From: an uncultured Solirubrobacterales bacterium
GTDB taxonomy: Bacteria; Actinomycetota; Thermoleophilia; Solirubrobacterales; JBBDJG01
Assembly: GCA_963785085.1 (NCBI GenBank)
Contig: CAWAUD010000014.1
Span: 125,464-189,463 of the forward strand
DNA: 64,000 nucleotides
Reading direction: 5' to 3'
The position numbers were made by a program, and so were the translations under genes. Each line of letters starts with the position of its first letter. The stretch's first letter is position 1. The notes under the pieces are model-generated. The model worked only from the letters and a program-made list of their open reading frames with translations. It was not told the DNA's origin and did not search any database. Positions 1 through 64,000 of the stretch are shown one piece after another.

Positions 1-1060
1 CGCCTGTGACGATCGCCTCGGAATGGCCCGAGCCGTGATGGTTCACATGGTCGATCGCCTCGTCGAGGCTGTCCACCACCTTGACCGCCATCTTCAGGCC
101 GAGGTACTCGGTGTCCCAGTCCTCGTCCGTCGCGTCGGTCAGCCCGTCCGCCGCGTCGCCCGCAGCCGCGCGCGCCGCCGGGTCCACCAGCAGCTCGACG
201 CCCGCCGCGTGCAGATCGCCGAACACCTCGGGAATCAGCTTCGACGCGATGTCGCGGTGGACCAGCAGCGTCTCCGCGGAGTTGCACACACCGGGGCGCT
301 GGACCTTGGCGTTGTAGGCGATTCGCCGTGCCATCTCGACGTCGGCGGAGCCATCGACGTAGACGTGGCAGTTGCCGGCGGCCGCGTAGATCACGGGCAC
401 GGTGGCATTGGCCTTCAGGATCTTCTTCAGGCCCTCGCCCCCGCGCGGGATGACGAGGTCCACAAGACCGTCCTGCTGGATCAGCTCGAGGAGGTCGGAG
501 CGGTCGCCGCCGGGCAGGATGACCACCGAGCCCTCGGGCAGGCCCGCGGCCTCGCCGGCGGAAGCCGTGATCTCGGCCAGCGCGGCGTTCGAGCGCTGTG
601 CCATCGACGAACCGCGCAGCACGACCGCGTTACCCGACTTGATCGCCAGCGCGGCGGCGTCGACGGTCACGTTCGGGCGGGCCTCGTACACGATCGCGAT
701 CACGCCGATCGGGACGCGCACCTTCTTCAGCTCGAGGCCGTTGTAGAGCTCGCGCTCCTCCAGCAGCTCGCCGACCGGGTCCGGCAGCGCCGCGATGTCA
801 CGTACGGCTGCCGCAATCGCGGCAATCCGCTCGTCGTCGAGCGCGAGCCGGTCGAGCAGCGCGGCATCGAGGTCCGCATTGCGCCCGTCCTCCAGGTCGC
901 CCGCGTTCGCCTCGATGATCTCGCCCGCGCGCGCCTCCAGCGCGTCGGCGATCGCTTCGAGTGCCGCGTTCTTGACCTCGGCGGGAAGCGGCGCCAGCTC
1001 ATGCGAAGCCTCCTTCGCGCGCCGGCAGAGCTCCGCTACGGATTGGGTCGTCGTTGCCAT
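1..1060 (-). CDS. proA: Gamma-glutamyl phosphate reductase (3' end runs off window)
   Basis: Not in ORF track; manual translation from ATG 1060: MATTTQSVAELCRRAKEAS...VPIGVIAIVYEARPNVTVD...IPRGGEGL...GNCHVYVD...QRPGVCNSAETLLVH...GSGHSEAIVT; directly downstream of proB. Confidence 0.95.
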   Translation of the reverse strand, partial: MATTTQSVAELCRRAKEASHELAPLPAEVKNAALEAIADALEARAGEIIEANAGDLEDGRNADLDAALLDRLALDDERIAAIAAAVRDIAALPDPVGELLEERELYNGLELKKVRVPIGVIAIVYEARPNVTVDAAALAIKSGNAVVLRGSSMAQRSNAALAEITASAGEAAGLPEGSVVILPGGDRSDLLELIQQDGLVDLVIPRGGEGLKKILKANATVPVIYAAAGNCHVYVDGSADVEMARRIAYNAKVQRPGVCNSAETLLVHRDIASKLIPEVFGDLHAAGVELLVDPAARAAAGDAADGLTDATDEDWDTEYLGLKMAVKVVDSLDEAIDHVNHHGSGHSEAIVTG

Positions 1061-1090
1061 TCGAAAAGGGTAACGGCAGAGAACGGTGGC

Positions 1091-2191
1091 CTATGTCAAA
1101 ACGAAGTAATCGCGGTGGACGGCCTCTTCGCTCGCGCGCGGCAGAACTTCGCGCACCGCATCGCTCTTGAGGCCCTTGACGCGGCGTAGCTCCGCCGAGG
1201 AGTAGTTGGAGATCCCCTTCCCCACCGCGCGCCGCCCGTCAGACGCGGCCGCCACCTCGACGGCGTCGCCCGCTCCGAACTCGCCCTCCACCTCGACGAC
1301 GCCGACCGGCAGCAGGCTGGTGCCCTGCTCGCGCAGCGCGCGCTCGGCGCCCTGGTCGACGATCACGCGTCCGCGCGCCGCCTTCGCGTAGCGCAGCCAC
1401 AGCTTGAAGCTCGACTGCGTGCGCTCCTGCGGGTGGAAGCGCGTGCCGACCGGCTCGCCCGCGAGCGCGCGCGCCAGCGTCCCCGGCTGCGCGCCGCTGC
1501 AGATCACGACGGGGATGCCGGCGGCCGTCGCCATCTCCGCGGCGAGCACCTTGCTTCGCATTCCGCCCGACCCGAGATGCGAGCTCGACATGCCGATCTC
1601 GTAGCTGTGCAGCTCCTCGAGGTCGTGCACCTCGGAGACCTGCTTCGCACCGGAGTCGCCGCGCGGGTCGCCGGTGTACAGGGCGTCGACATCGGACAGG
1701 ATCACCAGCAGGTCCGCGGGGAGCAGGATCGCCGCCTGCGCCGCCAGGATGTCGTTGTCGCCGAAGCTGATCTCGTCCGTGGAGGTGGTGTCGTTCTCGT
1801 TCACCACCGGGACCACTCCCCACTCCAGCAGCTTGGCCAGCGTGCGGCGCGCGTTCACGTACTGCATCCGTGCCGAGATGTCGAAGAACGTCAGCAGCAC
1901 CTGAGCCGAGCGGACGCCGTGCTCGGCGAGCATCCCCGCGTACACGTCGTAGAGCGGTCCCTGTCCGACCGCCGACGCCGCCTGAAGCTCCTCCATCGCG
2001 GTCGGGCGGAAGGGCATCCCCATCTGGCGCATGCCGAGCGCGATCGCGCCGGAGGTGACCATCGCGATCGACTCGCCGCGGCCACAAGCATCCGCCACCT
2101 GCGAGCAGATCTCCCGCAGGACGTCCGTCCGCACGTCACCTGCATCATCGGCAACGAGGGTCGATCCCATCTTTATGACGCAAACGCTCAT
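1091..2191 (-). CDS. proB: Glutamate 5-kinase with PUA domain
   Basis: VIKMGS, VTSGAIALG, AVGQ, PVVNENDT, FGDND, GSGGMRSK, C-terminal PUA (SLLPVGV...VHRD). Confidence 0.97.
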   Translation of the reverse strand: MSVCVIKMGSTLVADDAGDVRTDVLREICSQVADACGRGESIAMVTSGAIALGMRQMGMPFRPTAMEELQAASAVGQGPLYDVYAGMLAEHGVRSAQVLLTFFDISARMQYVNARRTLAKLLEWGVVPVVNENDTTSTDEISFGDNDILAAQAAILLPADLLVILSDVDALYTGDPRGDSGAKQVSEVHDLEELHSYEIGMSSSHLGSGGMRSKVLAAEMATAAGIPVVICSGAQPGTLARALAGEPVGTRFHPQERTQSSFKLWLRYAKAARGRVIVDQGAERALREQGTSLLPVGVVEVEGEFGAGDAVEVAAASDGRRAVGKGISNYSSAELRRVKGLKSDAVREVLPRASEEAVHRDYFVLT

Positions 2192-2200
2192 GGCCTCACC

Positions 2201-2231
2201 ACTGCCGACTGCCGACTCCCGACTGCCGACT
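2201..2231. repeat. Heptamer tandem array (ACTGCCG)x4 between obgE and proB
   Basis: actgccg actgccg actcccg actgccg act. Confidence 0.85.
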
Positions 2232-3528
2232 ATCCCGGATACAGCTCAAACGTAACCGCTCCGATCTCCACTTCGTCCCCGGGCTGGAAACCCTTCGCAT
2301 CCAGGTCCTTCATGACTCCCATCGCCCGCAGGCGCTCCTCGATGTAGTCGCGCGACTCGGCGTTGTCGATGTCGTGGCGGGCCAGCAGGCGCTCGACCGC
2401 CGGTCCCTCGATGCGGAACGAGCGCGCCCCTGCCGGCACGACGCGCCACCCGCCGCGCTCGGTGGGCCGGAACACCGCGTGCTCGGCCACGCCGTCCTCG
2501 GCCTCGCCCGTCACGGCCACTTCATCCTCGGGGCGGCGGGGTGTTCGCGAAGATCGCGTGGCGCAGCTCGTCGAGGCCCTGGCCCGTGGCGCTCGAGACC
2601 GCGAGCACCGGCTCACCGCCGAGGCGCCCGGCGAACTCGCGCCGCTGAGCCTCGACCTCCGCGGGCGGCATCAGGTCCGCCTTGCTCAAGACGACGATCG
2701 CCGGACGCTCCGCGAGACCCGCGCCGTAGAGGCGCAGCTCGTCGCGGACCGACGCGAAGGTCATCCCAGGGATCGCCGCCGGCGGGTGGCGCGATGTCGA
2801 CCAGATGGACCAGCAGGCGCGTCCGCTCGACGTGGGCGAGGAACTCGTGTCCGAGCCCGGCCCCGGCCGCGGCACCTTCGATCAGCCCGGGGATGTCTGC
2901 GAGCACCAGCTGGCGGCCCTCCGGGTCCTCGACCGTGCCCAGGGCCGGCTCGAGCGTCGTGAAGGGGTAGTCGCCGACCTTCGGCTGCGCCCGGGTGAGC
3001 CGCCGCAGGAGCGAGGACTTGCCGGCGTTGGGAGCGCCCACGATCCCCACGTCGGCGAGCAGCTTGAGACGCAGCTCGAGCGTCGCCTCTTCTCCCGAGC
3101 AGCCCCTGCTCGGCAAAGCGGGGGGCCTGCCGGGTCGACGTCGCGAACCGGCGGTTGCCACGCCCGCCGGAGCCGCCGCGGGCGACGACCGCGCGCTGCC
3201 CGTCGCGGCGCAGGTCGTGCGTCACGCCCTGCTCGGCGTCCTCGACGACCGTTCCCGCGGGTACCGCGAGGACGAGGTCCTCCCCGGCCGCGCCGTGACG
3301 CTGTGCCCCGCTTCCATGGCCGCCGCGCTGCGCCGGGTGATGGCGCTTTCCGCGAAATGCCGCGAGATCCCGCAGGTTCGCATCGGCGACCAGCACGACG
3401 TCGCCGCCCCGCCCGCCGTCGCCCCCATCGGGCCCTCCGCGCGGCACGTGGGCCTCGCGGCGGAAGCTCACGCAGCCGTTCCCGCCGCCTCCGGCCTGCA
3501 CCTCGATCGTTACCCGGTCATAGAGCAT
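2230..3528 (-). CDS. obgE: GTPase ObgE/CgtA (frameshifted in assembly)
   Basis: [37 protein letters not shown]; [14 protein letters not shown]; DYPFTTL; DIPGLIEGA; C-terminal GDEVEIG; split over four ORFs. Confidence 0.93.
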
Positions 3529-3615
3529 GATTTCGTTCCTGGCCGCCGGCCATGGGCTTTGTACTTGCGGTGCATGCCCTTTCCGGGAAATACTGCACCG
3601 TGCGCTCCAGCAGGG

Positions 3616-4007
3616 TGACACTCGCGAGAGAGATGTGGGAGGCGACCCAGGAGGGTGGCGCCGAGGCCGCGCTCGCCATGGCGGAGCCTCAGGTGGAGTG
3701 GATCTTCCACGTCGCCCAGGGCCGCACCTTCCGCAGCGACGAGCTGCTCGCCTTCCTCAACAGCTTCGAGGGCGACCGGGACATCCTCTACGGCCGGCTG
3801 TATTCGGTGCGGGAGCGCGATCTGCTGGTCGTGTCGTCCGGCAGCTTCCGGCTCACCGGCCCGGACGGGATCACCGAGCATCAGATCCACTTCGTCGCCG
3901 AGTTCGACAGCGACGACAAGCTGCTGCGCGTGCGGTCGTATCCGACCGCTGCCGCAGCGGCCGAGGCGGCAGGCCTCGACGCGCAGCCGCAGTCCGGGAA
4001 CGCGTAG
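3616..4007 (+). CDS. Small SnoaL/NTF2-like hypothetical protein
   Basis: MTLAREMWEA...EPQVEW...IHFVAEFD..LLRVRSYPTAAAAAEAAGL; C-terminal pattern resembles SnoaL-like proteins; start chosen at GTG 3616 (ORF track 3552). Confidence 0.6.
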
Positions 4008-4259
4008 CTACTCGGGCAGGATCGTGATCGTGCGGCCCTTGCGGCCGCTGCGGAACTCGACGCGGCCGGGCCGTGCGGCGAAGATCGTGTCGTCGCGGCC
4101 GATGCCCGCGCCGGGACCCGGCTTGAACCGGGTGCCGCGCTGGCGCACGATGATCTCGCCGCCGGAGACGCGCTCGCCTGCGAACACCTTCACGCCGAGG
4201 CGCTGGGACTGGGAGTCACGCCCGTTGCGGCTGGAGCCAAGCCCTTTCTTATGAGCCAT
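4008..4259 (-). CDS. rpmA: 50S ribosomal protein L27
   Basis: [24 protein letters not shown]...IIVRQRGT. Confidence 0.98.
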
Positions 4260-4660
4260 CTTCTTCCTTCTCTTCCTTCTCTTCCGTCTTTGCTGCGGAC
4301 GCGGCCTTACCCGAACCCTCAGCAGACCCTTTCGCCGCCTTAGCGGCGGAAGGCCCTTTTATCTCCTTGATCTCCAGGCGGGTCAGCAGGGACCTGTGCC
4401 CGTGCGCGCTTGCGGTAGCGCTTCTTCGGCCGGTACTTGAACACCCGGATCTTCTCGCCCTTGATGTGCTCGGCCACGACCGCGTCGACCTTGACCTTGG
4501 CCAGGTCCGCGCCGTCGAACACCGTCTCATCCGAGCGGTAGAGCAACGCCCGCGGGCTGACCTTGGCGCCCTCCTTCTCGGGCACGCGGTCGACGACGAC
4601 GGAGTCGCCCTTCTCGACGCGGTACTGCTTACCGCCCATCTCGATGATCGCGTAGGCCAT
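4249..4660 (-). CDS. rplU: 50S ribosomal protein L21 with Ala/Lys/Glu-rich C-terminal tail (one frameshift near 4408)
   Basis: [19 protein letters not shown]...[10 protein letters not shown] then [15 protein letters not shown] in the neighbouring frame. Confidence 0.93.
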
Positions 4661-4683
4661 TGGTCAGGATCCGGAGTGGTTGC

Positions 4684-6651
4684 TCAGGCCGAGCCGTTGC
4701 CGGTCTTTGCGCGCGAACGCCGCCGGCCGCCTCTGCGGCCACGGCGGCGTCTGCCCGTCGAGCCGGTCGATTGTACCTGCTCGCCTTCGCCATCGGACGT
4801 GCCGGATTCGGCGTCGCCCTCGGCCCCGTTGGGCGATATCCCCGCGGCGCTGACGACCTCCACCGGCTCCGGACTGCCGTCGCCCGAGCCGTTGTCGGTC
4901 ACGACCACGGCGTAGGCGGCGGTGCGCTTGACCTCCTCGATCCGGATCAGCTTCTTCTGCCCGACGTGCGGGCCGCCGCCGGCGATCGAGATCACGTAGC
5001 CGTCGATCTTGGCGATCGCGTCGTCCTCGTTGTACATGTGAGGCTCCTCGATCTTGATCAGGACCTCCTCGCCCTTGCTGAACGGCAGGGCGCGGTGCTC
5101 GATCTCCTCGCGGGTCCCCTCGGCCGTGATCTGGAACGTGTCCAGCGGGCTGTGCTCGGTTCCGTGGAAGTGGAAGTGGCGCCCGGTTTCCTCCTCGAGC
5201 TCCTTCAGCGGCTTGCCGCCGCCGCCGATCAGGATCGCGGCGACCTTCGGGTGCACCTGCACGAGGAACGCCTCGGACTTCGACTCCTTCACCAGGGCCC
5301 GGAGCGTACGCTCGACGTCGATCGCGATCGTCTCCTCGGAGCGGATCAACCCCTCGCCGTTGCAGGTCGGGCAGGTCTTGTTCATGATCTCCCGCACGCC
5401 CTCGGAGACGTTCTGGCGCGTCATCTCGACCAGCCCGAGCGGCGAGATCTCGACGACGTGAGTGCGGGTGCGGTCCTGGTCCAGCGCCTTGCGCAGGACG
5501 TCCAGCACCTTGTCGCGGTTGCGCGTGTAGGCCATGTCGATGAAGTCGATGACGATGATCCCGCCGATGTCGCGCAGCCGCAGCTGGCGCACGACCTCCT
5601 CGGCGGCCTGGAGGTTCGTCTTGACGATCGTGTCCTCGAGGCTGCCGCGGCCGCGGCCCGTGTAGCTGCCGGTGTTGACGTCGATGACAGTCAGCGCCTC
5701 GGCGTGGTCGATCATCAGGTAGCCGCCATGCGGCAGGTCGACCCGGCGCTCCATCGCGGCGTCGAAGGCGTCCTCGATGCCGAACTTGTAGAACAGGTCG
5801 TCGCCCTTGTAGAGCTCGACTCGGTCCACCAGCTCCGGCGCGGTGCGCTGGAAGAAGCTCGTCACCCGGTGGTGCTGCTTCTCGTCGTCGATCACCGCGC
5901 GCTCGAACTCGCGCGTGAACACGTCGCGCACGACCCGGACGGACAGGTCGGCCTCCTGGAAGGCCAGCGACGGAGCGGGCGAGTCCTCGACGCGGCTCTG
6001 GAGGACCTCCTGGAGCCGGTAGAGGTACTTCAGCTCCCGCTGCATGTCGATCTTGCGGGCGCCGTAGGCCGCGGTGCGGATGATCACGCCGCCGCGCTCG
6101 ACCTTCAGCCCGGAGGCCAGCTTCCGCAGCCGCTCGCGCTCCGCGTCCGGCAGCTTGCGGGAGACCCCGAATCCGTCGCCATAAGGCTGGTAGACGAGGT
6201 AGCGACCCGGGATCGAGAGATCCATCGTGAGCCGGGCGCCCTTCGTGCCGATCGGGTCCTTGGTGACCTGGACCACGATCTCCTGCTTGGGCTTCAGCAG
6301 GTCCGAGATCTTCGGACCGCCGCCCCGGCCGCGCCCGCGGCGCTGGGCCTTGCCGTCAGGCGTGACGATCTCGTCGACGTGGAGGAAGCCGTTCTTCTCC
6401 GCGCCGATGTCGACGAATGAGGCCTCCATCCCGGACAGGACGTTGTCGACCCGGCCCTTGTAGATGTTGCCGACGATCGACCGGCGGCCGCGGCGCTCGA
6501 TGTAGAGCTCGGCGACCCGCCAGTTCGAATCAGTGGAACTCGATCGGCCGCGGGATCGCCCGCGTCCCTCCTTCTCCAGGGCTCCACGCCCCTCCAGGAT
6601 GGCGACCCGCGTCTCTCCGCGGTCGACCGAGACCAGTACTTGCTTGCGCAT
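4684..6651 (-). CDS. Rne/Rng family ribonuclease with C-terminal TRAM-like segment
   Basis: GNIYKGRVDNVL..FVDIG (S1), KDPIGTKGARLT, VIDVNTG, LRLRDIGGIIVIDFIDM, CPTCNGEG Zn link. Confidence 0.95.
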   Translation of the reverse strand: MRKQVLVSVDRGETRVAILEGRGALEKEGRGRSRGRSSSTDSNWRVAELYIERRGRRSIVGNIYKGRVDNVLSGMEASFVDIGAEKNGFLHVDEIVTPDGKAQRRGRGRGGGPKISDLLKPKQEIVVQVTKDPIGTKGARLTMDLSIPGRYLVYQPYGDGFGVSRKLPDAERERLRKLASGLKVERGGVIIRTAAYGARKIDMQRELKYLYRLQEVLQSRVEDSPAPSLAFQEADLSVRVVRDVFTREFERAVIDDEKQHHRVTSFFQRTAPELVDRVELYKGDDLFYKFGIEDAFDAAMERRVDLPHGGYLMIDHAEALTVIDVNTGSYTGRGRGSLEDTIVKTNLQAAEEVVRQLRLRDIGGIIVIDFIDMAYTRNRDKVLDVLRKALDQDRTRTHVVEISPLGLVEMTRQNVSEGVREIMNKTCPTCNGEGLIRSEETIAIDVERTLRALVKESKSEAFLVQVHPKVAAILIGGGGKPLKELEEETGRHFHFHGTEHSPLDTFQITAEGTREEIEHRALPFSKGEEVLIKIEEPHMYNEDDAIAKIDGYVISIAGGGPHVGQKKLIRIEEVKRTAAYAVVVTDNGSGDGSPEPVEVVSAAGISPNGAEGDAESGTSDGEGEQVQSTGSTGRRRRGRRGGRRRSRAKTGNGSA

Positions 6652-6699
6652 AAAACTCCTTAATTGACTTGGTTCGCGCGCTGCGCGCGTAAGCAGGCC

Positions 6700-7902
6700 T
6701 CATGCGATTGCCTCCGGTTTCGATGCGGAGGCCTCGCGGGCCTGCACGTAGACGCTCTGCAACAGCCCGAGGGCGGCGAGCGTCACGACCACGGATGAGC
6801 CTCCATAGCTCATCAGTGGCAGGGGTATGCCTGTTATCGGCATGATCCCTACGTTACCGCCAACGTTCACGAACACCTGTGTCAGGAGCATGGCGCCCAC
6901 TCCGGCGGCAATCAGCGCGCCGTACAGGTTCTTCGAGATCGTCAGGATCCGCAGGGAGCGCCATATCAGCAGCGCGTACAGCGACAGGACGATCGCGGCA
7001 CCGACGAAGCCGTAGCGTTCGCCGACCACCGCGAAGATGAAATCGGTGTGGTTCTCGGGCAGGAAGTCCAGCCGCGTCTGAGTTGCGGCCGTGCTCCCCC
7101 GGCCGGTCTTCCGGCCTGACCCGATCGCGATCTCCGATTGCTTGAGCTGATAGCCCTGGCTTTGGGGATCGACGTTGTTCTTGTCGAGGAACGCCGTCAG
7201 GCGGTCCTTCTGGTAGCCCTTCAGCACCGGCATACCGACAGCCGGCGCGACGATCAGGACGAGCGCCGCGGCGACTGCCGCGAGACCGCCCAGTGCGGCG
7301 AAGTGGGTCCATTTGGTGCCCGCTACGAAGAGCAGCGCAAAGGTGATCGTCACGTAGACGATGCCGGTCCCGAGGTCGGGCTGGGCCATCACGAGCAGCG
7401 TCGGGATCAGCGCCAGCAGCATCACCCGCGACGTCACCTCCCGGTCGGAGCCGCGCCGCACCCGGTCGAGCACGAACGCGGACAGGGCGAGCACGAGCAG
7501 CAACTTGCCGATCTCCGAAGGCTGGAAGCGGAAGAACGGCAGCTCGATCCAGCGCCGTGAGCCGCGCGTCGCGCCGCCGACGACCAGCACGAACAGGATC
7601 AGGCCGATCATCGACACGTACAGCGCCGTGCGCAGCTCCCGCAGGCGCGAGTAGTCGAACGACGCGACCAGCAGCATCAGCGCGATGCCGAAGACGGCGT
7701 ACACCGCCTGCCGCGTCACGAAGTAGTCCGGCGCGCCCGGCACGTCCGCCGCGGTTGCGGCGTCGAGCGTCACGAGGGAGAAGGCCAGCAGCGCCAGGGT
7801 CGCCGCGAGGAGCAGCAGGTCGAGCCGCAGGAGGCGCTGGCGCGGGTCGGCCGGCCCTCGCTGGGCGCCGGTGCCGAAGGGCTGTGGGCGTGGTTGCGTC
7901 AT
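6700..7902 (-). CDS. rodA: Rod shape-determining protein RodA (SEDS family)
   Basis: RRWIEL, QPSEIGK, QPDLGT, LPENHTDFIF, MPITGIPLPLMSYGGSS; follows mrdA. Confidence 0.95.
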   Translation of the reverse strand: MTQPRPQPFGTGAQRGPADPRQRLLRLDLLLLAATLALLAFSLVTLDAATAADVPGAPDYFVTRQAVYAVFGIALMLLVASFDYSRLRELRTALYVSMIGLILFVLVVGGATRGSRRWIELPFFRFQPSEIGKLLLVLALSAFVLDRVRRGSDREVTSRVMLLALIPTLLVMAQPDLGTGIVYVTITFALLFVAGTKWTHFAALGGLAAVAAALVLIVAPAVGMPVLKGYQKDRLTAFLDKNNVDPQSQGYQLKQSEIAIGSGRKTGRGSTAATQTRLDFLPENHTDFIFAVVGERYGFVGAAIVLSLYALLIWRSLRILTISKNLYGALIAAGVGAMLLTQVFVNVGGNVGIMPITGIPLPLMSYGGSSVVVTLAALGLLQSVYVQAREASASKPEAIA

Positions 7903-7912
7903 CGGCGATCCA

Positions 7913-9784
7913 TCAGTTCGGGGCCTGCCCTGCCGACCCGACCGCCTTCTTGCCCTTGATCCCGAAGTAGGCGGCGAGGATCCGGCGTGCAGCGGGTGCC
8001 GCTGCCTCGGCGCCGAAGCCGCCGCGCTCGATCGTCACCGCGACCACCACCCGTGGGTCGGCGTAGGGCGCGGCGACCACGTACCAGGACTGGTCGCCCT
8101 GGGCTCCGCGCTCCGCGGTGCCGGTCTTGCCCGCCACGGTGATCGGGAACCCCTGGAACACCGGAGCCGACGTGCCGCCCGGGTCGTTGGCGGCGGCGCG
8201 CAGGCCGGACATGATCGCCGCGCGGAACTCCGGCTTGATGTTGACTCGCCGCCGCGCGCCGGGTGAGATCTCCTGGAGCGTGCGTCCCTCCTGATCCTCC
8301 GCCCGCAGCCCGATGTGCGGGGTGACGACCTTGCCGCCGTTCGCGATCGCGCTGTAGGCGACCGCCATCTGGAGCGGGTCCGCCTGCAGGTCTCCCTGCC
8401 CGACGGCCAGGTTGACGCTGTCGCCGGCGCTCCAGGGCCGGTCGGTGAGCTTCTTGCGGAACAACCGGTTCCGCCAGGCCGGGCTCGGGATCAGCCCGCC
8501 CACCTCTCCGGGAAGGTCGATGCCCGTCGGCTGCCCCAACCCCAGGCGGTGAGCCCACTTCTGGATCAGGTTGCCGCCGTGCTGGTCGGCCGCGAGGCCG
8601 AGCCGGTAGAAGAACACGTCGGAGGAGACCTGTAGCGCGCGCGGCAGCGAGAGCGCGCCGTAGGACGCGCCGCCGGCGTTCTTGAAGGTGACGCCCCCGA
8701 CGGTCAGTGACCCGCCGTCGAAGAGCACGCTCGTGGGCGAGATCAACCCTCCTTCGAGCGCCGATGTGGCGGTGATGAGCTTGAAGGCGGAGCCCGTCGG
8801 ATACAGGCCCTGGATCGCGCGGTTCGCCAGCGGCGCCCCGTTGGCGGGGTCGGTCAGCTTCTTGTACACCGACGCCTTCACTCCCTTCGAGAACACGTTC
8901 GGGTCGAAGCTTGGGTTGCTCCCCAGACCCAGGACCTCGCCGTTGCGCGGGTCCATCGCGACGAAGCCGCCCGGCTTGCCGTAGCTCTCGAGCGCCTGCT
9001 GGCCGGCCTTCTGCACGTCGAAGTCGATCGACAGCCGCAGGCGCTTGCCCGGGACCGGGCGCCGCACCGACAGCTCGCCCTTCGGCCGCCCCATCGCATC
9101 GACCTGGATGCGGCTGGCGCCGTTGCGCCCACGCAGGTACCGGTCGTACTCGTATTCGATGCCGGCCTGGCCGACCCGGTCCCCGAGCTCCACGCCGTCG
9201 TAGCCGGGCTCCTTCAGCTGCTTCTCGGTGACCTCGCCAAGCTGGCCGAACAGGTGCGCGCCGATCGAGTGGTACGGGTACTTGCGCAGGTAGATGCGCT
9301 CGACGTCGACGCCGGGGAACTCGGTCTGGTGCTCCTGGAGATAGAGCACGTCGGTCAGCGCGACGTCGGTGCGGATGGTCACCGGGCTGAACGGCAGCTC
9401 GCGCACGCCGAGGCGGATCCGCTTGCGGACGGTCGCGGGCCGCATGCCGAGCGCGTGGCCGAGGCCGCGGACGACACGGGCCTTGCGGCGTGCGTCGGTG
9501 GGCAGCGCGTCGGGCTGGACCTGGACGACGAGGGCGGTGCGGTTGTCCACCAGCACGGTCCCGTTGCGGTCGACGATCTGACCGCGAGGCGCCTCGACCT
9601 TCACCTCGCGCACCCGGTTGTTGTTGGCCTCCGCGAGGTACTTGTCGCCCGACAGCACCTGCAGGTACCAGAGGCGCAGGAACACGATCGCGAACAGCGC
9701 GAGCGCGATCCCTCCGAGGATCGCCACGCGCAGCGCCAGCTGCGGTGTGACGATCATGCGCCGGTCTCCGCCAGGTAAATACAT
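7913..9784 (-). CDS. mrdA: Penicillin-binding protein 2
   Basis: RLWYLQV, APRGQIVDRNG, PTGSAFK (SxxK), SSD, AGKTGTAE. Confidence 0.95.
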   Translation of the reverse strand: MYLPGGDRRMIVTPQLALRVAILGGIALALFAIVFLRLWYLQVLSGDKYLAEANNNRVREVKVEAPRGQIVDRNGTVLVDNRTALVVQVQPDALPTDARRKARVVRGLGHALGMRPATVRKRIRLGVRELPFSPVTIRTDVALTDVLYLQEHQTEFPGVDVERIYLRKYPYHSIGAHLFGQLGEVTEKQLKEPGYDGVELGDRVGQAGIEYEYDRYLRGRNGASRIQVDAMGRPKGELSVRRPVPGKRLRLSIDFDVQKAGQQALESYGKPGGFVAMDPRNGEVLGLGSNPSFDPNVFSKGVKASVYKKLTDPANGAPLANRAIQGLYPTGSAFKLITATSALEGGLISPTSVLFDGGSLTVGGVTFKNAGGASYGALSLPRALQVSSDVFFYRLGLAADQHGGNLIQKWAHRLGLGQPTGIDLPGEVGGLIPSPAWRNRLFRKKLTDRPWSAGDSVNLAVGQGDLQADPLQMAVAYSAIANGGKVVTPHIGLRAEDQEGRTLQEISPGARRRVNIKPEFRAAIMSGLRAAANDPGGTSAPVFQGFPITVAGKTGTAERGAQGDQSWYVVAAPYADPRVVVAVTIERGGFGAEAAAPAARRILAAYFGIKGKKAVGSAGQAPN

Positions 9785-10335
9785 CAGGGACTCAGCCGCA
9801 GGTTGGTGATCGGGCGGCGGCGTGGGCGCATCTCCTCGATCAGGTCCGGTCGCAGGACCCGCCGCACGACCGCGAACACCGGCGGTGCGAAGAGGGCCGT
9901 CAGGATCGCCCCGACGAGGGCGTCGCGGGCGACGAGCCAGCTGACGGTCGAGTCCACGCCCAGGAGGAACTGGATCACCGCGAAGCAGGCGGAGAAGCAG
10001 AGCGCGGCGACGAAGCCGCCGAGCACCGGGACGAGCTTGTGGGTGGCGTCGCGCAGCTCCCGGTAGCGGCCGCCGAGGTAGCCCACGCCGGTCAGCAGCA
10101 GCGACGTGACGCCGAGCGTCTGCACGAGCGCCATGTCCGCCACGAGCCCGATCGAGAAGCCCACGATCGCGCCGGCGATCGGGCCGCCGAGCAGCCCCAC
10201 CGAGAGGGTCACGAGGACCAGCAGGTCCACGTTCGCCCCGAAGATCGTGATCTGCGTGACCACGGCGATCTCGAGCACCACGGTCAGCAGGACGAGCGCC
10301 GCGATCCGCAGCACGCCGGTGAAGCTCGCGGTCAC
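9784..10335 (-). CDS. mreD: Rod shape-determining protein MreD
   Basis: Multi-TM protein between mreC and mrdA; GTG start overlaps mreC stop. Confidence 0.85.
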   Translation of the reverse strand: MTASFTGVLRIAALVLLTVVLEIAVVTQITIFGANVDLLVLVTLSVGLLGGPIAGAIVGFSIGLVADMALVQTLGVTSLLLTGVGYLGGRYRELRDATHKLVPVLGGFVAALCFSACFAVIQFLLGVDSTVSWLVARDALVGAILTALFAPPVFAVVRRVLRPDLIEEMRPRRRPITNLRLSP

Positions 10336-11216
10336 GGGCCCACCTGCGCGTTCGTCCGGCCGCCGCTGGCAGTGGTCAGGACCTCGACGATGTCGAGCTG
10401 ACGCAGATCCGCGTACGGGCGCAGGTGCACGCGCTGATAGAGCTCGCGTTCCTGGCTGTCCACCCGCGTCACGCTCCCGATCGGGATGCCGCGCGGGAAC
10501 AACGACTCGATGCGCGACGAGCGCCATCCCGAGGTGACCACCGTCGCGCCCTTGTTCACCGAGCGGCCCTTCTGGACGAAGTCGAGGATCAGGTCGGAGG
10601 GATTTCCGACCGTGGCCTTGACGAGGCCGTTGGCGCCGTCGGGAACCACCTGGGCCGAGACACCGCTGGTGTGATCGGTGATCAGCGTGACGCGCGCCGC
10701 GTCGGAAGACACGTCGGACACCTTGCCCACGAGGCCGTCGCCGTTCACGACCGGCTGCTCGGCGTGCACGCCCTGGTCGGAGCCCTTGTCGATCGTGATC
10801 GTCGAATACCAGACCGTCGGCGAGCGCCCGATCACGCGAGCTCCGACGTGGTCGTAGCCGGCCGGGAAGGTCGGGGAACGGTTGAAGCCGACCAGCGCGC
10901 GCAGCTGTTCGTCGTCGCGCGTGCCGGTCTGGGCCGCCGCAAGTTCGGAACGCAGCCGCTCGACCTCGTTCTTGAGGTCTTTGTTCTCGGATTTGGCATC
11001 GAAGGCGTCGCCGACCCAGCCGGTCAGGTCACGCGCGGGCTTCAGCGCGCGGCTGGCCCCTTCCTGGAGAGGGGCCATCGCCTCCAGGAAGCCTCGCTGG
11101 ATCGCATGGAGGCCGCCTGACGCGGACTCGCCGAAGTAGGCAGTGAGAAGGGCTATGGAGAGGCCGACGAGCACTGCCAGTACTGCTCGCCGCCTGCGAA
11201 CCGATTTCTTGTACAC
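10332..11216 (-). CDS. mreC: Rod shape-determining protein MreC
   Basis: N-terminal TM, coiled coil, ITIDKGSDQGV, GLVGKV, VVTSG, FPRGIPIG. Confidence 0.95.
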   Translation of the reverse strand: MYKKSVRRRRAVLAVLVGLSIALLTAYFGESASGGLHAIQRGFLEAMAPLQEGASRALKPARDLTGWVGDAFDAKSENKDLKNEVERLRSELAAAQTGTRDDEQLRALVGFNRSPTFPAGYDHVGARVIGRSPTVWYSTITIDKGSDQGVHAEQPVVNGDGLVGKVSDVSSDAARVTLITDHTSGVSAQVVPDGANGLVKATVGNPSDLILDFVQKGRSVNKGATVVTSGWRSSRIESLFPRGIPIGSVTRVDSQERELYQRVHLRPYADLRQLDIVEVLTTASGGRTNAQVGP

Positions 11217-11256
11217 GGAGGTGTATTCCTGACGGAGCTCAAGAGAGCCAAGTTTC

Positions 11257-12324
<1,068 letters not shown>

Positions 12325-12444
12325 TCAGCCTTTGCAGGGAGTTCGAGCGCCGTCTGGCGCTGGCGACCCCCGCGCGTCAGGGTCGTCCGCAGCGGCACAT
12401 GGTACTCAACGGGGGCCTCCATGCCGGAGCACGGCTGCGGTGTT

Positions 12445-12476
12445 GCAGACAGCAGACGGCAGACGGCAGACGGCAG
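12445..12476. repeat. Heptamer tandem array (GCAGACG)x4.5 just downstream of maf
   Basis: gcagaca gcagacg gcagacg gcagacg gcag. Confidence 0.85.
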
Positions 12477-12480
12477 TGCG

Positions 12481-13035
12481 TCAGCCGGTCAGTATTTCGG
12501 GCGCCATCGACAGGAGGAGCGGCACGGGCAATCCGACGACATTCCAGTAGTCGCCGTCGATCTGCTCGACCAGAGCAGCTCCCCTTCCCTGGATCGCGTA
12601 GGCGCCCGCCCGGTCGCGCCATTCCTCCGTCTCCAGGTACCAGTCGAGGGGCCCCCCGCCGAGGTCGCGGAACGTCACGGCCGTGCGTGCCACGCCGGTC
12701 TGCTCGCGGCCACCCCCGATCAGGGCGACACCGCTGAACACCTCGTGCGTGCGGCCGGAAAGCCGCTGCAAATGGTCACGTGCGCGGCCCCAGTCCGCCG
12801 CCTTGCCGAACACCTCGCCGTCCAGGAAGACCTCGGTGTCGACCCCGAGGACGACGGAATCGGGCCGATCCGCCGCGACTCCGCGCGCCTTGCGCAGCGC
12901 GTTCTCGAGCACCACGTCCCGCGGGTCGCCCCGTCAACCTGCTCCTCGAACGTCAGCCGGCACCTGCTCGAACGGAATCCCGAGCATCTCGAGAATCGCC
13001 TTCCGCTGCGGAGAGCGTGAAGCGAGGACCAACAC
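12481..13035 (-). CDS. maf: Maf-family nucleoside triphosphate pyrophosphatase (frameshift near 12935)
   Basis: VLVLASRSPQRKAILEMLGI in the upstream frame; VLGVDTEV, LSGRTHEVFSG, DRAGAYAIQG, NVVGLP. Confidence 0.9.
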
Positions 13036-13070
13036 TCTGCGGTCTGCCGTCTGCGGTCTGCCGTCTGCCG
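13036..13070. repeat. Heptamer tandem array (TCTGC[C/G]G)x5 between ndk and maf; near reverse complement of the 12445-12476 array
   Basis: tctgcgg tctgccg tctgcgg tctgccg tctgccg. Confidence 0.85.
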
Positions 13071-13071
13071 G

Positions 13072-13476
13072 CTACAGCTCCGGAAAGAACAACCCCGCCT
13101 CGCGTGCCGCCGAATCCGCCGAATCCGACCCGTGCACCAGGTTGAACGTGACCTCGGTGGCGAAGTCGCCGCGGATCGAGCCCATCGCGGCCTCGAGCGG
13201 GTTCGTCGCGCCGATCACCTGGCGCGCCGCCTTCACCGCCTCCGTCCCCTCCAGGACCATCGCGACCAGCGGCCCGCGTGTGATGAAGTCGACCAGCTCG
13301 CCGAAGAACGGCTTCTCGGAATGCTCGGCGTAGTGGCGCTGGGCGAGGTCGCGATCGACCTGCATCAGCTTGAGGGCGGCGATCCGCAGCCCCTTTCGCT
13401 CGAAGCGGGCGATCACCTCACCGGTCAGCTGCCGCTCGAAGGCATCGGGCTTCACCAGGATCAGGGTTCGGTCCAT
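13072..13476 (-). CDS. ndk: Nucleoside diphosphate kinase
   Basis: [34 protein letters not shown]. Confidence 0.98.
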
Positions 13477-13512
13477 TAGTTGGTCTAACTCCTTCGGAGG
13501 ATGTGGGGCTGG

Positions 13513-14160
13513 CTAGAAGTTGTTCCGGCGCGAGCCCGCCGGGGGCTCGTCGGGCTCGTCGAGGAAGCTCGTCTCGGACTCCATCGTCGGCTCGTCGAGC
13601 ACGACCGGGCTGGGGCCGCCGGTCCGCTCGGCACGTTCAGCGGCGCGCTCGGCGGCCCGCTCCGGGGCGGTGGGCCGCCGGCGCCGGCTCGAGCGCGCGG
13701 GCGCCGGAGCAGAGCGGCTGACGATCTCGGCCTCGCAGAACGGGCACACCCGCCAGGCGGGATCGATCGGCTTGCCGCAGCTGCGGCACGGCTCCTTGAG
13801 CTTCTTCATGCAATGCGGGCAGCGCAGGAAGCTGGCCTCGATCTCGTGGCCACAGCTGTTGCAGATGCGGTTCTCGAGCATCTGGAGCCTGCCCTCCGCG
13901 GCCCGGATCTCGAGCTCACGCTCGTGGGCGTCTTCGAGGAACTCCGGCGGCCGCACGATCACGTAGACGATCGTCCCGATGAACGGGAACAGCGACGCGG
14001 CCGTCGCGCAGGCGATCAGCATCGGGTCTTCGACCCTGCGACTGGCGTCCGCGTAGGTCCAATAGACCAGCGCGAGCCAGATCACGAAGAGAAAGAAGAC
14101 CAGCAGGTTGACGACCAGGTTGAGGCCGTCGTTCTGGATGCCAAATAGGGCGAGCGTCAT
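13513..14160 (-). CDS. Membrane protein with double zinc-ribbon domain
   Basis: Two N-terminal TM helices (WTYADA..R, VIVRPPE) then CNSC/CPHC/CRSC/CPFC. Confidence 0.85.
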   Translation of the reverse strand: MTLALFGIQNDGLNLVVNLLVFFLFVIWLALVYWTYADASRRVEDPMLIACATAASLFPFIGTIVYVIVRPPEFLEDAHERELEIRAAEGRLQMLENRICNSCGHEIEASFLRCPHCMKKLKEPCRSCGKPIDPAWRVCPFCEAEIVSRSAPAPARSSRRRRPTAPERAAERAAERAERTGGPSPVVLDEPTMESETSFLDEPDEPPAGSRRNNF

Positions 14161-14271
14161 CGGATTCCTGTCCGCAGGGGAAGTCTAGGGCAGCAGGTGA
14201 CTCCATCATTCGCCACCGGGCCCGAACAGCCTGCCGCGAGAGCAATTCCACAACGCGCGCAATCACTCATC

Positions 14272-14376
14272 TCAGAGCAGTATCCGCCCCAGCACGTAGC
14301 CAACCGTGAAGAACAGCAGGATGACGGTCGCGACCACCAGCGCGACGAGGCCGAGCATCCGCAGGTGATCCGTCAT
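14272..14376 (-). CDS. 34-aa single-pass membrane micropeptide
   Basis: MTDHLRMLGLVALVVATVILLFFTVGYVLGRILL*; ATG overlaps the folC stop (ATGA); below ORF-track cutoff. Confidence 0.7.
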   Translation of the reverse strand: MTDHLRMLGLVALVVATVILLFFTVGYVLGRILL

Positions 14377-15697
14377 GCCCGTCTGTTCGAGCGCCGCTCG
14401 GCGCCCCCTTCACGGATCAGCTGCGACAGCAGGTACAGCGAGCCGGTGACCAGCACGGCGCCGTCCGGGCCGGCCTGGCGGATTGCTTGCGCGAGCGCCT
14501 CTGCGGGCTCGGGCACGATCTGCGCCGGCCCTCCTTCGAGCTGACTCCAGAGACTTGCGAGGGTTGCCGGAGGGAGTGCACCCTGCCGCGACGCGCGTGT
14601 GAAGATCGCACCCGACGTGACCGGCACGAGCGCCGCGAGGATCCCGGCTGCGTCCTTGTCGTCCATGATCGACACGACCGCGACCGGCCGGCGGCCGCCG
14701 GTTGCATCCAGAAGCGAGGCGCCGAGGGCCCGCGCGCCGCTCGGGTTGTGCGCTCCGTCGAGCATCACCAGCGGCCCTTGGGAGATCACCTCCATCCGGC
14801 CGGGCAGGACCAGGCCCGCGGCGGCGTTCCGCACCCTTTCGGCGTCCAGCGATCCACGCCCCATGCCGGCGAGCAGAGACTCGGCGGCGGCCACGGCGAG
14901 CGCGAAGTTCGCGCGCTGGAAGGTGCCCAGCGGCGCCAGCCGGATGTCGTCGAAGCGCCCTCCCGGCGTCTCGACCGTCAGAGCGTCGCCGTGGTCCCGG
15001 AGTTGCACCTCCACCCCCAGTCGCACGAGCGGCACCTGATGCTCGGCGGCGACCCGGCGGGCGACTTCTGCTGCCTCGTCGCCGAGCCTGCCCGTGACGA
15101 GCACCGATCCGGGTCGCACGACGGCGAGCTTCTCCTCGGCGATGTGGCGCTCGGTCGGTCCGAGCCAGCGCGTGTGCTCGAGGCCGACGTTGGTGAGCAC
15201 ATGCACGCTCGCCGCGATGACACTGGTGGCGTCGTAGCGGCCGCCAAGCCCGGCCTCGATCACCGCCGCCTCCACACCCGCGCGCGCGAGCTCCGAGTAG
15301 GCGGCGGCGGTGAGGGCCTCGAACTGGGTCACGCGGTCGCCTTCCTCGAGGGTGCGGTCGACCAGTGCCGCGGCCCGCGCGGCCGCGTCCGACGGCCGCC
15401 GCGAAGTCGGCATCGCTCACCTGGTCGGCCCTCCACCTCGACGCGCTCGGCGAAGGAGCGCAGGTGCGGCGAGAGGTAGGCGCCCGAGCGGACGCCGTGC
15501 GCCTGCAACAGAGCGGCGGTCATGCGCGCGGTCGAGGACTTGCCGTTGGTCCCGAGGACCTGCGCCGAGCGAAAGCTCTCCTGCGGGGAGCCGAGCGCGG
15601 TCATCAGGCGCCGCATCCGCTCCAGCCCGAAGCGCATGCCGAACATCTCCAGCGACAGCAGCCACTGCGCGGCCTGCTCCGGCGTGAAGGAGGTCAC
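14373..15697 (-). CDS. folC: Folylpolyglutamate synthase/dihydrofolate synthase (frameshift near 15418)
   Basis: GTNGKSS, YLSPHL, EAGLGGRYDAT, PGRME, LDGAHNP, VTGSLYL. Confidence 0.93.
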
Positions 15698-18342
15698 TCG
15701 AGCCGGCTCTGGATCTCTGCCCGCTCGCGCTCGTAGCGCTCGAGCTTGTCCCGCTCGGCCTGGACGACGTCGGCGGGCGCCTTTGCCGTGAAGCCCTGGT
15801 TGGCCAGCTTCCCCCGTGCCCGCGCGATCTCCGAGTCGAGCCGCTTCAGGTCCTCCGCGAGCTGGGCTCGCGCCGCCTCCGAGTCGGCTCCGTCGAGCAA
15901 CTCGACCCGCGCGCCCTCGAGGACGACCGCTGCTGCCTCGCCATTCGAGGAGGCGTCGGCGAGCTCCAGCTCGTACCGCGCCAGGCGCCCGATCGTCGGC
16001 AGCGGCCTCGGCATAGACGCCACGCCAGAGGGCGTCGTCGGCGATCAGCCGTGCCCGACACGACCTCCCCGGCCGGCACGCCGACGGAGTCGCGGTAGTT
16101 GCGAAGGCGCCGCACCGCCTCGATCACGGTCTCGACCTGCCGCTCTGCCTGCTCGTCGATCAGCTCGTGGCGGGGACGCGGGTATTCGCGCACCGCGAGG
16201 TCACCCTCGGCGCCCGGGACGAACGACCGGATCTCCTCGGTGACGAACGGGATGAACGGGTGCGCCAGCGCGAGGGTCTCCTCCAGCACATAGAGGAGCG
16301 TTGCGGAAAGAGAGCATGGCCGCCATCCGGCAAGCCGGATGACGGTCTTCGGAGGTCCCGTACAGGCGCGGCTTGACCATCTCCAGGTACCAGTCGCACA
16401 GCTCGCTCCAGAAGAACGAGTAGAGCTCCTGCGCCGCGTGGGCGAAGTCGTAGCGATCGACCAGCCCGGTGATCTGCTCGATCGCGCGCTGCAGCCGCGT
16501 CAGGATCCAGCGGTCCTCGGCGGTCACCGGCCGCGGCGCCGGCTCGGCGCCGGCCACGTTCAGCAGGACCAGGCGCGACGCGTTCCACATCTTGTTCGCG
16601 AGCTGCTGCCCCTGCTGGACCTTCTCGTGCGAGTAGCGGACGTCCTGCGAGGAGGCCATCGCGAGCAGCCCGAAGCGCACGGCGTCGGCTCCGTGAGCGC
16701 CGATCTCGTCGAGGGGGTCGATGCCGGTCCCGAGCGACTTCGACATGCGGCGGCCGTCGGGCGCCTGGATGATCGGCGTGATGTAGACGTCCTCGAAGGG
16801 CTCGCGTTCCACGAAGGTCGACGCCCATCATCACCATGCGGGCGACCCAGAGGAAGATGATGTCCCGCGCGGTCGACGAGCACGTCGGTCGGGTAGAACG
16901 CGCGCAGCGCGCTGCGTGTCGTCCGGCCAGCCGAGCGTCGCGAACGGCCATAGCGCCGACGAGAACCACGTGTCGAGCACGTCCTCGTCGCGGCGCAGCG
17001 GGCCCTCGCATGCGCCACAGCGCACGGGCTCCTCCAGGGAGACGATGGTCTCGTCGCACTCGTCGCAGTACCAGACCGGCAGACGGTGCCCCCACCAGAG
17101 CTGGCGCGAGATGCACCAGGGCCTGATGTTCTCGAGCCAGTCGAGGTACACCTTGGCCCAGCGCTCGGGATGGAACTTGACCTTCCCGGACGTGACAGCC
17201 TCGATCGCCGGACGGGCCAGCTCCTCCATCCGCATGAACCACTGGAGCGAGATCAGCGGCTCGATCCGCTCGCCCGAGCGGTGCGAGAAGGGCACGGTGT
17301 GCGTGTAGGGCTCCTGCTTGGAGATCCGCCCCTCCTTCTCGAGCGCCTCGACGACCTTCTTCTGTGCGTCCGCCGCCGTGAGACCGGCAAAGCGTCCCGC
17401 GGCCTCTGTCATCAGGCCCTCCTCGCCGATGACGGAGATCTCCTCGAGCCCGTGACGGCGCCCGATCTCGAAGTCGTTGGGGTCGTGCCCGGGAGTGATC
17501 TTCAGTGCGCCGGTGCCGAACTCCGGCTTGACGTACTCGTCGGCGATCACCTTCAGGTGGCGCCCGACCAGTGGCAGGACCACCTCGCGGCCGATCAGGC
17601 CCGAGTAGCGCTCGTCGTGCGGGTTGACCGCGACCGCCGTGTCGGCCAGCATCGTCTCCGGCCGTACCGTCGCGACGGTGATGACGCCGTCGCCGTCGGC
17701 GAGCGGATAGTCGATGTAGTAGAGCGTGTCGGTGACCTCGCGGTCCTCGACCTCGAGATCGGAGATCGCCGACCGCGTTCCGGGATCCCAGTTGACCATG
17801 TAGTTGTCCCGGTAGATCAGGCCCTTGTCGTAGAGCGTCTTGAAGACCCGAACGACGGCGCGCACGTAGCCCTCGTCGAGCGTGAAGCGCTCGTCCTCGT
17901 AGTCGCATGAGGCGCCCAGGCGCTGGAACTGGGTGACGATCGTGCGCCCGTACTCCTCGCGCCACTGCCAGACGCGGCGCTCGAACTCCTCCCGGCCGAT
18001 CAGCTCCTTCGACTTGCCGTCGCGCTCCAGCTGCCGCTCGACCTGGGTCTGGGTCGCGATGCCGGCGTGGTCGGTCCCGAAGATCCACTTGGTGCGAACG
18101 CCCCGCATGCGGTGCATCCGGATCAGGACGTCCTGGATCGAGGCATTCAGCGCGTGGCCCATGTGGAGCACGCCCGTGATGTTGGGCGGCGGAATCGCGA
18201 TCGAGTAGTTCTCGTCCGCAGTTCCCTCCGGCTCGGCGTGGAAGTAGCCCGCCGCGAGCCAGCGCTCGAGGACGCGCGGCTCGACCTCCGCGGGCTCGTA
18301 GCGCGTGCGATCTCTCAGCGTCTGCTGGCGGTCCACTGCCAT
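15694..18342 (-). CDS. valS: Valine--tRNA ligase (several frameshifts)
   Basis: PPPNITGVLHMGH, DHAGIATQ, WCISRQLWWGH, DVLDTWFSSALWP, RMSKSLG, C-terminal coiled coil (KLANQGF..KAP). Confidence 0.95.
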
Positions 18343-18367
18343 GCGGCGGAGTCTAAAACCCGACTAT

Positions 18368-19184
18368 TCAGGCAGACGGCAGCTGCGCGCTCGCGAGCGG
18401 CAGACCGGGAACTTCCGCCCGCCCGCGTAGGAGGACACCGCCGCCTGCGACCCCCGTGACATAGAGGTCGCGCATGTCCTCGCCGCCGAAGCAGAGGCTG
18501 GTGACGAAGTCGGCGGGCGCCTCGATCATGCGGTCCAGGGCGCCATCGGCAGCGAACCGGGCGATCCCGCCCTCGCCGAGAGCGACGAGCACGCCGCCTC
18601 CCTGGTCCACGGCGAGTCCGTCGCACGAGCCCGCCGGGGCGGCCGCGAAGACGCGCCGCCCGGAGAGGCCTCCGTCGTCGCCGACGTCCCAGGCGAGCAC
18701 GTGCGAGTGCGCGTAGTCGCTCGCGTAGATCGTTGCGCCATCCGGCGAGAACCCGATGCCGTTGGGCCAGTCGATCTCGCGCGCCACCTCACGCGGCTCG
18801 GGCAGGTCGCCGCCGAGCGCCCACATTCCGCCCGGCACGGGATCCTCTCCCTTGAACGGATGGAAACGCAGCACGCCCGCGTACACACGCCCGCGCGAAT
18901 CGGTGCTGAAGTCGTTGAACCCCGTGGCGCCGTCGACCTCGAGGAGCGTGCGCGTCTCGCCGCCCTCGAGCAGCACGAGCTCCCGGCCCCCGACGACCAG
19001 CCCGCCGCCCTCGGCGACGGCCATCCCACCGATGCCGCGCCGGCGGTCGAGCAGCGTGTCCACGGTCCCGTCCGGCGACCACCGGTGGACTCCCCCGCCG
19101 AGCACGTCGCTGAACGCAACGCGAGCCGTCGGGCAGCACGACCGGCGCCTCGGGAAAGTTGAAGCCGGAAGCGAGGGTCTCCAC
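18368..19184 (-). CDS. SMP-30/gluconolactonase/LRE family protein (frameshift near 19118)
   Basis: METLASGFNFPEAP; FND..DSRGRVY; WPNGIGFSPDG; CDGLAVD; TSLCFGGEDMRDLYVT. Confidence 0.85.
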
Positions 19185-19194
19185 GGGCGGGAGA

Positions 19195-19206
19195 CTAAGC
19201 GGACTT
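19195..19206. repeat. 12-bp copy of the clpX 3' end (ctaagcggactt), direct repeat of 20792-20803
   Basis: Exact match to the complement of clpX AAG TCC GCT TAG. Confidence 0.75.
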
Positions 19207-19209
19207 GGC

Positions 19210-20680
19210 CTAGTACTGCGTCTGGCCCGCGATCGCGCGGTACTGCATGTCGCTCGGCTGGATGCTGCTCAGGCCGGTCTTCGTTACGTCGGCCTCGTCC
19301 CATTCCGCCTGGGTCCAGGTGGACGCGTCCGTGTCGAGCTCGAACCCGCCGTGGCGGTCGACCAGGTAGCACCCGTAGTCCATCAGCGCGTGGATGATGT
19401 TCAGCTCGCCCGTGGTCCACGGCTGGCCCCGCGTCGGGTTCGTCGGGTGATTGGTCAGGAAGTTCGAGCGCAACGTGTAGAGCTCGCCGTACCGGCTCCC
19501 GCCCGAGGCCAGACCTCCGTCGCTGTTGGTGGCCGGCGGGTAGAGGTATCTCGTGCTCACGTCCGAGCTGCCGGTCGCGTCGGTGATCGTGCACCCGATC
19601 GCGTGGTCGATCCCGTTGACCGCCTCTTCACCGCGGATGACAGTGCTGACCAGGGGAGTGCCTGAACCGCGGGCGGACCGGTCCGGGCAGCAGGTGGGAG
19701 CCGCGGCATTGCCGGCGTTGGCCACCCCGTCTCCGGTGAGGTCCCATCTCGCCACCACTCCGTCGGTTCCCACCCCGTATCCGACGGTCGGTCCACACGG
19801 TGTGCCCGCGACGACGCACCGCCACCATTCATAGGAGAAGGTGCCCGCGGAGTTCGTGACGGCCAGGTGACCATCCGAGCCGGTCGCCGCGGCACAGGGG
19901 CTCGCCAACCTTATGGGTTGGTCCGCATAGGCGATGTTGCCCTTGACGAAGCTCTGGGCAGGGCCCGTAGCCGAGACGGCGCCGGACTGGTCGGACTCCC
20001 CGAAGCAGATCGGTTTGTTGAAGGGCCGATCCTGCATGCAACCGGAGCCGGGCGGGCAGCCGCCCACGTCCAGGCCCGACTGCCCCGAGGCCAACCACGC
20101 TCCGGTGCCGCTCTGGATGCCCGTCTGAGAGCCGGGCGGGAGATGCGATGTCGTCAGCCGTCTTGTTCCAAAGCGAGTCCGGGCTGAAGGGCCGCCAGAC
20201 GTAGAACTCGATGTCGTCCAGCCGCACCTGCTTGGTGCAGGCCCCCGTTCCGCCGGACTGCGTTGCCGCGACGATCGTGTAGGCGGAGCCCGTTCCCGTT
20301 TGGTCGACGACGAACGCGGGCGTCGTGTACCAGGTCCAGTTCGCCGTCAGCTCCTGGCTGAAGACCGTGCCGGCGTTCCCCACCAGGACGTCCAGATGCG
20401 CGTATGTCCCGTCCTGGCATCCGTTCGAGCGGGCGCGGATGCGCAGCCAGCCGGCGTTCTTGACCTTCGCCCAGGAGTAGGCAGTGCCGTCCCTCTGGAA
20501 AATCGTGTAGCCGGTCCCGGAGAACCCGGACGATGCAAAGTCCTCCGTCTTGGTGGTGGAGTCGGTCATGCCCTCGCCCTCGACCTTGAGGTAGGGCGCC
20601 GCCCCGGCATTGCCGGCAAGCACCAACAGAGCCAAGATCGTTGGCACTAGTAGACGTGCGATAGCGCTGATAGCTGACAA
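19210..20680 (-). CDS. Secreted protein: signal peptide, beta-rich CBM-like domain, uncharacterised Cys-rich C-terminal domain (frameshift near 20125)
   Basis: LLVPTILALLVLAGNAGA signal; VEGEGM...VRLDDIEF; RPFSPDSLWNK; GIDHAIG; ALMDYGCYLVDRHG; joins ORFs 19829-20680 and 19210-20094. Confidence 0.7.
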
Positions 20681-20764
20681 CCCCTGCCAGGGGTGCGTGG
20701 GTCGCCTTACAAGGCGAACACGTCAGGGTATGCGCGCCCCTAGCGCGTTGTCAAGCAGCCGGGT

Positions 20765-20791
20765 TAAGAGCCGGCGTCTAAGAGCCGGCGT

Positions 20792-20796
<5 letters not shown>
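20765..20796. repeat. 14-bp tandem duplication (taagagccggcgtc)x2 abutting the clpX stop
   Basis: taagagccggcgtc taagagccggcgtc taag. Confidence 0.85.
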
Positions 20797-22112
<1,316 letters not shown>

Positions 22113-22262
22113 CTAGCGCTCCTCCCAGATACGCCGCCTCTTACTCTAGGCGCTCGACGCGGTTCTGTCGCGTCCTTCAACGGGAAGGGCGCCGGACCCC
22201 TGCATGGATCGGCGAACGGCGAGTCGGACAGAACTGTCCAGCGGACGCCTGCCGAACAGCCC

Positions 22263-22846
22263 TCAGTGCTCGGAGATCACCCGATCGATGATGTTGTACT
22301 CCTGCGCCTCCTCGGCGCTCATGAAGTAGTCACGATCGGTGTCGCCGGAGACCTTCTCCAGGGGCTGCTTGGTGTGCTTGGCGATGATCTCGTCGAGCTT
22401 GCGGCGGATGTCGATGATCTCGCGCGCGTGGATCTCGATGTCGGCCGCCTGGCCGGAGAACCCGCCCGACACCTGGTGGATCAGGATCTTGGCGTTCGGC
22501 AGCGCCATGCGCTTGCCTTCCGCGCCGCCCGCCAGCAGGAGCGCGCCCATGCTCATCGCGACGCCGACGCAGATGGTCTGCACGTCGGGCTTGATGAACT
22601 GCATCGTGTCGTAGATCGCCAGGCCGGCGTAGACGCTTCCCCCGGCGAGTTGATGTAGAGGCTGATGTCCTTGTCGGGATCCTCCGACTCGAGGTGCAGC
22701 AGCTGCGCCACGACGAGGTTCGCGATGTCGTCGTTGATCGGTGTGCCCAGGAAGACGATGCGCTCGTTGAGCAGGCGCGAGTAGATGTCGAACGCGCGCT
22801 CGCCGCGCGAGGTCTGCTCCACGACCATTGGGACTAGAGGGCTCAT
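22263..22846 (-). CDS. clpP: ATP-dependent Clp protease proteolytic subunit (frameshift near 22640)
   Basis: [45 protein letters not shown]. Confidence 0.96.
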
Positions 22847-22965
22847 GTCACCTTTCCACGTCGGGTTCCGGGGGGTGCGGGAAGCCCTGAATACCGGCAA
22901 TCCCGCCGCCTGGCGGAGAATAGCAACGGCCTAATTGCGCCCCGGCGCGTAGATTCCTGCCCGGG

Positions 22966-24373
22966 CTAGCCGTCGGCCGGCTTCTCGGAGCCTGGAGTCC
23001 AGAGCTGCGCGGAACCCTCTTCCTCGCGCTGCTTGTCGGGCGTCCAGATGTCCTCGCGCGCCTTGGCCGTGTCCGCATCGATCGCCTGCGCGCTCTCGGT
23101 GAGCAGGTCGAGCGCCTTCCGCAGCCGCAGGTCGCGGCGCAGCGGGATGTCGCGGCCGTTGCGCTCGAGGCGTTCCAGCAGCTTCTGCGGCTTCGACTTC
23201 TCGCGCTCGGCCGCGCGGCCGAGCGCCTCCAGCAGCTCCTCGTCGGTGACCTCGATGCCCTCGGCGTCCGCGACGGCCTCCAGGACGCTCTCGCGTGCGA
23301 GCTGGCGCCCCGCGTCCTCGCGGGTCTCGTCGATCATCTCCTCGCGGGTCTTCCCGGTGGCCTCCAGGTAGGTGTCCGGGTCAAGGCCCTGGTGCTGGAG
23401 CGCGTGCGCCGTCCGGTCCCACATCTCCTCGGCGCGAGCGCTGACGAGGTCGTCGGGCAGGTCGACCTCGGCCTTGGCCACCGCCGCGTCGAGCACGGAT
23501 TCCCGGAACTCGTCCTCGATCGAATGCTCCTGCGCGTGGCGCAGCTTGTGCTCGATGTCGGCACGCAGCTCGTCGACGGTGTCGAAGTCACTCGCCTCGG
23601 CCGCGAAGTCGTCGTCGAGCGTCGGGCAGCTGCTTTTCCTGGACGTCCTTGACCTCGACCTCGAACTCTGCGTCTTTCCCCGCCAGGTCCTCGGCGCGGT
23701 AGTCCTCCGGGAAGGAGATGGCGACAGTGCGGGTCTCCCCCTTGCCGGCGCCCATCAGCTGCTCCTCGAAGCCTTCGACCAGCTGGCCGGAGCCGAGCTC
23801 CAGCATGTAGTCGCGCGCCGTGCCGCCCTCGAAGGGCTCGCCGTCGATGCGGCCGGTGAAGTCGACCACGGCGAGGTCGCCGGATGCCAGCGGGCGGTCG
23901 ACGCTCTCGACCCGGGCGAGCGGCTCGCGCAGGCGCTCGAGCTCCTGGTCGACGGCCTCGGCCGGGACCTCCGGCTCGCGCCGGCCAACCTCCAGGCCCT
24001 TGTAGTCGCCGAGCCTCGCCTTCGGAGTGACACCGACTTCGATCGTGAACCGGAGCGGCTCGTCGGTGCCGGGCATCTCGTCCATGTCGAGCTTCGGCTC
24101 GCCGATGGAGGACACGCCGGAGCGCATCAGCGCTTCCTCGTACCACTCGGGCAGGGAATCGCGCACGGCCTGCTCGAGCACGGCCTCGCGCCCCATGCGC
24201 TGGATCACCATCGGAGCCGGCACCTTCCCCTTGCGGAAGCCGGGGATGCGCAGCTCCTGGCCGATCTGCTGTGCGGCGCGTTGTACGCGCGACTCGACCT
24301 CCACGCCGGGCACCTCTGCGTCGAGGCGCACCCGGGAGTCCGAGAGCTCGGTGACCTTTGTGGTGACAGCCAT
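22966..24373 (-). CDS. tig: Trigger factor (frameshift near 23620)
   Basis: IPGFRKGKVP; FKBP-like VDFTGRIDGEPFEGG...FPEDY; upstream of clpP. Confidence 0.95.
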
Positions 24374-24415
24374 TGGAAGTGGGCCGCAGGCGGGGAAGAA
24401 GGTAGCCTGCGGGCC

Positions 24416-24556
24416 GTGAAAGATACTCCCAGGCGTGTGGCTGCCGCCCTGCTGACCGGTCCTGCGGGCCGGTTCGCGGCATTCGTCATCGACGTCGGCG
24501 CGGCGAGCGCCCGCTATTACTACGCCCGGCTGCGCGGCCGCGAGGTGACCTGGTGA
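24416..24556 (+). CDS. 46-aa small hypothetical protein
   Basis: MKDTPRRVAAALLTGPAGRFAAFVIDVGAASARYYYARLRGREVTW*; TAGCCT 7 nt before GTG; stop overlaps next start (GTGA). Confidence 0.55.
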   Translation: MKDTPRRVAAALLTGPAGRFAAFVIDVGAASARYYYARLRGREVTW

Positions 24557-25578
24557 CTTCGCCTTCGAGCGACGGCCCGACGGCATTCGTCACCGGCGGA
24601 TCCGGGTTCATCGGGGGCCGGCTGATCCGGCGCCTGGTCGCCGACGGATGGAAGGTGCGCGCGCTGGCGCGGTCCCCCGCCTCGGAGGAGAAGGTGGCCG
24701 CTCGCGGTGCCGAGCCCGTGCGCGGCGATCTCGATGACGTCGCGGCCATGCAGACCGGCGCCGGCGGAGCCGAATACGCGTTCCACGCCGCCGCGCACCT
24801 CGGCGAGTGGGGCTCACCCGAGGAGTTCGAGCGCGGCAACGTCACGGGCACGCGCAACGCCCTGGAGGCGTCGCGGGTGGCCGGCGTACGGCGCTTCGTC
24901 CACGTCGGCACCGAGGCGGCGCTGCTCGCGGGACAGCCGCTCGTGAACGTGAACGAGGACGCTCCCCTGCGGCCCGACTCCCCCGCTCTCTATCCGGCCA
25001 CGAAGGCGAAGGCCGAGCAGGCGGTGCGCAACGCGAATCGCGACGGCTTCGAGACGGTCGTCGTGCGCCCGCGCCTCGTCTGGGGCCCGGGCGACACGAC
25101 GATCCTGCCCGCGCTTTCGGCCGCCGTGAAGGCCGGCCGCTTCGCCTGGATCGGCGGGGGCGGTCACCGGACCTCCACGACACACGTGGACAACGTGATC
25201 GAGGGGCTCGTGCTGGGCGCAACCCGGGGCCGCCCCGGCGGCGTCTACTTCGTCACCGACGGCGAGCCGGTCGTCTTCCGCGAGTTCATCACCGAGCTGC
25301 TCGGCACCCAGGGCCTCGAGGCGCCCGACCGCAGCATGCCCGCCCCGGTCGCGGGCGCCGCGGCGACGGCGCTCGAGGGAATCTGGAAGCTGCTGCGCCG
25401 GCCCAATCCGCCGCCGGTCACGCGCCTCGCCTACTGGCTCTCGGCGCAGGAGTGCACGATCGACATCTCCCGCGCGCGGGCGGAGCTCGGGTATGAGCCG
25501 GTGCGGACGGTCGAGGACGGCATGGAGGAGCTGCGCGCGGAGCATCAGCGCGAGGGCGGCGCCGCGGCCGCGGCCTGA
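24553..25578 (+). CDS. NAD-dependent epimerase/dehydratase (3-beta-HSD-like)
   Basis: VTGGSGFIG, HAAA, YPATKAKAE, RPRLVWGPGD. Confidence 0.9.
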   Translation: MTSPSSDGPTAFVTGGSGFIGGRLIRRLVADGWKVRALARSPASEEKVAARGAEPVRGDLDDVAAMQTGAGGAEYAFHAAAHLGEWGSPEEFERGNVTGTRNALEASRVAGVRRFVHVGTEAALLAGQPLVNVNEDAPLRPDSPALYPATKAKAEQAVRNANRDGFETVVVRPRLVWGPGDTTILPALSAAVKAGRFAWIGGGGHRTSTTHVDNVIEGLVLGATRGRPGGVYFVTDGEPVVFREFITELLGTQGLEAPDRSMPAPVAGAAATALEGIWKLLRRPNPPPVTRLAYWLSAQECTIDISRARAELGYEPVRTVEDGMEELRAEHQREGGAAAAA

Positions 25579-25615
25579 GTCGGTAGTCCTAGTCGGTAGG
25601 CGGTAGGCGGTAGGC
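25578..25615. repeat. Heptamer tandem array AG[T/G]CGGT between convergent genes
   Basis: agtcggt agtcct agtcggt aggcggt aggcggt aggc. Confidence 0.7.
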
Positions 25616-25618
25616 CCG

Positions 25619-26557
25619 CTAGCCCAGGGCCTCTTCGAACCCCTGGCGCCAGCTCGGATACCTCGGCGCCCAGCCGAGCTCGCGCTTGGCCTTCTCGTTC
25701 GACGCGCCGCGCAGCTGCGTCGCCATCGCGGCCGTGAACTTGCCGGCCGCCATGCGGCCGATCCACGCCGGCAGGCGCCGCGGCGGCTTCGCCCCGAGCG
25801 CTTCGGCGTAGACGGGCAGCCAGTCGCGCATCGGCGCCGGGTCGTCGTCGACGACGTTGTAGATGCCTGACGGGCCGCGCTCGACGGCGGCCACGGTGGC
25901 CGATGCGGCATCGTCGATGTGGACGTACGAGAAGACCCCGGCGCCCTTGCCGAGCACCGGGAAGCGGCGCTTGCGAACCATCTCGGCGAGCGACCCGTCG
26001 GCCGCGTACGCCGTCCCGGGACCGTAGAAGAACCCGTAGCGAAGGGCGAGTCCATCGATGCCGTCCGCTTTGACGACCATGTCCTCGAGCTGGCGAACGG
26101 CCGCGATCGAATCGGTGAAGGGCTCGGGAGCGTCATCCCACATCGGCGCGTCCTCGTCCTTCACCGCATCACCCTCGGGCCGGTAGACGAACGCGATGCT
26201 CTGAGCCACGATCCGCTTGGCGCCGCTCGCCACCGCCGCGGCGACGAGGTTGCTCGTCCCCTCGCGGCGGATGCGGTCATTGCGGGCGTAGGCCTCCTTC
26301 GCGCGGCGCGGGTCGAGGTTCTGCGGAAGATCGGTCAGCTCGTGCACGACGACGTCCGGCTGGGCGGCCGTGACCGCTCGCCGAAGCGCCTCGGCGTCGA
26401 AGACGTCGACGACGGCCGGCTCGGCGCCCATCTCACCCAGCTGCTCTGCCCGCTCGTCCGAGCGCGTCATCCCGACCACGCTGTGTCCCTGCGCCACCAG
26501 CAGCGGCACCAGCCGCCGCCCGATCACGCCCGAAGCTCCGGCGACGAAGATCCTCAT
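25619..26557 (-). CDS. NAD(P)-dependent oxidoreductase/epimerase
   Basis: IFVAGASGVIG, LRYGFFYGPGT, HIDDAASATV. Confidence 0.9.
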   Translation of the reverse strand: MRIFVAGASGVIGRRLVPLLVAQGHSVVGMTRSDERAEQLGEMGAEPAVVDVFDAEALRRAVTAAQPDVVVHELTDLPQNLDPRRAKEAYARNDRIRREGTSNLVAAAVASGAKRIVAQSIAFVYRPEGDAVKDEDAPMWDDAPEPFTDSIAAVRQLEDMVVKADGIDGLALRYGFFYGPGTAYAADGSLAEMVRKRRFPVLGKGAGVFSYVHIDDAASATVAAVERGPSGIYNVVDDDPAPMRDWLPVYAEALGAKPPRRLPAWIGRMAAGKFTAAMATQLRGASNEKAKRELGWAPRYPSWRQGFEEALG

Positions 26558-26922
26558 CGCTCGGCGCGGGCCGCACCGGCGAGCATCCAGCCGAGCAGCA
26601 CGGTCAGGCCGAGCAGCGAGACGAAGTTGAAGTAACCCTGCCAGGCCGGGTCGGTGCCGCCGATGTCGAACAGGTGGTTGATGGTGTGGAGCGCGTACTG
26701 CAGCGCCACTACGAAGAGGACCGGGACGCGCCAGGACGGGCGGCCGATCGACATGGCGAGCCCTGCGCCCATCGCGAAGTAGGCGGTCGAGATGTCACGC
26801 AGGAAGTGGTGGTCGACCGGGCCGAAGCTCGCGATCGTGTCGACGAAGTTCCCTGGCGCGACGGCGAGCCAGACCGCGGTGACGAATTGGATGGCTGCGA
26901 CCACCAGCAGGGCGGTCCGCAT
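26554..26922 (-). CDS. Small integral membrane protein
   Basis: MRTALLVVAAIQF...HHFLRDI...LHTINHL; four hydrophobic segments; stop overlaps next start; start could be ATG 27003. Confidence 0.7.
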   Translation of the reverse strand: MRTALLVVAAIQFVTAVWLAVAPGNFVDTIASFGPVDHHFLRDISTAYFAMGAGLAMSIGRPSWRVPVLFVVALQYALHTINHLFDIGGTDPAWQGYFNFVSLLGLTVLLGWMLAGAARAER

Positions 26923-27027
26923 CTGCTGCTCGCCGATCGTGGGGCCGGCGCGGCCCGCGGATCGCTGCCGGGGTTGCCGTTGGCTCGATGGTGCGGAGGC
27001 CATTGCGTCTCCGGCATACTCGCATCG

Positions 27028-27252
27028 ATGGCCTCTCCAGCGCCGCGTCCCCCTCACCCGGACGCGGGCCTGTGCGATTCGTGCCGGCACCAGCGCCTGG
27101 TCCCCAACACGCGCGGCTCCGTCTTCTCGCTGTGCGAGCGCTCGCGCACCGACCCGGACTACCCGCGCTACCCGCGGCTGCCGGTGGCGCGCTGCGCCGG
27201 GTACGAGCCACACCCCGCTCCCCCTCCCCCTCCCCCTCGTCACGTGGCATGA
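27028..27252 (+). CDS. Small Cys-rich hypothetical protein
   Basis: GLCDSCRHQR...FSLCERS..DPDYPRYPRLPVARCAGYE; CATACT 7 nt before ATG. Confidence 0.7.
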   Translation: MASPAPRPPHPDAGLCDSCRHQRLVPNTRGSVFSLCERSRTDPDYPRYPRLPVARCAGYEPHPAPPPPPPRHVA

Positions 27253-27288
27253 GTTGAGCCCGATATACGGGCCGAAGTCATGCCACGT
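27242..27288. repeat. 47-bp REP-like imperfect palindrome, copy 1
   Basis: acgtggcatga-gttga-gcccg-atata-cgggc-cgaag-tcatgccacgt. Confidence 0.85.
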
Positions 27289-28249
27289 AGGGGGTAGAGT
27301 CGAGGAGGGTCTCGATCGTGGCGAGGATCTGCGCAGGCTCGTGCGTGACCCGCTCGCCGGTGATTCGCAGCACGCGATAGCCCGCCAGCATGAGGTCGGC
27401 GTCCTTGGCCCGGTCGCGCTCGAAGTCGCCCGGCGTGCCGTGGTACGTGTACGTGTCGAGTTCGACGATCAGCCGCTCCCTGCGCCACAAGACATCCACC
27501 TCATGCCCGGCGACAATGGCGTTGAACTCCGGTTCACGAATCTCCGTGCCTCTGATCAGCCGCCTCACCCGCCGCTCGAAGCGCGACCGCAACCGGGGTG
27601 GCGGCGAATACTCGGTGAGTAACGCGCGCAGGGGACGTAGCCCGTGCCGCCCGCGGCTTCGGTCATAGAGCCGCCACATCTCGTCGATCGTGACCAGCCG
27701 CAAACGCACGGCCTCGCCGAGGCACCTGCGCATCTGAGAAATCGTCAGAACCTCGGCCAGGTCGAGCAACGTGCGCGCAACGGTCGTAACCGGGATGCCG
27801 TCTCGGATGATCCAGTCCTCGATCGCCACCGACCGCGTTAGATGCGCGCAAACACCAGCGTGGCGATGACGGCGCCTGGCCGGTGCTGTCACGTCGATAT
27901 CCGCGGCGGCCGGGATCGGTAATCCGTGCAGCGCCGCGGCAGCACGGTGGCTGAGGACCGCCCCCCTCCCGCAGGCAAGGACCGCGGCCATCCACCGTCC
28001 ATGTACTCCTACTCGCCGGTGCCCGACCGCGTACACGCCGCGGTGGACCACATGCAGTCGACCGGCGTTGATGCGATCACCGATAGCCCGCCGGCCAAGG
28101 CCCAGGTGGGCCAGCTGCTTCCCGGACACGACGCCGTGTTGTCTGCGCGCCAGCTCCGCTACTTCCCGGTCACGTGGCGTACTTTCGACCCGATATACGG
28201 GCTCAAGTGACGCCACGTCGGGCTTTGGAGGCGGGCGGCGCAGGGGCAT
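27278..28249 (-). CDS. AbiEi-family antitoxin-like N-terminus fused to DUF559/Vsr-like endonuclease domain
   Basis: ELARRQHGVVS..VHRGVYAVG; VLSHRAAAALHGL; IPVTTVARTLLDLA; EVDVLW..LIVELD..YH..DRAKD..GYRVLRIT; start uncertain. Confidence 0.85.
   Translation of the reverse strand: MPLRRPPPKPDVASLEPVYRVESTPRDREVAELARRQHGVVSGKQLAHLGLGRRAIGDRINAGRLHVVHRGVYAVGHRRVGVHGRWMAAVLACGRGAVLSHRAAAALHGLPIPAAADIDVTAPARRRHRHAGVCAHLTRSVAIEDWIIRDGIPVTTVARTLLDLAEVLTISQMRRCLGEAVRLRLVTIDEMWRLYDRSRGRHGLRPLRALLTEYSPPPRLRSRFERRVRRLIRGTEIREPEFNAIVAGHEVDVLWRRERLIVELDTYTYHGTPGDFERDRAKDADLMLAGYRVLRITGERVTHEPAQILATIETLLDSTPYVA
28172..28218. repeat. 47-bp REP-like imperfect palindrome, copy 2
   Basis: acgtggcgt-actttcga-cccg-atata-cggg-ctcaagtg-acgccacgt; same cccgatatacggg core and length as copy 1. 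Confidence 0.85.
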
Positions 28250-28314
28250 GCGCCCACCGTGGCTGTCACCGGCGCGCGAGTGGGTGGCGAAAGTGGCGCC
28301 TGTGTTACGCGGGC

Positions 28315-29550
28315 CTAGCGGATCTCGGTGAGGTCGCTTTCGGGGTCCTCGATCACGGCGCGCTTGTCCGACACGTCGGTTCCCTCGATCAGGAGATGGC
28401 CGGCAGCGACGAGGTCCTCCGAGCGGCCGATCGTCAGGGCCGCTGCCACGGTCCCGGCCTTGATGTACCAGGCCGTGAACTTGAGCTCGCCCCAGTCGCC
28501 GCGCCACCAGACCTCGTCCCATTCCTTGGCGGGACCGACGTACTCGATGTTGAGCCAGTCGGCGAGGTCGGACCAGAAGTACGGCAGGACGTCGTATGCC
28601 TGATCGAAGCCCAGCATGTTGAGCGCGGCGTAGCGGCCCTGGTTGAACGCGACGTCCCAGTGCTCGATCCGCAGCCGCCGCCGGTGGATCGGGCTGTCGT
28701 ACTCCGCGATGTCGCCGGCTGCATAGATGCCGGGAACGCTCGTCTCGAGGAACTCGTTGGTGATGACGCCGTCGGCGACCTCCAGCCCGGCCTGCTGCGC
28801 GAGCCGCAGCTCGGGATGCACGCCGGCTCCGATCACGACCAAGTCGCAGTCGAGCTCGAGCCCTGCCTTCGTCACGACGCGACCGACCCGCCCGCCGGAC
28901 CCCTCGAAGCGATCCAGCTCCTGGTTGCCGTGCACCTTCACGCCGTGCTCCTCGAGCACGTCCTGGATGATGCGCCCGACCTCCGGACCGGCGAACGGCT
29001 CGTGCACCACCGACTCGAGCATGATGAGCTCGCACTGCTTCCCGAGCTTCGTCAATGACGCTGCCAGCTCGGTGCAGATGTAGCTGCCGCCGATCAGGAC
29101 GACCCGCTCCGCACTCTCGGCGTCCGAGAGGATCGAATCCGCATTGCCCAGCGTGCGCAGGTAGTGGATGCCGTCCAGCTCGGCGCCGTCGGCGTGCAGG
29201 ATCCGGACGTTGGAGCCGGTCGCGATCAGCGCCTTGTCGAACTCGACCTCCTGCTTGTCGGAAAGCTTCGCGACGCGCGCGTTCGTGTCGATCGACATGA
29301 CGCTCGTCCGCGTCAGCACCTCGACGTCGTTCTCCTCGTACCAGCCTTCCGGCCGCACCAGGATGTCCGTCTTCGACTCCTCGCCGCGCAGATAGGTCTT
29401 CGAGAGCGGCGGCCGGTTGTAGGGCGGATCGGGCTCGCGGCCGACGAGCAGGATCTCGCCCTCCGCATTCTGCTCACGCAGGTGGCGCGCGCAGTTGCCG
29501 GAGGCGAGGCCGCCGCCGACCAGCAGGTAGCTGACCTTCCTATCCGGCAC
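28315..29550 (-). CDS. FAD-dependent pyridine nucleotide-disulfide oxidoreductase (ferredoxin-reductase-like)
   Basis: LVGGGLAS, PYNRPPLSK, IATGS, IGGSYI, YAAGD, RIEHW, PYFWSD; GTG 29550 overlaps upstream stop. Confidence 0.9.
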   Translation of the reverse strand: MPDRKVSYLLVGGGLASGNCARHLREQNAEGEILLVGREPDPPYNRPPLSKTYLRGEESKTDILVRPEGWYEENDVEVLTRTSVMSIDTNARVAKLSDKQEVEFDKALIATGSNVRILHADGAELDGIHYLRTLGNADSILSDAESAERVVLIGGSYICTELAASLTKLGKQCELIMLESVVHEPFAGPEVGRIIQDVLEEHGVKVHGNQELDRFEGSGGRVGRVVTKAGLELDCDLVVIGAGVHPELRLAQQAGLEVADGVITNEFLETSVPGIYAAGDIAEYDSPIHRRRLRIEHWDVAFNQGRYAALNMLGFDQAYDVLPYFWSDLADWLNIEYVGPAKEWDEVWWRGDWGELKFTAWYIKAGTVAAALTIGRSEDLVAAGHLLIEGTDVSDKRAVIEDPESDLTEIR

Positions 29551-30440
29551 TATCCACCACGGAGGAACGAGACGATCTCGGCGGCGATCTGCTCGCCCCG
29601 GTCTTCCTGCAGGAAGTGCGCCCCGCCCTCGATCACTCGCAGGTCCTGCGCACCGGGGATGAAATCCACTAGACGCTGTCCTGTCTTGGGCGTGAAGATC
29701 GGGTCCGAGTCGGAGAAGCACACGAGCACCGGCTTGTCCCACTTCGACAGCACCTCCGCGACCTGCCCCATCTCGGCCGCTCCTGGATCGTCGGGGGTGA
29801 GCGGCACGAGCAGCGGGAACGCCGCGGTGCCGGCCTTCGAATCGGCGGTTGGCCAGGGAGCTTCGTAGGCATCGATGATGTCCTGCGGGACCTCTGTCTT
29901 GGTCGCACCCTGGATCACGAATCCGATCGGCAGGTCGGGATTGCGCTCCGCAAAGTCGCGCCACGCCAGGAAGGCCTTCGACGGCTCGGCCTTGGCGGTG
30001 AAAAGTCCGGTGTTGAGGATCACCAGCCGCGCGACCTGGTCGGCGTTCTCGACCGCCCAGCGCAGGCCGATCGGTCCCCCCCAGTCCTGGACGACCACGG
30101 TCGCGTTCTCCAAGTCGAGGCGCGCGAGCAGGCGGGTCACGTAACCCACGTGGCGGTCGTAGCTGTACCAGTCGCGGTCGGTGGGCTTGTCGGAGCGCCC
30201 GAAGCCCGGATAGTCGGGGACCACCACGCGTGACCCTGCATCGACCAGAGGCCCGATCATCTTCCGGTACAGATAGCTCCAGGTCGGCTCGCCGTGGAAG
30301 CAGATGACCGGATCGCCCTGTCCCTCGTCCAGGTAGTGCAGTCGCAGACCGTCGACCTCGGCGTAGTTGGGCTCGAAGTCGAACCCCGGCAGCCCCTCGA
30401 ACCGCTCGTCGGGTGTGCGGAACACGTCCACGGCGGACAA
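29550..30440 (-). CDS. Haloalkane dehalogenase (alpha/beta hydrolase)
   Basis: RTPDERF, HGEPTWSYLYRKM, GFGRSDKP, QDWGG nucleophile, HFLQED. Confidence 0.88.
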   Translation of the reverse strand: MSAVDVFRTPDERFEGLPGFDFEPNYAEVDGLRLHYLDEGQGDPVICFHGEPTWSYLYRKMIGPLVDAGSRVVVPDYPGFGRSDKPTDRDWYSYDRHVGYVTRLLARLDLENATVVVQDWGGPIGLRWAVENADQVARLVILNTGLFTAKAEPSKAFLAWRDFAERNPDLPIGFVIQGATKTEVPQDIIDAYEAPWPTADSKAGTAAFPLLVPLTPDDPGAAEMGQVAEVLSKWDKPVLVCFSDSDPIFTPKTGQRLVDFIPGAQDLRVIEGGAHFLQEDRGEQIAAEIVSFLRGG

Positions 30441-30469
30441 CCCTACTCCCGGGGCGGCTTTCCAGCCGT

Positions 30470-31279
30470 CTACCGCCGCGCCAGCGCTCTCTCGAGGTCC
30501 GGCAGGTACATCTGGATCGTCGTGTCGGTCACCTTGTCGAGCAGCGCGAACCGGTTCTGGATGTCGTTCTCGTCCATCAGCTCCGACTTGGGCGGCGTGG
30601 CGTCGGCGTGGCCGCGCGTGAGCTTGCCGCGGAACTCCTCCTCGGACTTCGTCGCGTAGTGGTTCACGCGCAGGCGGTCGAAGGAGACCTCGTTCGTCGC
30701 GCTGAACGGCGGTCCCGTGATCGGCTTGCCGTTCTCGTCAACGGTCGGCCCCGACCGGAACATGAAGAAGTGCGGCTGGCAGAACGCGCGCACGTCGCTT
30801 GGGTCCACGATCGTCTTGATCGTCTTGTTGACGTTCCGGTCGGTACGGCGGGTGAAGTTCTCGAGCACGAGGCCCTCTGGGCGCGCGCGATGCCCCGAGG
30901 TTCCGAACACCGCCCAGTTGACCCCGACTCCGGGCCACTGCTCGTACTCCGAGAGCACGTCCGGCAACGACCTCCCGAGCGGCGAGAACAGGAACTCGTC
31001 GAGGTCGATGAACGCGATCCAGCGGGAGTCGCCGCGGTGGCGGAGCAGGCAGTCCTGGTAGGCCTGGATCTGGGCCGGGTGGATCGGCCACGGGTTCAGC
31101 TCGACGAGGCCCTCCTCGACGTAGGGCCGCAGCACCTCCTCGTGTTCGTCGGTGCTGCCGTTGTCGTAGAGGTAGAAGCGCTCGACCCCGGCGAGCCTGT
31201 GGAACTCGACCCACTCGCGCAGATAGGGGCCCTCGTCGCGGTAGATGGCGCAGACGGCCAGGTAATTCGATGGGGTCAA
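30470..31279 (-). CDS. Glycosyltransferase family 92-like protein
   Basis: YLAVCAIYRDEGPYLREWVEFH..GVERFYLYDNGS, WIAFIDLDEF, NHYATKS; TTG overlaps upstream stop. Confidence 0.85.
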   Translation of the reverse strand: MTPSNYLAVCAIYRDEGPYLREWVEFHRLAGVERFYLYDNGSTDEHEEVLRPYVEEGLVELNPWPIHPAQIQAYQDCLLRHRGDSRWIAFIDLDEFLFSPLGRSLPDVLSEYEQWPGVGVNWAVFGTSGHRARPEGLVLENFTRRTDRNVNKTIKTIVDPSDVRAFCQPHFFMFRSGPTVDENGKPITGPPFSATNEVSFDRLRVNHYATKSEEEFRGKLTRGHADATPPKSELMDENDIQNRFALLDKVTDTTIQMYLPDLERALARR

Positions 31280-31980
31280 GCACGCATCTCCACGTACAAG
31301 CTCTCGTGGCGCCGGCCGGGCAGGTCGAAGGCCGCGACCTGCGGGTCGCTCCCCTCCTGAAACGCGCGCTGCTCGACCCGCTCGGGGTCCCACCCCGCCA
31401 GCGCAGCGGCGTGGCGCACCTCGTCGATGTCGAAGATCCACTTGTGGCCCCACATGAAGAAGATCTGGTTCAGCATCCAGGCGGGCCGGCCGGGAACCTC
31501 CTGCTCGGCGAACATGCGCAGGCGGCCGAGGTGCTCGCGGTGCTTGGCGAACATCTCTCCCTCGGCATCCATATACCCGCCGGCATAGAGCCGCAGGTCC
31601 GGCGTGGAAAGGCGCAGCAGGCCGCCCGGCTTCAACAGCCGCCTCACCTCACCGAGCCAGCCGACCGCCTCCTCGAGTGTGAGGTGCTCGATGAAATGCT
31701 CGCAATAGCCCCACTCGAAGACCTGGTCGCTGAACGGATAGGGCTCCACCGAGTCGTGCGGCAGGTAGTAGAGCTCGCCGTCCATGCGCGCGAGGCGCCC
31801 GCGCTCCGTCCTCACCCCTTCCTGGTCCTGGGGAAGCAGCCGATCGGTGTTGACGCAGCCGGGCAGCAGCTTCATCGCGCTGCCGAACTGGATTCCCGGC
31901 AGGCCGAGGCGATCCATCAACTCGGCGTCGAAGGGCGGAGCCTCCGGCAGGACCTCTACTGAGCTGAACTTCCTCGGCAA
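31276..31980 (-). CDS. SAM-dependent methyltransferase-domain protein
   Basis: YCEHFIEHL, VRRLLKPGGLLRLSTPDL, SLYVE. Confidence 0.8.
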   Translation of the reverse strand: MPRKFSSVEVLPEAPPFDAELMDRLGLPGIQFGSAMKLLPGCVNTDRLLPQDQEGVRTERGRLARMDGELYYLPHDSVEPYPFSDQVFEWGYCEHFIEHLTLEEAVGWLGEVRRLLKPGGLLRLSTPDLRLYAGGYMDAEGEMFAKHREHLGRLRMFAEQEVPGRPAWMLNQIFFMWGHKWIFDIDEVRHAAALAGWDPERVEQRAFQEGSDPQVAAFDLPGRRHESLYVEMRA

Positions 31981-32001
31981 GCGTTGCTGCTAGTGGCTCA
32001 T

Positions 32002-34277
32002 CTAGGCGACGGCGGCGGCCTGCTCGCTGCGTACGGGTGACAGCTCGACGGGGATCCCGTTCAGCACGGCGTTCCCGGACAGCGGGTCGATCAGCTCCTC
32101 GTCGGCCAGCAGGTTGCTGTTGGCACCCGCATGCTCGGCGGCGACCGTCAGCCGCGCCTCCGGATCGTCGTGCCCCCAGCCGTGCGGGATGCTGATGACG
32201 CCGGGCATGACCGCGTCGGTCACCTCGACGGGAACGACGATCGAGCCGGCGCGTGAGGTCACCTGCGTCTGCTCGCCATCGATCAGCCCGAAGCGCTCGG
32301 CGTCGTCGGGGTGGACGTGCGCCGTGCAGCGCTCCTTGCCCTTCACGAGCTGGGGAACGTTGTGCATCCACGAGTTGTTGGAACGGAGCTGCCGCCGTCC
32401 GATCAGCACCATCCCGCCGTTCTGCCGGCGTGACGCGGCGGCTCGCAGCCGTTCGACGTCAGTGGTGATCCGCTCGGGCGCGAGCTCGATCTTGCCGCTC
32501 GGCGTACGCAGCACCTCCGGCAGCCGCGGCTCCAGCGGCCCGAGGTCGATGCCGTGTGGAGCAGCCTCGAGCGTCTCGAGCGCGAGCCCGTCGGAGTCGC
32601 CGCCGAACTGGTCGCCGTACGGCCCGGATCGCAGCATCCAGTCGAGTATCCGCTCAGGGCCGCGACGCGGCTCGAGTGACTTCATCAGCTCGTCCGGCGA
32701 GCGGCCGGTGAGCGGAGAGGCGGGGTCCTGGACCTCGCGTTGGATGAGCGCCGAGACCACGAAGTCGTCGATCGCATCGATGTCGGCGTCGTATCCCTGG
32801 CCGCTCGCGATGCCGGTCAGCCGCAGGAGGACCTCCCACTCCCCCAGCGCGTCGGCGGGCAGATCGAACACCGCGGGCGAGTAGTTGGCCACGTTGCGCG
32901 CAGCGAGGTTGTAGAGCGCCAGGTCGTAGTGCGACCGGTAGAGCGCCGAGGGCGCCGGCAGGATCACGTCGGCGTGACGCGTCGTCTCGTTGACGTAGAT
33001 GTCGACGCTGACCATGAACTCGAGCGACTCGAGTGCATCGCGCAGCCGACCCGCGTTTGGAGTGCTCAGAACCGGGTTCCCGGCGAAGGTGAGCAGCGCG
33101 CGGATCTGAGAGTCGCCCGGCGTGTCGATCTCCTCCGCCAGGCACGCGCATGGCAGCTCCCCGAAGACCTCATCCACGCCCCGGACGCGGGTCTGCCAGC
33201 GGCCGAGCTTCACGCCCTTTCCCTGACCGGGCGTGCCGCGCGTGTTCGACGTCCCGGCGGCCGGACGGGTGAACATCGCGCCGCCCGGGCGGTCGAGGTT
33301 CCCCGTCACCACGTTCAGCACGTCGACGAGCCAGCTCGCGAGCGTTCCGAACTCCTGGGTGCAGGTGCCGATCCGGCCGTAGACAGCGGCGCTGTCGGCG
33401 GCCGCGAGCTCGCGCGCGATCCGGCGTGTCGTCTCTGCGTCGATGCCGCACGCGTCCGCGACGGCCTCGGGCGCGAAATCGGCGGCAAGGCGCTCCACGT
33501 GATCGAGTCCCGCCGTCATCTCGGCGAGCGGGCCGGGCGCGGCCAGCCCCTCGTCGAACAGCGTGTGGACGAGCGAGAACAGGAAGAGCGCGTCCATTCC
33601 CGGCCGGATGAAGCACGTGCTCATCGGCCACCTCGGCGGTCCTGCTGCGGCGCGGGTCCACGACCACCACTCGACCGCCGCGCTCCTGGATGCCGCGCAG
33701 CCGTCCGCGCATGTCCGGCGCCGTCAGCAGGCTGCCGTTCGACGCGAGCGGGTTGGCGCCCAGCACGAGGAAGTAGCCGGTGCGGTCCACGTCCGGGACC
33801 GGGATCGAGATCAACGTGCCGAACATCAGCCCGGCGGACACGTGCTTGGGCATCTGGTCCGACGGTTGCGGCCGAGAAGACGTTCTTCGAGCCCAGCGCC
33901 TTCATCAGAACGCGCCCGTAGATGATGGCGTCCATGTTGTGGGCGTTCGGGTTGCCGAGGTACGAGCCGACGGCGTCGCGGCCGTGCTCGGCGAGGATCG
34001 GCGTCAGGCGGCGGTCGATCTCCGCGAAGGCGTCGTCCCACGAGACCTCCTCGAACCCGCCCGGGGTCCGGAGAAGCGGGCGGCGGACGCGGTCCGGGTC
34101 CTCGTGGAGCGAGCGCACCCCGGTGGCCTTCGGGCAGATGAAGCCGTGGCTGAAGACATCGTCGTCGTCGCCGCGCATGGCCGTGACCTGGTCGCCTTCG
34201 ATCGTCAGCTCGAGCCCACATGTGGCTTCGCACAGCGGGCAGGTCCGGTAGGCGGTGCGCGACGTAGACATCCTCAT
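32002..34277 (-). CDS. Molybdopterin-dependent oxidoreductase (two frameshifts)
   Basis: CPLCEATCG...ICPK Fe-S motif; LGANPLASNG; RSNNSWMHN; SIPHGWGH; DPLSGNAVLNG. Confidence 0.9.
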
Positions 34278-34328
34278 CCCCCTCGTGGTAGGTGAGTGAA
34301 CGGTACCGCAGCAGGGGTATGACTCCCC

Positions 34329-34997
34329 GTGGCCGAGAGCACGAAGCGCGTCGCGATACTGGACGTCGACGGGACGCTGGTCGACACGAACTACCAGCAC
34401 ACGCTGGCCTGGCAGCGTTCCTTCCGCCAGCACGGGATCGTGCTGCCCGCGTGGCGGATCCACCGGCACATCGGAATGGGCGGAGACAAGATCGTTGGCG
34501 CGCTCGCGGGCGAGGACGCGGAGTCGAAATGCGGAGACGACATCCGCGCGGCCGAGAAGGTCCTCTACATGGAGCTGATCGACGAGGTCGAGCCGATGCC
34601 GGGAGCCCGGCGGCTGATCGACACGCTCAAGGACAGGGGCAGCCGCGTCGTGCTCGCCAGCTCCGCCAAGCCGAACGAGATCGAGCGCTACATCGACCTG
34701 CTGGACGTGCGCGACGTCATCGACGACTGGACGAGCGCGGGAGACGTGGACGCGACCAAGCCCGATCCCGACCTGGTCGAGGCCGCCATCCGCAAGACCG
34801 GCTGCTCCGCCGATGACGCGGCGATGGTCGGCGACACGACGTGGGACTGCATCGCCGCCGCGAAAGCCGGCGTGCCGACGGTCGGCCTGCTGTCGGGCGG
34901 ATTCTCGGAGCAGGAGCTGCGAGAGGCCGGCGCCGTGGCCGTCTACCCCACCCCGGCCGATCTCGTCGAGCGGCTCACCGAGACGCCGCTCGGCTGA
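34329..34997 (+). CDS. HAD-family hydrolase
   Basis: DVDGTLVD, KPDPD, MVGDTTWD. Confidence 0.92.
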   Translation: MAESTKRVAILDVDGTLVDTNYQHTLAWQRSFRQHGIVLPAWRIHRHIGMGGDKIVGALAGEDAESKCGDDIRAAEKVLYMELIDEVEPMPGARRLIDTLKDRGSRVVLASSAKPNEIERYIDLLDVRDVIDDWTSAGDVDATKPDPDLVEAAIRKTGCSADDAAMVGDTTWDCIAAAKAGVPTVGLLSGGFSEQELREAGAVAVYPTPADLVERLTETPLG

Positions 34998-35000
34998 GGG

Positions 35001-37814
35001 TTACGGGACGAACAGTCCCTGCGTGAGGAAGTCGGTGTTCGGGCCGGTGGCCGCGAGCCCGTCCGCGCCACCATCGGTCACCCGAATCTGCCCCAGCTCC
35101 CAGACCGCGCGGTTGCCAGAGGCGACCGCGCCCGGCAAGACCGAGTTCACCGACGTGCTGAGCTCGCAGGTCGCGCCGATCGTGGACTGTGTCGCTGCGC
35201 ATGGCACGGTGACCGGGAAGCTCGTGTCGACGAGCGTTCCGGTGTCGGCGCCCGAGGGACCGTTGGCCCGGTCGGTGATGCGCAGCGCCTGGGTCGCCTG
35301 CAGCTCGCCGGTGTAGTCGGACAGGTCGCTGCGCCTGCGGACGTCTGTCATCGAGAAGTTCAGCTGCACGTCGCCGCCGGTCACCCGGTAACGCAGCGAC
35401 CCGACCGCTTGCGCCGGCCTGCCGTTCGCGTCGGGCGTGCCCACCGTGAGTTGGTCCGAAGACTGCTGCGGAGAGCTGCACGAGCCGAACGACATCGGCG
35501 CGGCGTGCATGCGATCCGGGCTCGAGCACGGCTTATAGGCGATCGTCAGCGGCGCGGAGAGAGGCGTTGCCGCCTGCGGCCGCGCGTAGCCGCAATTCTC
35601 GAATTTGACGTCGAGTGGTCCGTCGCTGTCGATGATCAGCTGCGGGTTGCAGCTCACGCGCGCGCGCCGCGCGTCGATCGTCACGGTCGAGATGTTGGTC
35701 GCCGTTATGTGGAGCCGGTCCGCCACGGGAGCAGATGGGGCCGCGCCCCAGGTCTGAGTCTGGCTCGCGTACGCCATGGCGGGAACCTGCCCGCCGGTGA
35801 GCACGCCCGCGCCGTTGACCTGTCCGGACGGCGCCGGGTCGCCGACTCCGAAGCCATCCGAACGGACGTCGATGGTTCCCAGCGGCGCGCTTCCGGACGC
35901 GTCGCGCAGGGCCAGGTCGGAGACCCAGTAGGCGTGCCCTGCTGCCGTTCCCGCGTCGGGGAAGTCCATCGTCGGGTTGTAGGCGTACGTGACGTGCGCC
36001 GGGTTGCGGTCCACCTTGGTGGTTCCGAGGAAGGACGCGGCCGGGCCGTACGAGTCGTTGATCGCGAGGGCAAAGTGGTCGGCGGTGCCGAACAGGTCCC
36101 ACTCGTAGCGGTAGCCGAGCTCCTGGAACTTGGCGGCCTGCGCCTGCGCGCCCGCCACGGGCACCAACTCGTCCTCGGTCCCGTTCCAGATCAGGAAGGG
36201 GATGTTCCGCACCGACGCGAGCATCCGGTTCGTGTTGGACTGCGCGCCGCCCGGCTGAGGGTCGGCCGGCGGAACCCAGATGCCCTCGCCAGGCGGGCCG
36301 ACCGTCGGCTGTGCCTTCGCGAACAGGTCGGGGAACTGCGTCGTGAACTTGTAGGTCGCGTAGCCACCCATCGAGTAGCCCGCGATCGCAGTCCAGTCGG
36401 CGTCGAGCTGGTAGCGCGCGGCGACGTCGGCCCACACCTCGAAGACGTCAGCGCCCCCGTGGTCGTAGTACCAGGCATCGGGCCCGCGTGCCTCAGAGGT
36501 GATCACGATCGACCCGGGCCCACGCTCGCCGAACTGCGACTGGTTCGCGGAGTCCGCGAACTGGTTGTAGTTCGCCCCCAACGAGTGCAGCAGCAGGGTC
36601 ATCCCGTAGCCGCCGGGCGGCTGGGGCTTGTCCGGAACGTAGATCGCGTACGGCTGCAGCTGTCCGCGGAACCAGCCCTTGCAGTTGGTGATCGGGTTCT
36701 CGCAGCCGACGGCGTAGTTGGCACCCTGCTCGGTCTCGAAGTGGCTCGCGAGTATCCGGTTCATCGGGCCCGTCTGCGGGACCCCGCCCGGCTGTCCGGG
36801 CATGTCGTCGTCGGTCGCTGCGGCCAGCTTGTTGAAGTCCACGTTGGCGAAGAACTGGCTGATGTCTCCGCTCGCGAGTGCGTGCGCCTGGTCGTTGTCG
36901 CGCCACCACGCCGGGTCGGCGATGGCGTTCGGGCTCTGGACCTCGGGCCACGGCTCGTCGAACCGGAAGGCCACGTTGAACAACGCCGCCGCGTTCGGAG
37001 CGATGGCGCCGCCGGGCTGGGTCGCGGTCGGGTTCTGCGTCGGCGTGATGTAGGCGCCGGTGGAGGAGTTCCATAGCCCTGTTCCCGCAGCCACCCGGAC
37101 CACTTGACCGGTGGGGTTCCAGCTGCCGTGCGGGACGGTGACGGTGATCTGGCGCCGCGTCGTGTCGAGGCTCGCGGTCGGCGGGGTCGCTCCCACCGGC
37201 TGGCCGCTCGCCGCCGAGATCAGCTCGGCGGTGTTCCCGTGGACCGTCAGGAAGAGGTCGGCCGGCGAGGAGACGTTCGCGCCGTGCGGCCAAGCGACCG
37301 GCAGGCCGGCCGTGCCGCCGAGCGCGATCGTGGTCGCCGCGGCGTCGGCGTCCTTGATCGTGTTGAGCGTGATCCGGAACGCCGTCGCGCCGGCCAGCGG
37401 CTTGAGCCGCAGCTCGACGATGTCGGCGGCGTTGTTCGCGTACTTCGCGGTGTCGGTCGGGTACGTGTAGGTGCCGGCCGGCCGCGAGAAGCTGTTGCCG
37501 CTGAAGCGCGGGTCGTTCTGGGCCGGGTTGCCGAGCGCGCCGTTGTCGTCGTACAGGAAGTCCTGGTAGAGGAACTCCCCGTCGCGGTATGCGCTGGCGC
37601 CGGAGACGAGGATCGGCGGCGCCTGCCAGACGCCGGAGTTCTGAAGCTGCGGAGCATCTGCCAGCGGCTGGTACAGGATCGGTGGACCGGGCCGCGGTCC
37701 AGGACCGGAGTAGAGAGAGCCGGCGGCGGCGTTCGAAGCCGGGCCCGCGAGCATTGCGGAGCACGCGATCAGGCCCGCGATCGAAGCTCTGACGATCCCC
37801 CGGCGCCGCAGCAC
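35001..37814 (-). CDS. Large secreted alpha/beta hydrolase (esterase/peptidase-like) with an unnamed ~195-aa C-terminal FVP domain
   Basis: Signal-like MLRRRGIVRASIAGLIACSAMLAGPASNAAA after TATGTT-6nt-GTG; LLHSLG, GYSMGG nucleophile, DELVP, DH; tail YARPQAATPL...FLTQGLFVP. Confidence 0.8.
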   Translation of the reverse strand: MLRRRGIVRASIAGLIACSAMLAGPASNAAAGSLYSGPGPRPGPPILYQPLADAPQLQNSGVWQAPPILVSGASAYRDGEFLYQDFLYDDNGALGNPAQNDPRFSGNSFSRPAGTYTYPTDTAKYANNAADIVELRLKPLAGATAFRITLNTIKDADAAATTIALGGTAGLPVAWPHGANVSSPADLFLTVHGNTAELISAASGQPVGATPPTASLDTTRRQITVTVPHGSWNPTGQVVRVAAGTGLWNSSTGAYITPTQNPTATQPGGAIAPNAAALFNVAFRFDEPWPEVQSPNAIADPAWWRDNDQAHALASGDISQFFANVDFNKLAAATDDDMPGQPGGVPQTGPMNRILASHFETEQGANYAVGCENPITNCKGWFRGQLQPYAIYVPDKPQPPGGYGMTLLLHSLGANYNQFADSANQSQFGERGPGSIVITSEARGPDAWYYDHGGADVFEVWADVAARYQLDADWTAIAGYSMGGYATYKFTTQFPDLFAKAQPTVGPPGEGIWVPPADPQPGGAQSNTNRMLASVRNIPFLIWNGTEDELVPVAGAQAQAAKFQELGYRYEWDLFGTADHFALAINDSYGPAASFLGTTKVDRNPAHVTYAYNPTMDFPDAGTAAGHAYWVSDLALRDASGSAPLGTIDVRSDGFGVGDPAPSGQVNGAGVLTGGQVPAMAYASQTQTWGAAPSAPVADRLHITATNISTVTIDARRARVSCNPQLIIDSDGPLDVKFENCGYARPQAATPLSAPLTIAYKPCSSPDRMHAAPMSFGSCSSPQQSSDQLTVGTPDANGRPAQAVGSLRYRVTGGDVQLNFSMTDVRRRSDLSDYTGELQATQALRITDRANGPSGADTGTLVDTSFPVTVPCAATQSTIGATCELSTSVNSVLPGAVASGNRAVWELGQIRVTDGGADGLAATGPNTDFLTQGLFVP

Positions 37815-37864
37815 CCGGCCAACATAGCCGCATCCGCGAAGTCGGTGCGTATTTTCCGGCGAGC

Positions 37865-38383
37865 CTAGAAGTCGGTGGAGTGCTTCCCCGCGACGTAGGC
37901 CATCTGCAGGCCGTCGGAGATCGCAAGCGAGGCGAACATGCTGGCCACGACCCGGGTGTGGCGGGGAGCGAGCAGCATGCCGGCCGTGAACGCTCCGGAG
38001 ATCCACTGGTCCATGCAGTACGGGCAGGTGAGCAGCTCGCCCACCGTGCGGCGCAGGCCGCGGCCCTTGGGCGCTTCCTCGACCTCGCCCTTGCCCGAGT
38101 GGCCTTTGTAGCGGGTGAATGGCGCGCGTGCGAAGCCCGTCACTGACTCCTTGGTGATGATGCGGCTGAGCTTGTGGGTCGCGATGCCAACGAGCAGGAT
38201 GTCCTGCGCCGGGATGCGCTCCGGCACCTTGCCCTCCCGATCCGCCTTGAGCAGCGCCGACGCGAACGCCGTGTTGAAGACACCCGCGAGCAGCGCGTAG
38301 TTGGCGAGCGGGCGCCGGTCGCCGTGCTCGTGCGCGTGGTCGCCGTCCTGTGTCTGTTCGAGAGCTTCTACGTCTACGGCCAT
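37865..38383 (-). CDS. DUF1360-like membrane protein
   Basis: ATHKLSRIITKESVT..RAPF, GELLTCPYC. Confidence 0.8.
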   Translation of the reverse strand: MAVDVEALEQTQDGDHAHEHGDRRPLANYALLAGVFNTAFASALLKADREGKVPERIPAQDILLVGIATHKLSRIITKESVTGFARAPFTRYKGHSGKGEVEEAPKGRGLRRTVGELLTCPYCMDQWISGAFTAGMLLAPRHTRVVASMFASLAISDGLQMAYVAGKHSTDF

Positions 38384-38399
38384 CCGGGTCGGTTACCCG

Positions 38400-39020
38400 T
38401 CAGGCCCAGCTCTGCAACCCCGTGAAGAAGGCGCCGAGCATCGTCCCGAACGCGTCGTCGGGCAACGCGTCGGGGTCCAGCAGCATCTCGAACGCCGCGC
38501 CATTCGCCATCGCGAACGTCATCGCGGACACGTGCTCGACGGGAATCGGCGACTCGATGCCGAGCCGTTCGAGCCGGCGCCGGTAGACGTCGGCGACGCG
38601 CTCCTGGAGGACGCGGTAGCGCTTCACCAGCTCGGTGCGGAACCGCTCGTCCCGCGCGGCGTAGGCGGCGAACTCGAAGAACAGGCGCTGCCACTCCGGG
38701 TCGGCGCGCAGGTAGTCCTCGAAGTCGGCGCCGGCCCGCCGCGCCTGTTCCCGCGGCGCGGCGTCGCTCTCGGTCACCCGCTCGATCTCCGCCAGCCGCT
38801 CGGCGAACCGCTCGTCGAGCATCGCGAGGAAGATCTCCTCCTTGCTCGCGAAGTTCGCGTAGAAGGCGCCCTTCGTGAAGCCCGCGTCCTCGGCGATCTC
38901 GTCGACAGAGGCGCGCTCGAGCCCGCGGCGGCCGAACACCCGCGCCGCCGAATGCATCAGGCCCGCGCGTGTGCGCGCCTGTTGCTCCTTGCGGGTCAGC
39001 CGCTGGCGCGTGGCCGTATC
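38400..39020 (-). CDS. TetR/AcrR family regulator (start uncertain)
   Basis: TRKEQQARTRAGLM..SVDEIAEDAGFTKGAFYANFASKEE. Confidence 0.9.
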   Translation of the reverse strand, partial: DTATRQRLTRKEQQARTRAGLMHSAARVFGRRGLERASVDEIAEDAGFTKGAFYANFASKEEIFLAMLDERFAERLAEIERVTESDAAPREQARRAGADFEDYLRADPEWQRLFFEFAAYAARDERFRTELVKRYRVLQERVADVYRRRLERLGIESPIPVEHVSAMTFAMANGAAFEMLLDPDALPDDAFGTMLGAFFTGLQSWA

Positions 39021-40357
39021 ACTACCTCCGCCCCACGGTTGGGGATCAATGCGATAACGCGGCGGCCGGTCCGCTCCGACCGCTGCTCGCTGGGGCGCAG
39101 GCTGACCCGCGCCACGATCCGCGACAGCACGGTCTTCATCTCGTACAGGGCGAAGCTGGCGCCGAGACAGCGCCGCACTCCGCCGCCGAACGGGATCCAC
39201 GTGTAAGTGCCGGCGGCCTGCTCGAGGAAGCGCTCCGGCAGGAACCGCTCGGGCTCGGGATAGACGTCGGGCCGGCGGTGCACCAAGTAGATGCAGGGAG
39301 CGACGAGCGTGCCGCCCGGCAGCAGCCTGCCGCCGACCTCCATAGGGCCGGTCAGGCGGCGCAGCACGATCGGGAGAATCGGCCGCAGGCGCAGCGTCTC
39401 CTTGCAGACCGCGTCGATGTAAGCGTCCTCACCCGCCTCCACCTCGGCGCGAAGCCGCTCGAGCTTGTCCGGGTGGCGGACCAGGCGCTCCATCGCCCAG
39501 GACAGCGCCGTGGCGGTCGTCTCGTGCCCGGCGACCAGCAGCGTCATCAGCTCGTCGCGCACCTCCTTGTCACTCATCGGCCGGCCGTCCTCGTCGGTGG
39601 CCTGGAGGAGCAACGACATGATGTCCGCGCGCTGCTCGAGGTCTCGCGCCGCGCGGCGCGCCGCGATCTCCTCGAAGAGGATCTCGTCGACCGGCTCGAT
39701 GACCTTCCGGAACGGGCCGAAGGTGGTGGCGCGGTGTGGCCCGAGCACACTCAGCATCGCCAGCTGCGCAGGTGAAGCGCTCCACTCGAGCAGGCGCCGC
39801 AGGGCGCCGCCCAGTCGATCGAGGCGCTCCGCGTCGGTGAGGCCGAAGACGGCGCGCATGATCACGTCGAGCGTCACGGCCTGCATCGCGGGCGCGAGCT
39901 GGAAAGGGCGGCCGGCGGGCCACTGGTCGATCTGCCGGTCGGCGGCGGCGGCCATCAGCTCGCCGTACTGCTGCATCCGCTCCCCGTGGAAGGGCGGCAG
40001 CATCATCTTGCGCTGGGCCATGTGCTGGTGGTCGTCGAGGAGGAGCACCGAGTTGGGCCCCAGAACCGGCAGCAGGACGACATTCGCCTCGCCGGCGTGA
40101 ACGAGCTCCGGTGGAGCGGTGAACACCTGCTTGATCGCCTCCGGGTTGGAGACCATCACCCAGGTCCCCTCGTTCGCCAGCCGGATCGAGAACATGTCGC
40201 CGTAGCGCTCGCGCATGCGCAGCATGAACGGGCCCGGGCGGGTGAGCCACGCGAGGGTCTGAACCGGGAGCGGCATCGACGGACCCGGTGGAACGCCCTC
40301 TTCGAGCGCGGCGGGAGGCGGAGCTAAGGCTGTCCGGTCCAGCACGGTCATTCGCAT
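38996..40357 (-). CDS. Cytochrome P450
   Basis: LLVAGHETT, KETLR, PERF, PFGGGVRRCLG heme motif; likely leaderless ATG at 40357. Confidence 0.95.
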   Translation of the reverse strand: MRMTVLDRTALAPPPAALEEGVPPGPSMPLPVQTLAWLTRPGPFMLRMRERYGDMFSIRLANEGTWVMVSNPEAIKQVFTAPPELVHAGEANVVLLPVLGPNSVLLLDDHQHMAQRKMMLPPFHGERMQQYGELMAAAADRQIDQWPAGRPFQLAPAMQAVTLDVIMRAVFGLTDAERLDRLGGALRRLLEWSASPAQLAMLSVLGPHRATTFGPFRKVIEPVDEILFEEIAARRAARDLEQRADIMSLLLQATDEDGRPMSDKEVRDELMTLLVAGHETTATALSWAMERLVRHPDKLERLRAEVEAGEDAYIDAVCKETLRLRPILPIVLRRLTGPMEVGGRLLPGGTLVAPCIYLVHRRPDVYPEPERFLPERFLEQAAGTYTWIPFGGGVRRCLGASFALYEMKTVLSRIVARVSLRPSEQRSERTGRRVIALIPNRGAEVVIRPRASG

Positions 40358-40392
40358 ACGGGACGGTATCCGAATACCGCTCGGTATGTCAA
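40356..40392 (-). promoter_or_regulatory. Promoter (TTGACA-18-TACCGT) of the P450-TetR operon overlapped by two operator-like palindromes
   Basis: ATACCG-ct-CGGTAT (40374-40387) and ATACGG-ga-CGGTAT (40356-40369); -10 lies 5 nt before ATG. Confidence 0.7.
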
Positions 40393-41837
40393 GCGCCGCC
40401 CTCGTAGGCGGGATTGGGGATCGGCAGCAGCGCACCGGTGTCCTCGAAGAAGCCGTCGATCAACCGGTCGAGCTCGTCAGCGAGGGCGCCCTCCTCCCCT
40501 GCCAGGTCGCGCGTCTCACCGATGTCGGCCTCGAGGTCGTAGAGCTCGCGCGCCGGGTCGGACCCCGGGGTCAGCCAGCGGATGAGCTTCCACCTGCCGC
40601 GCCGCACGCTCGCCGACGGCCGCAGGGCCGCCTTGTCGTTGGGCTGGAAGTTGAAGATGCACTCGCGCTGCGGTCCGGCGCCGCCGGCCAGCACGCCGGC
40701 GAAGCTCGTGCCGTCGAACCGCTCGCCCTCGGGCGCAGGGAGGCCGAGCAGGTCGAGCAACGTCGGGAACAGGTCGGCCGACATGACCGGGTCGGCGGTC
40801 ATGACCCTCGCGCGAGCCCCAGTGGGCCACGCAACGATCAGCGGCACCCGAACGCCCCCTTCATAGAGCGAACCCTTGCCGTCGCGAAGCGGCGCGTTGC
40901 TGGTCGGCGCCAGACCGTCGGCCCAGCGCAGCCAGTCCTCGCGACGGCGCTCGTCCTGCCCCATCGCGCGCCAGTAGCCCGGCAGGTTGCTGCGCACGTT
41001 GCCGCCGTGGTCCGAGGTCAGGACCACGATCGTGTTCTCGGTGAGCCCGTTGTCGCGCAGCGCCGCGAGCACCCGGCCGAGGCTCTCGTCGATGCTGCGC
41101 AGCATCGACGCCATGATCGGGTTCCCCTGCAAGCCCCTTGGGTCGCGCCGTGCGGCGAACTCGCGCGTGTGCTCCTCGCGGTGATCCCATGGCCCGTGCA
41201 CGGCGAAATGCCAGAGGTTGAGGAAGAAGGGCCGGTCGGCGCTGTCGGCGACGAAGCGCGCCGCCTCCTCGCCGAGCCGGTCGGTCAGGTACTCGCCGTC
41301 GGGCCCGGGCGTGATCGTGCCCTTGCGGAAGCTGTAGGGCGACCAGTAACCGTTCGGGCGCGGCGGTCCTGGGTCCGGGACGCCGTGAAAGGCGACGTCG
41401 AAGCCGCGCCGCTCGGGCCAGTGGCGCTCTGGCGCACCGAGATGCCACTTGCCGAAGTGGCCCGTCCGGTAGCCGGCGTCGCGCAGGGTCGCCGCGAGTG
41501 TCGGCTCGCCGGGCGGCAGGTGCCGCCGGCTCTGGGGGGAGATCATCCGGCGGTCCGGCGGCGCGGACTCCGGATACGGCGGCAGGTCATCGGGCCCGTG
41601 CAGGTGCCCATCCGGCGCCGTCACGCCCAGGCGGGCCGGGTACTTCCCCGTCAGCAGGCTCGCGCGGGTCGGCGAGCACAGGGGCGAAGCGGCGTATGCG
41701 TCGGTGAACATCGTGCCTGCCCGGGCGAGGGCGTCGATGTTCGGCGTCTCGTAGTAGGTGCTCCCGTAGGCGCCGGAGTCGGTCCACCCCATGTCGTCGA
41801 CCACGAACAGGACGACGTTCGGGCGGCGCTCGGACAC
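40389..41837 (-). CDS. Sulfatase (Cys-type, formylglycine-dependent)
   Basis: PNVVLFVVDDMGW, CSPTRASLLTGKY, GKWHLG, SDHGG, KGSLYEGGVRVP, ELYDL..D. Confidence 0.95.
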   Translation of the reverse strand: MSERRPNVVLFVVDDMGWTDSGAYGSTYYETPNIDALARAGTMFTDAYAASPLCSPTRASLLTGKYPARLGVTAPDGHLHGPDDLPPYPESAPPDRRMISPQSRRHLPPGEPTLAATLRDAGYRTGHFGKWHLGAPERHWPERRGFDVAFHGVPDPGPPRPNGYWSPYSFRKGTITPGPDGEYLTDRLGEEAARFVADSADRPFFLNLWHFAVHGPWDHREEHTREFAARRDPRGLQGNPIMASMLRSIDESLGRVLAALRDNGLTENTIVVLTSDHGGNVRSNLPGYWRAMGQDERRREDWLRWADGLAPTSNAPLRDGKGSLYEGGVRVPLIVAWPTGARARVMTADPVMSADLFPTLLDLLGLPAPEGERFDGTSFAGVLAGGAGPQRECIFNFQPNDKAALRPSASVRRGRWKLIRWLTPGSDPARELYDLEADIGETRDLAGEEGALADELDRLIDGFFEDTGALLPIPNPAYEGGA

Positions 41838-41928
41838 GCCGCGCATCGTAAGGGCGCCGCTACTCACCCCTCAATGTGACTGACCGCACGAACCGTGCCC
41901 GCGTGCGTGGCTATGGTCCGAGGCTCCG

Positions 41929-43320
41929 ATGAGTGCATCGGCTCCACTGCCGCCAGGACCGAGCATGCCGCCCGCGCTGCAGACGCTCGGCTGGTGGACG
42001 CGGCCGGTGGCGCTGCTGGAGGGATGCCGCGCCCGCTACGGCAAGCGGTTCACGCTGCGGTTCCTCGCCACCCCGCCGTTCGTCAACCTGGCGGACCCCG
42101 ATCAGGTGCGCGAGATGTTCACCGCCCCGCCTGAGGTCCTGCACCCCGGCGAGGGCGCGCGTGATGCTCGAACCGGTGATCGGCGCCAACTCGGTGATCC
42201 TGCTCGACGAGGGCGACCACCTCGAGCAGCGCAAGCTGATGCTCCCGGCGTTCCACGGCGAGAAGATGCAGCGTCTCTCCGGGACCATGGAGGAGGTCGC
42301 CGTGCGCGAGATCGAGAGCTGGCCCGACGGCGAGCCACTCGCCCTCCATCCCCGTTTCCAAGCGCTCACGCTCGAGGTGATCCTGCGGGCCGTTTTCGGG
42401 CTCGACTCAGGTGCCCGGCTCGACCGGCTGCGCGTGCTGCTTCACGCATCCTCGAGTTGGTGGAGGGCCCATGTCGCTGCTGCCATTCCTGCAGCGCGAG
42501 CTCGGCGGACGCGAGCCCGTGGGGGCGGCTCGTCCGCCTGAGGGCCGAAGCGGACGACCTCATCCACGACCTGATCGAGGAGCGCCGCGGCCGCGAATGA
42601 CATTGACCGGGACGACGTGCTCTCCATGCTGCTCGCGGGACGCCACGAGGACGGCTCCCCCATGTCCGATCAGGAGCTGCGCGACGAGCTCATGACCCTG
42701 CTGGTCGCCGGCCACGAGACGACCGCGTCGCAGCTCGCGCTGGCTGTTCGAGTGCCTGGCGCGCGAGCCGCGCGTCGTCGAGCGCCTGCGGGCCGAGGTC
42801 GCCGCCGGCGACGAGGACGCCTACCTGACGGCCACGATCCAGGAGGCCATGCGGCGCTATCCGGTGCTCCCGAACGCCGCTCCGCGCTTGGTGAAGGAGC
42901 CCGTCGAGATCGGGGGCTGGACCTACCAGCCGGGCGCCTGCCTGATCGCCAACGCGTATCTCATTCACCACGACCCCGACGATCTATCCCGAGCCGTACT
43001 CGTTCCAGCCCGAGCGCTTCGTCGAGAAGCCGCCTGGCACCTACACCTGGTTCCCGTTCGGCGGTGGGCGCAGGCGTTGCGTCGGAGCGAGCTTCGCGAT
43101 GCTCGAGATGAAGATCGTGCTGCGGGCTGCGATCGAGCGGACCGACATACGCGCCGGATACGACGGGCCCGTCTTCAGCAAGCGCCGGGGTATTACTCTC
43201 AGCCCGCGCAGTGGTGCTACTACCGTGCTTGTTCGCCTAAACACTTCTCAGCAGGAGGGCTTGAATGAATCTCTACGTGATCCTTCGCCGCAGCGGGTGG
43301 AAGTCGCCGCAGGACCTTGA
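41929..43320 (+). pseudogene. Second cytochrome P450, broken by about six frameshifts (pseudogene or local assembly errors)
   Basis: LPPGP, LMLPAFHGE, ELMTLLVAGHETT, EAMR, PFGGGRRRCVG spread over all three frames; 3' end uncertain. Confidence 0.7.
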
Positions 43321-43561
43321 GGCAGCGGCCAAGCGCTCGGCCGACGTCGGTGACAACCAGATGTCCGACGACATCCGCTGGATCCGCAGCTACGTGCTCG
43401 AAGAGGGCGGCGGCTCGGTCGGAACGGTCTGCATCTACGAGGCAAGCAGCCCCGAGGCGATCCGCAAGCACGCCGGCGCGGCAGACCTGCCGGTCGACGA
43501 GATCATTCCGATCGCGGACACGGTGATCGTCCGCCCGGACCCGGTGCCGGCGGCTTCCTGA
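43265..43561 (+). CDS. DUF4242-like small protein
   Basis: IRWIRSYV...TVCIYEASSPEAIRKHA...LPVDEI; RBS caggagg. Confidence 0.85.
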   Translation: MNLYVILRRSGWKSPQDLEAAAKRSADVGDNQMSDDIRWIRSYVLEEGGGSVGTVCIYEASSPEAIRKHAGAADLPVDEIIPIADTVIVRPDPVPAAS

Positions 43562-43577
43562 AGCCGGCCCGCGCCGA

Positions 43578-45059
43578 CTACATGGACGGCTGAGCCTTCG
43601 GCGCACGGCGCGCGTTAGAGCCGTTGCGGCTCGCGCGCGTGGCAGGGCGCCGGGGCGCCGTCTCGGCCGCCAGCTGGTGCAGCTCTGCGATCGACTCCTC
43701 GACGTACTCGGCGAGGCGCTCGAGGTCCGGCATGGCGTCGTAGTCGCCGATCAGGTTGATGAAGACCGAGCCGTTGTAGCTCATGATCGCCACCGCCAGG
43801 GCGTTGCGCGGAGCCAGGAACGCGACCGGCCGCAGCTGCAGCAGCTCGCGGCCCAGCAGGTAGATCGGGAACTGCGGGCCCGGGACGTTCGTGACCAGCA
43901 GGTTGTAGAAGCGGTTTGAGAAGTTGAGCCGCGACGCCTGCGCCAGGATCGTGGGCGGCGCGAAGTCCTGCAGATTGGCGATCATCTCCGCGCCCTGGGC
44001 CTGCTTGGACTCCTTGAGGCCGGCCATCGACTCCCGCACGATCCGGTAGCGCTCCCGCGGCGAGTTCGCGTACACCGGCAGCGGTCCCATCATCATCGTG
44101 ATCCGGTTGCCGAGCGCGGCCTCCTCGCCCTTCGGGCGGATCGAGACGGGGACGCAGCCCCGTAGCTGCAGGCCCTCGGTCCGGATGCCGCGCGAGTGGA
44201 GCCACTTCTGAAGCGCGCTCGCGACGACCGTCAGGAACACGTCGTTGACGGTGCCGCCGAGGCCGTCCTTGATCTCCTTCAACTCCGACAGCGACGTCTC
44301 GACCCACAGCACGCGGCGATGGGTGCCGATGTCGCCGTTCAGCGGCGTCTTGGGCGCCGGGTTGACCATCGACCACATGACCTCGCCCATTCCCTCAGCC
44401 GCCTCGCGGACCGAATCCAGCGTCGTGGCGGGGTGCGCGACCATCGAGACGGCCTTGCGCGCGAGGCCGAACGGCAGCTTGACCAGGCCCTTGACGCCGT
44501 CGGCGATCAGCTCGCGATCCGAGGGCTCCTGGTGGGGCCGCCACGAGTCGCCTGCCGGCAGGTCCGGCGTCCCCGCGGGCCCCGTGTCGAACATGACGGT
44601 CGTGAGGTCGACGCCCGAGACACCGTCGACCAGCGAGTGGTGGACCTTCGAGATGACCGCGAAGCGATTGTCCTCGAGTCCCTCGACGAGCCAGATCTCC
44701 CACAACGGCTTGGAGCGGTCGAGGCGCTGCGAGAAGATCCGGCCGACGAGCTGGCGGAGCTCGTGCTCGGACCCGGGCGACGGCAGCGCCGAGTGGCGCA
44801 CGTGGTAGCCCAGGTTGAAGGAGGGATCGTCGATCCACATCGGGCGCCCCATCTCCAGCCGCGGATGGGCCAGCTTCTGCCGGTACCGGGGCACCATGTG
44901 CAGGCGGGAGGAGACGTGCTCCTCGAACTCCTCGCGCGCGGGCGGCGGCCCTTCGAACACCAGCACTCCGCCGATGTGCATGTGCGTGCCCGCCTCGCGA
45001 ACCAAAAATGAGGCATCGACCGCCGACAAGCGGTCCTTGTGCTTCGGCGTGCCCGCCAT
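43578..45059 (-). CDS. Wax ester synthase/diacylglycerol acyltransferase
   Basis: LSAVDASFL, RLDRSKPLWE, HHSLVDG, TVNDV, TNVPGP. Confidence 0.95.
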   Translation of the reverse strand: MAGTPKHKDRLSAVDASFLVREAGTHMHIGGVLVFEGPPPAREEFEEHVSSRLHMVPRYRQKLAHPRLEMGRPMWIDDPSFNLGYHVRHSALPSPGSEHELRQLVGRIFSQRLDRSKPLWEIWLVEGLEDNRFAVISKVHHSLVDGVSGVDLTTVMFDTGPAGTPDLPAGDSWRPHQEPSDRELIADGVKGLVKLPFGLARKAVSMVAHPATTLDSVREAAEGMGEVMWSMVNPAPKTPLNGDIGTHRRVLWVETSLSELKEIKDGLGGTVNDVFLTVVASALQKWLHSRGIRTEGLQLRGCVPVSIRPKGEEAALGNRITMMMGPLPVYANSPRERYRIVRESMAGLKESKQAQGAEMIANLQDFAPPTILAQASRLNFSNRFYNLLVTNVPGPQFPIYLLGRELLQLRPVAFLAPRNALAVAIMSYNGSVFINLIGDYDAMPDLERLAEYVEESIAELHQLAAETAPRRPATRASRNGSNARRAPKAQPSM

Positions 45060-45200
45060 GTTCGTCCCCTTCCTTCGGGTTTGCCGACAGCGAGCGTACC
45101 TGAGCGGCGGACGGTCGTCAGAAAAGTGAACGCCGTCGTGCCGTTGGGCGGGCCGGCGCTTCGAGCCGCGAGCGCCGGCCTATCGTGGGTGCTGCGCGAG

Positions 45201-45767
45201 TTAGCTCTTTCCGCCCGAGCTCGGCTCCCACTTCGCCCCGGAGGGCGCGAGGGTGTACCACTCGGCGCCGAACTGATCGAGGCCCTGTCCCTTCGTCTGC
45301 CCCGCCTTCGTGTCGCCGGCGTAGTAGTAGAGCGGGTGTCCCGCGTACACCACCTGCTGCTTGCCGTCCGAGCGCTTGCTCGTCGTGAGCTTGGCCGCCG
45401 TGACGCCCGAGCCGGCCTTCGGGCTCCCGGAGGTCGTCAGCGGAGGCCAGGCGGCGGCGCACCCGCCGGAGCACATGCTCGTCGGGGTCTTGTCCTTCTC
45501 GAACAGGTAGAGCGTGCGCCCGTCCGTGCCGACGATGACCGTCCCGATGCTCGTCTTGGCGGCCGACACGGTTGCGGTGCCGCTGCTGTTGCTGGCCGTG
45601 GTGGTCCCACCGTAGGCGCCGCCGTAGCCACCTCCGGAGGTCTGCGCGTTGCTCGAGGTGGTGCCCGAGCTGCTGGAGTCGTTGTTGCTGCTGCCGCAGC
45701 CCGCGACAATCACAGCGACCAGCGCCACCCCCAACGCCATCGCGATCCATTTCACAGAGCTCTTCAT
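45201..45767 (-). CDS. Secreted-repeat lipoprotein (COG4315/Lipoprotein_15-like)
   Basis: Lipobox VAGC; GRTLYLF..D; C...CAAAWPP; GHPLYYY.GD; W. Confidence 0.88.
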   Translation of the reverse strand: MKSSVKWIAMALGVALVAVIVAGCGSSNNDSSSSGTTSSNAQTSGGGYGGAYGGTTTASNSSGTATVSAAKTSIGTVIVGTDGRTLYLFEKDKTPTSMCSGGCAAAWPPLTTSGSPKAGSGVTAAKLTTSKRSDGKQQVVYAGHPLYYYAGDTKAGQTKGQGLDQFGAEWYTLAPSGAKWEPSSGGKS

Positions 45768-45809
45768 GGATGTTCCCTTCTGATCGGTACGGCTGCCCTT
45801 GACGCCACT

Positions 45810-45870
45810 GACACGGACCAGGCCGTGCCGCGGTTCAATCGTTGAACCGAATCGACCCCGGCGACGTGTT
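45810..45870. promoter_or_regulatory. Back-to-back ECF (SigL-type) promoters TGAACC-N16-CGTGT
   Basis: Minus: TGAACC(45837-32)-16-CGTGTC(45815-10); plus: TGAACC(45843-48)-16-CGTGTT(45865-70). Confidence 0.75.
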
Positions 45871-45880
45871 AGGGGCAGTG

Positions 45881-46411
45881 ATGACTGACGAGCCGCTCGA
45901 CGCGGCGCAAGAGGAGGAACGACGAGTGCGGGCTCTCTACGCAGAGCACGGGCAGGTGCTGCAGGGTTACGTGACCCGGCTGACCCGCGACCCGCAGCGA
46001 GCCGAGGACATAGTCCAGGAGACGCTCGTTCGCGCCTGGCGGCGGGGCGAATCGCTGAGTGGCGATCCCCGATCCCTGCGGCCGTGGCTGTTCACCGTCG
46101 CGCGCAACCTGGCGTTTGACGATCACCGCGCCCGGGCGAGGACCGAACTGGTCGCCCCCGAAGCGTTCACGGACGAGGCCGACACGGCAGCTGCGCTCGA
46201 TCGCACCCTGGAGACTTGGCAGATCACCGAGGCACTGGCCCATCTGTCGCGGGATCACCGCGAGGCGATCGCGGAGACCTTCTTCCGCGGGCATTCGGTC
46301 GCGGAGGCCGCGACTGCGCTCGGCGTGCCGCCGGGCACGATCAAATCGCGTACCTACTACGGGCTGCGTGCGCTGCGGTCCGCGCTGGAGGAGCAGGGAT
46401 GGGGCGGTTGA
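45881..46411 (+). CDS. ECF sigma factor, SigL-like
   Basis: LYAEHG, AEDIVQETLVRAWR, WLFTVARN, GTIKSRTYYGLRALR. Confidence 0.92.
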   Translation: MTDEPLDAAQEEERRVRALYAEHGQVLQGYVTRLTRDPQRAEDIVQETLVRAWRRGESLSGDPRSLRPWLFTVARNLAFDDHRARARTELVAPEAFTDEADTAAALDRTLETWQITEALAHLSRDHREAIAETFFRGHSVAEAATALGVPPGTIKSRTYYGLRALRSALEEQGWGG

Positions 46412-47022
46412 GCGCCGGCTGCGACTCGCTCGAGCGCCTGTCGCTTGGCGCCTACGTGCTGGGCGCACTCGACCCGGTGGAGCGTGCCCGATTCGAGCAG
46501 CACCTCGAGTCCTGCTCCGCATGCCGGGAGGAGCTGGTCCAGATGGCAGGACTGCCCGGCCTCCTGTCGCGCGTGAGTCTCGAGGACGCCCTCGATCCGC
46601 CGTCCGTTGCTCCATCGCCCGCACGCCGGCGCCGCTTCGCCGCCATCGGCAGCGTGGCCGCGGTGGCCGCCGTGGCGGCGGCGCTCATCCTCGCGCTGGT
46701 GACGGGCGGCAACTCCGACTCGCCGAACCGGCCCCAGACCGTCGCGGCGACGAACCAGCGGACCGGCGTGTCGGCGAAGATGGCGCTGCGCCCCGCGCCC
46801 TGGGGCACGGAGGTGAAGGTGCGGCTCGCCGGCGTCACCGCCGGGACTCGCTGTCGCCTCGTGGCCGTCGGGCGGGACGGTTCCCGCGAGATCGCCGGCA
46901 CCTGGCGCGCGGACTACGAAGGACGGGCTGACGTCCGGGCCGCCACCGCGATCCCGGTGAGCGATGTGGCATACCTCGACGTGGTGGCCGGCGGGCAGCG
47001 CCTCGTGCGCGCCACGCTCTAG
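46408..47022 (+). CDS. Zinc-binding (ZAS/zf-HC2) transmembrane anti-sigma factor, RslA-like
   Basis: LGAYVLGALD..FEQHLESCSAC, TM helix, PWGT; TTG overlaps sigma stop. Confidence 0.88.
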   Translation: MSAGCDSLERLSLGAYVLGALDPVERARFEQHLESCSACREELVQMAGLPGLLSRVSLEDALDPPSVAPSPARRRRFAAIGSVAAVAAVAAALILALVTGGNSDSPNRPQTVAATNQRTGVSAKMALRPAPWGTEVKVRLAGVTAGTRCRLVAVGRDGSREIAGTWRADYEGRADVRAATAIPVSDVAYLDVVAGGQRLVRATL

Positions 47023-47035
47023 CCCACCGCGCCGG

Positions 47036-47347
47036 CTACTTCATCAGGTACTCCATCGCCTCGACCGGGTCCGAGAAGAGCATCAGCGCGTCGTCGGTGG
47101 CGACAAGCCGGCCGAAGTGAGTCGACATCTCGTGCTGGAGCGAATACGAATCCAGCTCGAAGCCGAGCTCCTGGCTGACCTGGTCGAGGTCGATCACGAG
47201 CCGGTCCTTGGCACGGATCTCCCAGAAGGACGGCTGCTCGATGATCTCGATTCCCTCCTGGGCGCCCATCACCGCCGCGACCGCGTCGCCCTCCTCGCTC
47301 TTGGCCATCACGATTCCGACGTAGTCGTAGGTCTTCTCGCCGCTCAT
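47036..47347 (-). CDS. Soluble di-iron monooxygenase coupling/effector protein (MmoB/DmpM family)
   Basis: VGIVM..SEEG..VA, LQHEMSTHFGRLV..DD..LFSDP; last gene of the cluster. Confidence 0.88.
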   Translation of the reverse strand: MSGEKTYDYVGIVMAKSEEGDAVAAVMGAQEGIEIIEQPSFWEIRAKDRLVIDLDQVSQELGFELDSYSLQHEMSTHFGRLVATDDALMLFSDPVEAMEYLMK

Positions 47348-48423
47348 GCCGCGCCTCCGCCGCCGGCGCCGTTTCCGTCAGCCCGCACTCGCGCGAGCAG
47401 CTCGTCGACGTCGATCTGAACGTTCGCGCGGGCATCGTCGAAGGAGATCCCGGCCGGCAGCTGGTCGAACACCGGCTTGAGGCCGAGCGCCGCCTCCTCG
47501 GCGAGCGGCATCCAATCGGCAAGCCAGCCGTCCAGCACCACGCGGTTGGCCTCGCCATGCTCCTCGTCAGCGAGCACGAAGCCCATCAGCTCGGCGGTCC
47601 AGTTGCGGACCCACTCCCACTCGAGCTGCGCGACGTGGCTCACCGCTTGAGTGATGATGTCGCCGTTGAAGCGCACCGAGCGCATCAGCAGCTCCCGCCT
47701 GGTCATCAGGCCAAACGTGGTCTCGAAGCACATGTTGGCGGCGAAGACACGCTCTCCCCAGTCGGGCGTCGCCCGCAGCTTCTCGACGTAGCGGCGAGCG
47801 GGCTGCCACGGCTCGTCGTTTAGCCAGCTCTGTTTTGCCCGGTCCACCGGGAAGTCGCCGAACTGCTCCTCCAGGTCCATCCCGTACAGGACGTAGGCCT
47901 GGGCCTGGCGCTGCTTCATCGCCGCCTCCAACGCGACGGCGTGCGTGATCGTGTCCGACAGCGTGTCGCGCGCGGCGCTCGCCAAGGCGAGCCAGATCCC
48001 GTGCTCGGCGAATGCCGGCACCTGCAGGTTCGCGCGCAGGAACTCCACCCATTCGGGCGAGAAGTCATCGAACGCGCGCTCGCGCTTGGCGGTGCGCACG
48101 GCGCCCTCGATCAGCTGCTCGTATGCGGCGCCGGTCTGGTAGTAGGGCCGCTCCCACATCTGGCCCGGGTCGCGGAACGCGTACCAGTCGACCGACTTGA
48201 GCGCGGTCGAATCGTCCCACCACATGCCGCGGCCGTCCTCGAAGTGCACGGGCCATTCACGATCCACATGGCGGTGCACGGACGGCTGCGAGTCGACCGT
48301 GACGTCCTCGTAGACCGTTGCGCGGCGCTTCTTCGGCGTGTACCAGAGGAACGAGCGCTCGGGCTCGTCCCCGCGCCGGCCGGCGCCGTCGCCGACCTTC
48401 TTCACGGGTGGTGTGGCTGACAT
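47344..48423 (-). CDS. Soluble di-iron monooxygenase hydroxylase beta subunit
   Basis: PKKRRATVYEDVTVDSQP, STALKSVDWYAFRDP..WERPY, DWGE. Confidence 0.9.
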   Translation of the reverse strand: MSATPPVKKVGDGAGRRGDEPERSFLWYTPKKRRATVYEDVTVDSQPSVHRHVDREWPVHFEDGRGMWWDDSTALKSVDWYAFRDPGQMWERPYYQTGAAYEQLIEGAVRTAKRERAFDDFSPEWVEFLRANLQVPAFAEHGIWLALASAARDTLSDTITHAVALEAAMKQRQAQAYVLYGMDLEEQFGDFPVDRAKQSWLNDEPWQPARRYVEKLRATPDWGERVFAANMCFETTFGLMTRRELLMRSVRFNGDIITQAVSHVAQLEWEWVRNWTAELMGFVLADEEHGEANRVVLDGWLADWMPLAEEAALGLKPVFDQLPAGISFDDARANVQIDVDELLARVRADGNGAGGGGAA

Positions 48424-48435
48424 TCCGATGCCTCC

Positions 48436-49443
48436 CTAAGCAGCAGCCGACTCCGCGTCGGCACTCGTCGTGAACTTGTCATGGAAGATGCGTCTCTCGT
48501 CGATGCCGTGCTGCTCGGTCGCCAGCTCGGCCATCGCGTCGATCATCGGGGGCGGGCCGCACATGTAGAGCTCGGGGTCCTCCATGCCGGCCAGGCACTC
48601 GCCGGCGGTCTCGTGGACGAAGCCGCCCACCACCGGCGTGAACTCGAAGTCCGCGAGCGACGCGCCCAGCTGCTCGACGACGTCGACGTAGTACAGGTCC
48701 TCGTCGCTGCGCGCGCCGTAGAAGAAGCGCACCGGGCGCGTGCTGCCCTCGCCCGCGAGGCGGCGCAGCAGCGACAGGATCGGCGCCATGCCCGAACCGC
48801 CGGCGACCATCAGGATCGGCCGCGGGTTCTCGCGCAGGTGGAAGGCCCCGTAGGGCCCGGTGAAGCCGAGCGTGTCGCCCGGGTTGATCTCGCCGTCGAG
48901 CATCGAGGAGAAGCGCCCGCCGGGGTAGCGCTTGACGATCAGCTCTATGCGGCCGTCGCCGGGCAGGTTCGCCATCGAGAACGAGCGCCGCGCCTCGTCG
49001 CCGCCGGGCACCCAGATGTCGACGTACTGGCCGGGCAGGAACGAGAAGTCCTCCGGCTCGTCGACCTTCAGCTCCAGGCGGCGGATGTCATGCGTCAGCG
49101 CCTCGACGGCGGTCACCGTCGCGGACCCGTCGCGGATCGCGTTCTCGAGCCGGTAGTTGTCCGGGTCGAAGTGCAGCAGCTCGACGACCAGGTCCTCCTC
49201 CGGCATCGCGCGGCACAGCAGCGTGTAGCCGTTCGTCTCCTCCGACTCCGACAGCGCGAACGTCGAGTAGGGCTTCAGCACCACCTCGCCCTCGAGCAGG
49301 TAGGCCTTGCAGGCGGAGCACTGCCCCTCTCTGCACCCGTAGACGAGGTTGAAGCCGTGCCGGAAGGCGGCGTCGAGGACCGACTCCTCCTCGTCGCAGT
49401 CGATCTCCTCGCCGATCGGCTCGAAGAGGACCCGCGGGCTCAT
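48436..49443 (-). CDS. Soluble di-iron monooxygenase reductase (2Fe-2S + FAD/NAD)
   Basis: CREGQCSACK, LLC, RSFSMAN, GGSGMAP, CGPPPM. Confidence 0.93.
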   Translation of the reverse strand: MSPRVLFEPIGEEIDCDEEESVLDAAFRHGFNLVYGCREGQCSACKAYLLEGEVVLKPYSTFALSESEETNGYTLLCRAMPEEDLVVELLHFDPDNYRLENAIRDGSATVTAVEALTHDIRRLELKVDEPEDFSFLPGQYVDIWVPGGDEARRSFSMANLPGDGRIELIVKRYPGGRFSSMLDGEINPGDTLGFTGPYGAFHLRENPRPILMVAGGSGMAPILSLLRRLAGEGSTRPVRFFYGARSDEDLYYVDVVEQLGASLADFEFTPVVGGFVHETAGECLAGMEDPELYMCGPPPMIDAMAELATEQHGIDERRIFHDKFTTSADAESAAA

Positions 49444-49464
49444 GGGCTGCTGCTCCCTGCTGCG

Positions 49465-51133
49465 CTAGCCGGCCGTCCCCACGCTCGCCGGCGCGGCGTG
49501 GCCGTTCGACTTGCTCCAGGGCGCGGCCGCCTGCAGCCCGCCGTCGATGTGGCCGTTGGGAGTGACGAGGCCCACGGAGGAGCCGTTCGGCAGCCCGAGC
49601 TTCTCGGCCGTGACGATGTTCGGGCTCTGGATGTGGAAGTCCATGCTCTTCGAGGTCCGTGAGCGTCCACATACGGTCGCCGTTCACGTGCGGCTGCGGC
49701 ACGAGCGTCTCGCCGTCGGAGCGCACGTACCCGAGGTGGCGGACCAGCTCCGAGATCTCCCAGCCGTGGTAGCGGTCGAAGTAGTTGCGGTCGCCGACGT
49801 AACGGCCGGGGTTCGACTCGTCGAGCCACTGGCATTCCTTCGAGCAGTAGAAGCGCGTGTGGCCATCGACCGCCCGGTGGCACATGTCCTCCTCGAAGAC
49901 GCAGCCCATCAGGCAGACCCAGCACGACGGCGACGCCTGGTCGTTCGCCATCTGCATCAGGTGCTTGAACTGCTGCGGGTCGTGGCGGGTGGCGCGGAAG
50001 GTCTCCCACACCGCCCCGTAATCGGCGTACCAGCCGGGATAGTGGTCCTCGAACCACTCGAAGTCGCGCTCGTCGAGCCCGTCCATGCGCCAGAAGTTGA
50101 GCATCCAGAAGGCGCTCGATCCGAGCATGTTGCGGTGCACCATGCCGCGCTTCAGCCGGTCGCGCGCGCGGTCGAACAGCGACGAGTCGAAGTTCAGCCC
50201 CAGCTTGCCGAGCTTGAGGACGTACGAGCGGTACCAGTCGTCCTCGATCCACCGCTCCCACTTGTCCATGTAGCTCTCGGTGTCGCTGCGGTCATCGGAG
50301 CCGTACTCCATGATCCCCGAGCCGAAGCCGTCCAGGTAGGCGTGGTTGATCCACCACGCCTGCCCGAGGTCACGCTCGATCAGCGGCGCGTTGTCGTCCT
50401 CCTGGAGGACGGTCAGAAGCGTGGCGTAGCCGTTGGAGATGTGACGCGCCTCGTCCGACTGCACGGACAGGTACGTGGTCGGCAGCGTGAAGTCGCCGTT
50501 GCGCGCGCCGACGTCGGGCAGCGCCACGAAGGCGATGTTGGTGAACGCCGTCTCGGCGACGACCTGGAGGGTGAAGGCGCACTGGACCGGGTCGCCGACG
50601 ATGAAGTGAGACAACATGTTGAGCGCCTGGCGAGTCCCGACGTTGTTCGCGAGCGCCTTCGGACCGAGGTGCCAGCCGGCGGGGTCGGGAGTGTTCTTCG
50701 CGTACCAGCGCGCGAGCGACATCTGCATCCCGGTGTGGCGGATCTCGTCGACGAACTGCACGTGGTAGCCGTTGCGCAGCTCGTTGTTGGGGATCGCGTC
50801 GATCAGCATCGACATGCAACGCCCGGCGCCGACCTCGGCGTACGCGGTCGCGACGATGTAGGGCTTGATGATCTCGAGCCACTTCGGACCGGCCTTGCTC
50901 GTCATGTCGGCCCGGACCGCGGCGTCGTGCCCGCCGTACACGCGCTCGTCCTTCTCGAGCTCCATCGGAAGGTATTCCCGCATGATGTGCTTCATCGGGT
51001 CCTTCGCCTTGTCCGGGAACTTGTACCGGGACGGATACTTGTTCGCGGGCTCGAAGTAGGTCGGCTCCCATCCAAGCTGGGAGATGCGCTCGTGAGTCTT
51101 GGTGATGCTGCGGCGACGGGTCGTAGTGCTCAA
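49465..51133 (-). CDS. Soluble di-iron monooxygenase hydroxylase alpha subunit (one frameshift near 49650)
   Basis: DEIRH and DEARH di-iron motifs, AETAFTN, FYCSKEC; true C-terminus FHIQSPNIV...AG* in the adjacent frame; GGAGG before TTG 51133. Confidence 0.92.
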
Positions 51134-51172
51134 GGCGATGTCCTCCCTCGCGGAGTGGCGGTCCGAGACGCG

Positions 51173-51203
51173 AAGATATACCCTTACTGACGTGGAGTCA
51201 ATA
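51173..51203 (-). promoter_or_regulatory. Monooxygenase operon promoter (TTGACT-17-TATCTT) overlapped by palindrome TAcTGAC-N5-GTCAaTA
   Basis: Palindrome 51185-51203 covers the -35 and sits between the divergent alpha-subunit and TetR starts. Confidence 0.65.
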
Positions 51204-51216
51204 CCATCTGACGGAC

Positions 51217-51846
51217 ATGAGCACACCCACCACTGAGAACATCCCCAAACGCCGCCGCCGATCCCCCGAGTCGGCCGAGCGCGAGATCCTCGCGGCGGCC
51301 GAATCCTTCCTGCGCGAGCGCCCGTTCCACGAGATGACCGTGGACGAGGTGATGGCCGGCACGACGCTCTCGCGGCCGTCCTTCTACGTCTACTTCCCCG
51401 ACCGCAATCACCTGGTGATCCGCCTCGTCGACGAGGTCGGCGCCGAGGTGTTCGCGATGGCCGAGCGCTGGCTGACGGGCACCGGTGATCCGCGCTTGGA
51501 GGTGCGCGCGGCGCTCGAGGGAGTTGCCGCCGTGTGGTCCGAGCACGGGCTGCTCCTCGGCGCGATGGCGGACGCCGGCAAGCACGACGACGAGGTGGAC
51601 ACCGCCTATCGCACGCTGCTCGGCCGGTTCATCGACGCGACCGCTGAGCACATCGAGGACGACATCAAGGCGGGCCTGATCGAGCCGCTCGACCCGCGCG
51701 AGACCGCCCGCGCGCTGATCCTCATGACGGAGCGCTACCTCAACGCGACCTTCGGGCACGATCCGGTGGCCCCCATCGAGACGGCCGTCGACACACTCTG
51801 GACGCTGTGGGTGCGCGCGCTGTACGGCCCGCCCGCACAGCCCTAA
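51217..51846 (+). CDS. TetR/AcrR family regulator (EthR-like C-terminus)
   Basis: EREILAAAESFL..MTVDEVMAGTTLSRPSFYVYFPDR; LWVRALYG. Confidence 0.9.
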   Translation: MSTPTTENIPKRRRRSPESAEREILAAAESFLRERPFHEMTVDEVMAGTTLSRPSFYVYFPDRNHLVIRLVDEVGAEVFAMAERWLTGTGDPRLEVRAALEGVAAVWSEHGLLLGAMADAGKHDDEVDTAYRTLLGRFIDATAEHIEDDIKAGLIEPLDPRETARALILMTERYLNATFGHDPVAPIETAVDTLWTLWVRALYGPPAQP

Positions 51847-51859
51847 AGGGGGCGTTCGG

Positions 51860-52498
51860 GTGCAGGAGGTGCTGCGGGACGTCGTTCACTGGTCGGCCAC
51901 GCACCCGACGCTCGGAATCGAGGTCTCCTCTTACTGGCTGGACGCGGACGGCATCGCGATCGACCCGCTGCTGCCGCCCGAGGTCATGGACTGGCTCCGC
52001 GAGCGGCCGGTCAAAGCCACGGACGTACTGCTCTCGAATCGTCATCACTACCGGGACAGCGGCGTATTGGTCGAGGAGTTCGACGCCATCGTCCACTGCA
52101 ACGCGGCCGGCCTGCACGAGTTCGACGAGGAGCAACACGTAAAGGGATTCGAGCCCGGCCACATGCTGCCGGGAGGCGTGATTGCGTTCGAGATCGACGC
52201 CATCTCTCCGGACGACACCGCCCTCGTGCTTCCCGGGGTCCGGGCGGTGGTGCTGGCGGATGCGGTGATCCGCATGGAGGGCAGGAAGGAAGGCGGCCCG
52301 TTGCGGTTCGTGTCCGACGGCCTGATGGACGACCCGGAACGTGACAAGGCGGCGATCGTCGCCGCCCTGAAGCGGCTCCTGGAAGATGTCGACTTCGAGC
52401 ACCTGCTGCTGGCCCACGGCGGCCCGCTGATCGGTGACGGCCGCGAGCAGCTTCAGCGGTTCGTCAGCAGCGGCGGAGCTTCGGGCTCAGGCGCCTGA
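51860..52498 (+). CDS. Metallo-beta-lactamase-fold protein
   Basis: IDP, LSNRHHYRD, LADA, LLLAHG. Confidence 0.75.
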   Translation: MQEVLRDVVHWSATHPTLGIEVSSYWLDADGIAIDPLLPPEVMDWLRERPVKATDVLLSNRHHYRDSGVLVEEFDAIVHCNAAGLHEFDEEQHVKGFEPGHMLPGGVIAFEIDAISPDDTALVLPGVRAVVLADAVIRMEGRKEGGPLRFVSDGLMDDPERDKAAIVAALKRLLEDVDFEHLLLAHGGPLIGDGREQLQRFVSSGGASGSGA

Positions 52499-53652
52499 GG
52501 GCGCAGCGCCTCCTCGCCGGCCAGCTGGTGGCGGATGCGGTCCCGTGCGGCGCTGAAGCGAACCGCCTCGTAGGCGATCAGCAGAGAGAGGCCGCCGGCG
52601 ACGATCGCGACGCTCGCCAGGGCTGAGATCTCCCGTGCGAGCGGGATGAGGGCGACCAGCAGGATCGCGGTCGCGAGCCGCTGCCGGTTCAGCGTGTGGA
52701 TGTTCCGCCAGCGGAAGGCGACGTGACCGAGCAGGTACAACGCCGTTCCGCCGAACATCGCCACGGCGGGGATGGTCTTCAGCGGCTCGCCGACGTCTCC
52801 GATCGTCTTCTTCAGACCGAGGGCCGAGAGCACGATCCCGGCGACCAGCAGCAGGTGGATGTAGGAATACGAGTCGCGCGCTATCTCGTTCTGCTCACGT
52901 CCCGGCGTGGCGTTCGAGAGCTTTCGCTCGGCGACCAGGGCGACCACGTCGAAGTAGAGCCACCACATGGCCGCGGCGATCGTGATTCCCAAAATGGCCG
53001 CGGTGACCACGCCCGCGTCGACTCCGACCTGGGAGCCCGCGCCGATGGCGACGATCGACTCCCCGAGCGCGATGATCACGATCAGCCCGTGCCGTTCGGC
53101 GAAGTGGCTTGGCGCCAGCTTCCAGCCCTCCGAGCCGAACAGGAACGGCCCCAGCAGGTCGAGCAGCAGGGCCGTCACCCAGAGCGCACCCTGCGGGGCA
53201 CCATCGGTGAGTGCCGCAGCGAACAGCAGGCCGACGCCGATGGTGGTGCTCCAGGCGAGCCCGGTGAACACAGAGTGACGCAGCTCCGGGTCGTCCCTGC
53301 CCGCCATCAGGAGCAGGATCACTTGCCCGAAGCGCACCACTCCATAGGCGCATGCGAACAGCAACGCGCGGTCCCCGAAGGCGTCGGGAACGCACAGCGA
53401 CGCGACAAGCAGCGCGGCCATCGCGCCGAACATCGCGAACCGGACCGCGCCCTCCTCGGGGTTCACGACGCTCGTCAGCCAGGCGTAGCCGACCCACGCC
53501 CACCACAGCACGCCGAGGATCAGGACGCCCTGGAAGAGCCCCTCCCACGTCGGGTGCTTCGCCATCAGCGCGGTGCACTGCGTCAGCGCAAGGACGAATA
53601 CGAGGTCGAAGAACAGCTCGAGCGGCGTGACGCGCTCCTCCGAGCGCAGCAC
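52453..53652 (-). CDS. Low temperature requirement protein A family membrane protein
   Basis: VTPLELFFDLVFV, HFAERHGLIVIIALGES, WWLYFD, YSYIHL. Confidence 0.92.
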   Translation of the reverse strand: MLRSEERVTPLELFFDLVFVLALTQCTALMAKHPTWEGLFQGVLILGVLWWAWVGYAWLTSVVNPEEGAVRFAMFGAMAALLVASLCVPDAFGDRALLFACAYGVVRFGQVILLLMAGRDDPELRHSVFTGLAWSTTIGVGLLFAAALTDGAPQGALWVTALLLDLLGPFLFGSEGWKLAPSHFAERHGLIVIIALGESIVAIGAGSQVGVDAGVVTAAILGITIAAAMWWLYFDVVALVAERKLSNATPGREQNEIARDSYSYIHLLLVAGIVLSALGLKKTIGDVGEPLKTIPAVAMFGGTALYLLGHVAFRWRNIHTLNRQRLATAILLVALIPLAREISALASVAIVAGGLSLLIAYEAVRFSAARDRIRHQLAGEEALRPQAPEPEAPPLLTNR

Positions 53653-53672
53653 GACGCGGTGTGACGATGTCC

Positions 53673-54065
53673 CTACTCCGGCCAGAAGTCCTCGTGCAGC
53701 TCGACGTCGTCGCGGACGTTCTCGTGGCGGGTCGAGACGATGATGATCTCCGCGTCGTCGTCGCTGTCGTTCCAGATCGACCGAACCGCGCTGGGCGCGA
53801 GGCGCACGGCGTGCCGCGGGCCCACCTCGATCACCTCATCGCCGATCTTGAACTGCAGGTTTCCGGAGATGACGAAGACGAGCTCTTCCTGGGTCTTGTG
53901 GGAGTGCCCGTAGCTTCCCTTGCCCCCCGTCTGCGGCGGCATCCGGCGGAAGGTCAAAGCGACCTGCTCGGTTTCGAGCGGACCGGTGAAGAAGTGCATC
54001 TCACCGGGGTAGCCGCCGGACGCGTCGGGCACGTCTTCAACGGACAGGATCGTGTACTCGGCCAA
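53673..54065 (-). CDS. Cupin domain protein
   Basis: GHSHKTQEELVFVISG; RBS aaggagg before TTG. Confidence 0.85.
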   Translation of the reverse strand: MAEYTILSVEDVPDASGGYPGEMHFFTGPLETEQVALTFRRMPPQTGGKGSYGHSHKTQEELVFVISGNLQFKIGDEVIEVGPRHAVRLAPSAVRSIWNDSDDDAEIIIVSTRHENVRDDVELHEDFWPE

Positions 54066-54125
54066 GGCTCCTCCTTCGTGGGTCGCGGATAGCCGCAACG
54101 GTAACCGGAGCCACTGCCGAGAGGC

Positions 54126-54503
54126 TCAGCCGTCCTGGATCACCGAGAGCACGTTGCCGGCCGGGTCCTTGAACCACGCGATCAGCGGTCCGCCACCGCG
54201 GAAGATCCCCTTCTCGTCGGTCTCGACCTCGGTGCCTCTGTAGTGCTCGAACTGCACGCCGCGGTCGAAGAGATCGTCCACGGTGGCTTCGATGTCGTCC
54301 ACGGGAAAGTTGAGGATCGTGAACGAAGCCGGCGAGTGGTCCTCCTTGGGATAGACCAGCACCGGACGGTCGCCGGCGATGTGGAGGGTCAGCATGCCGT
54401 TCTCCTCCGACACCTCCAGGCCGAGCGTCTCGCCGTAGAACTCCTTCGCGCGCGGGATGTCGTTCACCGAGAAGCCGCTGAACGCCTTCGTGTTCTCGAA
54501 CAT
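54126..54503 (-). CDS. VOC/glyoxalase family protein
   Basis: [40 protein letters not shown]. Confidence 0.92.
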
Positions 54504-54533
54504 CGGAATCTCTCCTCGTCAGGCATTTGGAGC

Positions 54534-54563
54534 TAAGACCGGCGGTCGAGGCGAAACTAATCG
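54534..54563 (-). promoter_or_regulatory. Candidate SigG-type ECF promoter of the VOC gene
   Basis: CGATTA-N18-GTCTTA, resembling the M. tuberculosis SigG consensus CGATGA-N18-GTC as I recall it. Confidence 0.55.
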
Positions 54564-54595
54564 ATCCGGCGCCGGCAATCGGCCGGCGCCGGATC
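54563..54595 (-). terminator. GC-rich hairpin downstream of the stand-alone FVP-domain gene
   Basis: gatccggcgccggc-aatcg-gccggcgccggatc, perfect 14-bp stem. Confidence 0.6.
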
Positions 54596-54608
54596 TCCCA
54601 GTTTGGAG

Positions 54609-55400
54609 CTACGGAACGAAGACCCCCTCTTCCAGGAAGCGGTCGTCGTTGTCGGAGCCCTGGCCGGGATCGCCATCTGGGCCGCCGTCATTCACATGGG
54701 GGTCCAGTGTCGCGATGTTCATCCGCGTCAGCGCGTTGATGCCGAACGGCGGTCCGCCGGTAACGGCGTTGAACGACGTCATCAGGTTGCAGTCGGATCC
54801 GACTCCCGGGGCCGGCGGCACGCACGGCACGACGATCTTGAACGGGAAGTCGAGCACCGTCGCCGAGATTGCGTTGCCACCGCCAGGCCCGGAGGGCACC
54901 GGGCAGCTCGGCGGCACGGCGATGTTCGGCAGGTTGCAGTGATCGGTGATCCGCAGGTCGTAGACGACCGCGACACGGCCGGTGTACTCGTTCAGCGAAC
55001 CCGATGGGCAAAGCGCCGGATTGGCGCCCGCCAGCGCGGCCGTGCAGCGGATGTCGCTCAGCCTGATATCCGCTTTGATGTCGGCCGGCGCCGCCGTGAC
55101 GGTCAGCCTCGACGAGCCGACGAAGTTCGCCGGCTTGCCGTTGCTGTCCGCCGTGCCGACCGTGAGCCATCTCGAGGCGGGGGTCGGCGGAGCGCAGGAG
55201 CCGAACGAGAAAGCCGGCCCATGGTTGGCGTTCGTGGCGGTGCATTGCTTGTACGCGATCACGAACGACGTGTACAGCGGCGTCGCGGCCTTCGGGCGGA
55301 CGTGAGTGCCCGCGGCGGTGCTGCTCAGAACGAGCGAGCCGGCGACCACAGTGACGGCCACCAGCGGGACGCAGAACCGCAGGCGAGAGAAACGGAGCAT
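54609..55400 (-). CDS. Secreted protein consisting only of the unnamed FVP domain
   Basis: Signal peptide MLRFSRLRFCVPLVAVTVVAGSLVLSSTAAG, then HVRPKAATPL...FLEEGVFVP; RBS aaggagg. Confidence 0.85.
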   Translation of the reverse strand: MLRFSRLRFCVPLVAVTVVAGSLVLSSTAAGTHVRPKAATPLYTSFVIAYKQCTATNANHGPAFSFGSCAPPTPASRWLTVGTADSNGKPANFVGSSRLTVTAAPADIKADIRLSDIRCTAALAGANPALCPSGSLNEYTGRVAVVYDLRITDHCNLPNIAVPPSCPVPSGPGGGNAISATVLDFPFKIVVPCVPPAPGVGSDCNLMTSFNAVTGGPPFGINALTRMNIATLDPHVNDGGPDGDPGQGSDNDDRFLEEGVFVP

Positions 55401-55487
55401 GCTCCCCCTCCTTTATCTGGGTTGTTCGCCTCGCCCGTCGCGGAGGGCGGTGAGCGAGGCCCTCAGATGATCCCGCGAAGTGCGGGT

Positions 55488-56616
55488 TCAGTCCAGCAGC
55501 CGGCCGGAAGGCCGAAGCGCTCGAACGCCGCGGCGCTGTCGGGATCGAGCGGCTGCCGGGCCACTTCGCGTAGTACTCGGGGTCGTCGCTGTCGGTGGAC
55601 CGGGTGATGAACGAGGTGACCTCGTCGATCCGGTCGCCGTCGAGGGTCAGGACGTCGAGCGCGAACGGCCGACGTAGGCGCTCTCGTCCGTCGTCCCAGG
55701 CGTAGGAGCCGACCGCCGCCTGGCCGTTGACGCGGGTCGGGAGGTGGCGCCAGCGCCACTCGCCCGACAGCGGGCCGGTCTCGAGGAAGCCCCTGACCCG
55801 ATCGCGGGCCGCCGGAACCAGCTCGCCAGCGGCGGCATCGACCACGCGGCGTCCTCGGCGAGCATCGCGACGACCGCGTGGACGTCGCCGCGGTGCATCG
55901 CGTCCATGTAGTCCTCGACGATCTCGCGCAGCCGCTCGTCGCCGAGCGCGCGCAGCGTCTCCTGCTGGCTCTGCTCGGGAAGCTGCTCGTCGACGGTCTT
56001 GCGCGCACGCTGCAGGGCGCTGTTCACCGACTGCGGTGCGTCGAGTCGAGCGAGTCCGCGACCTCCTGCGCCGAGAACCCGAGCACGTCGCGCAGATCAG
56101 TAGCGCCGCTCGCTGGTTCGGCGAGAGGTGCTGCAGCGCGGCGATGAAGGCGAGCTCGACGCTCTCACGCTGCTCGTAGCGTGGCTTCGGGCGCGGCGAG
56201 TCCGTCCTCGACGCCGAGCACCTCGTCTGGATAGGGCTCGACCCAGACCGACTCGACGAGCGGCTCGCCCGACGCCCTCGTCGCGGGTCGGTCGGCGGCC
56301 CGTGGTCGATCGGGAGCACGCGCTTCGGCCGCCGCGCGATCATGTCGAGCGACGCGTTCGTCGCGATCTTGTAGAGCCAGGAGCGGAGCGAGCTGCGGCC
56401 CTCGAAGCGCGGCAGGCCGCGCCAGGCGCGCAGCAGCGCCTCCTGGAGGGCGTCCTCGGCGTCGTGCACCGAGCCGAGCATCCGGTAGCAGTGCGCGTGC
56501 AGCTCGCCGCGGTGGGCGTCGACCAGCGAATCGAAGGCGCTCTCGTCGCCGTCGCGCGCCCGGACGAGCAGGTCCTGCTCGACGGCGGGAGGTGCGCTGC
56601 GTGCAGTGCCGCTCAC
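55488..56616 (-). CDS. ECF sigma factor with C-terminal SnoaL domain, SigG-like (multiple frameshifts)
   Basis: HCYRMLGSVHDAEDALQE, WLYKIATN, ESVELAFIAALQHL, NSALQRAR, AAWSMPP, TRVNGQAA, FGLP. Confidence 0.88.
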
Positions 56617-56708
56617 CCCTGCATGTTTGCAAGCCCGCGCAGCCGGCTAGCGTCCCGGTGACGAATCTCACGCTTCGCAACGGGAGTTCGTGCTGATAAT
56701 TACGGCCG

Positions 56709-58273
<1,565 letters not shown>

Positions 58274-58456
58274 GCACCACCGGCCGACGCTTTTCTTCTT
58301 TCTCTTCCTCGCGACAAGCGCTTCCCCATCTGTCGATTCGTAACGACAAGTACGAATACTCCCGCTGTTTGCGGGTACGCAAACAAGTACCCAAGGCAGG
58401 GAAGAGAAGTGAAGCGCGGGAGCTTTTGAGGTTTTTTGGAGAGGCAAGGTAATCGC

Positions 58457-59138
58457 ATGGCACAGACCAAGACACCGCGGGCGAAAGCGTCGTCCGCACG
58501 TAGTCGCAAGACCACGAGCTCGAGCAGTCGCAAGACCACGAGCTCGAGCAGTCAGAGCACGAACGGGAGTCGGCCGAGCTCAACATCGGCACGTTCCAAC
58601 GGCGGCGCCCCCAAGTCGGCGCGCAACGGAAGGGCGCGGTCGACCTCCAGTGCAAGCCGCGCCGCCAGCGGCCGCCGCAGTAGCAGCAGCAAGAGCCGCA
58701 AGAGCCGCTCCGGTGGAGTCGTGGACACGGTCGGCAACTCCGTCGAATCGATGGGCAAGTCGGTCGAGTCGGGCGTCAGTTCCGTAGGCTCCGCGGTCGA
58801 GTCGGGCGCCAGCTCCGTAGGTTCGGCGGTCGGGAAGGCGAAGGGCCCCGCACTAGTCGGGACCGCGGCCGCGGCGGGCCTTGCCGGCGGCGTCGCGCTG
58901 GGGTCACGGCTTCTCTCGGGCCGCCGCTGCGCCCACGAGCCGGTTCGCTCGTAGTGGCGTCATGAAGGCGCTCGCGCAGGAGGCAGGCAACGTCGGGCGC
59001 GAAGTAAGGCGCCATGGAGTCCACCTCGGTGTCGGAGACGTCGTCATGGACGTCCACAAGAGGAACGGCGACCAGCGGCAGCGCCGCTCGCCCATCGAGG
59101 TCGTGCTGCAGGGTCTCACCAACCGCCGGTCCAAGTAG
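58457..59138 (+). CDS. Ser/Arg/Lys-rich low-complexity hypothetical protein with a hydrophobic segment (frameshift near 58930)
   Basis: MAQTKTPRAK..SRKTTSSS x2 (24-bp repeat 58502-58549); PALVGTAAAAGLAGGVALG; C-terminal RRSPIEVVLQGLTNRR. Confidence 0.65.
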
Positions 59139-59203
59139 CCGCGCGGTCCCCCGCGTCGCGCGGTCAGGCTGCCGAAACGCAGTCGGCCGCGCGGCGCATC
59201 TCC

Positions 59204-60832
59204 TCAGTCTGGCTGCAGCTCGCCGCTCAGGAAGCGGTCGCGCAGCACGAACTTCTGCACCTTGCCCGAGGGCGTCATCGGGAAGTCCTCGACGAAGCAC
59301 CCAGATGCGTGGCGCCTTGTATGCCGCCAGCTCCTCGCGGACGTGGGCGTCGAGGTCCTTCTGCGCCGGCGGTCGCCCGGGCGCGCAGCGAACGAACGCG
59401 CACACCTGCTCGCCCCATTTCTCGTCGGGAATGCCGACGACCGCGACATCGCCGACCGCCGGGTGGGTGAACAGCCGCTGCTCGATCTCGCGCGGGAAGA
59501 TGTTCTCGCCGCCGCGGATGATCATGTCCTTCAGACGGCCCTCGATCCGGCAGTGGCCGCGGTCGTCCATCGAGGCAAGGTCGCCGGTGTGGAGCCAGCC
59601 GTCGGCGTCGATCGCGCGCGGCCGTCGCGTCGGGCATCTCGTAGTAGCCGTGCATCACGAGGTAGCCGCGGGTGCACAGCTCGCCCACCATCCCGCAGGG
59701 AGCGTCTCGCCGCTCGCGGGATCGACGATCCGGACCTCGGTTTGCGGCAGCGGGCCGGCCGACCGTGGTCGCACGGTCGCTCGAAGCTGTCGTCGAGACG
59801 GCCCTGGGTGATCACCGGCGAGCTCTCGGTCTGCCCGTAGATGATCGAGAAGCGCACGCCGAGCCGGTCCTCGATCCGCTTGACCAGGTCCGGCGCGACC
59901 AGCGCGCCACCGGAGAGCGCCGCGCGGACCGACGACAGGTCGCGCGTTGCGAAGCTCGGGCTCCTCCGTCAGCGCGATCAGCACCGTCGGCACGCCGGCG
60001 AGCGCCGCCGCCCGCTCGGACTCGATCAGGTCGAGCATCAGGCCCGGCTCGAACGCCAGGACCGGGACACGTGCGTAGCCGGTGGGACACGCAGCCCAGC
60101 GCGCCGAGGCCGCACCCGCCGTGTGGAACAGCGGGAACGGGTTGACGTACGCCTCGTCCGGGCGCGAGGCCGCAATTGCCGAGCGTCAGCCGCGCGTTGT
60201 TCGTGAGCCCGCGGTGGTGCAGCAGCGCGCCCTTCGGGAATCCGGTGGTTCCCGACGTGTACTGGATCTGGACCGGGTCGTCGGGGTCGACGTCGGGAAG
60301 CGGCCTCGGTGGGCGCGCCGGACGCGAGGAACGCGTCGAAGTCCGGTGAAGGCGATCGCCTCGCGCAGGCCGGCGAGCTCGCCGCGCACGCGACGTCGAG
60401 CGACTCGGCCATCGGATTGCCGCGGAACTCCGGCACCAGGAAGATCCCGGCCGAGCCGGACTGCTCCAGCACGTACTTCAGCTCGCCGGGCTTGTAGGCC
60501 GGGTTGACGGTGACCAGTGTCAGGCCGGCAAGCGCCGCGCCGAATTCGACGACCTCCCACTCCGGCATGTTCGGTGCCCACACCGCGACTCGCTCGCCGG
60601 GCTCGAAGCGTCCGAGGAGCGCGCGGGCACACCGCTCCGCGTCTTCGAGCAGCTCGCCGTAGGTCCAGCGCCGGCGCTGTGCCGGGTCGGGGTGACCGCC
60701 GATCAGCGCGGGCTCGTCGGGGACCGCCTGCGCAGCTTCACGCAGGATGCCGCCGACGGTGGTGTCGAGGACCGGCTCGCTTTGGTCCGCCGGGTAATAC
60801 GACTCGCTGAGCCCGGTCGTCGTGACTGCCAT
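59204..60832 (-). CDS. AMP-binding acyl-CoA synthetase (many frameshifts)
   Basis: [50 protein letters not shown]. Confidence 0.9.
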
Positions 60833-60906
60833 TCCGATCCTCCCCTGGTTTGACCCGAGAGTATCTCCGCAGCGGCGCGCGGCCGCAAATGGTAAGAGCC
60901 CCCGCA

Positions 60907-61515
60907 ATGGACGAAGAGCTCATCAGCCGCACGATCGTGCTGCCGAACGGCGACCTCCGGCTGCTGCAGCCGGAGGAGGCGTCGACGCTCCCGGATGCCG
61001 GCGCGATCGAGTGGGCGCCCATCACGCCGTACTGGTCCGTGCTGTGGCGCAGCGGCGCGGCGCTGGCACGCGAGGTCGACGTGGCCGACGTGAGCGGCCG
61101 GCGCGTGCTCGAGCTGGGCTGCGGGCTCGCCCTCCCCAGCATCGCCGCCGCACGTGCGGGCGCGGTCGTGCTGGCCACGGACGGCTCGCCCGACGCCCTG
61201 CCGCTCGTCGCGCGCAACGCGGAGGCGAACGGAGTCCACGTCGAGACGGCAACGGTCGACTGGACGGAGCCGGCCGCGCTTCTCAAGCGAGCGCCGTTCG
61301 ACCTCGTGCTCGGAGCCGACGTCCTATACGAGCGAAACAGCATCGGCGTGCTGCTCTCCCTTCTGCCTCGCCTCGCGCCGGAGGCCTGGATCGCCGACCC
61401 CGGCCGTGCCGCAGCCGACGCGTTCATCGACCGGGCGCGCCGCGACTGGGCGGTCGAGGAGCAGGTCCGGGGTGTCGTGCGGATCCACCGGATGAAGCTC
61501 GTCAGCCTGGCTTGA
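60907..61515 (+). CDS. Class I SAM-dependent methyltransferase (lysine-methyltransferase-like)
   Basis: PYWSVLW, VLELGCGL, ADVLYE, ADPGR. Confidence 0.85.
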   Translation: MDEELISRTIVLPNGDLRLLQPEEASTLPDAGAIEWAPITPYWSVLWRSGAALAREVDVADVSGRRVLELGCGLALPSIAAARAGAVVLATDGSPDALPLVARNAEANGVHVETATVDWTEPAALLKRAPFDLVLGADVLYERNSIGVLLSLLPRLAPEAWIADPGRAAADAFIDRARRDWAVEEQVRGVVRIHRMKLVSLA

Positions 61516-61888
61516 CCGCTCGCAGGGCTTCCTCCCGGTCCAGGTAACCCGTCATCTCGGCGATCTTCTCGTCGCGGACCTTGATGATCATCGCCGTCTC
61601 GTTGTGCACCTCGGGACCGCCGCCACGAGCCTGCGCCCTCTCGTGCAGGAAGACCATCACCGCGTCACCCGTGTCGATGAGCCGCTCGACCTCCGCGTCG
61701 AAGTGCTCCCACGGCTCGCGGATCTCGTGCATGTACCGGATGACGGCGTCGGGCCCGCGCAGGACCTGATCCTGATCAAGGCCACCGCGGGTGCCGAACC
61801 AGACCACGTCCGGGTCGAGCAGGTCCGCGATGTCCCCGACATCACGATCCAGGAAGGTGCGAACAACGGCCAGCGCCTCAGACGTCAC
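61502..61888 (-). CDS. SnoaL/NTF2-like protein
   Basis: LLDPDVVW..GPDAV..VRDEKIAEM..DREEALRAV. Confidence 0.8.
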   Translation of the reverse strand: MTSEALAVVRTFLDRDVGDIADLLDPDVVWFGTRGGLDQDQVLRGPDAVIRYMHEIREPWEHFDAEVERLIDTGDAVMVFLHERAQARGGGPEVHNETAMIIKVRDEKIAEMTGYLDREEALRAVKPG

Positions 61889-62304
61889 GAGGCGTGCCCA
61901 CCTCGCTGGTTTTCGCCGCGGCTTCGAGCGCCTGCTCGCGGGTGAAGAACATCTCCATACGCGCCAGCTTCCCGTCACGACCGACGTGGACGTAGAAGAC
62001 CTGGAAGTCCATCTCGATTCCGCTCTCACGACCGCGCCCCCGGTGGCGAGTCACGCTGACCGCGACCTCGTCGGCGACGTCGATGATCTCGAGCAGATCG
62101 AGCTGGAAGTCCTCCCACTGCGAGGGCCAGTCCGCCCATGCCTGAGCGACCGCGGCGCGGCCCTCGTAGCTCTTGGCGTCGGGGACCTCGGGTGGCTGAA
62201 CGATCACGACGTCAGGCGTCGTGTGTTCTTCGATCGTGTCGAGATCTCCCTGCGCCGAGCGCATCGAACCCGCCGCGCACCAGCTCCACCCACTCCTCGG
62301 ACAT
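61878..62304 (-). CDS. SnoaL/NTF2-like protein (frameshift near 62255)
   Basis: MSEEWVELVR...PDV..YEGR..GRGRESGIE..DGKLARM..REQALEAA. Confidence 0.8.
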
Positions 62305-62374
62305 CGCCTGCGGAGTATGCCCGACGCTCCCAGAGCAAGCAGAGGCGCCGGACTCGTTCGGTGATACTGCGGCC

Positions 62375-62926
62375 ATCGAGGTCGTGCGAACAGCGATCGG
62401 GCCGGACGCGCGCCTGCCGACGCGGCGGACGCTCGAGGAGCGGTTCATGGTGCGGTGGCCGGGCGCCTGGCGGGGGCTCGCACGGTTGGTCTCGATTCTC
62501 CCTCCGAAATCCCGCATCCGCCGCAACCTGCTGGTGCGCAACGCCGTGTCGGGATGGGGTGCCTGGGTGAGGGGCGACCTGGACCTTTGCCTCGTGCGCT
62601 TCGCACCGGACTATCACTACGACCCTCCAAGCGAGTGGCTCATTCCGGGAATGCCGACCACCTACACGGGGCACGCCGGAATGCGTCAATGGGCGGACGA
62701 CCTGCACGAGGCCTGGGAATTCGTCGACCACACTCCCCTCGAGGTCGCGGACGCCGGTAACGCCGCGGCGTTCCTCTGCAGAATCCGCCTGCGTGGTCGC
62801 ACGAGTGGCATCGAGCTCGAGTCCCGGCTCGGTCAGGTCTTTTGGACCGAGCGTGGGTTGATCGTGCGGGAGACCGACTATGGCTCCTGGGAGGAGGCGC
62901 TGCGCGTCGTCGGCGCGCCCCTATGA
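62375..62926 (+). CDS. SnoaL/NTF2-like protein with N-terminal extension (start uncertain)
   Basis: AWVRGDLD..YTGHAGM..GRTSGIE..GLIVRE..WEEALRVVG. Confidence 0.75.
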   Translation: MEVVRTAIGPDARLPTRRTLEERFMVRWPGAWRGLARLVSILPPKSRIRRNLLVRNAVSGWGAWVRGDLDLCLVRFAPDYHYDPPSEWLIPGMPTTYTGHAGMRQWADDLHEAWEFVDHTPLEVADAGNAAAFLCRIRLRGRTSGIELESRLGQVFWTERGLIVRETDYGSWEEALRVVGAPL

Positions 62927-62953
62927 ATGTGCCCGCGCCGAGCATAGGATGCG

Positions 62954-63388
62954 GTGGACCCGATGCCTGACGCACCCAAGCCGATCACCGGTCGCTGCCT
63001 CTGCGGCGCCGTCACCTACAGCGCCGACGCCGAGCCGTTGATCCAGGCCGCCTGCCACTGCACGGACTGCCAGCGTCAGACGGGCAACCCGTTCTCGGTG
63101 ATCGTCGCCGTCCCTCGTGACGCGTTGACCGTGGAGGGAAGCACTCTCGCCTCGTACGTGACGATCGGCGAGGACCACGGAGGCGAGACGGAGCGGAACT
63201 TCTGCTCCGCATGCGGCGTCTCCGATCTTCAGCTTCGCGGCGGTCGTGCCTGAGATGGTCTTCATCAAGGCGGGGTCGCTGGACGATGCATCCTGGCTCG
63301 AGCCGTCGGTCGAGGCCTGGACGAGCTCTGCGCAGCCCTGGTCACCGCGCTTCGAGGGCGCGGCGCAGCTCGAACGCGGGCCGGGTAG
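62954..63388 (+). CDS. GFA (glutathione-dependent formaldehyde-activating) family protein (frameshift near 63220)
   Basis: GRCLCGAV, CHCTDCQR, FCSACG, KAGSLDD. Confidence 0.88.
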
Positions 63389-63403
63389 CCCCGCCTAAGC
63401 CGC

Positions 63404-64000
63404 CTACGCCAGCGCGAAGGTGGCCGGGTCCGGCCCGATCCGCTCGTCGCGGTCGAGCCCCTCGATCATCTCCATCTCCTCGTCGGAGAGCTCGAAGTCG
63501 AACACGTCGAAGTTCTCGCGCGATCCGCTCCGGCGTGACGGACTTCGGGATCACGATGTTGCCGAGCTGCAGGTGCCAGCGGAGGATCACCTGCGCCGGG
63601 CGTCTTGCCGTGGCGCTCGGCGATGCTCGACGATCGTCTCGTCGCCGAGCACGCGCGCCCTGCGCCGAGCGGGCTCCAGGCCTCGGTCGCGATGCCGTGG
63701 TCGCTCGTGCCAGGCGCGCAGCTCGCGCTGCTGGAGGTACGGGATGCAGCTCGACCTGGTTGACGGCGGGCGTCGTCTCGGTCTCGGCATCGAGCCGCTC
63801 GAGGTGCTCGATCCGGAAGTTGGAGACGCCGATCGTCCGGGCGCGCCCCTCCTCGCTGGAACTCGCTCGAACGCCCGCCAGGTGTCGACGTAGCGGTCGT
63901 GCGCCGGCACCGGCCAGTGGATCAGGTAGAGGTCGACGTAGTCCATGCCGAGCCGGTCGAGGCTCTTCGCGAAGGCCTCCAGCGCCGAGTCGAAGCCGTG
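63404..64000 (-). CDS. Aldo/keto reductase (5' part outside window; frameshifts)
   Basis: [30 protein letters not shown]. Confidence 0.9.

Follow-up and report, generated by a model that had tools for sequence, protein, structure and literature searches.

The operon analyzed here very probably encodes a four-component soluble di-iron monooxygenase (SDIMO) of group 5, placed in the Thm-related subgroup A, with a predicted TetR switch at its promoter and a frame break in its first gene that is most likely an assembly indel. It lies in a window of 64,000 nt of contig CAWAUD010000014.1 (assembly GCA_963785085.1, positions 125,464 to 189,463) from an actinobacterium of the order Solirubrobacterales, in a context that looks chromosomal. 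The source genome has an assembly size of 2.17 Mb and a completeness of only 52%. This stretch of DNA is partly present in 20 public runs, and the contigs that we compared from four of them (X1, X2, X3, and X20) are of soil and rhizosphere origin; the host is a soil bacterium of its order. The genes of the operon and the regulator gene facing it are the following, in window coordinates:

51133-49465, minus strand: hydroxylase alpha subunit (PF02332, E 3.7e-48), 555 aa when read without the extra base
49651-49652, minus strand: frame break by one extra base, its placement ambiguous between both positions
48436-49443, minus strand: NADH oxidoreductase (reductase), 335 aa (Pfam Fer2, FAD_binding_6, and NAD_binding_1)
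47344-48423, minus strand: hydroxylase beta subunit, 359 aa (PF02332, E 2.4e-43)
47036-47347, minus strand: coupling/effector protein, 103 aa (PF02406, E 4e-19)
51217-51846, plus strand: TetR-family regulator of EthR type, 209 aa (TetR_N PF00440, 32.8 bits; EthR_C PF21313, 61.1 bits; both above cut-off)

The alpha gene starts from a TTG codon at 51133, with GGGAGGA ahead of it, and ends with a TAG stop at 49467-49465. An earlier, sequence-only reading of this DNA had described four tightly spaced genes in the order alpha, reductase, beta, coupling, with both DExRH motifs intact, and this description stands: the gaps amount to 21 nt between alpha and reductase and 12 nt between reductase and beta, while beta and coupling genes share a 4-nt ATGA overlap. 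The alpha subunit matches MmoX (PDB 1fyz) with an E value of 9.7e-78 and retains all six iron ligands, E100, E130, H133, E194, E228, and H231, which correspond to E114, E144, H147, E209, E243, and H246 of MmoX in a residue mapping read by hand from the alignment; both motifs have the form DE(I/A)RH. In the reductase we found the C-X4-C-X2-C...C arrangement of plant-type [2Fe-2S] clusters, together with RSFS and GGSGMAP. What defines an SDIMO is therefore encoded in one place: a di-iron site of four glutamates and two histidines, a beta subunit, a coupling protein of MmoB/DmpM type, and a [2Fe-2S]-FAD-NAD reductase.

Gene order, alpha identity, and monophyly place the enzyme in group 5. The order alpha, reductase, beta, coupling, which section 3.5 of a recent review gives for this group (Yang, Kertesz and Coleman 2025, PMC11825192), is common to the present operon, to ThmADBC of plasmid pYYL1.1, and to the prm loci of Caballeronia and Methylocella, so that the earlier use of gene order as evidence of group 5 was sound; group 6 loci differ, having the order alpha, beta, coupling, reductase. 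Alpha identity amounts to 52.7% against ThmA and to 43% against PrmA-type sequences, and the cut-off stated for group 5 in the review is an alpha identity of at least 40% to members. The corresponding values for reductase, beta, and coupling protein are 54.9%, 43.8%, and 46.0% against ThmADBC of pYYL1.1, and 44%, 36%, and 37% against a PrmA-type cluster. Group 5 is monophyletic in our careful tree, with a support of 98/97 that earns the node a star. ThmA and the Solirubrobacterales sequences form a clade with a support of 93/91, below the star threshold, in which the ThmA branch is long (0.77), and the quick tree agrees with this grouping. The alpha subunit itself falls within a large clade of uncultured Solirubrobacterales that leaves ThmA outside (support 92/93 in the careful tree). 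Rather than nesting at high identity within a characterized PrmA or ThmA clade with a conserved pocket, it stands apart from both, and its pocket differs: of ten positions that are not iron ligands, six are different from ThmA and five from PrmA-type proteins. The string around the first ligand, given for PrmA in the earlier reading as IIPFPEISAA, is indeed present in the four PrmA-type sequences compared, versus ATAYAEVGAG in this alpha.

The enzyme thus belongs to a distinct subclade, as had been proposed and as the 92/93 node indicates, but this subclade is not new. The review already names a subgroup A of group 5, composed mostly of sequences from metagenome-assembled genomes (MAGs) of Actinomycetota plus ThmADBC, and among the group 5 entries of its Table S3 are Conexibacter sp. 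W3-3-2, Solirubrobacterales sp., and Patulibacter (PMC11825192). By means of the ThmA anchor shared with our tree, the operon's enzyme is assigned on phylogenetic grounds to this subgroup A, in its Thm-related branch. The accompanying idea of a lineage not well known for SDIMOs needs qualifying: prm-like operons in MAGs of Thermoleophilia were already noted in papers of 2021 and 2026, and the gene is present in 12 of the 17 genomes of the window's own family. Across the order, this enzyme type occurs in 33 of the 401 genomes sampled, the unpublished genome G259 included, and its cultured relatives are found in Paraconexibacter algicola (66% identity) and Conexibacter sp. (63%). The locus is, in short, an ordinary further member of a known SDIMO branch.

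How, then, does this enzyme relate functionally to the characterized members of its group? It is somewhat unlikely to be the equivalent of PrmABCD/MimABCD, with propane-2-monooxygenase or acetone monooxygenase activity, even if group and gene order are the same and many of its relatives have been automatically named 'propane (2-)monooxygenase large subunit' in source databases. Ketones have been proposed as the usual substrates of many group 5 enzymes (PMC11825192), and the genes neighboring the operon in relatives would be suited to processing a hydroxyketone or an alcohol formed by the enzyme. Automatic names, however, are not tests; PrmA-type sequences share only 43% identity with the alpha subunit, their first-ligand signature is absent from it, and the coupling protein scores 83.7 bits against the NCBIfam model for MimD, the equivalog cut-off of which is 150.

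The gene neighborhood also speaks against this equivalence. The PrmA-type clusters that we compared, from Rhodococcus aetherivorans BW2, Rhodococcus sp. JS3073, Caballeronia zhejiangensis, and Methylocella tundrae plasmids, are of subgroup B and share group, gene order, and subunits with the present operon; judging by their cluster make-up, they would stand for the characterized TY-5, RHA1, and mc2-155 enzymes. R. aetherivorans BW2 and Caballeronia have, at these loci as annotated, genes for an amidohydrolase, an Fe-S-assembly-like protein, an alcohol dehydrogenase, and GroEL, and the Methylocella locus has a sigma-54 activator, whereas none of these accompanies the operon here. As noticed earlier, genes for GroEL, amidohydrolase, alcohol dehydrogenase, and a sigma-54 activator are missing from the roughly 8 kb flanking the operon to each side, where two ORFs (45039-45845 and 54609-55400) have no Pfam match; likewise, GroEL-like, amidohydrolase, and Fe-S-assembly-like genes are present within 8 kb in none of the 80 related loci. 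Of the two features by which a PrmABCD/MimABCD ortholog was sought, an equivalog score and a linked MimG-type chaperonin, neither was found. Searching the assembly with tblastn, we obtained no match at E 1e-10 for amidohydrolase, Fe-S-assembly-like, and GMC proteins in this 52%-complete genome, a single GroEL/Cpn60 on contig C7, a pair of alcohol and aldehyde dehydrogenases on contig C4, and a lactonase at 18380-19120 of the window. Given the incompleteness of the genome, helper genes could sit in its missing half.

It is quite unlikely that the operon is a functional ortholog of ThmADBC/DxmADBC, namely a monooxygenase of THF and 1,4-dioxane whose alpha-hydroxylation of cyclic ethers leads to ring opening, despite the fact that ThmADBC (Rhodococcus ruber YYL plasmid pYYL1.1, NZ_CP024892.1) is the closest characterized relative for each of the four subunits and the nearest characterized branch in both trees. 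The thm cluster resembles the present one also in having no adjacent chaperonin, as is the case for the related loci, 10 of 80 of which have a linked aldehyde dehydrogenase 40-45% identical to that adjacent to thmA. Nevertheless, the alpha identity is only 52.7%, and a search for orthology by nesting and pocket residues gave a negative answer on both, with ThmA excluded from the clade at a support of 92/93 and six of the ten non-ligand positions changed. On pYYL1.1, the thm cluster is immediately preceded by an aldehyde dehydrogenase gene, a GntR gene lies close by, and a divergent TetR is absent, whereas the operon studied here faces such a TetR and adjoins no aldehyde dehydrogenase gene; moreover, the thm cluster is plasmid-borne and accompanied by IS elements, in contrast to the chromosomal-looking locus here. 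The clade is also widespread in ordinary soil genomes, in which THF and dioxane would not be natural substrates.

Turning to the integrity of the alpha gene, the frameshift suspected near 49650 is present in the assembly as one extra base at 49651/49652. The contigs of all three runs covering the site (X2, X3, and X20; X1 has no coverage at 49651) have one base fewer, although they derive from other samples, are 90-99% alike, and reflect relatives, not the source strain. P0001, an intact alpha homolog of 555 aa with 99% identity and no match among NCBIfam families, is read through without frame change, and past the break the translation departs from it at only two residues. Coding signal is full in both halves of the gene and continues in the shifted frame. 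Comparable frame changes occur in the same window, one in tig, one in clpP, and four in clpX (six in all, a count limited to these three genes, a GC3-filter scan of the whole window being too crude). Because of these observations the extra base is most likely an assembly indel and the alpha gene probably intact in nature; alpha genes are split in 5 of the 80 related MAG loci, too. A true frameshift in the source strain, which would make the operon a recent pseudogene, is very improbable, for even if the given assembly contains the extra base and the break site is not a homopolymer run, the base is absent in relatives, the coding signal and the near identity with P0001 persist past the break, the reductase, beta, and coupling genes are all intact, and six like breaks in the essential tig, clpP, and clpX genes cannot all be real. 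A programmed frameshift at 49651 was considered as well and ruled out, the base being simply absent in relatives. Single-base indels are frequent in this assembly, and consequently other 'pseudogenes' in it need cautious reading. There is, separately, a lead to another frame break in a P450 gene of the window.

The regulatory region between the alpha gene and the divergent TetR gene contains two overlapping elements, listed below with the small ORF that follows the regulator:

51185-51203, no strand assigned: putative TetR operator, a 19-base palindrome TATTGAC-N5-GTCAGTA overlapping the -35 box
51173-51201, minus strand: promoter-like site TTGACT-17 nt-TATCTT, the sole such site in 46900-51400 (0.3 expected)
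51860-52498, plus strand: small ORF of 212 aa, starting 13 nt past the TetR gene

What is new here is the 19-base palindrome over the -35 box, tied to a divergent TetR. The latter has been correctly seen in place of the helper genes, and the apparent TetR control proposed along with it gains support from the conserved operator. The pattern matches both strands, with 0 and 1 mismatch (0.02 expected by shuffling), and its core does not vary among 13 related loci. In 13 of the 80 related loci a TetR homolog is likewise placed divergently, and the palindrome lies upstream of alpha in all 13 loci with a divergent TetR, versus none of the 66 loci without a TetR homolog. Positions of TTGAC and TAnnnT are conserved in the aligned relatives. 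The shorter form ATTGAC-N5-GTCA has one site in the 2.17-Mb assembly, at the operator, but with an estimated chance expectation of about 0.85 this genome-wide count adds nothing. The palindrome was found by pattern search, while a repeat search missed it, its arms being shorter than the seed. From co-occurrence and position, we infer that the EthR-like TetR represses the operon via this putative operator.

Among solved structures, the best match to the regulator is EthR of Mycobacterium tuberculosis (E 2.2e-20, residues 7-205). The two systems are alike in the EthR_C ligand domain and in the arrangement of a TetR gene divergent from that of a monooxygenase, since the EthR gene lies divergent from the EthA monooxygenase gene. 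They differ in the enzyme, EthA being a flavin Baeyer-Villiger monooxygenase and not a di-iron enzyme, and in the DNA contacted, because EthR covers a region much longer than the 19 bases of the putative operator described here. The small ORF behind the TetR gene is possibly cotranscribed with it, but its being part of the monooxygenase system is doubtful; it has no match in Pfam or NCBIfam and is conserved in one of the 80 related loci, L011. An Atlas lead links this ORF to small clusters of MBL-fold type, where Lactamase_B families are assigned to 10-15% of the members. As to precedents, the literature searched, most subscription journals lying outside its scope, yielded no SDIMO promoter for which a TetR and its operator are described; what it does report are TetR regulators of AlkB and CYP153 systems and an up-regulation of TetR genes in CB1190.

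By inference from the enzyme family, the preferred reading of a Thm-related group 5 SDIMO would work as follows. The reductase would pass electrons from NADH through FAD and the [2Fe-2S] cluster to the di-iron centre of the alpha-beta hydroxylase, a carboxylate-bridged site whose reaction the small coupling protein would gate, and one oxygen atom would be put into a small hydrophobic substrate. The EthR-like TetR, bound to the palindrome, would block the operon promoter until a ligand frees the repressor.

Which substrate this might be can be approached through the related loci. Reductase, beta, and coupling genes follow in 78, 76, and 70 of the 80, with the remaining loci truncated or interrupted. 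In the 83% clade, a GMC oxidoreductase then lies 3' of the operon in 10 loci and an aldehyde dehydrogenase in 8; a divergent PucR-type regulator is present in about 40 related loci, and genes for PDH-like E1 alpha, E1 beta, and E2 are downstream in 33, 26, and 17. Drawing on these neighbors and on the soil and rhizosphere origin of the contigs, we would guess at a small natural ketone, for instance acetone or 2-butanone, with a confidence somewhat below even; a short alkane appears doubtful, a THF-type ether improbable, and anything else more improbable still. None of the GMC, aldehyde dehydrogenase, and E1/E2 neighbors reaches an equivalog cut-off in NCBIfam, and they consequently point to no specific substrate; since, in addition, neither the window nor L011, its 94% relative, contains them, the ranking is weak.

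The review of 2025 identifies the substrates of enzymes known from genomes and MAGs only as the main gap in the knowledge of SDIMOs (PMC11825192). The present locus offers a clean and compact example, four genes with no helper genes nearby, from the MAG-dominated branch beside ThmA, and its repressor with a recognizable putative operator could serve for the screening of inducers. Tentatively, and against the odds as we see them, the EthR-like repressor and its operator might act together as a small-molecule switch dedicated to the main SDIMO of soil Solirubrobacterales, a chaperonin-independent enzyme that would oxidize an abundant natural volatile such as acetone, a related ketone, or a short alkane, and not a pollutant. 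If this were true, a compact and easily expressed operon with its own sensor would become available for an SDIMO branch of which Thm is the only tested member, and an abundant uncultured soil lineage would gain a role in the turnover of volatile carbon.

On the minus strand the four SDIMO genes are arranged in tandem, and a TetR-family gene diverges from them:

47036-47347, minus strand, coupling protein (PF02406)
47344-48423, minus strand, hydroxylase beta subunit (PF02332)
48436-49443, minus strand, reductase (Fer2, FAD_binding_6, NAD_binding_1)
51133 (start TTG) to 49467-49465 (stop TAG), minus strand, hydroxylase alpha subunit (PF02332)
51217-51846, plus strand, TetR-family gene (EthR_C domain)

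The 20 contigs of the source MAG total 2.17 Mb (52% completeness, ~69% G+C), and the window is part of its contig C14. GGGAGGA stands seven bases ahead of the alpha start, the residue of which is the same in relatives, and from alpha to coupling the genes are spaced by 21 nt and 12 nt and then overlap by 4 nt. The reductase has the motifs C-X4-C-X2-C...C, RxFS and GGxGxxP, and the alpha protein matches MmoX (PDB 1fyz) with an E value of 9.7e-78, keeping six of six iron ligands. Every point observed in the sequence-only reading, which had described an SDIMO operon with a divergent TetR gene, is thus borne out by Pfam domains, spacing and ligands. NCBIfam equivalog cut-offs were missed (MimD, 83.7 against 150; MmoC, 238 against 500; MmoY, 123 against 700).

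The operon is that of a four-component group 5 SDIMO, belonging to a Thm-related branch dominated by MAGs. Group 5 is defined by the gene order alpha, reductase, beta, coupling and by an identity cut-off of 40% (Yang, Kertesz and Coleman 2025, PMC11825192). Its monophyly was supported at 98/97* in IQ-TREE analyses, one quick with 46 rows and one careful with 29, rooted on TmoA and XamoA, in which the window's alpha was read through with X at its frame break. Placing alpha in a phylogeny, as had been proposed, locates it within this group, in a clade of MAG sequences that excludes ThmA (92/93); ThmA and this clade group together at 93/91, but their exact pairing is not firm because ThmA lies on a long branch. 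The distinct subclade claimed earlier is therefore real, yet it had already been recognised in print: group 5 is subdivided into subgroups A to C and its entries in Table S3 include Conexibacter sp. W3-3-2, Solirubrobacterales sp. and Patulibacter medicamentivorans (PMC11825192), and prm-like operons in Thermoleophilia MAGs are noted in PMC7901476 and PMC13603553.

Alpha identity is 52.7% to ThmA of Rhodococcus ruber YYL (pYYL1.1), 41-43.5% to PrmA-type proteins (R. aetherivorans BW2, Rhodococcus JS3073, Caballeronia, Methylocella), 40% to EtnC of Nocardioides JS614, 38-39% to group 6 (PH-06, NBB4, ELW1) and 34% to the group 3 type of Rhodococcus ZPP; the reductase, beta and coupling proteins rank these references in the same order. 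A protein-collection search gave 352 matches among 5553 candidates, and among the 120 matches listed the closest came from uncultured Solirubrobacterales, Thermoleophilaceae, Baekduia, Paraconexibacter algicola (66%) and Conexibacter sp. (63%). When one genome per species was searched, 166 stretches encoded an alpha relative, the best 80 of which are nearly all from Solirubrobacterales MAGs (68-94% identity); annotated plasmids yielded 72 records with a match, all below 60%.

The string IIPFPEISAA, given beforehand as typical of PrmA, is indeed carried by all four PrmA-type sequences in the MAFFT alignment. From that alignment we also read ten non-ligand cavity positions, mapped by hand from the alignment with MmoX, at which the window differs from ThmA in six and from the PrmA type in five.

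Table. Residues at cavity positions (MmoX; window and close kin; ThmA; PrmA-type)
L110; T; V; I
G113; A; A; P
F188; L; T; G/A
F192; F; F; F
L204; L; L; L
G208; A; V; A
T213; T; T; T
L216; A; I; L
I217; F; L; F
F236; Y; M; F

A match at E 1e-50 or better was obtained for 45 of 401 sampled genomes of the order to which the window belongs. The window's own type occurs in 33 of them, counting the unpublished genome G259, which was used for this count alone, and these 33 include 12 of the 17 genomes of its family; in the other 12 (G193, G250, G301, G112, G058, G391, G220, G305, G104, G179, G230, G134) the sole match, 43-46% identical, is another group 5 type. Genomes G002 and G008 have both.

How should the interruption of the alpha gene be interpreted? 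The frameshift previously noticed near 49650 is present in the assembly: the reading frame is good to about 49652 and then resumes one base off. A programmed frameshift is excluded because the extra base is simply absent from relatives. A pseudogene is disfavoured; the alpha gene is split in 5 of the 80 related MAG loci too, codon-position G+C indicates coding on both sides of the break, and P0001, a 555-aa homologue from another data set, is 99% identical and uninterrupted across it. Contigs of four public sequencing runs, representing relatives rather than source reads, were aligned over 49300-50000: those of X2, X3 and X20 (90-99% alike) each lack one base at 49651 or 49652, and that of X1 does not cover the position. 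Moreover, tblastn with proteins of the related locus L013 reveals 1, 1 and 4 frame changes in tig, clpP and clpX (20795-24373, minus strand), which cannot all be real in housekeeping genes of a living cell. The break is very likely an assembly indel, and the gene is most probably intact in nature. At 42617-43268 (plus strand), two overlapping ORFs in different frames match consecutive parts of a cytochrome P450 model, probably another gene broken by an indel. Single-base indels are numerous in this assembly, so its apparent pseudogenes call for caution.

The operon's end is convergent with a plus-strand pair of ECF sigma (45842-46411) and zf-HC2 anti-sigma (46216-47022) genes, which ends 13 nt from the coupling stop and has no homologue in the 80 related loci. 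Upstream, past the TetR gene, follow a small ORF, LtrA, a cupin and a glyoxalase-family gene. The small ORF (51860-52498, plus strand, 212 aa), 13 nt from the TetR gene, is kept only in L011, the 94% relative; it has no Pfam or NCBIfam match, and as a lead the Atlas points to small MBL-fold (Lactamase_B_5) clusters of Actinomycetota. GroEL-like, amidohydrolase and Fe-S-assembly-like genes are absent within 8 kb in all 80 related loci, whereas all three are present in the PrmA-type loci of R. aetherivorans and Caballeronia, and GroEL in group 6 and group 3 loci. A single Cpn60 is present in the assembly (52% complete), on a contig other than C14; a convincing sigma-54 activator is lacking there.

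Loci of the clade with 83% identity to the window carry, after the coupling gene, a GMC oxidoreductase in 10 cases and an aldehyde dehydrogenase in 8; this block lies at about 12050-15600 in L012-L019, L025, L026 and L035, in some followed by an SMP-30-type lactonase. A divergent PucR-type regulator takes the place of TetR in about 40 loci of the clade at 70% identity; regulators were swapped within one enzyme clade. Downstream, PDH-like E1 alpha (33), E1 beta (26), E2 (17) and lipoate ligase (9 loci) are present. The PucR-type loci range over L020-L090 (e.g., L021, 6717-16616) and also carry an MFS transporter and an SCP2 protein downstream. L020 and L068 have alcohol and aldehyde dehydrogenases directly upstream. 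None of these dehydrogenase, GMC, E1/E2 or PucR-type neighbours adjoins the operon in the window or L011, and none in the relatives reaches an NCBIfam equivalog cut-off. They would be compatible with further oxidation of a product that is an alcohol or a hydroxyketone; with the soil habitat, this context leads us to rank candidate substrates tentatively, a ketone first, then an alkane, then an ether. In L013 (2483-16300) the TetR-SDIMO-GMC-ALDH block is bordered by clpX/AbiEi on one side and by a lactonase gene on the other; the window has its lactonase (18380-19120, minus strand) ~1.7 kb past clpX, with the SDIMO block 28 kb away. The TetR-SDIMO-containing block looks to have been inserted or relocated as a unit.

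Only one sigma-70-like site (TTGACT, 17 nt, TATCTT) occurs in the region, within the 83 bases between TetR and alpha. The palindrome TATTGAC-N5-GTCAGTA (51185-51203) covers its -35 box and spacer and is matched on both strands, where shuffling predicts 0.02 matches. Across the spacers of 13 related loci, the ATTGAC...GTCA core is invariant and the -10 box fits TAnnnT. The TetR control suspected earlier gains support from the distribution of TTGAC-N5-GTCA within 300 nt upstream of alpha: 13 of 13 loci with a divergent TetR have it, against none of the 66 without a TetR homologue. L068, fourteenth among the loci with a hit, encodes its homologue (31% identity) at another place, with one such palindrome on either side (10280-10294 and 10998-11012). 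L011 has a further copy at 12162, before a PD40-repeat gene directly after the operon.

The best solved relative of the TetR protein is EthR of M. tuberculosis (E 2.2e-20). TetR would occlude the -35 box via the palindrome and so repress the operon, and a ligand freeing TetR would derepress it. The literature searched, of incomplete coverage, links TetR regulators to AlkB and CYP153 systems and gives AcoR/NtrC, CdaR/PucR or LuxR types for SDIMO clusters; it yielded no SDIMO promoter with a TetR operator. The modest novelty here lies in the consistent lack of helper genes and in the conserved putative operator through which an EthR-like TetR most probably represses the operon.
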